A DNA stretch of 63,887 bases, counting the filler, from Sphacelaria rigidula (lineage: Eukaryota): NCBI GenBank assembly GCA_964200075.2. It is 8 parts of 8 records of this genome, joined end to end, with 100 filler letters (N's around TTAATTAATTAA, not from the genome) between each part and the next. Parts side by side here need not be neighbours in the genome. Positions count along the whole stretch, not along the records: positions 24,002 to 31,899 come from CAXNAA020013056.1; 7 more parts are not named here. The stretch is one strand, 5' to 3'. Below the pieces are notes generated by a model that saw nothing but the letters and a program-made list of their open reading frames with translations, was not told the origin of the DNA and made no database searches. A program made the position numbers and the translations under genes. Shown one piece after another: positions 1 through 63,887 of the stretch. Numbering within the stretch: the stretch's first letter is position 1; every line of letters starts with the position of its first letter.

Positions 1-96
1 TCAGCCCCAGTAAAAGTCCGATTCTCGTCGTTTACACTAAAATCAAGTGATATCGACCATTGTGAAACATAGCCCAACGCCGGTAAACTCTACTGA
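1..96. mobile_element. MITE family A, one end (contig-truncated)
   Basis: Near-exact reverse complement of 1689-1781; ends in the family terminus CCCAACGCCGGTAAACTCTA. Confidence 0.75.
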
Positions 97-837
97 AATA
101 AATTGTCAGCAGATGCCCCCAAAATAGGGTTCACGAGCCCGAGACGGAAAAGTATCAAGGCTAAATACGCCGGTTGATGACTCGCGTGTGATGTCTCACC
201 TTTTCATGCCAAGAAAAAACATAACGCGTCGTGGATCACAGTAATTCGAGTTCGTTATCTCATGAGACTGTTGACATCCTCGCAGACTGTAACGTAGGTC
301 CCAACCGTCAAGTTTCGGCTCGAATCTTTCCTTGGTCTGAGATTTCAAAATAATGCTAACGACCACCGTACACCTGCACCAGCCACCTGGCAACAACATG
401 CCATTTGTGTGTGCAACCATTTTATGATGTAGCCCAACGACGGCTCGGAAAATATTCGGAACCATTGAAAATCCAATCCTTGGGGTCCGGAGCACATTTT
501 TTTCCTCCATGAAAGGAAAAACTGACGACGGTGATCGTTCGATTCTTGGGAATGGTTGCTGACCGGTAGGGCGCCCTCTCATTGTACATGATAGTCGCAA
601 TAACTTCGTCATGATATGGGGATTCCCCGATGCAACCTAGTGAGTGGCTCCCGATAAAGCATGTTTGATTTGTTAAAGCAGTGTGTACTATAGTTACGTT
701 GACCATACCAATATCTCTAATTCGAGCAAGAGCACGTAGGAAATTCGTAATCAGGTGGCATAAGCCTTGGATCTACTTTTGGGAACATAGGCTGGGACGT
801 CACTTCCGATTATCAAGGAGGCGGCCGATCGACGGAG

Positions 838-1395
838 GCTAGTTAACTGTCGTTGGGCTACGTTTTAGAATGGTTGACGCAATTTTACAAGTATCGCTAC
901 CCTTCACACGTCGGACAACTCATCTCATGTAACTCATTTTTGTACAACCCAGCTGTTGAGATATACTGTAGAACTCAGCGGTATCTATTTCAACTGCCAG
1001 AGCTATATTGTATTGCTTAGCGGTACCATTTTCTACCAGCTGAGTTATATGGTATAACCCAGCGGTATCTTTTCCCACTGGATGGATCATATCACACGAC
1101 TGAGCTAACTCGTGAGTTGTCCGACGTGTGCTACCCTTAACCCTAACCCCAATCCAACGCATACCGAGAACCCTCGGGCAAGGGCGGAACATACATTCCC
1201 CAGGCAAAGTGCGGCCTTGGTAGACCCCAAATCGGCGCTTGTGGCGCCGATTTCAACGAAAAACGCGTTCTGTGCACGCGAGAAGTACACGGGACTGTCA
1301 GCCCCCCTGAAATTCCGATTCTCGTCGCTCACACTCGGATCAAGTGACATCAACCGTTCTAAAACGTAGCCCAACGCCGCTAAAGTCTGTTGCAC
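838..1395 (-). mobile_element. MITE family A copy, interrupted by a hAT-type MITE
   Basis: 842-900 and 1139-1390 together are the reverse complement of 1689-2000; imperfect TIRs built on CGTTGGGCTACGTTTTA. Confidence 0.7.
905..1130. mobile_element. hAT-type MITE
   Basis: Perfect 18-bp TIR CACACGTCGGACAACTCA; exact 8-bp TSD CTACCCTT at 897-904 and 1131-1138 (8-bp TSD is typical of hAT). Confidence 0.85.
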
Positions 1396-1687
1396 TGCAG
1401 TAGAGTTTACCGGCGTTGGGCTACGTTTTAGACTGATTGGTATTACTCGATTTGAGTGTGAGCGACGATGGTTAACTAGCCTCGTCTATACCACCGCTCC
1501 TGTTCCACCTCTCCCGTACTTGGAGCGTGGGACATCGGTCACAACTTTTTTTCGGCATGTAGCAGTACAACTCCACCTGTATCCCATCCATGCCCCCTCG
1601 TCGATAGAGGGATTGACCTACACAAACCGCCGACTGTTCGCATTCCGCTGTCATGTAGCTTGTTGAATATCATGACACGTCGATCCA

Positions 1688-2003
1688 CTAGAGTTTACCG
1701 GCGTTGGGCTATGTTTCACAATGGTCGATATCACTTGATTTTAGTGTAAACGACGAGAATCGGAATTTTACTGGGGCTGACAGTCCCGTGTGCTCCTCGC
1801 GTGCGCAGAGCGCGTATTCGTTGAAATCGGCGCCACAAGCGCCGATTTGGGGTCTACCAAGGCCGCACTTTGCCTAGGGAATGTATGTTCCGCCCTTGCC
1901 CGAGGGTTCTCGGTATGCGTTGGGCTGGGGTTAGGTTTAGGAGTAGCGATACTTGCAAAATTGCGTCAACAATTTTAAAACGCAGCCTAACGACGGTGAA
2001 CGA
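1688..2003 (+). mobile_element. MITE family A full copy
   Basis: Imperfect TIRs; further copies at 1-96, 838-1395 and a terminus at 1398-1470. Confidence 0.7.
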
Positions 2004-2406
2004 GCCTGTTATTATGCTACACGCCAACGTGTCGTTCAACAATTTGAAATGTGCATGTGATCGTATTTCGAATAAATTGTTGACTCTCAATCCGATCTGT
2101 TACTCTCAATCTCACGAAAAGAATGTTTAAATGGGTTTTAAAGTGAAATACAGATGCCAATGGCGAAAGCTTGAAGGCAAAAGCTAAGCTAGAAGCGGAG
2201 GGAAAAGTTAGCGGTATCAGATTGATTTTCTAGAGGTATTTTCACCTACCGCAAGTGCTGCAACAATTCGTATTCATGTAGCGTTGGCAAACATACATAG
2301 ATGGGATCTTAGTCATTTCGACGTAGAACAGGCATTCAACAGTCAAAATTCGACTATGAAGTGTACATGAGACTACCTCCTAGTTGCGGATCAATGACAG
2401 GCAAAA

Positions 2407-3157
2407 AACACGGGTTTTTACAAATGGGGGGTGGATTTGTTTTGGGGGTCGGACAAGGTCAGAAGTTGGACCGGAAAGTGCAAAACTGATTATTTGGAAG
2501 TTGATTCATTTGATTGATTGATTGTCGCACTTCAACTGACCCCCCAGGGGTCCAGCCGTGGTCTCATGATAGACGTACCCAACAAAAACGAAACTGAAAC
2601 ACGCTCTGAGGAAAAGAGAAAATATATACTCACACCGGGGTTCGAACCCGGGACCTCGGCTTTATCAGAGCCGCGCTCTACCAACGGAGCTCTGCGAGCG
2701 GTGCACATAAATTAATCCCAGCTTTCGGAGCTAGTCTATTAAAAGTATCCGTGGGAGGACATCGTTTGTATTTCTGCGATCCGCCCGGATCGCACAAATG
2801 CAAAACGCCCGTCGCATCCGTGTAACATTTGTTTTTAATGGTAAACGCAGATTCTTATCTAGATGCATGTCTTTTCAATTAAAACTCGTCGTTGCATCTG
2901 CTCCGGACGTTGTGGGGTCCATGAAAACTGGTGGAGATTCTGCAATCACTCATGTACATAAAAAACAATATAAAATGAGGTTCTGTACGATGTCCGGATA
3001 GATTTAAATCCAACGTGCAACTACCAATCTGCTTACAATACATGGCGGTCCGTAGGGATACTGTACCCCGAATTAGTTTTTGCATTTTTCGGTCGAACCT
3101 TTGACCTTGTTCATCCCCAAAAACAAATAAATCCCCCAATTTGTAAAATCCCGTGTT
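2407..3157. mobile_element. Non-autonomous TIR DNA transposon inserted in the copia RT
   Basis: ~90-bp imperfect TIRs starting AACACGGG(T/A)TTTTACAAAT; 4-bp TSD AAAA; removal rejoins copia codons G-K-I-V-L-L. Confidence 0.85.
2500..2699 (-). mobile_element. tRNA-derived SINE (tRNA-Ile(GAT)-like head 2627-2699, (CAAT)n tail)
   Basis: Head folds as a cloverleaf with TGGTAGAGC and GGTTCGAACC boxes; the 3' body and tail recur at 9690-9782; tail motif GTGCGACAATCAAT recurs near 12875 and 20724. Confidence 0.8.
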
Positions 3158-3288
3158 AAAATCGTTCTCCTATATAAAGCGATTGATCGCTTGAAGCAAA
3201 GTGCCAGACAATTTTACAAGCTGTTAATGTCAAGGCTTATCAAAATTGGTTTCGAGCAGTGTGTGTCAGACCACTGCATATTGCGCAT

Positions 3289-3545
3289 GAGCAATGCTAC
3301 GGTAGGGGTGCGCATCTTTCGCGAAATATTGTCTAGTCGAGGGGCTCCTAACGATTCTAGATGCACAAGAGTATGGATCAGGGCATCTCCGTTTGCGAAT
3401 TCATTCGGGATGTCCCCAGTACATTGGAGTAGTAATCCTGGCGTACTTATACATATTTTCGTAAGTGGTATTTTGCATGAGATCAAAGGCTTCTGAGAAT
3501 TCTAACCTCAGAAAATATTTGTGCACCCCTACCGCAGCATCACTC
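3289..3545. mobile_element. MITE with GAG...CTC termini inserted in the copia RT
   Basis: TIR GAG(C/T)(A/G)ATGCT(A/G)CGGTAGGGGTGC; flanks GCAT/GCTT; a second copy lies inverted at 52497-53050. Confidence 0.8.
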
Positions 3546-4012
3546 GCTTGGTTATTGATGGTGACTTGGTAGGGGCGGTGAATTTCTCGCGTTAATGATA
3601 TTATTTTTTCGAGGTCAAGTAGTGTAAGCAGGGCAGTGGTCGACGTTCCAAATGATACAACACCGACGAAATACTTGGGAGATCTCGCATGGTTCGTGGG
3701 AGTAGAGTACAGACTTGATACGGAGAAGGGGGTCATTGAGTTATCGCAAACAGGCGATATTAGAAGTATGCTCGAACGTTTTGATATTTTTCGCTCCAGC
3801 TCTCTCGCTGCTTCTCCGTCCGTGAACCTCAGCTTCGTAAGAGACAACCATGACGTGAAAAATTTAAAAAAGAGCCATCATTCTTGGCTTACACAAATAT
3901 AAAACTTTAAATTTTCATTAACACACGGCAAAATACCTAAACTATGTTTTTAGCCTTTTTAAAATATAAATTTAATAAAATAACCAACAGCAAATTTAAG
4001 TTTACTAATTAA

Positions 4013-4261
<249 letters not shown>

Positions 4262-4332
4262 CTAAAATAAAAATTTACTATACTAATATTTAAAATATTA
4301 ACGATAAAACACACTTAAATTTTTTTAAATTA

Positions 4333-4404
4333 AGCGAAAAAAGGGACTTGAACCCTCAACTTCAAGCTTGGCAAGCTAGCACTCTACCATTGAGTTATTT
4401 CCGC
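4333..4404 (-). tRNA. trnG: tRNA-Gly(GCC), organellar type, inside the NUMT
   Basis: Reverse complement GCGGAAATAACTCAATGGTAGAGTGCTAGCTTGCCAAGCTTGAAGTTGAGGGTTCAAGTCCCTTTTTTCGCT folds as a cloverleaf with anticodon GCC. Confidence 0.93.
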
Positions 4405-5597
4405 TTTTATACTTTTTTAATTTAAAATATAAATATTATAAAAAACAAAAAAGTAAACCTTGACCAAGAACAGATACTTCTGATTTACTTTCCGTTTCGT
4501 AAAGTTGTGGGGTGCTTGATGTGGATTGCCAACCAGACTCGACCTGACATCGCCAACGCAGTAGGAGCGGTGGCGCGACATTCTTATGACTCGAAGGAGA
4601 TTCACTGGAAAGCAGCCAATAAGATTCTACAGTATATGCAAATTTGGGACTCAGGTATTACGCAAGATCAGATGTAGACGTGAGAACGACAGTGTATGCA
4701 GATGGGGATTACGGCAAGGAAGACGCGGGGCGGCGATCGGTATCGGGTGGTGCAGTGTTATGTGATAGTTCACCAGTAGCCTGGTTTTCTAGGACGCAGA
4801 AAAGTGTAACTCATTCAACCACAGGAGCAGAGTATGTACGTAGTGACGGGCGATGGAGTAAATTAAGCTTTGTTTGTTGATGGAGTGATAGAGTTTCTTT
4901 CACCAGCCAAGAAATTGAAGGGCGCCAGGGTGTTGGAAGGCAATGAAGGAGCGATTGGGTTAGCGAAGAATTCAATGACTTCTTTCTTATGGTTAACATA
5001 TTGTTGTACGCCACCATTTTCTCAGAGAGTTGGTAGAGAAAAAAAAAATATTGGTGGAGCACGTAAGTAGTGAAAATCAGCACGCTGACATTTAAACAGG
5101 TGCTGCCCCGGGAAGCATTTATAGCTCACATCAATTTCTTGCTGGGTAAAGAGTGATTGTACGGGGGGGGGGGGGGGGGGGGGGTGGGTTGGGTTTTTTT
5201 TGGTAAAAAATTTCAAGTGGTTTTTTTTTTTTCACCAAACCCCAAGGGGGGGGGGTTTTTTTTTTGGTTCTTTGTGCACCAACAGTACAGTATATACTCC
5301 GGGATGATTTTGTTCCTTATAGCTAATGTGAAGACAACAACATAGCTAGGAATAGAATACTTGTGTAGAGTGGTGGATAGGAAGTATACGGTAGAGCTGT
5401 CTTTCTGAATACAAGTGTGAGTAGAATAATATAATGGTGTGGGGATAAGCTGGGTGGACGGTGCATATGCTCCCCCACCGAGCTTACTCCTTTGTTCCCC
5501 ATGTTCACCCATCATCATTGTCGGGCGACAGTCCTTGGTTAATGAACAAAGGCCGCCCGCGGTAGACCTCAAATACTGAATATAAGCTGGAGATCAG

Positions 5598-5800
5598 AGA
5601 GTTTAGGATAACGCGTTTTTGTTCTTTCTGGTTGCAAATATCTCGGAATCAAATAGTGCAGAATGAACTAGAAACCCTCATCGAAAAGAAGTGAAAGAGT
5701 ATACCACATTTGACGGAGGGGGAAACATTTTTTCGCTACATTCTGATCCTGAGAAATTTGCTCTCAGAAATAACAAAAAGGCGTTTTCCGAAACTTTTTA
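5598..5800. mobile_element. MITE family (GAGAGTTTCGGAAAACGC TIR), degenerate copy
   Basis: Colinear similarity to the cleaner copy at 20515-20718. Confidence 0.65.
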
Positions 5801-5804
5801 TTCT

Positions 5805-7901
5805 CTCGGAAGAGATCGAGAGAGAGACGGTGAGGTAGGGCGGATGAAGAAGTAGAGAGTGGACGGGTAAAGTACTAGTAGTGCTGATATTCGGAGTTCG
5901 TCGCGATATGATGAGAATACAGCTTAGGAGGAAATGCAGTAGAGTTGGACTATGCTGTTTGGCGAGAGGAAGAGTAAAAATGGAGGGATGATATTTCCGA
6001 CTCACGCTAAAACAGAGCGCGAGCAAGGAGTGGGGAAGAATAGAGATAAGTAAGGTGTCGGCATGGGTTAGAAGAGTAGGATGGAAAGTATGCATAGCTA
6101 ATGGAACAACGAACCGAGGGTGTAGTCCACGGGTAAACGGAGGGGCAGAGGGTCAGGGACAGGCAAGTGCCCGGAAGGGGAAGGGGGAGGACACAGCGGC
6201 CTCGAGCAAATAGACAAAGACCAACCCAGAAACGGGAAGAACAATCAAGCACGGGAAAGTAGAAGTAAAAGCGACGGAGAGAGAACAGCAGACAACAGAA
6301 GAGCAGATAATGATTCGGAAAGGAAGTTAAGAATACGATCGTGGAACGCGTGTGGATTCGTCATTGATGAGCGCAAAATAATAGAGATATCGCAACAAGT
6401 AAGTAAACACGACCAAGACATGGTAAAAATCCAAGAGTCATGGGAGAAGAAAGGGGGCGAAAATGGGATGCAAAGTTGAAGAGTACGCATGGATAGGGAA
6501 AAGGCGGAGGGGAGCGGAGTCCAAGAGCAGGGGAGCGGGGGGAGTAGGATTCTCAGTCAAGGGATACCTGTGTGACAGTATAGAAATGATCGACGACTCG
6601 AAGTTCGACGAAAGCATATGAATAAGGGTAACAGGAGAGCCGGTAACGAAATACCTCTTCGTAGGCAACATATTTTCGCCCCCAGAATCGAAGAGTAGGG
6701 TTAACGATATACAGCGGAGGATTGGCGAGATAGCAGCAGATGTACATGAGTATAAAAGGCAAGGAGAAGTAATGTTCGTGGGCGATTTTAATGCAAGGGT
6801 AGGAAGAGCAGGTCAACCGGATGATATCATTGGGCAATACGGGGAAGGTAAGAAGAACGCGAATGGGGTAAAAATGCTGAAGTTACTTGAGCATACCGAG
6901 ACGAAGACGCTGAACGATAGAGCACCAAAGCCAGAGCCGCAATGGACGAGGCAATGCAAAGGAAAGATAGAATGCTCCGTTCTTGACTATATAGTGGTGA
7001 AGCATGGAAGTATTTCAAGAAATGGGAGTACAGGTATGCAAGGAGGACGTGGGAACTACAGATCGTTGCCTAATATGGACAGAAAGCCAACAGATGAGAG
7101 CTATGAGTAAATGAAATAGGCGGGGTAGGAAGTTGTACAAATGGAGAAATCGATAAACTAGATATGGAAGAAAAACGGAAAGAGTTCCAAGAAGAGATGG
7201 TCAAGAATGCAGTGAAAGTTTCCGAGCTATTGGGACGCGTAGGTAGAGTTGATACCGAAATGGAAAGAAAGCGGGCAGGAGCGAAGATTATAGAAGGATG
7301 GGAGCAGTTGGTCAGAAACACAGCGAGTAAAATCATAGGCAAGAAACTAATCGTATGCAACAGAGCAGTAAAACGGTGGGATGAGAAAGTAAAGGGCGTT
7401 ATAAGACTAAGGAGAGAGGCCCACGCAAGATGCATATCGAGTAAAACTACGGCAGGATAGGAGGAGTATACTAAAGCTCGAAAGGAAGTAAAGAAGATGG
7501 TACAGAAGAGAAGAAGGGGATATGGGAAGATATAGTTATGAAAATAAATGAAGGTTTCGATGGCGGCATGAAACAAATATGGGTAGGGATAAAATGGATA
7601 ACGGGAAACCAGGCAGGAAAGGTGGACAAGGGGATAGCCACACTCCGGGCACAGGACGGTAAAATGGTCAGTTGCTCGAAGTGCTAGTCGAGCACTATCG
7701 TAAACTAGGGAGACCAGAAACAACCACGGAGTTCGACAGAGAATTCGAAAAAGAAACCAACGTGTGGGCGGAGGCAAATGTAGAGACGTCGAAACGGGAG
7801 GATGCAGGCTCGAAAGAATTGTAGAGAGAGTTTACCAGAGATGAAGTGAAGGGGTGCGTAGCTAAACTCAAGAACGGAAAGGCAGCAGGGGCAGACGAAA
7901 T
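5805..7901 (+). mobile_element. Non-LTR retrotransposon (LINE): 5' region, APE endonuclease and start of RT; degenerate, cut by contig end
   Basis: SWNACG, IQESW, GAGGVGF, VGDFNARVG, NANG, SVLDYIVV, then EVKGCVAKLKNGKAAGADE; stops and frameshifts; homologous copy at 44020-44850 (-). Confidence 0.92.
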
Positions 7902-8001
7902 NNNNNNNNNNNNNNNNNNNNNNNNNNNNNNNNNNNNNNNNNNNNTTAATTAATTAANNNNNNNNNNNNNNNNNNNNNNNNNNNNNNNNNNNNNNNNNNN
8001 N
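7902..8001. other. Artificial contig spacer
   Basis: N44-TTAATTAATTAA-N44. Confidence 0.98.
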
Positions 8002-9689
8002 GAAGACGTAGAGAGTGGAGGGTGCATAGGAGGGGGGAGTGAAAAATATGAGGACTACACCGGAGAAAAAGAGAAGATGAAATATTTATCTGACTGAACC
8101 ACAGGGGGCCAGGAAACCGTAGAAGGAGCAAATCTACACCCAGGCTCGAGGATATCAAAAACGCCTGCTTCACCTACCAAAGATTCAGCCAACAGAGAGC
8201 ACACCACGAGGAACCGCACGAGATTCCAGGACGTGGTCATCGAGAAATGTACGTCATCCGAGAGTGGGTGTCCTCGGGATAAAGGCAAGCGAAATATCGC
8301 TATTTTCAGTGAATGTAACGATCCGGCAGTCTGTTGTTTAGCTCTTTGATGATGCTTCCTTCCGATCTCTTTTGATCATGCATGCCATCATATACTTTAC
8401 TATAGTCGACACTCAGACAGTATGAGGTATGCATCAAAATCTGATGACTTGAAAGGACCCGAGCATCTGAAAAATAAACGGCTTCATCTCACAGCTGACC
8501 CCAGAGTCAAGACGTGTCAAGCTGCCTGGGTGATCACTTCGATCCAGATTTGCCGTTATACGCCAGGGTAGGCCACCCCAACTCTCTCTCGCCACGCCGT
8601 GACACGGGTGCTGCTTTTGACGTGGCTGCGACACATATCCTTCAAAACCTTCCAACGCTTCAACAGGGGTAAATTGCGTGGAACGTGGTGTGACGATGTT
8701 CTCCTGTTGAAAACGCTCTTTTGGCTGTGACTCGTTCTGTTGCATAATACATGTACATCTCGATCCGTTTCGGCCCAAAACACGTGGATTTCGTCGACGT
8801 CTTACTCTATTTCCGTCACGCTAAAAAATACCGCCAACTATATCTCCAGATGAACAACAAATGCCACCGAAGCAAAACAACGCCCACCTTCGTGACATGG
8901 GTGATGATGGTGAACCATGTAACCGGCTTAGGTCTGGAAGACCTTCAAACGCCCATGAGACCGCGTGCTGAATAAATCACTACCCTCCTGTGCACCTCTC
9001 GCGCAACATTCATTGTCTTTCATCACGTGTATGTTATGTGCATGACGACTTTTGAATTGTTCAATTTATTTGACACAGTGAAACCAAACGCCAAAGCGGG
9101 AAAGTGAAGAAAAACCTCAGGGACAGGTTTTCACCCACGGAAAGCCCAAGGATCAGGGCCAGCTGTACAGAGTGGAGCATCGCTTGGTTTATCGCACGAT
9201 TATCCCCAGTACTTCACTTTTGATCCCTTCAATTCCTCGGAACGAGTCCCTCTTCTCTCGAGAAGCTGACCCACCACTCCCCCCGGTGCACGCCTAGCAA
9301 GTTGGAGGAGGATGGAAGCACAGCATGCCTATTTTGACCCCCACTCTGCTCTGGATTTCGCATGAGCGACGGCACCGCGAACTACAGTACATCTATGTCA
9401 CATCGCACCACTGCCGCAACAGGTGACCACACACGTCCTGCTAGTTTCTGGATAGAGGGATTGGTTCACGTGGACGAGGAACACCGACTACAGCATTTAA
9501 TTTTTCACTACTTCTACGCTACGTGCCTCCCCCCCGCTGAGTCACGAAATGCGTGCACAGCATGTCATCCTCGCGAACACCATAGCTCCACATTTCTCAC
9601 TGTACAAAACCCACCTCACTGTCTGCTCGCACAGGGAGATCTTCGCATGCCTGAGTTGTTTTGCTGGGCACTGTGCTCAACATTAAATT

Positions 9690-9782
9690 TATTGATTGAT
9701 TGATTGTCGCACTTCAACAAACCCCCAGGGGTGCAGCCGTGGTCTCATGATAGACGTACCCAACAAAAACGAAACTGAAACA
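9690..9782 (-). mobile_element. 5'-truncated copy of the SINE/LINE 3' end seen at 2500-2600
   Basis: Near-identical to 2511-2601, including the (TTGA)n tail. Confidence 0.8.
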
Positions 9783-11841
9783 TTTGATATGGTATATTCC
9801 TGGTCGGTCCACCTTGTACACGTTTCCACGGCGTGCATAGCAGTTAGTCCACGTGTACGGGAATCCAATCAGCTCAGGACAACAGAGCCCAGTCACTCCA
9901 TGTAGGCGATGCAACTCGTTCAACTGTCTCACTCATTCATGTTGACGTCGCCGAAGGGGGTCAATGTTGAGGTTGGGGCATCTCTGCTCGAGTCGGTGAG
10001 AAGCTCACTCGCGCAGGATCCTTTTTTTCATGCTCGCAGTCTGTGAAAGTCACGACATCACCCCTCGTTACTCCGCGAAGTTGACCCTCATACCGCGAGG
10101 GAACTTCATCTGTATCACGCATACTTCCTTCAATTGAAATCGATACCGATCCAACAGATGACCTACTCCCGCTGTCTACGGATTGCCTCGGAAAATGTCC
10201 GAAAACATGGATTTTGCTTTGAAATACTCGAGATACTCGAGTGACCATATGGTCATGTAGACACGCCGCGGCGCCGTATGTCGCATCCCCAAGATCCACA
10301 CCAACACTAGGAGTCAGCTCTCCTGGATCAAGGGCCGACAAGTTTACCGGAAAAGGCTACAACAATTGGTGAGGAGTACGGCGTGCGTTGTTGCCCAGTG
10401 TGCCCGGTGATGGGTGCCGAGTGTTCGATGCTTCCATCGTCCCATACCGCATATGATATCCGGCTGATAGTCAACTGCGCCAGAAAGGACCCTCAACACC
10501 AACACCCATCAGCAACAACGGCGGCAGAACAGCAACGCCACATGTATTACCGCAATATTCGAGAGGCAAGTACGCATATTGGTGCTGTGTGTGAGACGGC
10601 TTAGACCGATTGCCGATACATGTCATGGGCTACCCAGGTTCCTGTGCCAACGTCATGAAATCAAGTTTTTTTTTTCCGTGTTCTTTCTTCACGGTTGGCG
10701 ATTTGCGTGGTGAGTTGTGGACGGCAAATATTCGGGCTATGGCATAGAGGCAGCGCACGGCATGAGCGAAGTATCATCTGTTCAGCGGTTGGAGAACATG
10801 CTGAGCGAAAAATTATTTACTCCCGAAAATGTGCATGTCCAAGAAATTGACGTGGACACATTCTGACCAAAATATCCACCAACTACATTGACGAGGAGTC
10901 TGGTGGAGGGGAAGCGAGCTTAGTCAAATTTGCGAACAAAGCTGTACCGGGATACTTTCTCGAGAGACGCACAACCTCGACTCTTGTGAAAATTCCGCCT
11001 CTAACGTCGACACTTCTGACTGCCCAGTCCTTGCACTGTACACAAAATTGTGATCCGTTCGTCGACACAAGCGTGCACTGCACATATTCTGCGCCCCCAA
11101 GATTTCAGTACCACACGCAGACAAAAGACAGCGTGCAGAGATCAAACGGCGGCGTAATTCGACCCCATGTTGGGCTGCACGCCCAACCAGACGCTCAGCA
11201 AGCACATGTTGCCATCCACAATAAAAAAAAACACGACGTAAGCCGAACGACCTCAACTTCCCCGACACGAGCGCCTCTCCACGGACACAAGTGTGGTCGG
11301 TAGCTTGCACCTCCCTCCTCGAGGAAGAGGCTTCGGTCCACGACAACAGAACTCAAAGGCCTTCATTTGCTGGGCCAAAGATTCACACAGACCTCCGTGC
11401 TCGCTAGTCCGCGGCAACTTGGTGAGAAAACCATGTCGGATCAAAGATCTACACAAAACCCGTCGCCATCAGTCTACGGGCGCTTGGCAATAAAATTTCT
11501 CCAGGAATCCAGCGAACTATACCCCGACGGCGCATGAGCGGTGTAATCGAGTTTGTGCATATTCGCATCTTTGATCATTTCGTCTTGTCCTGCATCCTTT
11601 GGTCAACGGGTGTAGTGGTGTCCGGGGTCGTTTTTCACCAGGCCCACTCCCGCTTTCCAGTCTTCGCACTGTGCGTCGACTTCTGACCCATAATCGGCAG
11701 ACATTCTTCAAACCAACTCCCACATGAAAATACTTCTGGTTCGGCAACGCACTCTCTTGCAGATCGTGAGACGACGACATTCAGGACTTCTGACACCGTT
11801 GTGCAGCTGGAAAATCTGATATCAGAGTACCCGTGGTTGGG

Positions 11842-11858
11842 GAGTCATGCCGTGATAG

Positions 11859-11910
<52 letters not shown>

Positions 11911-12272
11911 CCACACACCCCACCACACAAAACGAGGGTGCAATATTTTACTTCACCCCCTTCTGTGNNNNNNNNNNGACCTCTTACCCCGTTGTGCAGC
12001 GGGACAACCTGATATAGGAGCCCCCGGGGGGGGGGGGCCAGGCCCGAAAAGCCCCCCCCCCCCCCCCCTCCTGAACCAGCCCCGAGACTATCACAATCAA
12101 TATGACCATACAGCGCGTGATAACTGGTTTCAGACTTCATGAAGCCCCTTGTGTGGGCGACATCGACGAAAACAATTCCAAGCATGAGGGTTCTTAGCTG
12201 CTCATGAGCTTGGTTTCTTGAATATTTAGTTCACATGTAGGCTTTGCCTCCTCAAACAAGCCGCTTTGGGGG

Positions 12273-12307
<35 letters not shown>

Positions 12308-12322
12308 ATCACGGCATCACCC
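11842..12322. mobile_element. MITE with GAGTCATGCCGTGATA termini and long poly-C/poly-G arms
   Basis: Left GAGTCATGCCGTGATAG(C)n; right (G)nTATCACGGCATCAC; contains a 10-N gap. Confidence 0.6.
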
Positions 12323-13059
12323 TGGGCTCAAAGGATGAAGTAGGGAGGTGCAGCAACAGATGAAACATCTCTTCCCCTCCCCGCCCCCCGCCCCCAACCG
12401 TCTCTGCACCTCTTCTATGGGATTCCGAGTGTTTTCTTCACGCAATAACCTCACCGCTTTGCCAGCCAAGTAATAATGCACCCCGCATCAAGTTGATTTC
12501 CATGGTCGAATTGCAATCCGTCGTCAACGGTGAACATCATGACACTCAGTCTAATAGCTCACAGGCTGTATGACTCCCGGGTGAGGTAACTTCCCAACGT
12601 CGACTCTTTCATGAAACTGAGGCGGCCAACCCTTCTACGCCCCCCCCCCACCCCGGCCAAAATGTTTCGTGATTAAAAGTCTTCGCACGGACTTTTTGGG
12701 AAATAGGATTCTTTGTAAGCCCGAAGGCGCTTTAGGTCGAAGCCGTTTTGAATATAAACAAGGTTGAAATAAGGTTGTCACCCGGAGGCGTTGTGCTCCG
12801 TCGCTGAGGATACTTTCAACATGTGAACCAATTGGAATTTTGGAGTCGACAGCGTGTAGGGGGTCAGTGAAAGTGCGACAATCAATCCATCAATAGATTC
12901 ATCAGTCGGAAGCTCGAATAGAGGATGGCAGGTGCTTTCCTCACGTCCCTCAAATTCGAGCTGGTTGAAATAAGGACGGTTGCGCCATCGTTTACTCATG
13001 AGCTTCTCTCACGGATGTGGCATGATTTTACAAAGATTCGCAACACTCGTCACACCTTG

Positions 13060-15450
13060 GGACGGCTACAAACAGAAACTCCCAACACTCACTTGAGCGG
13101 ATTCGCCTTCGTCCGACGGAGAGAGGGCAGAGGCCGGTCGTTTGCGGCCCTTTGCCATGCTTCTCTTTCTCTCTCGAGAAGAGCCTCTGTAAGTGCTCTC
13201 GTACGACTGCACAAACACCTTCCTGTTAATCTCCGAGGACAAGGTACAAACGCCGAGGGGCGAGATATGAGGTAAGACGTGAGGGTTCAGACGCGTGCGC
13301 TGGAGCATCTGCCCTCGAATATCTCACACACGATCAAGGGAGTTGTCCTAGCTTTTTCGGGGCCAATTGGCGCATGCAAAACAGACCCGAGGTCATCCGG
13401 GAACGTGGCGGCGCGCATTTTCCCCGGGATGTCTCATCGCCTACTTGTAGAGAGGCATCGCTTGTTCGTCACGGGTGGAATCTCATTACCCTCGAAGTCA
13501 GAGGCGGCTTCAGCGCAACTGGGACATCATTTGGAGTATACAGTACACGCGAATGCATAGGGTCCAACATCTCTAAAAACTGAAACAACAGTGCACCGTC
13601 TAAAACTTCAGAATTAGAGGGGTCATTGATCAAGTCACCTGACGAGTACGTCTGTGCACCATGTCACTTGTGTTGGTGCTGCAGCCGCCCATACAGGCAT
13701 CATGAGCATACTTCGAGTAATTGCGCCAAACACAAGGGTTTCACAGTCACGGGTACACGAACAGCTGTCTCCTGGCATGCGCAGCACGCGTCGGTTGCGC
13801 AAAATTGGCGTCGCGCCGATCAAGGCTCTGTCAGCACACATTTTACTTCAGGGGACCCGATGCACCAGCCTTGACCGAAACGTCTCGGCATACCTCGAGT
13901 TGGGGTTTGCCTCAGGGGTGGACGCAAACAGGACATCGTTCAACCACTTTTTAGCCTCTGCTTACTGTTCCGATGTGAAACGATGCCGCTTATTGTTCTT
14001 GGCATTTCAAGTACCACGGTCAGGACCGGAGATTATGGAACCAGAAGAGCTGACGACATTGTGGTTCATGATCTCGGCTGAAACCGTAGATTTACCCGAT
14101 ACTTCGAGGCAAAATTACGGTTTTAGGGGTGGACACAACAGGTGCCAAACTTGCGTGATAAAAGAGAGCCTGCTGCAGCAAAGTGCGGGCATGAAGAGAT
14201 GGTTGACGTCTTGAGCGGGTACGGTTACGTCATGTTAATCGTCGTACTTCAAAAGCTCCCAACAACAGAGGGGTGTACTACTCCCGCGCGCAGTGACTAC
14301 CGGTTCCATCTTGGTGAAGGGAGCTATCGGGCGAGTCAAACAAAGTTGAGTTGTACAGACGTTTGAAGATGGACCAAGAGAGAGAGAGTAAGAGGGCGCT
14401 CGATAATGTGGATTGCTGAGTATCTCGCGCCCGCCGCTTTTTTTAGTTCCTGGAAGCAAGAGCCACGAGCCCATTCAGCCACGAGCCCATTCAGCCAAGC
14501 CAGCCGATCACAAGCGTAGACAATGCTCGCGGGCAGTAAGGGCTATAAAAACACAAACGGGGGAGGCAGCAGTACGATACACGCGCCTATGGAGTGTACT
14601 CGGTCAGACAGTAGAATGCCCGCCACGTGCAACCCCACAGATATCCAAAGCCGGGTGGGTTCCCACCCAAGGTTGCTGCCGCCCTGTGCCGGGCGAGTTG
14701 CGTCGGCCGCACGCGGTTGGCACACCACGCCTCGACTACACGCTCGTCAGCCTCCAATTTCAGAAGAAGGCACAATACCTTCAACACGAAAGCTTACATA
14801 CTTGGTACGGTATAACTCAGATAGGGCTGATAGTCGATTTTCTTACAGCCCGACACCGTCGAGCCGGAGACTATAATTGTTACAGACTTGTCACAGGGGG
14901 GTGTTATACCTCGTAAACTGCGGCAGTCCACACAATCATAGATGGCCCCACGAAGAAGTGCAGGGCACTCAAAGTTCCACACAAGTCACCAACCCAGGTT
15001 CAATCATCAACCGCGACACAATATACATGGACATATGGAAGCATTCTCATTCTTCACCACCGTAACTTCTCACCTTCGCACACAGAAACCCGCGGTTGTT
15101 GAAGGAGTGTTGATGACCCCATCCGAATGTTCTTTCGACATAGCTACGCATAGACCTTAGCCATACGACAGTTGTATCCCACCGGCATGACTGTTGTCAT
15201 GATCCTTGTCACTTTGAATAACACCTCCTACTGCCGGGTTGTCCAGCATTGCCTTGATCAACAATAAGAAGAGAGGAAGAAATAATGGCGTGGGCCTCAG
15301 GAGGAAATTTTACTGTGAAGAAGCATCTTTGCTCGAGGGAGGATTCACGTCAAGCACGCCAGATTATTACTCAGGTTTGGAAACTGTTGTAAAATGCACC
15401 CGTTCGAGGAACTATACTGTACGTACCATGGTATAGGCACTCCTGTACCA
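13060..15450 (+). pseudogene. Highly decayed Ty3/gypsy-like pol remnant (RT, RNase H, integrase)
   Basis: Faint motifs in the expected order: AFVRRREG, ISEDK..TPRG.RYE, GISLPSK..LGHH, GVDAN, VDVLS, VPGELR; many stops and frameshifts. Confidence 0.4.
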
Positions 15451-15901
15451 GCGCAAGAGTTCGGCGTGAAAACCCCTGAGAGACTGCGGCAGGCATGCCC
15501 GCTGGGAGGGAATCTCCCACAAATGCGTGGTTATTTGGGATACCTAGCTTCTCGCCCTCCGGAGGCGATACCTTGGTTTGGACTTCTAGGTACTAAAAGA
15601 TTCAGGAGTTGAGTGCCGAAAAGCTAAGAAAAATCAAGAACCGTGATATCACGTCGATCAGTCAGATGCACAGGCGGACAATCCAGAGATGTCCCGGGGT
15701 TTCCAGTCGGCGGGGGGTGTACTCATGATCATGCATGCCATAGTCATGAAACCATTGAGCTGGCACCCCTACAACGCTGGGACGGAGCACGCCAGGTTTT
15801 CGCCTTACCAGGCTCGCAATCAATCACGGAGCGCGAAGCGCCGTGGTCTGTCCGGCGAGTCGCATGAAGGGTGAACTGCATCCTGCTAAGATTGTTCGGC
15901 C

Positions 15902-16001
15902 NNNNNNNNNNNNNNNNNNNNNNNNNNNNNNNNNNNNNNNNNNNNTTAATTAATTAANNNNNNNNNNNNNNNNNNNNNNNNNNNNNNNNNNNNNNNNNNN
16001 N
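15902..16001. other. Artificial contig spacer
   Basis: N44-TTAATTAATTAA-N44. Confidence 0.98.
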
Positions 16002-16874
16002 AAAAGTTGCGTGGATACCCCTTGGGCCAGCGATCAACTTTTTCCTCCCTTTTGGGCAATAAGGCCGAAGAAATCGTGAATTTGGTGATTCTGAGTCGTG
16101 ATGATTTGTCCTAGCCGTGAAAAGGTGCGTTGCAAAACGAGAATTTTGATTTAATAGGTCGTCATCTCAACACGAGTGACGTCGACATTAACTACGACTT
16201 ATCATATAGGTATTTTGGACATGGCCTACCAGATCGGATCTTTTTTTCCCACCGCACTTTTTGGATCGCAAATTATTTTGCTCAAGGCATCTCTTACGTA
16301 GTACATTTTTTTTCGATCGAAAATGAGCCGTAGGAAAAGCGAAATTATTATCTGATATACGGTGCTTTGAACTATCGTCATTTGTGTTGAAATCGTCCAT
16401 CACGTATCAGTTCGGATTTTTTGTTTTCTACCGCACTTTTTCGATCGGCGAATCATATGCTAAGACAGGGCCTTAGACGAGTTCTGTTTGACCAAAAACA
16501 GTCGTCAAAAAGCTAATGTATATATATTTTTTCATGATTGTGTAGTGACAGAATTTGAAGATTCATCTGAAATATCCGTGGTAGCACATTCAGGCGCAAG
16601 CTCGATCGTACTTCGGTCACTGTCCGTAACCTCTATGTTCAGCTTTGTAGTTGATGGCGTCAATCTGGCCTTGTCAACGCCAGTCGCCGATGCGATACGA
16701 CGTCCGGTGTAGGTTCAATGTATCGGTACTATCCGTACTTGAATGAACGGCCTTAGTTTGCATTTTTCCGGCGGGTCGGCTTTGGCATACAGTACTTCGG
16801 GCTCTAAACGTTTGTGCTTGCTGTTTGTTGCTTGACTGCTTCTTTTTTTGGCCGTTTCGGGGGGAGGGACGCAG

Positions 16875-17005
16875 AGAGCAAGAAAGAAGAAGCTGCAGAG
16901 CCTATTCAAGCAGGGAGTAAGCAAGGTGATGAAGGAGCGGGCCATGGAAATGAACAAGACGGCCAAACTAGCGTCCCTGTACACGTTGGATGCCTTTGCC
17001 GGCCG
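16875..17005 (+). CDS. Two-pore channel-like gene, exon a (N-terminal cytosolic region; gene 5'-partial)
   Basis: CAG|...|GTGAG; RARKKKLQSLFKQ...KLASLYTLDAFAG(R); phase 2 matches the next exon. Confidence 0.7.
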
Positions 17006-17578
17006 GTGAGCTACGGTACAATTACGGTACCTGTACCTGTGGATAGAAGCAATGATTACTCGTTAGGTGACTGCGTGAAAACGAGCTCCGGGTAATGACT
17101 TTTTGGGACCAATTTATCAAGGATGCTTGGAGCAGGGTAGGGTACAAAATACCCATGGGTACTCTGGTAAACTGAATTCTTCATCTGTCGATATCCAGCT
17201 ACCGTGGAGTATTGGACACTCAAAATACCCTTGAAAACCCGGGGTTCCTCATGGTACGCGGCCTGTTCTGAGCACCTTTGCACTTCGTCACCCGGGAGTG
17301 ATGGGAGTGATGTTTAGGGTGGGCAACATGGTCCTTATCTCGATGCAAAACTGTAGACACCGACATGGTGCCTCAAACAACCCCTAGCGTCATCCCCCAT
17401 GGATGTTCCCCAGGGGGTGATATTCACTGCGACGTACGGTACGTGCGAGCATCGTACGCAGTACACTGCACACGTTACGCGGTAGATTCCGATTTAGCAC
17501 GCGTAATCGCTGGACCCCGGCCTCGCTCCCTGGCTCGTTCCTCAACACCCTCACCTTGCTCTTGCTTCCCGACAACAG

Positions 17579-17967
17579 CCTGCAGCACGGCATGGCCGCC
17601 ATGTCTACAAGACCGTGGTACATTTTCGCGGCTTTCCGGCTACAGATAAGCAGGGAGTGGTTGTGGTGCATAATTGCAGCCAGCTTGGCGCACTCCATGT
17701 TGGTGTTCGTAGAGCCAAATAAGCATGGCGAGGAGGGGGAGGCGGGGGCAGGGAGGGGAGGGTGGTTGAGCGGAGGAACTTTGCGAGCGCTGGAGGCACT
17801 GTTCATCGCGGTGTACGCCGTGGACGTGCTGCTGAAGGTAGCCTACATGGGACTCAAGAATTACTGGAAGAAGCCATGGCAGAAACTGATGGTGCTTATA
17901 ACGTTGGTGTTGGCTCTAGATGCGAGCGGGCTCTTCGCGGTGAGGTTTGCGAGGTTTTTGCGTCCAG
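17579..17967 (+). CDS. Two-pore channel-like gene, exon b (S1-S4 of repeat I)
   Basis: CAG|..|GTGAG; LVFVEP, LEALFIAVYAVDVLLK, YWKKPW and S4 RFARFLRP. Confidence 0.85.
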
Positions 17968-19237
17968 GTGAGGGACGGTGTGGCCTTGTGAGAGTGGTAG
18001 GTGGTGCGTGAAGTATGTAAGTGTCATGTGTGTGTTCGTGTGGCCTCCTTTCGGAGAGCTTTTGTTTTATCTTTTTTTTTTCCAAGCAAAGGGTGTGCTT
18101 GACTCCTCCCCTTGATCTATTGGGCGCGGGACAACCGTAAATGGACCCTATATCTCGAACTCTGGAAATACGAGTACGTCCAATCAGGTGCGTTGCAGAG
18201 CGTCCCGAGAATGTTGACCGTGGGTCAGAGATTGGATAACGTGGGGGCACGTAAGAAATCAAAAACTGCTCGCTTACTGTGATCGGGTTTACATGTAGGA
18301 GCAGTCGTCAATGTTGTTACTACAGAAAACATCGCAGCCCTCGGGGTTGGGTTTCGTGTTTTTGTTTCTAGACAGGCGCGGGATTTCGTGTGTTGGTGTG
18401 GTTTGTGTCGCTGCTGTGACCCAGCTGTGTACATACACTGTGTTGGTTTCTGCACCAGTCTCAGTGTGCATGTGTATGTATGTGTAGCCTTATTTTATGA
18501 TGCTGACTTACACCAAGCCATGATGGCATGATGTTTTTCGTGGTAGTACTTGGTCCTTCTGTCTAGCTCTCGCGTCAGTTGTGCCCGAGTCAAGGACATG
18601 TTGTCGCATCCCCCTTTTTTGGGAGGAGGAGGGTTATGATAGGTACTCTTATAGGTGCAGTAGTACGAGAGTAGTGGAATGAAGCAGGGTTTAGATTACT
18701 CTCTATTGGGGAAGGGGGTTGGTGAAGTCAAGTTGGCGTCTGTGCGGGCAGAATTCCAGAATAATGTTGTCGGCTTAAAATATTTCTCGTCACAGCTATG
18801 GTATTGAAACGATGTCAGCATACTAGCTATGGTATTCACAGCCGTGTGCATTCCGTGAGGACTTGGTCAGCAGTGAGCCGCCCTCAGGTGAACGTTGTAT
18901 CCGCTTTTGTCTGCGGGCGACGTCATCCGTCGTGTGCTTGCTTCCACCGTTTGTAATGTGTTCAGTTCGTTGCCCCCTCTGCTCTCCGCACACACCACTC
19001 CCCCTAGCAACAGCAATGACCAGCAATGACAACGCACTCTATGTCTCACATGGTTAAACACGAGTGATTGTCAGAATCCCCAGTAATACTGTGTAACCAC
19101 CATTAACGGATATTTGCCCTCTTTCTCTTTCTTCCCTCCCTGCCCCGACCCCCCTCCTGCCACCACCCCTACCACCATCATGATCAACGGTTTCCGCGGG
19201 CGCGTCCAATGGCCGCATGGCGAAACAAAATAAAAAG

Positions 19238-19427
19238 CCATCTTATCTCTACGAACGCGATCGATTCGGCGATTTTACGCCGTGGTGAGCAATATGCTTC
19301 CCGGGTTTTTGAGGGTCTGTTTGCCAGTGCTGTTCTTCCTGCTACTGAGCGCGAGCTTTGCGGCGCTGTCGTTCGGGCGAGCAAAGGCTGAGTTCGAGAA
19401 CTCCATGTCTGCCGGCTACGCGATTTG
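19238..19427 (+). CDS. Two-pore channel-like gene, exon c (S4-S5 linker, S5, pore helix)
   Basis: AAG|..|GTGAG; ILSLRTRSIRRFYAVVSNMLPGFLRVCLPVLFFLLLSASFAALSFG..EFENSMSAGYAI; phases fit both neighbours. Confidence 0.8.
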
Positions 19428-19827
19428 GTGAGATCATGAGGGATGAAGGGGCGGGTGGATGGGTAGGTGGGTAACCGGGCGTGCAGGTGAACAGATGACA
19501 AGTCATTGTGTACTGTTTCATGGCGGGGCGAGGTACCCGCTCTGGACTGGGGAGGGGAGAGGAGAGGGCGGACGGACAGACGAAAGGGAACGAGGTACCT
19601 TTCATCGCTTTGGTGTGTCCATCTGTTGAATCGGGGTTATTTTCACATAAAAGGTTGAATGTCAGAATCGGGTGTCTCATCTGCGGGCAGCGAAGGGTTT
19701 TGCTTGATCCGTTGAGAGGAAGGACTGTGTTCATTGTGGGTTTTTCCTCGTCAAGAGCAATCATGCGTTCAGATTCGCAAACACGACAAGGCTTGCTTTC
19801 GGCATGCGTGGACTCAAAAACTATCAC

Positions 19828-19829
19828 TA

Positions 19830-19863
<34 letters not shown>
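19828..19863. repeat. (ACT)n microsatellite
   Basis: Direct inspection. Confidence 0.9.
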
Positions 19864-19864
<1 letters not shown>

Positions 19865-20514
19865 GGCACTGGAGGGTGCACGAAATTACGGCACGTTCTC
19901 GTGGCAGAGTCAACGACTCATTTGAAAGCCAACGATACAAGTAAGTAACAATGGTGTGATGAAACGCACCATGAGGAACACTGCCACACAAGGGCAACAC
20001 CACAACAAAACAGAGACCATGGAAACTGAGACATTGAAGATTATGATGGATTGAGGAGAGTGGCGATCACAAGTTAGCTGGCAGTTCTGCACTAGTCCGG
20101 AGTTTGACTACTTTGTGGCATGTTGGGCGGTTTTCATGCTCGTCGAGCCACATGTGTTTTCCCCGCATCTCGTTTTGGCAGCGTTGGTCTCGGCAATACG
20201 TATTCCCTGGATGCACTCCTTTTGCTCTGTCTTCGCGTTTTTCACCGTATGTCAACGAGCGCGCACATGTGAGCATTCAGTATGTGGTGCTTGCACTGTT
20301 TGCTTCATTCGCGCACACTGCAGTATGACACATTTATAGTCTCTTTTCGTTTTACTGTGTGTGTGTTTTTTTTTTCTCCAGTCTACTTTGTGTGTCTTTG
20401 TACCTTTTTGCTTACTTCACTTCAGCGAGTATTTTCCGCGTTGTTTTATCTCGGGTACTGTACGTCTAACCTGTGGCTACCGCTAGATCATGGCTCCTGG
20501 GGGATCAATTGAAA

Positions 20515-20718
20515 GAGAGTTTCGGAAAACGCTTTTTTGTCATTTCAGAGTGCAAATATCTCAGGATCAGAGTGCAGACCATAACAAAAAAAACCGCCTC
20601 ATCGGAAAAACGTCGAGGGAATATCACATTCGACGGAGGGGCAACTTTTTTCTCGTTACTCTCTGATCCTGAGATATTTGCACTCTGAAATGACGGAAAA
20701 GCGTTTTCCGAAACTCTC
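20515..20718. mobile_element. MITE with ~55-bp TIRs (intronic)
   Basis: GAGAGTTTCGGAAAACGCTTTT..TCATTTCAGAGTGCAAATATCTCAGGATCAGAG mirrored at the right end. Confidence 0.85.
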
Positions 20719-20866
20719 TCATGTGCGACAATCAATCGATCGATCGATCGATCGATCGATCGATCAAACGCACACCTTGGAACATGACGCGTGCACACGG
20801 AGGATGACGCGTGCACACGGAGGATGACACGTACACCCGCGCGCCCGTTGTGTCTGTTATGGTCAG

Positions 20867-21035
20867 GATTCTGATGGTGTCGGCGGATAACTACGGAAGC
20901 CTGGTGGATGAGCCGTCGCAACACCCCGCCTACATTCCGTTCGTGGTGATGGTGATCATCGTGGGCTCCATGTTCTTGCTGTCCCTGCTGCTGGGTGTGA
21001 CGTACGATGTCTTCATCGAGCACACCACGGAGCAG
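20867..21035 (+). CDS. Two-pore channel-like gene, exon d (filter and S6 of repeat I)
   Basis: CAG|..|GTGTG; ILMVSADNYG...IIVGSMFLLSLLLGVTYDVF resembles TPC TTANF/NLLLAVVFDTF. Confidence 0.85.
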
Positions 21036-21441
21036 GTGTGTGTATGTCCGCACCTGTACCCGCCACCCGTACTCTTTTTTTGTCGACGTACCCTGGTGTG
21101 TCCACCTATACCCGTTACCTGTACTCCCCCTCTTTTTTTTCAACGTACGCTGTGTAGGTGAGTAATCCGAAGAGGGAAGACTGAGCACTCAGACTTTCAG
21201 AAGAAGAGTGTTACGTACGATGGTCACGAAGATCATATGCAGAAGAAGTGCCGTTCAGCCTCTCTTGTTTTTTTTGTGTCAAATGTTCCTTGTCGTTGCA
21301 CTCTCTGTGGGAAATGTCTCGTCGAGATTTTTCCGGTCAAACGAGATGTTATGATAGTGTAAAGCCTTGCCTTTCGGGCGGTTGTGTCCACCTCTCTTGG
21401 TCCATCGGGTGATGCAGGGTACCGTAGCAGGACGTACCGTT

Positions 21442-21707
21442 GAGTCATGCTATGATAAGCGGGCGGGGGGTGTTTGATTATTCCACAAAAAAAGGGGCTT
21501 ATAGGTGCGTCAGACGACCTATGACAACACATTCGCGTTGCGCTTGTATTTTTAGTTCAGAGCGACTTCAAGCAGTATGAATGAGCTCTATTTATCGGGA
21601 GCAAGCGCGTTCGACCAACCGTTACTTCTATCAACGACGATTGCAAGTAGAATTTCGTGGAAGAAAAGGGCCCAAAATACCCCCACCCCCCTATCGTGGC
21701 ATGACTC
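21442..21707. mobile_element. MITE with GAGTCATG...CATGACTC termini
   Basis: TIR GAGTCATGC(T/C)A(T/C)GATA followed by G-runs; flanks CGTT/CGTG; same terminus at 31811 and 47808. Confidence 0.75.
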
Positions 21708-21855
21708 CGTGGCGGGAGGTACCGTGGCCGATGGTACCGAGCGTAGCGTACACCCAGCATTTTTGTTGTTTACACAATTGAAGCAAGATACCTGTGAGTA
21801 TTTGAGAAGCAGCGTGTTTTGCTTTTGTTTGCTGCTGTGCTTTGTGTTTGCGAAG

Positions 21856-21921
21856 GTGAAAAACGAGAGACTGAAGGAGCTGAGAGGGCTTAACAAGGCT
21901 TTCGCCATCATGGATCCAGAG
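21856..21921 (+). CDS. Two-pore channel-like gene, exon e
   Basis: AAG|VKNERLKELRGLNKAFAIMDPE|GTGAG; start of the EF-hand-like linker. Confidence 0.8.
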
Positions 21922-22665
21922 GTGAGCCGAACGTTATCTCTACCGTCTGCTGCCAGATTGCGGGGAATTTAATTTGCCTGAGTAGGTATGAAGCGAGTGA
22001 TGAATGACGAATGTGCAGTGTGGACAGCATGTTCGTCACTCTTCCCCGGAGTGTGGATGTTCTTATTGTTCAACTGCAAACTCCTCTTTTGAAGTAATCC
22101 CTTCTTATGTCTGCGGGGGGGGAGGGGGGAGGAGGGAATGTTCTCGGGAGCTCCGCTTTACATTTACAATTTCCCATGCCTCTATTATGGCAGGTTTCTA
22201 TTTCAGGCACTGAAGCATGTTTCCGTAAAAACAAAATGTGACGGGCTAGTTGTCGCAAACTTGGCGGAGACTGAGAAAAATAAAACAACGAATAGATATG
22301 GAGAGTGCGCTTTCGACGTTCCTGAGGTTCCGTATTTCCGGTCCCCCAGGCGACATTCACAAGGATCATTCCCCACGACCAAGAGTCTGCGAGCAGTCTG
22401 GTCCTCAGGGGCGCGTACTCGTTGTTGCTTGCCTTGGTCATTTGGCGATTGACCACGCATCCCTTTCGAGACGGAAGGAGGGACTGACTCTCTTATCTCT
22501 AGGACCACCGAGCTGTGCGCGCTCCACACTACTGCAGAACATCCACAGACCCAGATTCCACTACTTGAGCACCGACACAGTACCCCGCGGTAGCTATTTT
22601 CCCGTTGGAGCAAGATGTCCTCATTTTTGCGCTCTACGTTGCCTTTCTCTCCCGTCTTCATCCAG

Positions 22666-22815
22666 GGTACGGGAAAATTGAGCATGGTGGTATGGGATCG
22701 ATTTTTACATCACGTGATGCCTAGAACAACGCAGCAGGAACGGGCGTTGTACTTCGAGATCGCGTCCGGCTTTGCTGACGAGCTGGATGTGCTTGGCTTC
22801 ATGGACCTGCGACAG
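22666..22815 (+). CDS. Two-pore channel-like gene, exon f (EF-hand-like linker; GC donor)
   Basis: CAG|GTGKLSMVVWDRFL...LDVLGFMDLRQ|GCAAGA; exactly 50 codons. Confidence 0.75.
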
Positions 22816-23537
22816 GCAAGAAGACGGATATAGGGAGGATGGCGTGAACGGGGGGGGTGCGGTATGGGCGGGTGCTGACGGATTGTCCATTGAGTCCCGA
22901 GTTTTATTTTACCCTTGATAACGCTGTTGTTGGAATGCTGAACATCGGGGGATTATTAGGAGATTTTGGCGGGAGGGGGGGAGGGGCAGCAGTAGTGGCC
23001 GCGGTTTGCGTCTGTCGCACATATTTGACCATCAATGATGAGTCCTAGGAAGAGCGAAGCTTTTGTACCCCTGTCGAAGGACGTTGCCAATGATCAGCAT
23101 TTGAATCGATCCTTCGCGTTTTGCTGAGTGTGGTATGACTCCCGAGAAACTTCGCGCGAAACTTGTTGTGGCCCCCAGCAAACAACGGACGATGGTTGGA
23201 GGGCTGGTGCTGGATGGTGACTTTTATTGAACCCTTCGATCGCCGGGGGTGGAGTCATTCGTTGAATGGGCACCATTTTCACTCGAAAATATAATAATGA
23301 GATGTTGTAAAACCAGATGATCCGCCCTCGCTGGCGGTCGAAGGGTTGAAGCTTCTTGTTTCCTTGTTGTAGCGGCCGTGCTGTTTTGACTGCATTCCCG
23401 GGGTGTCGTTACGTTGTTATTTTTTCTCGTTGTTGGAATGATGAGCTGGGGTAGTAGTGATGATAATTCTGGAATTGAGACTCGCGTGTTTCCCTGCAAT
23501 ATATTTTGTTCATGGCACGTGCCGTGCTGTATTTCAG

Positions 23538-23700
23538 GTGTTGAGCTACCGGTTCGTTAACGTGAATGCCGTGGAGAGGCAAGGGAAACGGCTCAAGTGG
23601 GAGAAGAAGCCGCGATGGTTGGTGCGCGTGCTGGAGACGATGGAGGGGGCGCTGCACACGCGGTGGTGGAGGAATATCGTGGCTGCGATTGTGTTGCTCG
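23538..23700 (+). CDS. Two-pore channel-like gene, exon g (linker to S1 of repeat II; gene 3'-partial)
   Basis: CAG|VLSYRF...LHTRWWRNIVAAIVLL|GTGAG. Confidence 0.8.
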
Positions 23701-23901
23701 GTGAGTTACTGCTGCCGTACGAGCATTGCCACTACTGAAATGCAGTGCTATTTATAGTGTCCAAACATTTAGTGTATGGTAAAAAGGAGAGGAGGGGGGG
23801 GGGGGGGGGGGGGGGGGGGGAAAAAGGTTTGGTTTTTGGGTGGAGGGAGAGACCCCCCCCCCCCTGTTTTTATTTTCCCCACTTTTGTGGGAGAGAAACT
23901 T

Positions 23902-24001
23902 NNNNNNNNNNNNNNNNNNNNNNNNNNNNNNNNNNNNNNNNNNNNTTAATTAATTAANNNNNNNNNNNNNNNNNNNNNNNNNNNNNNNNNNNNNNNNNNN
24001 N
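23902..24001. other. Artificial contig spacer
   Basis: N44-TTAATTAATTAA-N44. Confidence 0.98.
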
Positions 24002-24724
24002 CCCTGCAATGGAGGGATGGGACTTCAACCTCATTTTATGTTTCAACCCCAAAAATTAGGATCGGCTGCTACTTGTTTCTTGGTATGATGCGACAAAATC
24101 TACATTTGTTTCTCCGTGTTTTTATGCCTGCCTTCAGACAATGTAGTCATTGTCTTTTTTTGTTGCCGAGCGTTGTTTTCGTGCCGACTGTTCGATGCAC
24201 AGTATTTGACCCATATCTTTGATTCTCGAGGGGTGTCTCGGTGCATTGTGGTTCTGCTCTGGCTGAGTATGACACTCAGACCATGTTCTGTTTGTCAATA
24301 TTCGAGGTTGAGTTCGTTCCTGCGTGCCGCCGAGACTCGTTGTAAGAATTAGAGCTCTGTGACGTTTAAAAAATGATATTCGAATAGCCCCATTTCTGTC
24401 AGCTTTTAGCTTTTCAAAGCGCAACATTCGACTCCTGTGTTTTTGCTTCTAAAAGAGAGGGTTTTTTTCCCGAGAGGAAAGGGTACTTGGCGAACGGTTG
24501 TGGTGCTGCTTTGGTGGCGCGAGACACTCAGGCCAGGTCCTGTTTGTCAATATTCAAAGCTGAGTTCGTTCCCCCGTTCTGTTGAGACTCGATTGGAAGA
24601 ACAAGAGACAAGAGTTGATTTATGTACTTTGAAAAGCTCTCCGTCTGTAGTGGTGGTGATTTTCTCCATCATCCGCATGAAAGCGCTTGTTTTGTTGTTT
24701 TGTGCACTCTGTGGAGGTTCCGGG

Positions 24725-24990
24725 ACCACCCTTGGGGGAAGACTGGGCTAGCATGGCGTGCTTGTCTTGTTGTTTTGTTGTTTTTGGCACTCTGAGTATG
24801 AACCACCCTTGGCGAAGGACTGGGCTAGCATGGCGTGCTTGTGTTGTTGTTAAGGCACTCTGTATAAACCACCCTTGGCGAAGGACTGGGCTAGCATGGC
24901 GTGCTTGTTTTGTTGTTTTTGCACTCTGCATGAACCACCCTTGGCGAAGGACTGGGCTAGCATGGCGTGCTTATTTTGTTGTTTTTGCTT
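24725..24990. repeat. Minisatellite, 4 units of ~65-77 bp
   Basis: Core ACCACCCTTGGCGAAGGACTGGGCTAGCATGGCGTGCTT followed by a (TTG)-rich segment and GCACTCTG. Confidence 0.9.
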
Positions 24991-25834
24991 GTCTCCGGTG
25001 TGCCTTTTTTTGCCGTGTCCCCTTTTGTGTTTCTTTCCTGCACGTTTCGTGCGTGTATCTCCCCTACCTCTCCTACCACCGAGTCCCGCTGCGGACTTCG
25101 AACTGTTGGTTCGTGGTCTTACACATTTGGACAGTTTGGCACGATGACGACGTACGAAAAAACAATAGATGGCGGCGACCGTGCGTATCTGACCCACAAC
25201 CTTTCGCGCGGGCGTCCGACCTTGAAACAGAGGTTTCCGCGTACATGTTTGGAAGCCATCGTCGTCGTTGTCACAAGCCGGGCGGGACCTCCTCTACGCG
25301 CGCCTTAGACGACGGCCGCGTGCATCTGACCCACAACACAGCCCAAGCATACTTTTTTAGTGCGCGCCTCCGACCCTGAAACATAGGTTCTCAAGCCGGG
25401 ACCTCCTTTACGCGCGCCGAAGCGACCACATCAACCAATGAGCCTAGGAAAATGGAAGTGGGGCGCTATTTTTCCCAATAAACTTACCCGCCGTCGCCAT
25501 CGCTTCACATTATTCAGTTTCACACTAGCATTTGAAGGCCACACGTGTCCAGCGGGACGTGCAGCGCGGGTGGGTTGGGGTCGTCGCTATGCCGGGTATA
25601 TGCATAATAAGAAACAATAAAACGCCGTGGCAAAGAGAAGTGTACCCCAGGGTCACGGTTTGCGCCGTTGGGGGTGTTGGCATTACCTGTTCTCGTGCCG
25701 CCCGTTCCGAAGCCCCGTGCCACCGCCGCCTCTGCGCGCACCGACCGCGGCAGCCAGGTTTCTTAACTTTTCTCCTCAAGGATACACGATTCCATACCCT
25801 GCAGAACATCAAAGTATTTCTGAGATTGGGTTTT

Positions 25835-26890
25835 CCTCTCGAACCTCTGGAAAGAAACCCCCTGACCAACCGATGCCACAAGAAGGGATCGGTGCCCCGC
25901 AAGAAAAAACCCGCTGTACCCCGAACAAGCAGCAGGCTCAAGAAGGCAGCGACTCGCTCACGGCCGAGTGTGTGGTGCGAGCTGTCGCAACTCCAGGCTC
26001 GTCGTCTGATTCTCAAGGTGGGCCTTGGTCGCGATCTCGTGCCTCGAGACCTGCCCACCGCGAAAAACCCCAACAGGCTGTGTGAAACGCTGACGAGCAT
26101 GCTCAAAGCTCCATGTGTCAGAGGCTGTAAGGCTACGAAATTCATCTCCGAGGGATCGTTCGGCCACGTCTTCCGCGCGCTGAGAAATGATGGCACCAGA
26201 GCAGTAATCAAAGTCAGATTGGTTCCGCGAAGGAAATAAAGGGCGAAGCCGCTGCTCAAAAGAATTACCACGGTAAGGGTCTTGCCCCCAAGATACTAGG
26301 GTAAAAAACCGACTGAGAAAATTGGCACACGAGCGACTGAACGACCTTGAATACGATGATGACGACATAGAGTATCACCCCCGGGGCCATTCGGTCCACA
26401 TCATCGTGATGGAGGAGATTGCTGGCGTTATCGGTGACTGGCTACATCCCCTAAAGTCAAAAGAACAGCTCGGACAGCTTACGTTCAACATTTTTTATCT
26501 ATTGGATTCTTTCAGAAGGCACAAACTGACACTTGCCGATCTACACATGTGGAACTTGGGGTACGTGTACACCGACGCGTCGAAGAAACATCTGAAGCTG
26601 ATGCCGATTGATTTTGGGAGGTCTAGCAAAGGAAAGCTTACACGGAGTTGGAGGTTGGCTGCCTCTCGCGCTTCCTTGGCAAAATATTTCACGTGAAAGG
26701 AGAGGGGACGGATAAGCACGTCCCAGACTTCAACCGGCGGGTGGTGGCCAATCTTGCTCGCACGCTTGCCGAGATGAAATACGGCATTTCGTTTCCAAGA
26801 TCTTTCAGCGAGGCGGAAGACAGGTTTTGCAAACAGTTGGGAAAATACACGAAAAACATGGTTTCTGGTAGTTTTAGCTTTCTTACTCTC
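25835..26890 (+). pseudogene. Intronless Ser/Thr protein kinase pseudogene, virus-like
   Basis: ISEGSFGHVF (Gly loop), AVIK, GLAPKI, IIVMEE, LADLHMWN (catalytic loop), IDFG; stop at 26237-26239 and at least two frameshifts; N-terminal ERNPLTNRCHKK. Confidence 0.85.
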
Positions 26891-27059
26891 AGGGACATAC
26901 TAGGCAAATCGAGCGTGTCTAATTTCAGCAGTTCTTACGTGCGTCCCGCGGGACGTGCAGCAACATTTTCCCCGAGAGATCGGGGCCCACATGGCGCGTT
27001 TGGGTTCCCGAGAGATATTTCTAAAAACCCTCGGCGTCCTGGTGTGTGATGGAAGTATA

Positions 27060-27261
27060 CAGTACCGGCCCTATCATAAGAAACCAGAAATCGGGCCCAG
27101 CCTGACTTTCTTATGTTAGGTCGACGGTGGAGGCAAACACTTTCTTATGTAATGTATAGGATTTGGTGTGGCACTCGTCGCCCAGCCTGGGCACTTTCTT
27201 AATTTTTGAAAAATCTCAGCCTCACTTTCTTGTAGGCAGCTTTCTTAAGAGCAGGCCGGTG
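27060..27261. mobile_element. TA-flanked MITE (Tc1/mariner-like)
   Basis: Imperfect TIR CA..CCGGCC....TAAGAAA at both ends; TA on each side; internal ACTTTCTT repeats. Confidence 0.6.
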
Positions 27262-27453
27262 TAATTAACTTAATCATTTTTGGTCATCTCTCAACGCGAA
27301 ATCCAGGCGACACAATAAAATTGCCACAACCGGGCCGCGTCGTCCCGGCTTGTCACAAAACATGGTTCAATGCAATCATGAAATAAATTCAATGACACCG
27401 CGTGTCCAAGTCAAAAGCAGATGCCAACCACCGACCACAGTTAAAAAAAACAA

Positions 27454-30400
27454 TCACATATTCTGGCTGTCGCGCACGCACTCTACTTTCTTGCAACCCT
27501 TGCAAAACCAATAGGACCACTCGCTTCTCCCCTCCTGCTTCTGCCTCCCAACCATATCCCTGACCATTTTCTCTTTCTTTCTTATGGGAAACAGTTCGTA
27601 GAACTGCAGCACATCGCTACGACTGGAATCGTCCTCCCCAACGTGCGCCACCATGTACTCTCTGACCTGATCCTTACACAATCCACCAAACGTGGAAACA
27701 TGGTACATGCAGTTCTCCAATGTGCGTCGCGGATATGACTTACCCGGAACCAACTTCATCTCGACAACCTTCTCGTTGAAAAGCGCATTCATCCGCAGCA
27801 AGAGAGGCATAAGGTCGACCGCAAATGTGCCCCTCTTCATCCGCTTTCTTGGGGGCTGGTTGGCCTCGTCTATGCTCTCGACACCCTTACACGACGCATC
27901 TCCCTTGTCACAAGAGGGTTGGACAGAAGGGCGCTTGTCACCTACCACCGAACCCGACCCCGCGCTCGCACTAAGCCCATGCTTTCGTTCAATCTCTTGC
28001 CTTCCGACTTGCATTTTGACTATTTTGAACTTAAGTTCCTCTTTCCCAAGTTGCTTCTGAAGCTCTTTCGTCTCATCGTCTCCTCGAATGTTTTGAAATG
28101 AGATTCTTCTGCTCTGCATCAAAATCTCTCGATTCTGTGCAAGTATCTCACGCATCAGCTTTTCTACAACACCGTCAGTCGGCTCGGGTTTGTTCCCGTC
28201 GAACAAAGAATCACCAATCCACGTGTTCAGAGCGTCGTGCTGCTGGTCACGTATCGCATCCTTGTCCCTCAAACATGAACGGTTGTTCAGCTCCTGCGCA
28301 CTAATGATACCAGATATCTGCCTACTGAAGGAACTGGGATCATCATTCACGTTGTCACTTTTTGCCAAGTTGTACGCTTTTCTCATCTCGTACTCCACGT
28401 GCCTAGCCAGCGCAAAGTGGTTCAACACCCTGTCATCCGATTGAGGGATTCCCAGCGTATAACAGACCGTCATAACGGTCGTGACATGGGTCGTACGGAG
28501 GGTATTCGGCCCGAACGCGGGTAAGCCCAAAGTATACTTCCCCACGTGGAGATACATGCTGCGCAGCTGACCGTCGTTGTAGTTTTTTCCGTACTTGATG
28601 AATGGAGCTGCCTTGTCACCATGCTCGGCAAACTGTAAAACCCTCGCTTGCCTACGACGGCGATTTCTCACCCTATCCTCCTGGTCAGCCTTCTCTGAAT
28701 CTCTGGGTGCGTAAAGTTGAACCTCTTTATCGGCTCTGCTGAGAGAGTCGCTCGCGGCAGCAAGGTCTCCACGTGCGTCGTCTTCGCTGAACTCATCTGA
28801 ATCTATTGCCTTCGAGAGTCGGCCCTCTGCATCTCTCTGTTTCTCACGCGCCAGCTGTTGTTCGGCACACACCGCTTTGTAGTTTTCTCGGAGGTGCATT
28901 GTCATCAACCGTCGCCCGATCACGAGCATCACCGCAAACGGACCTGTGAATTGAAATGGACAAATCGATCGAGTGGCACGCGCTACCACTAACAACACCA
29001 TCGGTCGGAAAAAAGCAAGCGCAAATGAGACGACAATACTCGTGACAATACTTGCAAATACAATACCCAATTTTCTAGCACCATCACAAAAAAAAGACCT
29101 ACCTGTCGTCCGCTCATCCTTTGCGTGGTTCACCACCATCCCAATTACGCTCTTGACCAGGGTCCTGGAGTTTTTTCCGACCGGTGGGAGGACAAACACC
29201 AATCGGCCATTCTTCACGTACGCCTTGCACGCCAGACACCCTAGCGAATCTTGAGGCCGAAGGCAAGCTGACGTGAGCGAGTCGAGGATGTGGAGGGCGC
29301 AGCTGAACCGCTCCAGGTCTTCGGTGGAAACCCCCGCCTCCGCCAAAACGCCGACCACCTCCTCGATCTGCTCCTCGTACTTCTCGGGATACAGGTGCCT
29401 CTCGTCATCGCGCTTCCCGATGGTAGCCCCCCCGCCGTCGTGAAGCACGTCCAAGCACATCTTGATCACTTCCTTCCGCCGAACGGCGACCCCGATTTTG
29501 GCCATGATGAGCTTGATGCTATTCTCGTCCACCAAGTCGGCCAAAAACTTGCATTTGTCTTTCCAGTCCTCGATACTGAAAGTTCGGCCTTTGTTCACCT
29601 TGCTCCCGTTTCCCAGCCGAGATAGGCTGTTCTCATGCGCGTTGGCCTCATTCCTCTTGTCGGACGCCACCGGATCATAGGCATCGAAGATGCTCTTGAG
29701 AACACGCAGGTCCTGATCCTTCGTCGAACTGATTTCCACCGCGCTCTTGTAAAACGGTCGGTGTCGTCGCGTCTGGGAGACCCTGGTCGTGTTTTCGGTC
29801 GTAGGTTGGATGTCACCCAGGTGCTCGGGACGGGTGAATTCGATCTGTCTGTAAAGCGGACAGTGTGCCCACCACTTGAAGCAATCCGAAACACCGTGAC
29901 CAGTCGACACCCTGGCCCTGGACAAAAGCAACCGTGTACCTAGTCCACACTTGGAAGCGTCCTCGGGGCTGGTGGTGCAGATCGTCTGCTTCGTCTCGCA
30001 GTTTGGCAAATCCACTTCCTCCGAAAGCTCATCGACCGCTCCCCCCGCCGAAAGCTTGTCGGTCGTTACCCCCGCCGTAAGAGGAGCGATGCACGACTCA
30101 ACGCTGGTAGGACGCCCCAGCTTCCACGACGACTGGGCTCCACGAACAAAGTGGTTGACAAATGTCATGTGGCGGTCGTGAAATCGGTACCCGTTTGTGA
30201 CGAAGCCGGTGGTATTCGTCGCACGATACCGACCCAATCCCAGCGTCATGAAAAGCGACCCATCGCGACGCGCTTCCTCCAACAATCCTCCTCCCGATTT
30301 TTTACCGAGAATTGATTCCTCATACTCGGTCATCCTGTCAGCCAGCGACACCGCCTGAATGCCCTTCCATGCGTCCATGCGGAGGCTCAGTGTCTTCTTG

Positions 30401-30999
30401 CAGACTTCCTTGGCAAGGGTTACCGCGTCACGCCTTCTCTTGATCTTGCGATCATCATCGATAACGTACTCCTGAACTTGAACGTTGACTATGCACAAAA
30501 CACCGCGAAGAAACAAGACAACTCGTGCGTCGTCATCCTTCGGAGAACTAACGCCCTGGTTCCCCCCGTACCGCTCAGCCCCGCAAAGGACATCGCGCGT
30601 GCTGTAGACCGACGTTCCACCACAGCCCTTCCACTGGATCTCAAACCCGTTGTACCCAGTGTCCTCGTCCACAAAAAATCTCGTAACCTCACCCGTCTTC
30701 TTTCTATGGACGTCTCGCACCAAAGTTCTCTTCTGGCCTGGGCGACTCCTGCCCCTCCCCCCCTGGCCCATAACCTTGATGCCGTACAGCCTGTAGTCGA
30801 ATTTCTCAAGCTTTTCCACGACGTCACTGGAATCCCGGCCGGTCGGGTCACCCAAAGCCTTCTCGATGTGCAAGTATGTCAAAGATCTCGTGTCCTGTTT
30901 TGTGCGAGCCTTCTTGATTACCGCCAACATCGCTCGGGCCGTTTGGAACTGGTCGCTCAGACGCTTCAACACGTTCGATACGGCGTCTTTTCCACGGCG
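27454..30999 (-). CDS. Large tyrosine-recombinase-like protein (main exon, ~1180 codons)
   Basis: Uninterrupted 3.5-kb frame starting at AG acceptor 31001-31000; ordered candidate catalytic motifs ACLRPQD (R ~29258), HAKD (K ~29120), PNTLRTTHVT (NxxR ~28496), LARH (H ~28400), RKAYN (Y ~28373). Confidence 0.7.
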   Translation of the reverse strand, partial: RRGKDAVSNVLKRLSDQFQTARAMLAVIKKARTKQDTRSLTYLHIEKALGDPTGRDSSDVVEKLEKFDYRLYGIKVMGQGGRGRSRPGQKRTLVRDVHRKKTGEVTRFFVDEDTGYNGFEIQWKGCGGTSVYSTRDVLCGAERYGGNQGVSSPKDDDARVVLFLRGVLCIVNVQVQEYVIDDDRKIKRRRDAVTLAKEVCKKTLSLRMDAWKGIQAVSLADRMTEYEESILGKKSGGGLLEEARRDGSLFMTLGLGRYRATNTTGFVTNGYRFHDRHMTFVNHFVRGAQSSWKLGRPTSVESCIAPLTAGVTTDKLSAGGAVDELSEEVDLPNCETKQTICTTSPEDASKCGLGTRLLLSRARVSTGHGVSDCFKWWAHCPLYRQIEFTRPEHLGDIQPTTENTTRVSQTRRHRPFYKSAVEISSTKDQDLRVLKSIFDAYDPVASDKRNEANAHENSLSRLGNGSKVNKGRTFSIEDWKDKCKFLADLVDENSIKLIMAKIGVAVRRKEVIKMCLDVLHDGGGATIGKRDDERHLYPEKYEEQIEEVVGVLAEAGVSTEDLERFSCALHILDSLTSACLRPQDSLGCLACKAYVKNGRLVFVLPPVGKNSRTLVKSVIGMVVNHAKDERTTGRSFFCDGARKLGIVFASIVTSIVVSFALAFFRPMVLLVVARATRSICPFQFTGPFAVMLVIGRRLMTMHLRENYKAVCAEQQLAREKQRDAEGRLSKAIDSDEFSEDDARGDLAAASDSLSRADKEVQLYAPRDSEKADQEDRVRNRRRRQARVLQFAEHGDKAAPFIKYGKNYNDGQLRSMYLHVGKYTLGLPAFGPNTLRTTHVTTVMTVCYTLGIPQSDDRVLNHFALARHVEYEMRKAYNLAKSDNVNDDPSSFSRQISGIISAQELNNRSCLRDKDAIRDQQHDALNTWIGDSLFDGNKPEPTDGVVEKLMREILAQNREILMQSRRISFQNIRGDDETKELQKQLGKEELKFKIVKMQVGRQEIERKHGLSASAGSGSVVGDKRPSVQPSCDKGDASCKGVESIDEANQPPRKRMKRGTFAVDLMPLLLRMNALFNEKVVEMKLVPGKSYPRRTLENCMYHVSTFGGLCKDQVREYMVAHVGEDDSSRSDVLQFYELFPIRKKEKMVRDMVGRQKQEGRSEWSYWFCKGCKKVECVRDSQNM

Positions 31000-31049
31000 C
31001 TATATTAAGGAGGAATGCTTGTGGGTCGGATTAGGTTCACAGAGCTCAC

Positions 31050-31329
31050 TTGTTTCGTGAGCCACGCCACTCCGCTTCCGCTGCTTCACCGCCTTCCGAA
31101 CCTGCCCATCGGTATCCTCAGAGACCGAAGGCGACGACGGCTGGTTGCGGCCCGAAACAACGACATCCGTGGCATCCTCCTCCTCCTCCTCTCCCTCATC
31201 CACATCCGCCGCATCCCCCGCGTCACAGATGAATCCCCCCTCGACACCGCCAAAGTCAGGAAGTGTTTCGGTATCCTCCTGGTTGGAAACCGGGGCCCGA
31301 CCGGTCGCCACACACTCGCTACAGAACCA
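31050..31329 (-). CDS. Upstream exon of the recombinase-like gene: end of PHD finger plus acidic tract
   Basis: CAG|WFCSEC...DEGEEEEED...|GTGAG; length 280 nt, so one base too long to join the main exon in frame (frameshift or sequence error). Confidence 0.65.
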
Positions 31330-31463
31330 CTGTTACCAGCAAAAACGTGTGCGCGCAAAGAGAAAGAGAGGGCTGTCAAAAGGAGGCGAATTCATCCGCG
31401 CACATGTTACCCTACCTCTTGTGTCCTACAAACAAATCTTACCATGATCTTCTAAATACTCAC

Positions 31464-31810
31464 ATCTCCATCGGGAACGCCTTGGAGAGGGGGGTCGCAG
31501 CACCCAACTTGGCTGGCGCCCGAGCAATCGGCACCATCGCACAAAATGATGAGGTCTCCATCCGAGCGATGATCCACCTCTCAACATTTCCAACACGCCC
31601 GGTCGCTCTCTTCCGGCTGCCTCTCCCTCTCTGCTGCTTCCTCCTCCTCTCTCTGCTCCTGTTCCAGCTGCTCCTCGCCAAATATGCGCTCCGCCTCTTC
31701 CCGCTCCGCCTGGTCATCCTTCTTCCACTTTGCGAGGTACGCATCGTCCCACCCTTCTAGTCCATTTTTGATGTTGGCCAGTTTCTCTGCCTCTTTCCCC
31801 ACCCAATGTG
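31464..31810 (-). pseudogene. PHD-finger exon (damaged)
   Basis: ACWKC*EVDHRSDGDLIILCDGADCSGASQVGCCDPPLQGVPDGD|GTGAG splices in frame to WFCSEC; one in-frame TGA and Gln at the expected His position; 5' side cut by a MITE. Confidence 0.75.
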
Positions 31811-31899
31811 GAGTCATCCTACGATAGGGGGGGGGGGGTATTTTGGGCCATCTGTTGCTCGAAATTTCGAGTCAGATCGCCGTTGAAAGCAGCAACGGT
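31811..31899. mobile_element. MITE terminus (family of 21442-21707), contig-truncated
   Basis: GAGTCATCCTACGATA(G)nTATTTTGGGCC aligns to the reverse complement of 21620-21707. Confidence 0.75.
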
Positions 31900-31999
31900 N
31901 NNNNNNNNNNNNNNNNNNNNNNNNNNNNNNNNNNNNNNNNNNNTTAATTAATTAANNNNNNNNNNNNNNNNNNNNNNNNNNNNNNNNNNNNNNNNNNNN
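31900..31999. other. Artificial contig spacer
   Basis: N44-TTAATTAATTAA-N44. Confidence 0.98.
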
Positions 32000-32062
32000 T
32001 TGAACCCACGACCGAACTGCCAGAAGGTTTCGAGGTTACCAACTGAGCCACCGGGGCGACCA
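32000..32062 (-). mobile_element. Head of the (CA)n-tailed tRNA-derived SINE
   Basis: Matches 51358-51420. Confidence 0.7.
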
Positions 32063-33973
32063 GTAGTAATGGTCCTATCTGTATCGCACATTCCCACACT
32101 TACATGCACAGTGCGGTGTTCTGTGCGGCTATTTCGCCTGTACCATACGGAATCTCCGCCGCCCCCTTTGTGCATGCATATCTTCAATGTGCACAGCCAT
32201 GTGCTGCAGCTGCGTATACAGTACTGTATGAACCCCTTGCACATCGATAGTGGGCGTACTTTACTATTACTGTACCGTACATCGCACGCGCTTCCTGTAC
32301 TGTTCTGCGTGCAGCTGCCATACCCTGGGCAAAACAATACACAGTCAAAAAGTGTACTGCGTACAGTATCGCCTATTGCAACAGACGATACATTCCATAC
32401 TGTACGCAGTACATTCTTTTACAACATAAATCTATTGTTGAGGGGTGTGGCAGCTGTACTCAATGTATGTACCCGTTACACCTAGCGGCAGCGTGCTTGG
32501 CGGCAGACGCCTTGACAAAACGCCGTTTTCCACAAAACTGTCGTCTCTCCTAACACAGTCTGCCTTTCTTGACAGGACGAGGCGGGAAAGGCACCTCCCT
32601 CGAAAACAATTCCCTGTCTCGGCGGACTTCTATCCCAGACAAAAGCCGGATGAAAAGATGGAACCGGAAAAACTCAACGGAGATACAGGAGCAAAAACAA
32701 ATATTGTATTTTTGTTTCCCGAACTTCCAACTCCCTCTTACCGTCAGGGTATGTAGGTAATCAGTCGGATCGACATCATGTTTACGCATTTTTTCAAGTT
32801 TTGCCAGTCTCAATCGTACAAAATAATCGAATTTGACTCGACTTTAGGTTCCCAGACACCTGCCATTTGGGGTTAGTGAATCTTTATACAAATAACTTGA
32901 AGTTTGTACAGACCAGGCAGTTACTTGGAGTAACTACTGCCAGTGCAAATGATAATTTGCTTTGGCTACATATTATCAAGTGAAAATGATGCCCATTCAA
33001 CAGATTGCATCTTACTGTGGCAATCAAAAGGGTTGTGAAGCAGTTGCCAGACAGGCAGTCACTAATTGTGCCCGTGCAGGTTCCACATATCTGTGGACCT
33101 CCAAAGATAGTTGTAAGAGACATAACGATAACCACGGACCGACTCAACAACAAAAAAATCAATCCTGACTTCGCTGCCCCCACCATCCTTGGCCGATTTC
33201 TCTGCGCAAGGACTGTAGAGGAGCAAAACAAGGTTCGGCGCAAATGCGTAAGGCAAGAGTAAGCACGATAGATCCCACACGGCACCACATCGTAAAAGCG
33301 CTGATCACAGGGATGGCAACCCTGGGGTGAAATTGAGTGCACAAATCTAAAGGCTAACTCACAGCTCGGACGGGCGCCGGGATCAGCTCTTGTTAAGATA
33401 TCACAATAATCATTGAGCTACCTAGTCAGCTCGCTAGTAGCACAGCGGATATTGTGATGTAGCACGCACCTATCATTGGCTCGTCGTCGATTATACAAAG
33501 TGGTGCCTTCGTGTCATTGTGGAATCATCCCACCAACCCAACCTAACCCAACCCGACCCGACCCGATCCTAATCGCAACCCCACAAAAACACAGAGATCA
33601 TGCACTTCTCGAGCAACCGAGGGTCTACACCAGAGACATCTCACAGTGCGAAGAAAACTGCAAGAATGTGTCGGGTAGGATATATATCGGGGAATTTACT
33701 CTCCCGAACTTTGTGTCGAGATGGTACGATCTCCAAATTCTACCCCAAGGTAGGTAAGACCGCAGTACTCTCCCCAATATCTGGGTATTATTGAGTACGA
33801 TCTCAATTCTTCACTCAAGTCGCGGGTGCCCACAGTACGATTTTTCGTAACGAATACAAGTATAGGGAATACCTCAGCACCCTTGGGAAACGGTGCCTGC
33901 GGGCGAACAGGGCTCAGACGCGTCACCACAAATGTCAACTTCGGGGTCCCACAGGTGCAACCCAGTACGAACC

Positions 33974-34113
33974 TGGTCGGAGAGAAGCGCGAGGATGGCC
34001 GGGAAGACCACCGTGCCGGCGGAGGCCATCAACAGACCGGACACCACCACTGGGGTCCCGAAACGGCTGTACTTGTCTTGTTCCGTACCCCCGGGGCTAC
34101 GGCGATGAGAGCC
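33974..34113 (-). CDS. Isolated exon, possibly of an MFS-type membrane transporter
   Basis: GC-rich block bounded by AAG| and CAG|GTTCG; VVVSGLLMASAGTVVFPAILALLSDQ; partner exons not identified. Confidence 0.35.
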
Positions 34114-35059
34114 TTTTGTTTGAGCGGTGATAACAGGAGGGCGAGGGAAACAAATAGAGAGCGTGGTATGAGAAAACAAACGGACGAAAAAGGCGAAACA
34201 TGAGAGATACAAAAAATGAGCGTGTGACACAAAATACGAGCGAGACGAGCAGCTGGAATATATATATACTCCTTATATATTCAAAAACCCAGGTGCATGG
34301 AGAGGGAGTAACCCAACTGGCGATAAACTTGGCCTGCATTCACAGAACTGTGAACGGAGATGTATTAACGAATGCAAGCATAGGCTAGCTACATGTGTGT
34401 TTTTGGTTTGCAGGGGCACCAAGTTGCTGAGATTCACCTCTGATTGTGTTGGGTTGTGTGAACGCGCAGTAGTTTCTACCGCTTGCTAATCTACGCGCAT
34501 TCGTTCCATCTGTAGCCCTTACAGCCTTGGCTGTCTCGTCTGTGCATTTTAGGTTAGGCTTGTGTGCATGTACAGTCACCCCTCGGGTGGTTGGGAGTGG
34601 TTGGAACCCGGACACAAGAGTGTATTATTGTACACAACCAATGAGTTTTTTCCGATGCAGTCACGGCTGGGTGCCGAGGGCAACGTGAAACGGAGAGCAC
34701 CGTGTACAGGCTAGGTGGCGGTGACTGCATGATGTGAAGGACGCGTAGAGCGCAGGGTGCCGTCAGTAATGTGACATGGAAAGCACCGTGTACAGTGTAG
34801 ATGGTGATTCGTGACGCTAACAAAAACACAGTCGTATCGATAGACTCCAGAATACGGGGTTCTCCGATTCCTTGGGTACACAAGCAACTTGACCGTTACG
34901 CTCTGCCCATACCTCGGCCTGATTGTGCGGGGTGATCGAGACGAGCGCCTCCATGGAGCGAGTTGAAGATATTTTTCCGAAAATGGTCACTTTTTGCTTT
35001 AATAAAGCATGGGAAAACCGGATATGAATGTACTGGTCAGAGAATGGGATGGAAAGACA

Positions 35060-35226
35060 TTCACGCTACTGATACAATTGATGATCGATGAATATTCAGG
35101 TAGCTCATGAGCTGTCAGTCCGGCGTGTGCAACATTGTAACAAACAAAAAGAGCACCAAGTTTGAGTCCCTGTGCGATGCTGTGCTCTCTTCTTGTGGAT
35201 ATGTGCTCCTGCAAGAATCGAACAGG
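35060..35226 (+). pseudogene. piggyBac transposase remnant
   Basis: TID..SM and K..KFESLCDA....GYV resemble the piggyBac IDESM / LCDA..GY block; frameshifted. Confidence 0.45.
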
Positions 35227-35230
35227 TTAA

Positions 35231-35349
35231 CCCTTTTGGAACCCACTGACGATTTTGTTTTTGTGAATCGGAATCCTTTTGACTTGAAAAAATGGCTGAA
35301 AATGATGCCGATTCACAAAAAGAGAGATCGTCAATGGGCTCCACAAGGG
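35231..35349. mobile_element. piggyBac-type MITE
   Basis: TTAA on both sides; TIR CCCTT(T/G)TGGA(A/G)CCCA(C/T)TGACGAT; related copy at 54171-54253. Confidence 0.85.
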
Positions 35350-37377
35350 TTAAGTCGGTTCAGGCCTACGGTGAACACCCCAGCAGGTGCTGGCGAGGGG
35401 CAAGCAGCGCCTTGGATCACAACTGGAGAGCTTCAAAAATACTTTACACCCTGGACGATGGATTGCATTGTTGAAACGTGTACTGGTACAGTATGGAATA
35501 TCTTGTCTATTGCAATAGACGCAACAACCGATAATGTATAAGGTACACTTGTTGAAAATGAACTTTACTGTCATTATCCAGGGTATGAAATACTTCTTTT
35601 GTTCGTAGGAAAGAACTACCCACTAGACCACTTGACGTAAGACAGCGGGCCTTGGCATCCACCCCTGCCCTTCGCTCTTTCCCACGCAGGGATGTCAAGA
35701 GTCCGATATGTGTGATGACTCCGACGGCTGTGGGGAAATTGAGTGAAATCGTTTGGTTCTGGTACTTGACCCGCACCCCTGTGTGGTGCCTCCGATATGT
35801 GAGGTACCTGTATAAAACCAAGGCGATGATATGGGGTGTTTTGAACGCACACCCCTGCGCGGTATCTCCGATAATATGCGATAACTCAATAAACCACGGC
35901 GGGCGTACAGCTACTTCCTGTGTGACGGTTGGTAGCAGGTTATTGGCCGCATAAACCCTGAGACGTGCATTCCACCAGGTACAAGGGTGACGCTAGAAAA
36001 CCGGCAGCGTAGAAAGCGAGTTTGGTTGGGTGCCACGAACGCACACGCAACACGACGTGACTGACTGCGGGAAAATGTATCAATTTGCCTTCCAGCTTTA
36101 TCCTTGGGTACTGCTGCTATGTTCACCTTCTCTCGTATTCATTTTCCGTCACTAGACCGGGTACGGTAGTTGCTGGTTGCGGTGCGTGCTTTTTTTTTTT
36201 TGCCTTCTTGGTTGAGCGGATACCGTTCGCCGACCCAGCAAAAATATCTCCTCCATTTTTTCACGTGTGCACCGCCACGGTGCGCTATAAATACAGCAGG
36301 AGAGTCCACGATGGGAACTCCTGAAAATTGCTAGCGCAAAAAGTGCCCCGGAAACCACTCGTGGTAGGTAGCACTCGACCTCAGACCCAGACGTGGGTTT
36401 TTCTCGGGGTCATCGCACCCCTGCGCCATGATCCCGATACCTGTGCGATGAACGAACTAAATCGTTTGTTTCCTGCTTTTTCTTACGCTTCTTGTGCCAA
36501 GTCACCGATATGTGCCATGACTCCAAGGGGTGTCAAGACCCGTCATCAAATGGTAGTTAGCGCCAGGGGGTGATAAAAAACACACGAGAGACGTCATTTT
36601 CAAGATTGTGTTCTGTAGGGTACACCCAGACGTGGATTCTTGGGTGGCATACTAAACTCAACCAAACTGTGTATCGAATGGGCTGGTGTGGTTCAGCAGG
36701 GTATCGAGCGTGGTTCCGAGCACTCCGGCATGATTCGGCCGGCATACCCTACAGAACACAGCCTTGGTACTCTTCCCAGGAGCAGCAAGTCAACACTGGT
36801 TCCACTCGTGGAAAAAAACAGACGGAAGGATCCACACTCTGCGTCTGCATGCCGAAACAAAAGTATAATGGGTAAGCAGTAAGTATGCTTTGATCTCAAC
36901 TGGACAGGAAATATAATAAAGTGTTCACTGCACATATGCTTCAAACAACAAAACCCGGAATATTTCACCTGTACGGATGATCTACTCGGGTCATCCGTTG
37001 TACTTACTGCACGAGTAAGGAAGGAAAAAGAAAAAAAGAGAGCGCAAGTATTGCCTACTTTTACAAAAGAGACATATATACTCTCGAACCACATTTTAGT
37101 GCAATCATAATAATAACCACGTGTACGAAGTATTTCTCATATGTCTTATTTTCACCTGCGAGAACGCGTAAACCAGCAACCCCGAAGTGATGGAGCGTTC
37201 CAACCCCAACCTCGGGATGATGAGCTGTACATTCCCCCGAAAACACATCAGAACATACGGACAACAGCAAAACGCGCACGGGATAGTATCCGAAACACAA
37301 TTCAAAAGAGCGCACGGAGGGTCAGCCAACGCAAGGCGGGGACAATTTTCTGTAACGAAGTGAGCTACCCCGGGATC

Positions 37378-37452
37378 CTTCTTGGAAAGGTTCCCATTGG
37401 GAAGCTTCTTCTTGGGAAATTCCTTCTTGGGAAACTCCCTCTTGGGAAGCTC
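37378..37452. repeat. 15-bp tandem repeat, ~5 units
   Basis: CTTCTTGGGAAATTC-like units; reads (E)FPKK repeats on the minus strand. Confidence 0.8.
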
Positions 37453-37777
37453 CGTCGAAAATTCTTGTTTGAATAGCTTATTTTTGAGTACTTCATTCTT
37501 GAATAATTCCCTTCCGGAACGTGTATATATCGACAAAAATCCTTCCTGTAAAATACCTTCTCGGGAAATTAACGATGTCTTCATGCAGATTCAAGTAAAG
37601 TCCAGTGATACCTTAGTCGACGACGTTGTGGAGTAGGCTGTACAACATCCGACTTCTGCAATTTTATCGTTTGCAGCGGGGTTTACCGAAAAGAAAGGCC
37701 TAGGTGAATGCGAGCAGCTGTGGGACTTTTCGTGCACGAGTGACCCCTTGAGCGCCGCGATATCTCTGCACCTGTTC

Positions 37778-38027
37778 ACACCCTGGACAATATATTGTCA
37801 GTAGATGCAATAGGCCTATACTGTACCCAGTACATATTTGTCTACTGCATCTGTTGACCATAAATTACCGACAAGTTTGCGATAGACCAGTACTGTACCC
37901 AGTGCATTTTTTGTCAAATGCATCTATTGACCATATACTACCGACAGTAGTTGCAATAGGTCTATACTATACCCGATACATTTGTTTTTGGTATATTGCA
38001 TCTGTTGACCATATATTATCCAGGGAA
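37778..38027. mobile_element. MITE family with CACCCTGGA termini and internal repeats
   Basis: ACACCCTGGACAATATA...TATATTATCCAGGG; three internal TGCATCT(G/A)TTGACCATA units; relatives at 35446-35586 and 38640-38730. Confidence 0.65.
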
Positions 38028-38452
38028 TGCATCTGTCGGATGCGCAAGATGTTCGCGGAGCAATTACAACTACCAGGCAACGGCTGTCCCAGTCTCCGCG
38101 AGCGCTAAAAACGGGTAGACTGATGGCTGTGAAAAAAACGAATTCACGACATTTTTTGCGTGGGAGGCCATCGTCGAAGGTCCGTACTCTGTGCCGCAAT
38201 CCGGCTAAATTCTTCTCTTCGAGCCAATCTCGTGGGAGACAAAGCAAGCCAGGGCCCTTGAGTATTGGAGATAAAGCGAGAAAAAAATACAAAAAATATG
38301 GAAATTGAAACTCTTCATTTCTAACGCTCTTGGGTTTTTTTCGTACCGACATTTTGTCCAACGCCAAGCGCTTTCTGTTCGTCATACAGTACGTTGATTT
38401 CTTCCCATCTGTGCCATGCATCACCACTGGATACAACGCGTACCGGCTTATT

Positions 38453-38453
38453 A

Positions 38454-38508
<55 letters not shown>
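38453..38508. repeat. (AAT)n microsatellite
   Basis: Direct inspection. Confidence 0.95.
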
Positions 38509-38510
<2 letters not shown>

Positions 38511-39897
38511 TAAAATCAGCAAACATTCAACGTCGTAAGCTTTTTTTCACGCTGATCCACACATCAATTGCTGGCGAATCGCATCCGTTTTTGCGTCATG
38601 ATGATGACACAACAAAACCTTCCAAACGCCACTCCTGCACACCCTGGACGATAGATTACGTTGTAAAAACGTGAACTGTGTAAAGTATCGACTACACTTT
38701 TCGACACGGTAATCTATTGTCCACGGTGTGCATTGGTGCAAAACACGTAAAAATGCCAGCGCTAGACATAGCAGGACATCAGTCGCCATCGTTGATCATT
38801 TCGTCGGGGGGGGGGGGGGGGTTCTCTCTCTCGAACCTTTGGGAACACCGCCACCAGGAGTCCCATGAGAGCAAGGCTGGCTCCGCTTTCCGCGACGCCC
38901 CACTCGAACTTCCGGTCAGTGTACTGTCGAAAATACACGTGGCAGAACAACAGCGGTACATGGGACAAGAGAGGCAAACAATCAACAAAAACGCGGAACA
39001 AGATAAATTTGAAACGAACGCAGACAAATCTATGGTGGAAAAATAATACGGGATGATTGTAGAAAGCACATTCCTCACCTTCCTGGGGTTCCGCGATCTC
39101 GGTCCCCTGAAATATTTCCGCAAATAGTTGTCCCTCATTATCGGGAAGCCTCTAGCTCACCTGGTCTCTACGAGGGGCCACCATACTCTCTTCCGGATTC
39201 TACACCTCACGCAATAATCTTTCGTGGGTAGCAGGTTCACTAGGCATACTCTACGTTTCTGCTGTTTTTCAAACTACTTTTTCGAATGCTAGTTCGTCGG
39301 AGCTTGTATACCTCGAATATTGGCACAATCCCTCCCCCCCCCCCGCCCCTGGTGTTACTCCGCGCCGCATGAAAATCGAGTATACAAGTACAAAAATGAA
39401 CGCTTTGATAAGGGGGGGGGCGTACTCATTTGTTGCTTGCCTTAGTCGTTTGACCATTGACCACGCATCCCTTTCGAGACGGAGCACCGGCTTTCAAAAG
39501 GGGGGGCGGACAGTTCTGAAAAGAGTGTTCGAGCGGGGAGTTCGATTAAAAACAAGTGAAAAGAAAAAACTATTCGAGCGGATCTCGTGCGATTATCATG
39601 AGATACAAGCCCCCTTGAAACAAATCGAACGACAAATCACTCATTATGTCGGCGAATCAGGTTAGCCCCGAGAACTTCTTACTTGGTCGTACTAAGTTTA
39701 AGGTGCCTGCTTAAAACCCAAGAAAAACATCAGCGTTACGATCGTTGCGTTTTTGGATGCTGGATATTCGCTTTGTTGCTGTCTCTATTTCCTCATCCTT
39801 CTGCCGGGGGGGGGGGGGGGGAACTTATACTTCCTCTTTGCCTTTGGTACAGGTGCTTAAAATCGGAAGAGAACACGTTTGACCTCCAGTCCCGGCT

Positions 39898-39997
39898 NNN
39901 NNNNNNNNNNNNNNNNNNNNNNNNNNNNNNNNNNNNNNNNNTTAATTAATTAANNNNNNNNNNNNNNNNNNNNNNNNNNNNNNNNNNNNNNNNNNNN
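39898..39997. other. Artificial contig spacer
   Basis: N44-TTAATTAATTAA-N44. Confidence 0.98.
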
Positions 39998-41377
39998 TCG
40001 TTGGCTCCTTGCTGTCGGTGGTGCTACCCGATTGCCTTCCGTCCGCAACATCATCTTCCATGGACTTTTCTTCACCCACTCCCGTGTTCGTAGATTCCGC
40101 TTGCGCGACTACACAGTCTACGTGCTGCTGCCTGACCACCTCCAGCTCTACAACCTTGTCGTCAACCACTTCAGGACCGCTTAATCGATTGCATTGAGCG
40201 CTGAATCCACCGACACCCGATTGGACATCAATATGAAAAGAACCGGCTACGTATTAACCATTCCCGTAGCGTTTTCCACTATACTGCCCGTCCATATCTG
40301 CAGCTGTTCGTGCAGTTCCATGCCCGCGACACTCCGGAATTGTTCCAAGCAACATTCCGAGATATTCTCGACTCAGAGACCCAGTCTTTCCCGACAGATC
40401 CTATTCGGTAAACCGGGGAAGTCAGCGCTCATCGTTGTCTCCCTCACGTCTCACTCGGGCGGTGGAAGCTATGACTTCGGCCGCTGCTGAGGACGATACA
40501 CATCCGACGAAAGTCGTGTCACGACCGGCATTCGATGATTCACACCCCTACGTTGGAATCTTCGAGGTGGGCATTGGCGACGGCGTCGCAGTCGCGCCCA
40601 AAGGCCACCAGTAATCATGCCACTACTACCAGACAATCCTGATGTACTGTGGACGTACTAGTTACAGTAACTCCACAGTACATCAGGATTGTCCGGTAGT
40701 AGTGGCATGATTTCTGGTGGCCTTTGGGCGCGACTGCTACGCCGTCGCCAATGCCCACCTCGAAGATTCCAACGTAGGGATGTAAATCATCGAATGTCGG
40801 TTGTGACACGACTTCCGTCGGATGTGTATCATCCTCAGCAGCGGCCGAAGTCATAGCTTCCACCGCCCGAGTGAGACGTGAGGGAGACAACGATGCCTTT
40901 GTGGAGGCGAAGTGATCTCGCGTGCCATCTTCGCAGGTGTTCTCTCTGACACCCGACTTCGTTGGCTCCTTGCTGTCGGTGGTGCTACCCGATTGCCTTC
41001 CGTCCGCAACATCATCTTCCATGGACTTTTCTTCACCCACTCCCGTGTTCGTAGATTCCGCTTGCGCGACTACACAGTCTACGTGTTGCTGCCTGACCAC
41101 TTCCAGCTCTACAACCTTGTCGTCAACCACTTCAGGACCGCTTAATCGATTGCTCTGAATGCTGACTTCACCGGTTGAGGGAATAGGATCCGTCGGGAAA
41201 GACTGGGTCCCTGAGTCGATAACATTTCGGAATTTTGCTTGGAACGAATTCGGAGAGCTGCGAACATGAAACTGCACGAGCAGCTGCAGACATGGATGGG
41301 CAGTATAGTTAGAAACGCCAACGGGAAGGGTGAACACGTAGCCGGTGCTCTTTCAGATCGATGCTCAATCGGGTGTC
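39998..41377. repeat. Rearranged inverted duplication of a probable copia integrase-RT linker
   Basis: 40430-40653 is the reverse complement of 40672-40895; 40212-40429 of 41156-41377; 39998-40192 is a direct copy of 40959-41153. Confidence 0.85.
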
Positions 41378-42999
41378 TCGTGAATGATATAGTGAAATAA
41401 TGGTGAAAGTGGCGAACGGTCCGCGCAAGTTCACAGTACCCGTCGCGGAGGCTACATTACGCCGTTATGTCAGACGTTTTACAAGCAGTAGGTCGGGAGA
41501 AACCTGAGCATGGCACGTAGACGGCGCACAACGAACACTACGGACGAACTTCCAACGCACACTGGGAACACAAAGTGTGGACGTCCTAGCCCTAGCTCGC
41601 GGCCTGGAGTCCATGCCAGCTTCCTGTGTTTGTTATTTCCTTTTTTCTGTTTGTCTTTTGTCGAGCTCGGCTCGCTAAGTGTTTCTCTTCCCGCATTTCT
41701 ACATCGAGTGCGTCTGTTTCGTGACAACTTCCATCTCCGAAGTGGATCAGATCGTGTCTAACGACGAATAAAGAATCAACCGATCAGTAAGGCATAGAAT
41801 ATTTGAAAGTGTTCGTGCCATATGGAATCACATCGTCGCAGGTCAGGACGACCGGCGCATAGACCCGGGCATTGTGTGAATATGGCGAGGGCGGTGATTA
41901 TCAATACTAGTAAGAACACCATAAGGAGGCCGTGGATGGCACCCTCCTTCATCTCTGAGCTCTCGGTGGCAACACCACGCGGGGAGCCGAATCAACACCG
42001 ATACCCGCGTTATGGTGAACAGTGCAAGGGTTCTAGCGGAGGAGCACGTGACCATACCGTGTTTAGCTAGAATGTACGAGGTACCTTACACGTGTATACC
42101 TCTCGGCTGCAGTCTGTTTCTCACGATGCTTTGTCAAACAGGAGCAGCTCAAGGTCGGGTTGAGCTGTCCCCAAGAGTTTACTTTCCTCATCCAATATAT
42201 CCTTATCTGCCCCTTCCAAAATCTGCGCACGAAATGCAGTTCGCGAGAAAGTCCGTCAGTCCAACGTAGAGACAACGTTCGGGGCGCGGACATGTACCAG
42301 GTATACGTTTCAGGGTACGAGGACGATCACACACACACAAGGGTAGCTCAAATTTTACCTTGTTCCACTGTAGCCGACTCGTTGTGAATCTGCTTCCCTT
42401 AGGCTGCTGCCCAGGAACATTGCTTGTACCTGAAGCCGATGCTCCATAGGCTCTCATCACTCCTAATAGTCCAGAGCCATTGCTCGAGCCGCGGAGGATT
42501 CCAAGCGAGTCTCGCAGGCTCGTGAAAAACTTCGCCACGCTAACAATGTCACCCTTCGTCACTTTCAACTTCAACTCGCTGCAACAGCGGGCATACCACG
42601 AAGCGATGCCAAAACGGGAGGTGAGCTGTTTATCTTGAAGTGTCGCTACATACGAGACACGGTGTCCCGATGGGGATCGGATTAGGGATGGTCCAGGCGA
42701 AGCTTCCGCTATTCATCGGTCGGAGAGGGCGTGTTGGGATCCGCATCCACGATGACGGAAACTGTGCATCTGCCAGCACTATTACCTCCGCTCTCATGAT
42801 GGCGGCACAGAGTGGGGCACGGTTCGATGAGGTGACAGCACACGTGTGGCACACTCTGTCTACTCTAGCGCATACGACGCTGGGGGATCGCCACGAGGCA
42901 ACGCACGCAGCCCAGCTCTCGCCTGGGGACTGTGTCATCGTCGCATTGATTAAGTTGTCACCAACCCAGGCACAGACACGCTCGCTACGATCTGTGTTC

Positions 43000-43205
43000 G
43001 TAATCCTTCTGGTGTTTCTGTGATCTCAACAAAATCATTCGCGAACATCAATCCTGATACCATATCTTTACCCACCTTGACTCCTTGCTTTGCTGCTTCT
43101 ATTGCTAATATCAAGTCATTGATAAATACCTTGAACAAAGTAGGTGATAACGTACACCTTTGTGCAACTCAATGTGAAATATCAGAATATTTCGATATTT
43201 CCCCG
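43000..43205 (-). pseudogene. LINE reverse transcriptase fragment
   Basis: VAQRCTLSPTLFKVFINDL...GLMFANDFV (QGxxLSP and FADD motifs, decayed). Confidence 0.85.
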
Positions 43206-43218
43206 TCTAGCACGCCGC

Positions 43219-43475
43219 GCCCCGGTAGTGTAATGGTCTGACTGTCGCCATTAGGGTGGAGAGAACCGGTTCGATTCCCGATGGGTTGTGTTTTTCTCCG
43301 TAGTATCTAATTCCCACCGTAGAAAGCGTGAGAACGTGAGTAAAACGAAATGGTCGACTGGGTTTGTACGACGTTAGCTGACGCGGTGCGGGAGTGTTGA
43401 CCCAATCCGCGAGACCAAAATGAAAGGCACATACCGGGGGAGAGATGGGTTGATCCCTGGAGACCACGGACTCAT
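43219..43475 (+). mobile_element. tRNA-related SINE-like element
   Basis: A box TAGTGTAATGG and B box GGTTCGATTCC; 3' body similar to 48998-49140. Confidence 0.6.
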
Positions 43476-43685
43476 CCCGAGGAAGGGGAAGGGTTCAAAG
43501 TGTGAGTAAAAAAAAGATGAGCATCATAGCACGTTTGGCGCATTATGTCATCTTCTTCACCATTCTCCACATATTTCCTCTGATCCCAACTTCCCACAAC
43601 TTTTTCCACAACCCATTCTCCATACTGTGTCATAAGCCTTTTGCACGGCCAGGAAGAAACAGTACGTTGTCAACCCGGTGTCTTT

Positions 43686-43909
43686 GACACTTTCTACGAT
43701 AGCCCCCCCCCAAAACAATGGCCATACAGCGCCTGATGTTCGCGTTCAGGCTGCATGAAGCGCCTCATATTGGCGGCATTGGCTAGAACAAACACAAGCG
43801 TGGGAATTCCCAGCTTATCGTTGTGCTCGGCCTTTCCCATTTCGATTTACGTCAAGATTTTGCCTCCCAAAACCATGCACTTTTGGGGGGGGCTATCGTA
43901 GAAAGTGTC
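43686..43909. mobile_element. MITE with 4-bp TSD
   Basis: Near-perfect TIR GACACTTTCTACGATAG(C)nAAAA; exact TSD CTTT at 43682-43685 and 43910-43913. Confidence 0.88.
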
Positions 43910-44019
43910 CTTTCCTACCCCGAATAATCTTACCTAGTGTGTACACATGGTCTACGCAACTATGGTTTGGTCTAAATCCTGCTTGCCCCTCGCTGATTTC
44001 GTCTTCCTTTTCTAGCATC

Positions 44020-44850
44020 GTCCCTTTCCTGGTGCCCTTAGCCATACGCTCTCGTCGAATTTCGTGTCGTCGATCACTTCTATACTGTCACACAGATATT
44101 CCCTGACTCAGAAGCCTACCCCCCCGCTCCCCTGCTCTTGGGCCCCTTTCCCTTACGCCTTTTATCTATCCATGCGTACTCTTCAACTTTGCATCCTATT
44201 CGCGCCTCCTCTTTCTCCCATGACTCTTGGATTCCTACTACATCTAGGTCGTGTTTACTCACTTGCTGCGCTATCTCTTCTCTTTTGCGCTTGTCTGTGA
44301 CAAATCCACACACGCTCCACCATCCTGTTCTTCACTTCTTTTCCGAATCATTATCTGCTCTCGTGATGTCTACTGTTTTCTCTCCGTCGCTGTTACTTCC
44401 ACTTTCCCTTGCTTGGCTGTTCTTCGTGTTTCTGCGTTGGTTATCGTCTATTCGCTTCGGGCCGCTATGTCCCCCCCTCTTGCCCTTCCGGGCACTTACC
44501 TCCTCCGGCCTCTCTCCCCTCCGCTTACCCGTGGACTACGTCCTAGGTTTGTTGTTCCATTAGCAATGCATACCCCCCACCCTACTCTTCTAGCTCATGC
44601 AGGCACCTCACGTATCTCCATCCTTTCCCACTCCTTGCTCGCGCTCTGTTTCAGCGTGACTCGGAAGTATGCTCCCTCCCCTTCTACTTTTCTTTTGCCA
44701 AACAGTATAGTCTAACTCCATTGCATTTCCTTTCAAACGCTATCCTCGTCATGTCGCTATGGACTCCAAATATCAGCACTACTAGTACTTTACCCGTCCA
44801 ATCTTTACTTCTCCATCCGCCCTTCCTTACCGTCTCTCTCTCTTGATCTC
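44020..44850 (-). mobile_element. LINE 5' region and endonuclease start, same family as 5805-7901
   Basis: Colinear with ~5815-6640; VVGIQESW, SRGAGGVGF. Confidence 0.88.
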
Positions 44851-45812
44851 TTTCGAGATAATCTCCAGCTTGTTCGTTTTGAGTATATTGGTGGGATGTA
44901 GTCTCTGGAACATCCCAATCCTAGTACTTGTTAGGAGTTTGGTGCCCTTCTATTTCCTTTGCTGGCTCACCAACACTAGATGATGCCTCCAACACAGGCT
45001 TGTAGCCTGAAGCCAAGTTCAACAGCTTTGACACAAGTACCCCACGTTCGTGTCAGGCGATCTTCATGGTGAACCATCTAGGCGTCCCACGATCGTATCT
45101 TCTATCTCCTTGCCCCGCTGCTGTACCGGTTACTTTCCTCCAGGGAGGTCATTTTCACCGTGTAAGGCTCAAGGACGGCTTGCATAGCACAAGGCCTTAC
45201 TCACATCGGGATGTCCCGTACATCACTTTTCCCACTCCGTGTACGGTTCACCATGGGTCGCTACTCCACGAATGCTTCCGGGTAGACCTTCGCTGTCGAA
45301 AGCTTGGCCAACGATTGATCCCCCCACACTTTGCACCAGCTTCTATCCTTCAAGATCTCAAGAAGTCTACGGACTGCTTGGTGCTCCTTCTCGTAGGTCA
45401 TGTGGTGGGTCATTGGTAAGGTGTTTGTTCCATCAGTACAGTAGGTCTTGACGTTTATGTCATGCAGTATCCACTCCTTTCCTTCATTAGGCGCCTTTTG
45501 CACCTAATGTCGGAAATTTCAGGGAAATGGCTGACCAGATTTCCACTGCCCGATGGAAACCGGTGAGGTTTTACAGGTATCTCACCACGAGACATGTGAA
45601 TGTAACATGGAGGGGGTGATGACCCTACCCTACCCGTACTTGTCATGCATTTTGTATTCTCGATTGGCATTTATGGTGGTCAGCCTTCACGCTATTACTT
45701 ACATGCCTAGGTTTTGGTTTTATTCTTGTCTTACATTTGTGGTTATATGGGGGGAATAATCTCTGTCTTTTCCCGTCTTGAGATGGGAAAGTGTATCTGT
45801 CAGTTTTTGCAA

Positions 45813-46375
45813 TTTCACGTCTATATCCGGGCTGTGCTACGATAGGTGAAAGAAAAAGGAGAGTTGGCTTCTTCTTCCATACCTACATCCAGGCTGTATC
45901 ATGGTAGGTTCAAGAAAAAGGGCGGCTGTCTTCTCTATTTCATGTCTATGTCCGGGCTGTGTTACGGTAGGTCAAAGAAAAAGGAGGACTAGCTTCCTTA
46001 TTTCATGTCTATATCCGGGCTGTATCATGGTAGCTTGAAGTAAAAGCAAGGGTGGCTATTTAATAGCATGTCCATGTCCGGGCTGTGTTCTGATGGGTGA
46101 GAGGAAAAGGGGGGTGAGGTTCTCTACTTTATCCCTGTTTCCTGGCTGCTTCTCTATTTCATGTCTATGTCCGGGCTGTATTCTGGTAGGTTGAAGAAAA
46201 ACAGGGTTAGCTTCTTCTTTTCATGTTCACGCCCGGGCTGTGCTATGGTAGGGTAAAGAAAAAGGAAGGTTCGCTTCTTCATTTCATGTCCATGTCCTGG
46301 CTGTGTTATGGTAGGTTAAAGAAAAAGCAGGGAAAGTTTCTCTTTTCCATGTTCATGTCCGGGCTGTGTAATGGT
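45813..46375. repeat. Degenerate ~60-bp tandem array, ~9 units
   Basis: Recurrent TTCATGTCTATGTCCGGGCTGT..TATGGTAGGT..AAGAAAAAG. Confidence 0.85.
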
Positions 46376-47340
46376 GGCGGGAAAAAGAGGAGAGAAAGAG
46401 GAACAGGAAGAAGAAGGAGACGATTTGGAAGGGCGAAAACGCAGAATAAGGAAATGGAAGGAGTGACACAAGGCCAGCTTTGTTACATCATAACTATACC
46501 CATCTTGCGTGTTTTTGGGGGAAAGCAAAATTGGTTATTTTTACGCTTCTGCATGTCTATTTTGTTTGTCCGTCTGGGACTTTCTTTTGTCTAGAGGTAG
46601 TTTATGGTGCAGGTACGGTGACAGTCTGTACATTTCATGTCTAGGTTCTAGTGGCTTGGTTCACAGCGCCGTTGCCACTTGACGCCAACCCAAATAGTAC
46701 AGGAGTGAGGAGGGGGAACGAGGGGAGTACAGATATGGGTAAGCGAAGAAATATTCGAATTGAGGATAGCAACGCCGCCGAGGAGAGTTGAGAGAGAGGC
46801 AGCAGCACGTATCGCCCGCATCTCGGACTGACCATGGCGGAGGTGACATGAATCCCCACCATTCCCCCATGCCATTGTTTGTCACTAAATCCTGCTCTTC
46901 CGTTGTAACCCTCTCGTGATGTGTGTTTTGGTGCATTTCTCGGTATGCCTAGAATAGTCGTGCATATAGTTATTCCTCTAGAGGTACAAGCATATAACCA
47001 TGCTATTCTTACTGCTTTTTGGTCGGTGGTTTTTGGTTCCTGAGTTTGGCTCCAATTCTGTTTGGCTGCGCTTGTCGAGTAGGAGGCGTGGGGTCTGCTT
47101 CCAGTAGTCCGAATTTTGCCTGTGACGAGGTTCGCGATATTTCTTTTGTCTTCTTATGGCGTTTATGTGAATTTTCCCCGGGTCCTACCTTATCGTTTCA
47201 TGCCATTGTACCTGTAAGTTACTTTTAATAGTTACCCTAGTTACCCTAGTTACCCTGTGACCACGGAAGGCACCCCATCAGATACCTAGTACGGGAACAG
47301 AGGTACTGCGGATATATCGGAGCTGCCTTTGATGTAAGGA

Positions 47341-47347
47341 CAACAAT

Positions 47348-47428
<81 letters not shown>
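47341..47428. repeat. (CAA)n microsatellite
   Basis: Direct inspection. Confidence 0.95.
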
Positions 47429-47429
<1 letters not shown>

Positions 47430-47579
47430 TGAATAGGAGGAAGAATCCCTCTACATTACGTCGAATGAAGGGGTAAGAAATCATGTTTATATCTGAGTAA
47501 CCTTCACTAGGACGCACGACTGATGGTACAGACAGCAAAGGACCTGACTGTCCATGAGGGTGTACTGTATGTTTCTCAC

Positions 47580-47807
47580 CTTGCCGCAAAACGGGCTGCG
47601 CGTGCGTCAAATCGACTGATTCCCAGATGTCAGCGAGATTCATGGTTGCTCGTCCTTCCGGTGTGACGGTTCGGACGGTGTCACGGTCGAAGTCAAAGAT
47701 GAACTCGCCGGGAGCAACAGGGAGGTTCTGGACACTGACGTCATGAGCGATGTCGACCATTGACACTTGGCCTGTCACAGTCACCACACGATCGTTGGTC
47801 ACGACAA
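47580..47807 (-). CDS. Probable exon of an unknown gene, 5' side cut by a MITE
   Basis: Open, coding-like frame LVVTNDRVVTVTGQVSMVDI...QPVLRQ ending at CAAG|GTGAG. Confidence 0.35.
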
Positions 47808-47894
47808 GAGTCATCCTACGATAGGGGGGGGGGGGTATTTGGTTGCACGAAAAAAAAAGGTCATGAACATGTTAGACAACCTTACACACTTGTG

Positions 47895-47994
47895 NNNNNN
47901 NNNNNNNNNNNNNNNNNNNNNNNNNNNNNNNNNNNNNNTTAATTAATTAANNNNNNNNNNNNNNNNNNNNNNNNNNNNNNNNNNNNNNNNNNNN
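47895..47994. other. Artificial contig spacer
   Basis: N44-TTAATTAATTAA-N44. Confidence 0.98.
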
Positions 47995-48199
47995 GGAGAG
48001 CGGCTATGTCGGGGGTACACAAAATTCGACTCAACGGTTGACGAGGGAAAGGGGCTGCTGAACCTCTCTCGCGATAAATAAGAGAAGGCAAGCACCGCAG
48101 AAGGAAGGTGGGGTACTAGAACAAATAAAAAAGGAAAAGCTCCTGTGTTGACCTTCCTCCTGTGTGACCCCGACCGGCGTCCAGAATGGAAAGGACGAC

Positions 48200-48238
<39 letters not shown>
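47995..48238 (+). mobile_element. Body and (CA)n tail of a tRNA-derived SINE
   Basis: Reverse-complement similarity to 51033-51306. Confidence 0.75.
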
Positions 48239-48240
<2 letters not shown>

Positions 48241-49419
48241 TTTCTGATGATGATGATCATACTGCATAAGGAGCCCGACATGGTGGTGTGTCGGATGAAA
48301 TCCACGGCAGTCAAGCCGTCAAAAGTTGTGCCTTTGGCCGAATAATTAGCGGGGATAGTTCCCCTGCTTAACCGCGATATATTATGGTAGTGTGGGGCCT
48401 CATTTTTGTTCATGAAAATTGGATCTCCGGGCTTCCTTTTCGCCCCGGGTCATGCACCGTGTTTAATCGACGGTGGGATTGGAGACGGAGTTCATGCTGC
48501 TTCTTTTTATTTCTCTCGTTGGTTTCGAAGATTGTTTTCGGGAACACATTGTGATTTGTCAGATTTTTTTTTTCCCCTTCTTTTACAGGGTCTGCGTGTC
48601 GGAGCGTTGTATAGCAATCCCGATTTGACATCGTAATTCATACCAGGATTTCAAAAAAGTGAGCTATCGCGTTTTGTCACGTTTTAAGAATCATAATGAC
48701 CGCCGCGCCCCGGTGGTATTTTTTTTTATTCTTTGACGAAATGGTAGAACTGACCACGGTGGGAAAAAACGCGTATTTAATTCCCACCAGATGGATGCGT
48801 TCGAGTTTTTCACACCGTGGACGATACGGCGTATAGACTTCATTTTGCGAAAAAGTGTACTGCGTATAGACAGTATAGACCATTGCGTCTGTTGCAATTG
48901 ACGATGATAAATTGCATACGGCACAAGCTACAAATTGTTCACCGGGGTGTGAATTTTTTTCTTCAAAGTATATGATTTCCATGCCTGAGAGCAGGGGGAC
49001 GTGAGCTACGAAAGAGCTTGTTCGACTCAGTTCGTTTGACGGCAGTCAACGCGGTGCGGAAGCGCCGGAGCGATCCGCGAGTCCAAAATGCAATGCGTGC
49101 GCCCGAGGAGAGACGGGTTGATCCCTTGACACCACGGTGCATGGTCGTTTTATTCTTTCATCGCAAGGTTCCGGGTTGACGAGTTCGGTTTATTGCTGAT
49201 TTTTATCGCGTGTAGTGCTGAAGGTTTTGTGTTCCACGTCTGTTTTCTGTGTTTGTTGTCCATTTGACTGGCTCTCTTTGTTATCTCCGGCATATGCTCC
49301 TGTTTTCTTTTCTTTTTCCCCTTCGCATTAGTTCTTATATTCAGACCCGCGATTCAAATGCCCTGTTCCTACGGCATTTCTCTGTTTTTCTGTACCGTGG
49401 TCCGTGTCGAAATGGATGA

Positions 49420-49722
<303 letters not shown>

Positions 49723-50614
49723 TAGCTGTGTCGGAAGAAATATAAGGGTATCTCCCGAAAAGTGGACACCTAACTTGTGGGGGGTACTAGAAGCTGGCTA
49801 TTTTGCTGGGTATCATTGCTCCCGATCGACTATATATATTTTATGTTTGTTCGTATACACGGTGATTTTTGTTGTTGATATGTGCTCTGCCGTTGTCCTG
49901 GGTGAGTTTCACGTTGAGTGTATATGTGTTTTTGTTGCGTTTCTTTTGTGTTGTGGACACGCCTCTTTTTTTTCAAAGACGAGTAATTTATCGTGTAGCA
50001 CTTGTAAGCGTATGCTGCTCCTCTCCGTACCCTTGAAGGCCGAGAGGAACCGTCCGCTCAACGACGGTTAAATTCGCGGGGACACAGTATGGCAAAAGCC
50101 ACTTCGCGTCACTCCCCTCGCCGCCCTTTCCCCGCCCGTCCCGCGGCCTTTATAGTCATGGTACGTTAGATGGTGGCGAGAAAATGATAGCTGCACAAGG
50201 AGACGGATGATGGTCACAGACGGTGGAACAGGAAATAGATGAGACATGGAAAAGGTTCTCATGTAACGTATGGAAAAAACAAATGTAGTGAGCGCAGAAC
50301 GGTCAGATGAAGCAACAAATGAGTACGGATGAGATCTTTGAAAGGTTTTTGTGCTATGTATGGAAGGAACGTCAAGAGTACCTAATGTTGGAGGTGTCTC
50401 CATCAGGAGTAGGAATGGTGCTCCGTATCATCCTCGAAAGGGATGCTGGGTCAATGGTCGAACGACTAAGGCAAGCAACAAATGAGTACGCCCTCGCCGC
50501 CGCCGCCTTGATATATGTATTTATCATATTGCCTGATTCGACGTATGTATCTTTGCTTCAATTCTCTACATATTGTGTGGTCGTGACCGTGCACGTGGCG
50601 TATCTATCCTGCAG

Positions 50615-50711
50615 GGGATAACGTGTTGGATGTGGAGCCGCTGGAGCCAATAAACATGGAACTGGACGACGAGGATGATCTGCCCGTGCTCGATTGGTTC
50701 TACGACTCGAA
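50615..50711 (+). CDS. PRPF8: Prp8 internal exon
   Basis: [31 protein letters not shown]; phases 1/2 fit neighbours. Confidence 0.95.
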
Positions 50712-51032
50712 GTGAGAAAGGGCTTGTTACCCAGAGAGCACGCGTGTCGCTAGTTGTTATTTCGGATCGTGTCAAGTCATCGATCTTCAGTCGCGTCGCA
50801 GTAGATGCCTCTCCGCGAATGTCTCATTCAATCGCTAGGATTGGGAGATCGCTGGCGGCAATAAGCAACGCGTCCACACACACACTGGGAGAGTTGTCAA
50901 GCACAAGTATCCCACCTGTTCTTCAGGGTTGTCCCTTCCGGCTGCGGCGGAAGTACTGGGCGCGTACGAGCAGTACATGGAAGCCCGCTACCCCCACCCC
51001 TGGCACTGAAGTTGCTCGAGTGTAGGCTCAAA

Positions 51033-51421
51033 GTGTGTGTGTGTATGTGTGTGTGCTGTCATCCCATCTATTCTGGACCTGTCTACACAACTCGGTATAT
51101 ATGGGCGCATCAGTCGGGGTCACAAAGGAGGAGGGCCAGCACAGGATCTTTTTCTTTTCCCTTTTTCCTTTTGTTTCAGTCCTCCACCTTCCTTCTGCGA
51201 TGCTTGGCTTCATCTTATATCTCGATCTCGAGGGTTCAGCAGTCCCTTTCCCGCATCGGCCGTCAAGTCGAATTTTTTGTACCCACGACGTAGTAGTCGC
51301 TCTCCACTGTTGGGCATGTGGGAGACAAAACCCCAGATCGTGTGACTGCACCGGGATTCCAACCCACGACCCAACCGTCAGAAGGTTCCGAGGTTATCAA
51401 CTAAGCCACCAGGGCGACCGG
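51033..51421 (-). mobile_element. Full-length tRNA-derived SINE with (CA)n tail (intronic)
   Basis: Head TGGCTTAGTTG..GGTTGGAATCC (A/B boxes); other copies at 32000, 47995 and 52588. Confidence 0.8.
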
Positions 51422-52299
51422 CTTTAGGATATAGTTTTGAGCCACAAAATTTTGGGCACAACTAGATTGAGAAATCTTGCAGTGTTGGTCGTAATGAAGC
51501 AAAAGTCAAGTTAGAGCACACAAACACAACCCCCCAAGAATATACGCATTTGATTTTACTTGGAACAGAACGCCGCGTACTGTACACTATGTATTCCCCC
51601 ATCATGCTATCTTGCCCATTTGTTTGTTCTCTGCTCCAGCTTTGAGTTTAGTAGCGGGCTGTGACAAACCAATCTGCTACATTTCGCGTGACTTGCTCCT
51701 CAATTGTTTCGGGTGGATCATGTATGACGACTCGGTTGCGATCCGTGAATCGCGGGTTTTTCGCTACGATTCCATCCTTGGCGTACGTAATGCCGTTGGG
51801 ATTTTATCCTGTCGATTATCAACGATTCGTTGCTATTTTAGTATTGAAGTGGTATTACTTATGATCTTGCACGCCGTAGTTATCATGACCATTGATATTT
51901 TGATAGTGGGGGGGGGAGGGGGGGCGTACTCACTTGTTGCTTGCCTTAGTCATTCGACCATTAACCACGCATCCCTTTCGAGACGGGGCACCGTTCCTAT
52001 TCCTAATAGAGACAGCTCCAACATTTGGGTGCTCATTACGTTAGTAGTGGAAGTGTACTCATGATCATGCATGCCATAGTCGTAAGACCGTTGACCTCGC
52101 ATCCCTACAAGGCCGGGACAGAGCATGCCGGGTGTTCGCCGGACCAGGCTTGCCGTTAGTAGTCGGGGGGGGGGGGGAAGGGTGTACTTCTGATTATGCA
52201 TGCTAGGGGGGAGGGGGGAGGTATTCTGCGGGCAAAGGTCGCGTACATTCCCGTCATCCCCTCTCCTCCCTATGTTTCGCTGCTGTTGGAATCGAACAG

Positions 52300-52422
52300 G
52301 CCTCTGCAGTACCACAAGAAATGGGTGAACGGCCCAAGCTACAGGCGGTGGAAGCTGAACGTGCCGATCTTGGCCAACTGCTACCGCCTAGCGGGACAGC
52401 TGATGAGCGATCTCCTCGACAA
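52300..52422 (+). CDS. PRPF8: Prp8 internal exon
   Basis: [43 protein letters not shown]|..|GTGAG. Confidence 0.95.
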
Positions 52423-52496
52423 GTGAGTGTTTTTAAGTGCTATTAATAGTGCTTTGCTTGCTTGCTTGCTTACCTTCTTTGGTTCAGCTTCGTCTA

Positions 52497-53050
52497 ATGC
52501 TACTACTGTAGGGGTGCACAAATATTTTCCGAGGTTGAAATTGTTTCGAGCCCTGTATCTCATCCAAAACACGACTTGCACAATATGTGAGTATGTGTTA
52601 TCCCATCTATTCTGCTGGACGTCAGTCTACACCTTCCGGTATAAGTGGGCGCACCAGCCGGGATCACACAGGAGAAAGGTCAACACAAGAAAATTTTATT
52701 TTGTTTGTTTCTAGTACCCCACCTTCTTTCTGTGGTGCTTGCCTTTATTGGTTGTCGCTTGAGAGGTTCAGCAGTTCCTTTCCCTCGTCGACCATTGAGT
52801 CGATTTTTGTCTACCCACGACATGGTCTCTCTCCAGTGTTGGGCATCAAGTGAGAAAAAAGTCCCAGATCTCTCCGAGATTCGAACCCACGACCCAACCG
52901 TCAGGATAGAGCACGCTAGGATTACTCGCGAATGAATTTGCAACCGGGGATGCCCTGACCCATATTATTGTGCATCTAGAATCGCGAGGAGCCCCTGAAC
53001 CACAGACACCATTTAGCGCAAAAATTGCATCTCTACCGTAGTATTGCCTC
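52497..53050. mobile_element. MITE (family of 3289-3545) interrupted by a SINE at ~52588-52905
   Basis: Both halves align inverted to 3289-3545; the insert matches 51045-51381. Confidence 0.75.
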
Positions 53051-54170
53051 TTCCATGAAAATATCCGTTTGATGGTTTTCCATTCCATTGGCTCGTACGT
53101 GTTATTGCTAGTGAATCACATGTACGTGCATTGTCCATGCATTCGTCACGGAACGTTTTCATGCCAAACGGCCTGTGTGCGGTACATTGAATGAATTCAG
53201 AGTGTCGAGTTTTTTTTTTTTGCATCGCAGTAAAAGTAACATGGCGATGCCGATCGCCTGCTACTGGATGCTTCTCTACATGTCTTTCGGAAGGGGGAGG
53301 GCAGGGCGTACTCATTTGTTGCTTGCCTTAGTCGTGTGACCATTGACCACGCATCCCTTTGGAGACGGAGCATGGGGGGGGAGGGGGGCTCGCCAGTCAG
53401 CGATGGTTGAACACGCTTTATTATTATTATTATTATTGTTGTCAAACTATGTAACGCGGACTCCGACCCCCAATCATTGCCCGAGGCAAGCTGAGAACTG
53501 TGGGGTACGGGGGGTAGGTGGCTGGAGTGCCCCGAGTCAAGTTTGCTCTGTATCTTGGCTCATATCGATGCTCCGGAAGGCGCTGATTCGAGCTGAAACA
53601 CGCGCTGCACACGCTGCACGCACGTTGGGCGAGCGCTTAAGTCTGTCACCATCACGAACATGTACTGCCTCTGATCAGCAAGGAGTACAACGTCGATTTG
53701 GACAAAATGCACAAGTGTATTTTTCGATGGGGAGGCGATGGAAGAAACGAGAACTACTCCCTGCTTTTCAGGTTATTTTCTCAAACGCCCCGCCTGTGTC
53801 GAACACAGTGACGGACAAAAATGTATATATGTATCAAAAGTTGTTGTAACATATCTGAAATCCCTCACTCAACCCGCAAATCGACCGTATTGCGGAATAT
53901 TCAAGTTAACATTATATTTCTGATCAGACGGAGTATATTCATACAGATATACTGTATGTTCAAGCGTCGCTCAATTTGTCCCCACTGGGGTAAAATACAA
54001 TGGGGATGTTATGTAGGATATATACCCAGGCGTTGGGGTTTTTCGGTTGCGATACAAAAACAAATCGGAATATCTGCAGAATCTCGAGTCTTGTTCCAGA
54101 CAATCCCGTATAGTTTCGGAAGTTTTTTCACGTGTACAATTCCTTTTTTATTGTTGTTGTCTTCACATTC

Positions 54171-54253
54171 ACCCTTTCGCAACCTACTGACGATTCTTCT
54201 TTTCGGGAATCGGCATCATTTTGAGCAAAAATCCTCAATGGGTTCCGAAAGGG
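54171..54253. mobile_element. piggyBac-type MITE
   Basis: CCCTTTCG..ACC / GGTTCCGAAAGGG followed by TTAA; related to 35231-35349. Confidence 0.7.
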
Positions 54254-54607
54254 TTAAGAACCGTTCCGATACCTGCGCAGTACTCTGTACTAGGCATCTG
54301 ATGCGGACGCCTTCCGTGGTCACAGGCTAACTACCCCCAAGCTAGGGTGAAAAAAGAGCCATGAAATGAAAATCGGACCCAGAAATAATTCACACAGACG
54401 CGATACAGAAGGAACGTAAAATCATGATATTTTGATACTTTTATGTGAAAACCTGAAATTCAGGCGGTATACACCCTTCCGAGCACAACCTCGACAAGAT
54501 ATACTGTCTCCATAATGGATGGCTTACTATTTTTATTGAGAACCAAAACTCTGGACTCCCGTAACCGCACCCCAATCGCACCCCCGTTCACGCCGGCGCG
54601 AACACAG

Positions 54608-54875
54608 AAACTACTGGTACCTGTTCGACAAGAAGGCGTTCTTCACGGCCAAGGCTCTCAACGTGGCGATGCCGGGTGGACCGAAGTTCGAGCCGCTCTT
54701 CCGAGACATGGATCGCGACGAGGAGGACTGGAACGAGTTCAACGATATCAACAAGATCATCATTCGTCACCAGATCCGGTCCGAGTACCGGGTCGCGTTC
54801 CCGTACCTGTACAACTCCCGCCCGAGGGCCGTGCACCTGGCGCCGTACCATCACCCCGCGCTGTACTACCTCAAG
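54608..54875 (+). CDS. PRPF8: Prp8 internal exon
   Basis: [33 protein letters not shown]...[28 protein letters not shown]. Confidence 0.97.
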
Positions 54876-55374
54876 GTGCGTGGTATGCTGTTCTGTGTGT
54901 TCTGTGTGTAAAAGTGATGCAGCCCCCCGTCCCCCGCCCCCCGTCCCCCGTCCCCCAGAAAAGTGGTTGGTTTGAGGAGGCAGCATTTCCGTGTAGACCA
55001 AAAAGACAAAAAGCGAGCACAGCAAGAAGCTGGGAAGTCCCATGCTCGGGATCGTTTCGCTAACGTCGCTCGTACAAGGAGCTTCAAACAGTCTGAACTC
55101 ACCCCTTATGAGGAGCCGGCATCACTCGTGTGTGTTCGTGTTTTCTTGCCGTACTGAAAGGGAGCGTATTTGTCAGGGTATGTGTCACTGTTGTTTTCGA
55201 TGATGATGTATGCTGAAGCTACTGTTGCTATTGTTTGTGATGCTGGTGGCGTTGACGTTATCGTTGTTGCTGTCGTCTCACCCCAAAGGTGGGGAGTTGA
55301 TGCGGCCGTGTGATCCCTCGAGATATATTTTGGAAAATGACTGATGTGTACACGTGTATTTGGGGGACGCGACT

Positions 55375-55585
55375 AGAGGTGGGCACCGGCAGACAAAGAA
55401 CCGGTTATAACCGGTTCTTGGAAACCCCCACAGGCGTTAACCGGTAACGGTAACGAAAAAAAACCGGACGTTTTTTGACGCGGTTAACCGGAAAACCGGT
55501 TTAACCGGGAAAAAGAGGCGTTATTACGCCGGTTTAACCGTTTTTTCCGGTGAACCGGTTTAACCGGTTTAACCGGTTCAATTCC
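55375..55585. mobile_element. hAT-like transposon end with subterminal AACCGG(TT) repeats
   Basis: TAGAGGTGGGCA terminus followed by more than ten AACCGG/CCGGTT motifs; other end not in the contig. Confidence 0.6.
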
Positions 55586-55891
55586 GAAGACGAAAGTTCG
55601 ATAGCAAAAGCGTGACACACGAGTCGTCACACGCTACACGTCACCACGTCACCCGATCAAGGGAAACTTTTCAAGAGTCAAAATCTGGATTGAGACATGG
55701 CAGGACTGTCGATGACAAATCAGCCCGTAAGCCCATGAGTCACTCTATATTCCAAACATGTTGTTTTTGTGGAAAGTGTGCAGCGGATTCAAGTATCTTT
55801 GAATCCTAGATATAATGAGTCGTGGCAGGCGAAAAAGCCCAAGGCAATCGCCAGTCACAGAGAAATTACGAAATGAACAGTCCGGGTACTC

Positions 55892-55991
55892 NNNNNNNNN
55901 NNNNNNNNNNNNNNNNNNNNNNNNNNNNNNNNNNNTTAATTAATTAANNNNNNNNNNNNNNNNNNNNNNNNNNNNNNNNNNNNNNNNNNNN
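55892..55991. other. Artificial contig spacer
   Basis: N44-TTAATTAATTAA-N44. Confidence 0.98.
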
Positions 55992-56448
55992 CGGTTTGCC
56001 CCCCTGTTGCCATTTTGGTGGCTTGGAACCTTTTGCTTCCACATACCCGCCCCGTGTGGGGGGGGGGGGGGGGGGGCATAAGACATGTGATCCATGACAG
56101 CTACGACATGAGAACAACTGCACATGTATAGCGAGGATTTCACTTGCTCGGTAAACGGGTGTGGTTTTGATTATTTGATTGAATGCCCCACATTAACTGA
56201 TCCCGAGGGACCCAGCCGTGATCACAAGATAAACGGGAACGCTCCTTGAAAGAAAAAGGAAAGTGAAAAAAAGCAAAAATATATTCGTAAAACAAACAAT
56301 CGAAGTAAGTTGAGAAATGAAAACCAGAACAGCGAACAAAAGGGGTGTGTGGCGATAGGGGAGACGCATCAAATACCTCTGTTGTTTCGTGTGATCGTGT
56401 GAAAATGATATCTTCCCCGTTTTATTGACGCGCGAAACCAGACTACAG

Positions 56449-56681
56449 GGGTCCAACTGATGACGAAAGAGAAGGTTGAGGTTACCAAAGGCGACGGCGA
56501 GGTTCTGGCTGCTACTCCACCACCCTCGGTGTTCCATACATCTGCAACGGGAGACACAAGTGCAACGTGTCCTAGCAACGCTCAAGAAAAATGGAATGAG
56601 GTAGAAAGCCGTGGGACTGACGCGAGAACAGGGAAAGGGGATACCGCTGACGATAATCCTAATCTCCGTCACGAGTACTGG
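56449..56681 (+). CDS. Penultimate exon of an unknown gene
   Basis: CAG|..TGG|GTGAGT; phase 0 matches the exon at 58355. Confidence 0.55.
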
Positions 56682-56708
56682 GTGAGTTGATTTGTGTCCC
56701 CCGGCATA

Positions 56709-57704
56709 CAGTTGCGGCCCGCAATTAAGAAAAAAATAGTTAGAAGAAAATGAGGCTGGGCCTTACACGGAAAATAAGAAATATAGACTAAGAAACACAC
56801 CTCAAATTGGGCGACAAGATAAGAAACATGAAAATAAGAAACAGCGCGGATACGTACCTAAAATCTAAAGTCATGGAATCTTACAAACTGGGGATGGATC
56901 TTTTATTGGGAATGAGAAACACGGAGAATGAAAATCTTCCTATCCACACCAAATCTTCGAAATATGGTTCCATCTCTTCACCTACTGATAGCTATTGACA
57001 ACTGCTACACGCCATACAACTTTGGATTTCGATCACTGAAATGTTGGGGTCCTAGGTGCAAAAACAATTTCGGAACCATTTTGGCGTCCGTTCGGACACC
57101 CGAATTTTCCCAAAAATAGTTTTTCACCTTGGACCCCATCATTTAGGTGATCGACATCCAGATTCCTATGGCGTATAGCAGTTGTCAATAGCTATCAGTA
57201 GGTGAAGAAATGGAACCATATTTCGAATATTTGGTGTGGAAATGAAGGTTATAATTCTCCGGGTTTCTCATCCCCAATAAAAGATCCATCCTCAATTTGT
57301 AAGATCCCGTGTGTGAAATAGGCATGAGGAGTAAGAAACTAGGTGACTGAGGAGCCCCTTCCCAACTAAGGAACGTACCCTCTATATTTAGACCCCCCCC
57401 CTGCTAAACTGTACTCCTTGTGGGAGCGGCATGCGTTCTTGATTTTGGGTAGCGCCAGTTAGAGACTGTTGACCTGCGGGGGTGTTTTGCGTTGGTTAAT
57501 TTGCGTGCAGCGAGGAGGTGGCGGAGGCAGTACATCGAGGATATAAGAAAACGACACTTTAGTAAAATCAACAGGATCCGGTCGGCCAGAAATATAAGAA
57601 AACTCAATATAAGAAAAAACACAACTTATGCTAGTGTTTGCGCCCGAAATAAGACTTTGAGCCTCAACCCCAAATTGACGTTTCTTATCTCCGGGCCGCA
57701 GCTG
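56709..57704. mobile_element. TA-flanked Tc1/mariner-like non-autonomous element containing a foldback
   Basis: TIR CAG(T/C)TGCGGCCCG....TAAGAAA; TA on both sides; internal TAAGAAA repeats. Confidence 0.8.
56878..57305. repeat. Long imperfect inverted repeat (~180-bp arms, ~65-nt loop)
   Basis: 56878-57058 is the reverse complement of 57125-57305; includes a perfect core TCTTCACCTACTGATAGCTATTGACAACTGCTA. Confidence 0.9.
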
Positions 57705-58354
57705 TAGTTGTTTACAGAGACACCAACTATCTTTCACAATATTGTACATGTTGTCGTCGACCAGCGGGCAGGGATGAATAGCGAGCACAGTGGATCAATG
57801 CCTCGAGTTTCCCAAGTCAAACCGCAGACAAGATGGTTCTCCCACGTCTAACCCGCACATCAAAATACTGAGACACCACTTTCTCCCAGGGTAGTGACAC
57901 TTGCTACTCCGAAAACAAGCAAAAGTATACATATAGCATGGCGTACGCATTACAGAGAGAACAGCAGTGCAGTCTTGTATGGTAAGAACGCAGGCATCCA
58001 CATCGATTACGCTGTCTATCTACGGTACGTGGGATCCTTTAGGCCGTCGTTGCTAGGCCGTGTTGCTCGCATTGCACAACTCATTTAACCCGCTGCCGTT
58101 GTACTTTCGTCCTGCACTGATGCATCCCAACAAACGAGAAGTGAGACCCGTCGGTAGATCCAAAAGTGGGATGATGAGCGATCTTTTGCCTATATTTCCT
58201 GTACTCGCACAGAGAGGATATACTCCAAGCCGTTGACATGATAAGCTCTAGCAAAACTTTGTACACCAATGCAGCCTGCTTCCCGCCACCCGTCTTCCCT
58301 TGCCCTGGACAATTTACCCATTCTTCCGCATCCCAACACGTCTACTCCAACCAG

Positions 58355-58744
58355 ATGCACAAGATAGAGATGCCCAACGAAGACGTGATAGTGGAAGTCG
58401 TCATCAACATATCCCCAGACAATCCATCGGATCTCGCGACAGCTTCATCGCCAGCTACGACGGACAAAAAGTTGGCCATGTCCAACAAGATTGATCAGAC
58501 GTCCGAAATTGTCAAGGACCCTGACAATCCTTTAATCACACCGTCCGTGACAGTATCGCGCACAGGCTGGTCTCTGTTCATTGAGGAGAGGGGTCCCGTC
58601 GGCGGAGACAGCGGTGGAGGTGCAGGAGGGAGCGGGCGACTCGGCCGTCTCACCTTTCCACAACCGATAATGCCCGAGTCTATCAAGAGCTTCTTTTGGG
58701 AGGGTGATCTGACGATCCGAGCTGTTCTTGCTGTGGAGTCGTAG
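58355..58744 (+). CDS. Terminal exon of an unknown gene, possibly a CS/HSP20-like (PIH1 C-terminal-like) beta domain
   Basis: CAG|MHKIEMPNEDVIVEVVINI...RLTFPQPIMPESIKSFFWEGDLTIRAVLAVES*; domain call is tentative. Confidence 0.55.
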   Translation: MHKIEMPNEDVIVEVVINISPDNPSDLATASSPATTDKKLAMSNKIDQTSEIVKDPDNPLITPSVTVSRTGWSLFIEERGPVGGDSGGGAGGSGRLGRLTFPQPIMPESIKSFFWEGDLTIRAVLAVES

Positions 58745-59431
58745 TAACGGGCTGCGGGATATTGGTATTAGGGGGATCTGGTGAAGAAGTATCAACGGCG
58801 TTGCAAGAGCATGTCGGCCTGCACCTTCTTCCCCGCCCGTTCCCCCTGCTTCGGCAACTACGGAAACGTGGACATGAGAACAATAAAATACGGAACACCG
58901 GAAGAAAGCCAGTGAGCAATCATCCTTTCAGACCCCGCAAATGGCACGTATCAATCATCATCAGTGAACCTGACGCCCATTCAAAAGATGGATACACCTA
59001 GGCGCTGACTCCTGAAGCTCCCAGGTGTCACACCCGCTTGATCGACTGCAAGGCATACTAGGTGACCATGTATATGTTTTGAAGAGCTAAATAATGAAAT
59101 CTAGTTCTGGGTTAACGTCTTCGGTAGTGAGTGGGGTCTGCAAAAGTGGGCTCCATAAATGCCCATTCCCCATGAAACTGAATTTAAGTGTAATGAAACA
59201 CAACCACAACAAATAAGGAGGGCTTTGGGCAATGAAATAGAAAGAAAAAGAAATCGTTACTCGAGGTGAGGGTTCATCCCCCCCTTTCGCATAACGACAG
59301 GAGGCTCCAACTGTGCACTTGTGAGGTGTTTGATGTGGCCGTGGCACGCTTCCTCGCAGTGTACCGCTGTAAAGTGGAGCAAGGTAATTGTCACGAGAGA
59401 TCTTGATGGGTTGAGCAGACGACGAACCCGA

Positions 59432-59721
59432 GTTGGGCGCTGCATCGCCGTGCTTTTCATTATTCATTCAGATATCGCCCGCTTGTGTACAGCTCACTCT
59501 GAGCCTTCTCTCTATCAATCTCAGCCCGAAGCCCCAAGTATAGAGCTCACAATATAGAGCCGCGGAGCCGGTCTAGCTCAACTGAGCACTGGCTACGGTA
59601 CTGGTTCTCGGACCATTCCTGTTGGTACTTTGTCCTGAAGCGTACTGGCTCCTATCAGGCTGGTTGACTACATGCCCGAGAATCTACGTATGGGATCTAT
59701 GTCTGATACAAACTCTGCACA
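59432..59721 (-). repeat. Probable 3' LTR of the copia element
   Basis: On the minus strand, polypurine tract GTGGGGGAG (59730-59722) is followed directly by TG; no partner LTR seen, so the far boundary is approximate. Confidence 0.5.
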
Positions 59722-62700
59722 CTCCCCCACGATCGTACAGCGGTGACACCAGAGAGCTGATACGATCACACCCAACGTGCTAGACACGAGGCAAATGAAT
59801 CTTGCCGTTGAATACCATAGCAGCCACGTGGTGGACGTGGACCCTCCGGACTCGTCCCGACTTCCACCGTATTTTCCGTTTTAACGTCCTTCGTCGAGAA
59901 CGACCACTCGAACGTTTGTTGGCTGTGTGCGAGGTTGTCCTTGCCTGGCATGCATTCCGCGCTCTTGCGTGGTCCCTCCACTACCTTTTTAGTTTCCTTC
60001 GCCGCGGGCTGTTCCTTCGCTTCTTGGTCAAGGCTAGGACCGTTCGCGCTCGGCACGGATCTATTCTTGAGTTTTGCTCTTTCGTTATCGCCCAGCGTCT
60101 CCGATGGTTCGATGATTCGGCCCTGTTCACGATCATGTCCGTTTGAGGAGGCTTGATCCTCCAGTCCGATCTGCTGCTCGTTTCATGTCTGGGATGCCTC
60201 GGTATTTGGGCCTTCGGAGCGCTAGTCCGCGCTTGGAGTCGCATGAGTTGCGGTAACCGCCGATGGCACCCGTGGTTCCAGCGCTTCACGGGCCTTTCGG
60301 CTCTGAGGCGTGCTGCCCTTTCGTTGGATTTCCTTTTCCGTAGCCACTTCTTACCTGTTAACATCAGGTCCTGCCACGGCTTCTTTCGCTGTCGACGGTT
60401 CATGTGGTCCAGTGACGATTCCGCCCCCGAGCATGCAGAATGTGCCTTTGTCCAGATCTTGTTGAAGGATGGCGAGGAGCTTTCCGTCATCAGAACTGGG
60501 GTCGTCAAAACTCCTAAAGCGTTGCTGTGCATTGTCCCCTGGATGCCGTTGCGCCAGCCGACTGGACGCGCGCAGTCCGCTGTCCGCAGAAGAGCGCTTC
60601 GATGATGTCGAGCCCTGTAGTGGCTGCCCACCCGGGCTATCATCGCCGTCGATTGGTGCTGCGTTCTCTCTTTCCGATGGTTCGTCCTCGTCGTCACCGA
60701 GTCCGACAGTCTTCAGCTCTCCCACGATGTCTAGGATCTTGGCCTCTCAGTCAAACGTGTTGTGTGAAGAGGATTCCTGTATCAGCCATACATACCGGCA
60801 GAGAGAGAGAGCCGATCGTGCCCCATCAAGATGCCACGCTTCGCATATGGGTGCAACTTTGCAGCGGAGCCGCGCTGCTGCTCGTGCTGGTGCACGAAAC
60901 ACTCGAATCCCCCCAAGTGTGAAGCCGGTCTTAGTTGAAAGGCTCTCCTGTCAGCCTCTCACATGGAGTCTTGCCCCCGAGGTACTCGGCGGGCATCCCT
61001 GCGGTCTTGAATGCCGCGTCTACCACAGCGAAGAACCCGCAATTCTCTCTGCGTCCCGCTTTCACCAGTCGGCTGCGTGCTATCCTCATCAGTTGCTGAA
61101 TTGCACGTTCAGCAATTCCTTCGCGGTTTCCTTGGCGGTGAGCAGCGCCACTTGATGCCGATGCCGCTATTGGCCAGCATGTGTTGAAATTTGGCTGACC
61201 CTCCAATTTCCCCGGCGCCGTCTCCGCTGATGCATTTGATGGCCACTCCCTCACGGGCCATTTCGTCGATATAGGCTCCCGTGGCGTCAGTGGCAGCATC
61301 TCGCGTCTTGAGTCCAACAACGTGCTTGTCTCGACTGCCCTCGTCCACGAAAACCTGGAAATATTTCATGCCCGTGACATCGGCGTGGAAAGGGCCTTCA
61401 ACGTCAGTGTGCAAAACGTCACCTGGTGCTTTGGGACTCCTGCCGCCGCGGCCGTAGCTGAGCACCTCAGACTTGCATTCCTTGCAGACGCTGCAGCGCA
61501 TCTCGGACGGCACCGTGGCATCAGTGACATCGATCAGCCAACGCTTCTCGAGGTGTTTCATGGCAACCCGATCGATGTGTCCCAACGTGTCGTGCCACTA
61601 CTTCAATGTGAGGCGCTGCCTCTTGTTTGCGAACGAAGCATGCGCCGACGCCGCATTTTTGCCGTTCCCCTGCAGCGATGCCGGCAGAGTCAGGAACCCT
61701 CTTTTCTCGGCTAGGGGGATCTTCGGTTCATCCTTCCTGAACCAGAGGTAGCTCTCCCTCCTGCCGGAATCCACGAATTCTCCTCCGTCACGCCGAGTCG
61801 GTCCGGTACTCAGCATCCGGCTACGTAGCCCAGGGACCCGAAGTACCTCCTTCAGTGTGACCTTTGCCGGAGCCTCCTTATCCCGAACGCTCACGTGCAA
61901 TGGGATCTCTCCCATTACCAGTGCCTGTAGCTACCCCTTGTTCCTAAATGTACAGCTTCGATTAACCGTGCGCGTGTCCCCGAGATCCTGTTTCCAGAGA
62001 GTCATGTGGACATTCGCTCCCGAGTCGCAGAGAATCGACACCTCTGTGTCACTGTTGGTCGACGTGTACACGGATATTATTCGCTCATCTTCGACTACGA
62101 CGTTCATCGTCATGAATGCCCTCGGTCTGTCCCTCCTCCCAGAACATCTGCCGTCTCGCGGAGGGGGTGGGAAAGTTTGTGCTGGGCTCATCCCCGCCGG
62201 TCGTTTAGCTGCAAGTTTGCCTTTGACGTAGGAGCGACACTCCCGCTACCTATGATTTCGCTTCATACAGTAGGCGCGTTGATTGCCATCGAGCTCCGAG
62301 TCGATTTTGTCGCCTTTCGTTCTCGATTGGAACGCAACTGCCTCATCACGACGTTCCATATCAGACGTTAGATATGCTGATGATGCTACGACTGCCCGTT
62401 TACGCTCATCGTACGTCATACCTGGCTGGGTCGGTAGCTGGATGAAATACTTGTGGAAGCGCCTCCTTGATCCCGAATAGAAGGGCTGCGCTCTTGGTCT
62501 CCTCGGCTTTGGTGCTTTCCAAGCGCTTCGAATTCCACCCAGATGGGTCCAGTTTCACCGTAAAATTTGCTGATTCTTCTGCAGGATTGCATCAGAGATC
62601 TCGCAGTCTTCGTTCCAATGCAAGTAGTTGCACAGGCCGCTCGTCCTGTGCACGTCCTCCGTAGGTCCGTTCCATCTCCAGCCAGGCTTCCCTGCCGTCG

Positions 62701-62800
62701 GGGTTGCCGACGTGCTCGCATCGTGCGACGATGGATGCGGCTGACCCTTCCGTAGCCAGTTCTAGGAGAAACCACAAGGACTACGTGTTGCGTTGGTGCG
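59722..62800 (-). mobile_element. Ty1/copia element: gag, protease, integrase; no RT/RNase H
   Basis: DGREAW (gag), ILCDSGANVHMT (protease), WHDTLGH..CSVC (zinc finger), LHTDVEGP, FVDEGSR, DGAGE, GIAER (integrase); few stops and frameshifts. Confidence 0.93.
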
Positions 62801-63524
62801 TTTCCTACGCCCTACGCCGGTCGAGTGTTGTCGTCGCTGTCCGAACGGCCGGTGTGGTATAATCCGGTCGCAGCAGGGGGTATAGTCCCCTCCCCCTGCG
62901 TATCCAGCGACGCAGAGTCTGCACGCGTCCCATGTTTCTCGCGAGTGCCCACGAGCGCCCGCCCAGACTGACAACTTGCGTGGGTCTGCTTCCATAGTGT
63001 AAATGTCTCAGTGAAGATGCGGTTAACGCACCTGACGGGAAAAGCTTTGTTTCGTGGGAACCATGGCACGTAAAACAACTCCCAGCATATCCGGGAAGAA
63101 ACAGTTCGATCCTCTATCACCCAAGCGTTCCAAAATTGAAATGAACCAAACTAAGTTTCAGAAGTATCAGTGGAGTATGGCTCTATTGGCGTAAAAAATG
63201 CAGCCAAAACACCCTACAGTATGTTGCAATAAAGATACACTTTACATAGCAGTTGATTTCTCGCGACCTGGGACGTTTCAGATCTTCTCCTTTGGTACAA
63301 ATGTTCGTGAGATTAGTCCAATCCGTTTTGCAGAAAACAAAAATGCGGGGATGAAAATGACCCACGTATCCCTTGGTTGTCGGAACAAATTTCACTATCA
63401 AGTCTGTTTGGCAACGCCGTACTCGACAAAAACTATACACATATTTTAACTAATTGTAATACGTTTTGACAATAATATCCCAAAACTTGGTGTTCATCGG
63501 GTACGATTAACGTACTCTACACAC

Positions 63525-63887
63525 CGCTCTCGGCGGAGCCCTCGATGGCAGAAGTGAAGCAAGCGGTGGGCAAACTGGCGAACAGTAAGGCCGTTGGGAC
63601 GGACGACATCTGTGGCGAACTGTTAAAGCTCGGTCGCGCCGAAGACTCTGCCATCTTGAAGTACCTCCACGACATCGTGCTCACCGTGTGGCGTCAGGAA
63701 GTTGTAACGCAAGAGTGGAAAGACACTATCATCAAGGTGCTCTTCAAGAAACATGGCCCGTACGAATGCGGCAACTACCGCGGTATTTCTCTCGGGTCCC
63801 ACGCGGGCAAGGTGGTGCTCAAGATAGTTGCGACTCGCCTCAGTGCCTACTGCGAGTGGAAGGGAATCCTCCCAGAAGCGCAATGCG
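63525..63887 (+). mobile_element. RTE-like LINE reverse transcriptase, 5'-truncated and cut by window end
   Basis: [30 protein letters not shown]...[37 protein letters not shown]; open frame. Confidence 0.92.

Follow-up and report, generated by a model that had tools for sequence, protein, structure and literature searches.

Introduction

Complex multicellular life arose separately in the brown algae, whose genomes abound in giant transposons and inserted giant-virus DNA. Several described systems resemble the locus presented here. Cryptons, DNA transposons whose sole enzyme is a tyrosine recombinase, carry the residues R-H-R-Y with very low overall identity between families, and the hosts given in PMC3212892 are fungi, animals, oomycetes and a diatom, brown algae not being named there. 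Fungal Starships combine a DUF3435 'captain' with cargo, and horizontal transfer between species has been reported for them. Phaeoviruses integrate via a tyrosine recombinase, encode a telomere resolvase too, and have spliceosomal introns in some genes, as outlined in PMC13236599. The giant DNA transposons of Ectocarpus (KDZ, EnSpm, Sola-1), in the description of PMC12477816, are >10 kb, contain extra transcribed genes and nested insertions, and often have a pseudogenised transposase.

We have analysed a window of 63,887 nucleotides from Sphacelaria rigidula. Since the window consists of 8 whole contigs (length-sorted blocks of 7901 to 7896 bases) joined by spacers of the form N44-TTAATTAATTAA-N44, contig 4 occupies positions 24002–31899. 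On balance we favor reading contig 4 as a fragment, decayed and interrupted, of a brown-algal unit that is repeated and probably mobile, has a virus-type kinase relic and a recombinase-like gene, and probably spread horizontally.

With Cryptons the locus shares one large, intron-containing gene for a putative tyrosine-recombinase domain, several copies per genome and a stramenopile host, and no reverse transcriptase is in sight on contig 4. Unlike Cryptons, the protein is ~1800 aa in relatives and has a PHD finger and a large core, a passenger gene is present, and a match to a recombinase family was not detectable. As in Starships, one side of a gene-carrying unit is taken up by a large recombinase-type gene, but DUF3435 was a weak lead in the Atlas search (0.84, rank 13) with no Pfam match, the visible cargo is one dead gene, and the kingdom is a different one. 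The phaeovirus integrase/protelomerase and the Ectocarpus endogenous giant viral elements treated in PMC13236599 are similar in their hosts, a tyrosine-recombinase-type integration enzyme, a shared kinase family and some introns; in contrast, the recombinase-like family of contig 4 was not found in viral collections, the contig has no viral core genes, and the copies per genome are many and diverged. The traits listed above for the Ectocarpus giant transposons are a further likeness, although these elements use DDE-type transposases, to which contig 4 shows no similarity. Finally, the kinase resembles NCLDV kinases with a 2-cysteine adaptor (PF08793) in having a kinase domain with K, E, HxDxHxxN and DFG and, in relatives, N-terminal Cys repeats, but the 2C_adapt family is seen in 1/10 relatives, below cut-off, and the copy in the window is a pseudogene.

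Results and Discussion

Extent of contig 4 and of the shared stretch

An earlier note on this DNA listed a minisatellite, a kinase, a recombinase gene and a MITE, and every one of these features was found again, with corrections (Table 1). The position it gives as start, 24725, falls within a repeat array and marks no boundary. The statement that contig 4 has no host-style long-intron gene holds for the visible part. Pfam and PHROGs searches of the frames of the window returned 0 families, as did Rfam on contig 4.

Table 1. Features of contig 4, in coordinates of the window.
Feature	Position	Strand	Evidence and remarks
Left flank	24002–24070	.	Differs from copies in other runs
Stretch common to other organisms' runs, part of a larger repeated unit	24071–31810	.	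Depth bins, contig joints
Two copies of a ~94-nt repeat, 79% alike, 252 bp apart	24246–24591	+	Repeat family D2
Minisatellite, 66–77-bp unit, ~4 copies	24696–24988	+	Repeat family D1
19-nt direct repeat with palindromic core, copy 1, upstream of kinase relic	25547–25565	+	Family D13
Pseudogene of phaeovirus-type protein-kinase-like gene: Cys-rich basic N-terminus and kinase domain	25829–26839	+	tblastn P0010, P0011, P0014; family alignment A6; viral homologue L006
19-nt palindrome-bearing direct repeat, copy 2, just past kinase relic	26943–26961	+	Family D13
MITE, 204 bp, TA on both sides, imperfect terminal inverted repeats	27058–27261	.	Empty sites
Last exon, stop codon 27454–27456	27454–28941	-	Putative (N)xxR R 28495–28497, H 28399–28401, Y 28372–28374
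Intron, 159 nt, GT..AG on the gene's strand, open in frame	28942–29100	-	Skipped in X15 record 14
Large middle exon, conserved core	29101–31329	-	Putative first R 29257–29259, K 29173–29175
Intron, 134 nt, splits PHD finger	31330–31463	-	Skipped in X15 record 14; tblastn P0006, P0065
Upstream exon, first half of PHD finger, cut off at 31810	31464–31810	-	PHD family match in relatives
Start of unrelated repeat of the Sphacelaria rigidula genome, interrupts recombinase-like gene	31811–31899	.	Contig stops inside repeat

The stretch 24071–31810 was covered in 30/30 depth bins in the runs X3, X4 and X13. Its identity in other organisms' runs is ~94–98%, in both genes as well as in non-coding DNA, and long pieces over it differ from the window by ~2.5–6%. 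On the left, contigs of X4 and X15 depart from the window at 24071 with 30 loose letters that are identical in both, so that a differing flank of other copies is seen at this point; the flank of contig 4 itself has no second copy within the window. On the right, the match to contigs of X3, X4 and X15 ends at 31810. The repeat that begins there matches 21618–21708 (80% over 93 bp) and 47808–47840 (100% over 33 bp), and is thus found again on contigs 3 and 6 of the same assembly. The earlier remark that the element ends are not visible holds: on the right another repeat cuts into the unit, and contig 4 does not contain the true ends.

Structure of the recombinase-like gene

A recombinase gene tail to tail with the kinase had been claimed and was borne out as a gene. 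The open frame runs from 27454 to 30999 on the minus strand and extends upstream to 31810, with two in-frame stops (TAG 31000–31002 and TGA 31581–31583). Record 14 of X15 joins the three exons exactly, and the kinase part 26114–26905 is without cover in X15; X15 is an RNA run only by guess, and no RNA dataset is listed among the holders of the stretch. The 159-nt intron is missing from the deposited model P0069 and from P0064/P0065.

In intact relatives the protein is ~1800 aa long and consists, in this order, of an N-terminal region, the PHD finger, the large conserved core and the C-terminal domain. The PHD finger was recognized by Pfam (PF00628) in P0006 and P0075 and fell below cut-off in P0065, and PHD fingers in the PDB match down to E 1.6e-07. 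Judged from its sequence the copy in the window is inactive: apart from the two stops it has the MITE in the spacer and the other repeat inserted in the 5' part of the recombinase-like gene, and the kinase has additional damage.

Is the large protein a tyrosine recombinase?

The large protein is a probable tyrosine recombinase, because of a conserved R..K..(H/N)xxR..H-9-Y pattern and the neighbors found by a protein language model (scores of 0.95–0.96). The candidate catalytic residues, assigned by eye in P0001, are R581, K609, N832 (H in P0007), R835, H867 and Y876. R581 and K609 are invariant in 8/8 sequences, the later R is kept in all four sequences that reach that far, and the H, with Y nine residues on, is kept in 5/5. 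The distance from R835 to H867 is 32 residues; the corresponding R-to-H interval is about 22–23 residues in Cre, XerD and lambda Int. The Atlas protein-language-model search with residues 587–811 of P0007 placed ResT/TelK, Phage_integrase (15 matches) and Integrase_1 as neighbors with scores of 0.93–0.96, which is a lead and not a fold assignment; an earlier Atlas query gave scores of 0.84–0.86 only.

By conventional sequence and profile comparison the protein matched no family of the Phage_integrase clan significantly. Pfam searches with the window protein and 8 relatives returned 0 matches to the tyrosine-recombinase families of this clan, hhalign against XerC, XerD, lambda Int, Cre, FimB and FimE gave a probability of 0.2% twice, and searches of the PDB for a recombinase with P0001, A1 and A4 gave only chance-level rows. 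Two AlphaFold2 models (pLDDT 51.3 and 43.4) were too poor to use.

It is unlikely that the protein is instead another type of transposase or a chromatin protein, and the unit a giant DNA transposon without a tyrosine recombinase (non-YR) but with accessory genes, as in Ectocarpus. The recombinase assignment is without HMM, profile or fold support, and PMC12477816 reports giant DNA transposons of 10–30 kb with accessory transcribed genes and nested insertions in Ectocarpus, whose curated library, as presented there, contains 51 'DNA/Unknown' families and no Crypton. However, Pfam found no match to KDZ, EnSpm, Sola or any DDE family, no conserved D-D-E pattern is evident by eye in alignment A1, and the R/K/R/H/Y pattern, the H-to-Y spacing of 9 and the Atlas neighbors agree in direction.

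Neither a reverse transcriptase nor a DDE transposase domain was seen on contig 4 or in a relative of 1822 aa, while the whole element reaches beyond the contig. A DIRS/Ngaro type was rejected, as there is no reverse transcriptase, and the ALOG-type DIRS element of Ectocarpus is, from the account in PMC3537659, a different thing. The accessory protein of Sola1-1_Ec32, with 1104 aa of the same length as P0064, is a ParB-methyltransferase in PMC12477816, and the agreement in length is a coincidence.

The kinase relic

A kinase is present as the earlier note had it, but not as an intact intronless gene: homology to full-length relatives changes frame near 26220, 26300 and 26640 and falls into four segments, a start codon is missing, and Leu is found where His is invariant in 15/15 relatives. 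The family comprises 39 relatives at E 0.001 or better. All 15 aligned relatives have an invariant G-loop, K, E, HxDxHxxN and DF, motifs that place the family in the protein-kinase-like fold, and the broken copy in the window retains most of them. Among the 10 relatives scanned with Pfam, RIO1, APH, Kdo or ABC1 was above cut-off in five, Pkinase was listed for seven but below cut-off every time, and 2C_adapt was found in one, under cut-off (19.3 vs 22 bits). Counted by eye, 11/15 aligned relatives have N-terminal C-x-x-G-x-x-R...C repeats.

The decay is partly common to other copies. P0009 has the same out-of-frame tail as the window after ~26640, the off-frame 'LVPRRK' stretch of the window is also present in P0014 and P0077, and the kinase is decayed in every copy of its subfamily seen. 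Homopolymer sequencing errors were rejected as the origin of the frame breaks, since two of the breaks are common to copies from other sources; at one break, moreover, several codons are lost. The term 'cargo' used for the kinase previously was too strong, since it is carried along as a dead passenger.

One unit in many copies

Joint arrival of the kinase and the recombinase in a single unit, as the earlier note suggested, is supported, with 24071–31810 a single stretch in other runs and the frame breaks partly common. The two genes travel together, because runs of other organisms contain this stretch at the identity given above, the adjacency outside the window resting on one short bridging contig (X4 record 25, which spans the spacer from 26924 to 27399 without the MITE). 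Differences are similarly frequent in coding and non-coding DNA, with 106 in 4042 positions for X15 record 14 and 22 in 849 for X4 record 24 (5' half of the kinase). Pylaiella contigs with a kinase fragment are equal in size to contigs with a recombinase-like fragment (2/2 named fragments); these pairs need not be neighbors, since their accession numbers are 58 and 67 apart.

The cluster of P0002 at >=90% identity has 24 members, and among the 15 listed are members on two contigs of one Ectocarpus, four contigs of Pylaiella and two of Hapterophycus. The contigs with family members include Ectocarpus contigs of 20,260 and 23,839 bases, Pylaiella contigs of 185,033, 254,373 and 435,329 bases, and one from Laminaria digitata of 74,248 bases. 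Two copies in the same genome are 96.7% alike. The recombinase-like protein also has diverged subfamilies at 53–62% and 30–34% identity. A second, alignment-based protein search added just two more fragments of the brown-alga type, and pattern scans of JGI metagenomes gave 62 matches in one and 4 in another, none of them confirmed (the 4 were checked by tblastn). We infer mobility from copy number and differing flanks, because no element ends, target-site feature or empty site for the whole unit was seen.

The viral connection

The earlier note had also proposed an endogenous viral segment, and the kinase agrees with this: the homologue L006, from an IMG/VR phaeovirus-like record of 335,593 bp, which we take to be the length of EsV-1, is 50% identical over 308 residues, and 9 further, weaker kinase matches lie at giant-virus loci. 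The rest of the contig does not agree. In tblastx against the viral loci the kinase relic was the sole match on the 7.9 kb of contig 4, which has none of the NCLDV core genes (capsid, PolB, A32 ATPase and others). Two motif scans of IMG/VR did not find the recombinase-like family, nor was it detected in 10 viral loci by tblastn with E up to 10, where the best row (E 0.001) concerned an N-terminal part of P0006 outside the shared family region.

These data bear on whether contig 4 could be a piece of a giant endogenous phaeovirus-like element, with both genes viral and the near-identity between species the result of recent infections by one virus lineage. Such an origin would fit the phaeovirus-like and weaker giant-virus homologues of the kinase, the presence of ResT/TelK among the top Atlas neighbors, the same-size Pylaiella contigs with many gene accessions between the two fragments, and the tyrosine recombinase, telomere resolvase and spliceosomal introns described for phaeoviruses in PMC13236599. 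We nevertheless regard it as improbable, given that the recombinase-like family was missing from the scans and loci above, that the contig is without an NCLDV core gene, and that the kinase is only ~50% like the viral one and decayed in all copies of its subfamily seen; several diverged subfamilies with several copies per genome fit a transposon better.

Similarity between brown-algal orders

The recombinase-like protein of the window is 94.4–95.6% identical to three Ectocarpus copies, and an Ectocarpus copy and one from Laminaria digitata are up to 99.4% identical (307/309). As host baseline we used a single exon, an ion-channel exon on contig 3, with 66% and 62% identity to its best named matches. 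The element is far more alike between orders than this one host gene, and for this reason we propose that it probably spread horizontally between brown-algal orders. The cross-order identity is a protein-level comparison, the DNA-level runs coming from coded organisms, and the species labels of assemblies may cover epiphytes or endophytes.

Filamentous brown endophytes are known in kelps, and this raises the question of whether the near-identity is an artefact of one widespread fouling or endophytic brown alga, or of shared laboratory material, the element then being an ordinary lineage-restricted repeat. Metagenomes of algae, marine samples and biofilms contain the stretch at a share of 0.33–0.39, roughly as the coded organisms B and C do, and at the 40 differences listed four runs mostly agree on a letter against the window. 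On the other hand, the copy in the window has lesions of its own, and the repeat to which it is joined is found again on two further contigs of the assembly, one of which carries the host exon that is just 66% like Ectocarpus. The named members are on contigs of 74 to 435 kb, and the holders of the stretch span 8 studies. Altogether we consider such an artefact unlikely.

A model for the element

Under the reading we prefer, contig 4 would derive from a unit of >9 kb present in several copies in brown-algal genomes. The C-terminal domain, read as a tyrosine-recombinase catalytic domain with R, K, H/N-x-x-R, H and Y nine residues later, would cut and rejoin the element ends via a phosphotyrosine intermediate, and the element may be excised as a circle and then re-inserted, as proposed for Cryptons. 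The PHD finger could direct the recombinase to chromatin. The kinase gene may have been acquired from a virus or an endogenous viral element and copied along afterwards as a dead passenger, with spread between orders perhaps via phaeoviruses. A bolder version, which we hold to be doubtful, is a new family of large elements that move between brown-algal orders in phaeoviruses and whose tyrosine recombinase, very divergent, is combined with a PHD finger, the kinase being a souvenir of a viral genome.

If true, the preferred reading would provide a concrete case of transposon traffic between seaweeds, with a recombinase-like gene that is host-adapted and has introns together with a virus-derived gene, and the element could also connect transposons and phaeoviruses. 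Confirmation of the fold would extend the known sequence range of tyrosine recombinases. A comparable element with a virus-derived gene was not found in the literature searched, and the curated Ectocarpus transposon library in the supplement of PMC12477816 may already include the family.

Repeats, spacer and MITE

The minisatellite of the earlier note was recovered at 24770–24988 with a period of 66, 3.3 copies and 90% matches, and a fourth, more diverged copy begins at 24696. An X3 contig omits 130 bases of it (24827 to 24958), and its copy number thus seems to vary between copies of the element.

The 19-nt repeat gave 3 matches vs 0.11 expected, the third being the reverse reading of the second copy. 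The palindromic 19-mer was absent from all fetched loci. The two copies flank the kinase and, in the bolder version of the model above, may be a trace of how the gene was taken up.

Between the end of the kinase homology at 26839 and the stop codon of the recombinase-like gene at 27454–27456 the kinase frame stops at 27049, and AATAAA is present in the spacer, as claimed, at 27314 and 27382. The small MITE reported there was corroborated by an exact empty site (joint 27057 to 27262, skipping 204) in 3/4 runs compared (X3, X4 and X13), and it is private to the copy of the element in the window. No further copy was found in the other 56 kb of the window. The read depth over the MITE is in the thousands, up to ~8000. 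It is small and non-coding, with terminal inverted repeats, a TA duplication, empty sites and a high copy number, and is thereby of the Tc1/mariner (Stowaway-like) type; its fold has a z-score of -2.2.

Organization of contig 4

The most plausible reading of contig 4 (positions 24002-31899) is a decayed piece of a Crypton-like element that encodes a PHD finger and carries a dead phaeovirus-type kinase. The window consists of entire contigs from a fragmented assembly in order of size (7901, 7900, 7900, 7898, 7898, 7897, 7897 and 7896 bases), joined via N44-TTAATTAATTAA-N44 spacers. The anatomy proposed for contig 4 in an earlier note was largely right. The minisatellite is present (Table), and so is the spacer with a small MITE and AATAAA motifs (at 27314 and 27382) between kinase and recombinase-like gene. 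A kinase gene is there too, but it is dead: besides being split between frames it lacks a start codon, and Leu occupies the position of a His kept in 15 of 15 relatives.

Table. Features of contig 4, in positions of the window.
Feature	Position	Strand	Remarks
Repeat of roughly 94 nt			Two copies 252 bp apart, upstream of minisatellite
Extra minisatellite copy	begins 24696		Diverged
Minisatellite	24770-24988		Period 66, 3.3 copies
Kinase pseudogene	25829-26839		Span of homology to full-length relatives; four frame segments
MITE	27058-27261		204 bp, TA on either side; in spacer
Open frame, recombinase-like gene	27454-30999	minus	1181 codons
Intron, 159 nt	28942-29100	minus	GT..AG on the gene's strand; open in frame
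Intron, 134 nt		minus	Upstream exon beyond it holds first half of PHD finger and TGA at 31581-31583

Contig 4 was compared with four sequencing runs from other sources (X3, X4, X13 and X15, comprising organisms B, C and D and an algae metagenome). Exactly the 204 bases of the MITE were skipped by contigs from X3, X4 and X13, and read depth across these bases rose to thousands. The 204-bp element is a MITE insertion private to the contig 4 copy. One X3 contig skipped 130 bases at 24827-24958, about two minisatellite units, and the length of the array thus varies among copies.

The kinase relic and its viral relatives

A phmmer search of 1.84 billion representatives returned 39 proteins at E <= 0.001 for the kinase. 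In an alignment of fifteen relatives the conserved positions include Gly loop, Lys, Glu, HxDxHxxN and DF. Pfam placed the relatives weakly in the kinase-like clan, with RIO1, APH, Kdo or ABC1 above the cut-off in five of ten; Pkinase was listed in seven of the ten, below the cut-off every time. Basic N-termini with C-x-x-G-x-x-R...C repeats were seen in many, and the 2-cysteine-adaptor family was listed for one of ten with a score under the cut-off.

Kinase homologues were located at 10 loci in an IMG/VR scan, the best of them (50% identity across 308 residues) in a phaeovirus-like record whose 335,593 bp would fit EsV-1. Within contig 4, these viral loci matched 25922-26690 only. The earlier suggestion of an endogenous viral segment applies to the kinase alone. 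In the same viral record the kinase homologue directly adjoins two transposase-type frames, one IS4-like (DDE) and one TnpB/Fanzor-like with a Cas12f1-like TNB domain (L006:6296-9770). Such neighbours are consistent with what is reported for EsV-1 (PMC13236599).

The kinase relic is flanked by a 19-nt direct repeat (25547-25565 and 26943-26961, 18/19 alike) with the palindromic core GTCC-N-GCGGGAC. No further site was found in the window (three matches against 0.11 expected, the third being the second copy read in reverse). The repeat could form a hairpin in transcripts, as known from giant viruses, or be a scar of kinase gene uptake.

Kinase and recombinase-like gene as one unit

The proposal that the two genes arrived together gained support from the other sources. 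X3, X4 and X13 covered contig 4 in 30 of 30 bins (X15 in 26), and record 25 of X4 links the 3' side of the kinase with the 3' side of the recombinase-like gene over the empty MITE site. Lesions of the kinase were also shared: the fragment P0009 has the same out-of-frame tail beyond ~26640, and P0014 and P0077 contain the same off-frame stretch near 26220 as the window. Decay of the kinase had therefore begun by the time it was being copied together with its neighbour. In P0014 and P0077, two fragments from another species, a compensating change after this short stretch restores the frame (26190-26450), so some kinase copies may have stayed open longer than that of the window.

Long pieces of the recombinase-like gene differed from the window by ~2.5-3% (106/4042 in X15 record 14, 46/1748 in X3 record 20, 34/1386 in X4 record 26), the kinase 5' half by 2.6% (22/849, X4 record 24) and the repeat-rich left part by ~4-6% (50/781 and 27/719 in X15 records 9 and 11, 29/523 in X4 record 23). 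For Pylaiella, the contigs with the two named kinase fragments measure 185,033 and 254,373 bases, and recombinase-like fragments lie on contigs of equal size; accession numbers within the pairs differ by 58 and 67, and the two genes need therefore not adjoin directly there.

The recombinase-like gene

Beyond a TAG at 31000-31002 the recombinase-like gene runs on upstream in the same frame. The 159-nt intron is skipped in an X15 contig and is missing from the intact relatives and the deposited model; the deposited S. rigidula protein P0069 is the spliced translation from the window. Word-indexed searches gave a small family with members at 92%, 53-62% (P0003-P0006, P0057, P0058) and 30-34% identity (P0007, P0008), and all named members are from brown algae.

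The PHD finger is the sole family match of the protein; Pfam gave no recombinase match in the window protein and eight relatives. R581 and K609 are kept in 8/8 members, including the most diverged, and are followed by (H/N)xxR (R in 4/4) and by H with Y nine residues on (5/5), an order and local context reminiscent of recombinase box I and box II. An Atlas feature search with the compact P0007 domain scored 0.95-0.96, with ResT/TelK, Phage_integrase (15 hits) and Integrase_1 as named neighbours, on a scale where shuffled proteins reach 0.95 about once per 100. Counting against a recombinase, besides the Pfam result, alignment by hhalign to XerC, XerD, lambda Int, Cre, FimB and FimE twice gave a probability of 0.2%, PDB profile searches found no relevant match, and two AlphaFold models were both too poor for use. 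Judged by the conserved residues and the Atlas neighbours, the large protein is quite likely a tyrosine recombinase.

The stramenopile hosts named for Cryptons in PMC3212892 are oomycetes and a diatom, with brown algae not among them. A curated census of Ectocarpus transposons records DIRS/Ngaro and PAT-like recombinase retrotransposons, 51 'DNA/Unknown' families and giant DNA transposons that contain accessory genes and have other elements nested in them, but no Crypton (PMC12477816); the present family may already be in its supplements. Phaeoviral elements are described as integrating at CC dinucleotides via their own tyrosine recombinase and as also encoding a protelomerase (PMC13236599).

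At the N-terminus of intact relatives there is a conserved region without a family match, followed by hydrophobic membrane-like stretches, unusual in a DNA enzyme, and the PHD finger (P0065 residues 1-470, P0075 residues 1-560). The Cladosiphon models P0006/P0075 predict a fusion of N-terminus, PHD finger, part of the core, box II with H and Y, and TPR repeats; the gene model may be chimeric, or else the copy has been rearranged and domesticated.

Contig ends and probable spread among brown algae

The ends of contig 4 are not those of the element. Contigs from X3, X4 and X15 depart from the window at 31810 (with X4 and X15 sharing identical loose letters). Upstream of this point, the 1822-aa protein of the intact relative P0065 extends for ~470 further residues. 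From 31811 another repeat starts, with further copies on contig 3 (21618-21708, 80% identity across 93 bp) and contig 6 (47808-47840, 33/33). The gene was thus interrupted, and the assembly broke within the intruder. On the left side, X4 and X15 depart at 24071, with identical loose letters. Members of the repeat family (31811-31843, 47808-47840, 21669-21708; on three of eight contigs) begin with GAGTCATCCTACGATA, followed by 12-13 G and TATTT.

A cluster at 90% identity or more held 24 members; among those listed were four contigs from Pylaiella littoralis, four from three Ectocarpus taxa, two from Hapterophycus, and one each from Laminaria digitata, Scytosiphon and Sphacelaria. Pairwise identities were out of step with relatedness: 99.4% between Ectocarpus and L. 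digitata (307/309), 96.7% between two copies in one Ectocarpus, and 94.4-95.6% between the window protein and three Ectocarpus copies. As a rough estimate, synonymous divergence of the element would be near 0.05, combining the 106 base differences in X15 record 14 with 38/854 changed residues from a different comparator.

The brown-algal orders concerned have been separate for over 100 million years. The ion-transport exon on contig 3 (17592-17966; PF00520 in relatives), a clean host exon ending at GT, served as host baseline and has 66% and 62% identity to its best named brown-algal matches. Set against this baseline, the element is much more recent than the divergence of the lineages that carry it. 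Horizontal transfer is the simplest reading of these comparisons, and the Crypton-like element has probably spread in this way among brown algae. Mislabelled DNA of epiphytes or endophytes possibly lies behind the copies in some assemblies; for the window this is less likely, since the interrupting repeat, shared between contigs 3 and 4, places both in one genome. The data sets that contain the contig 4 stretch come from eight studies.
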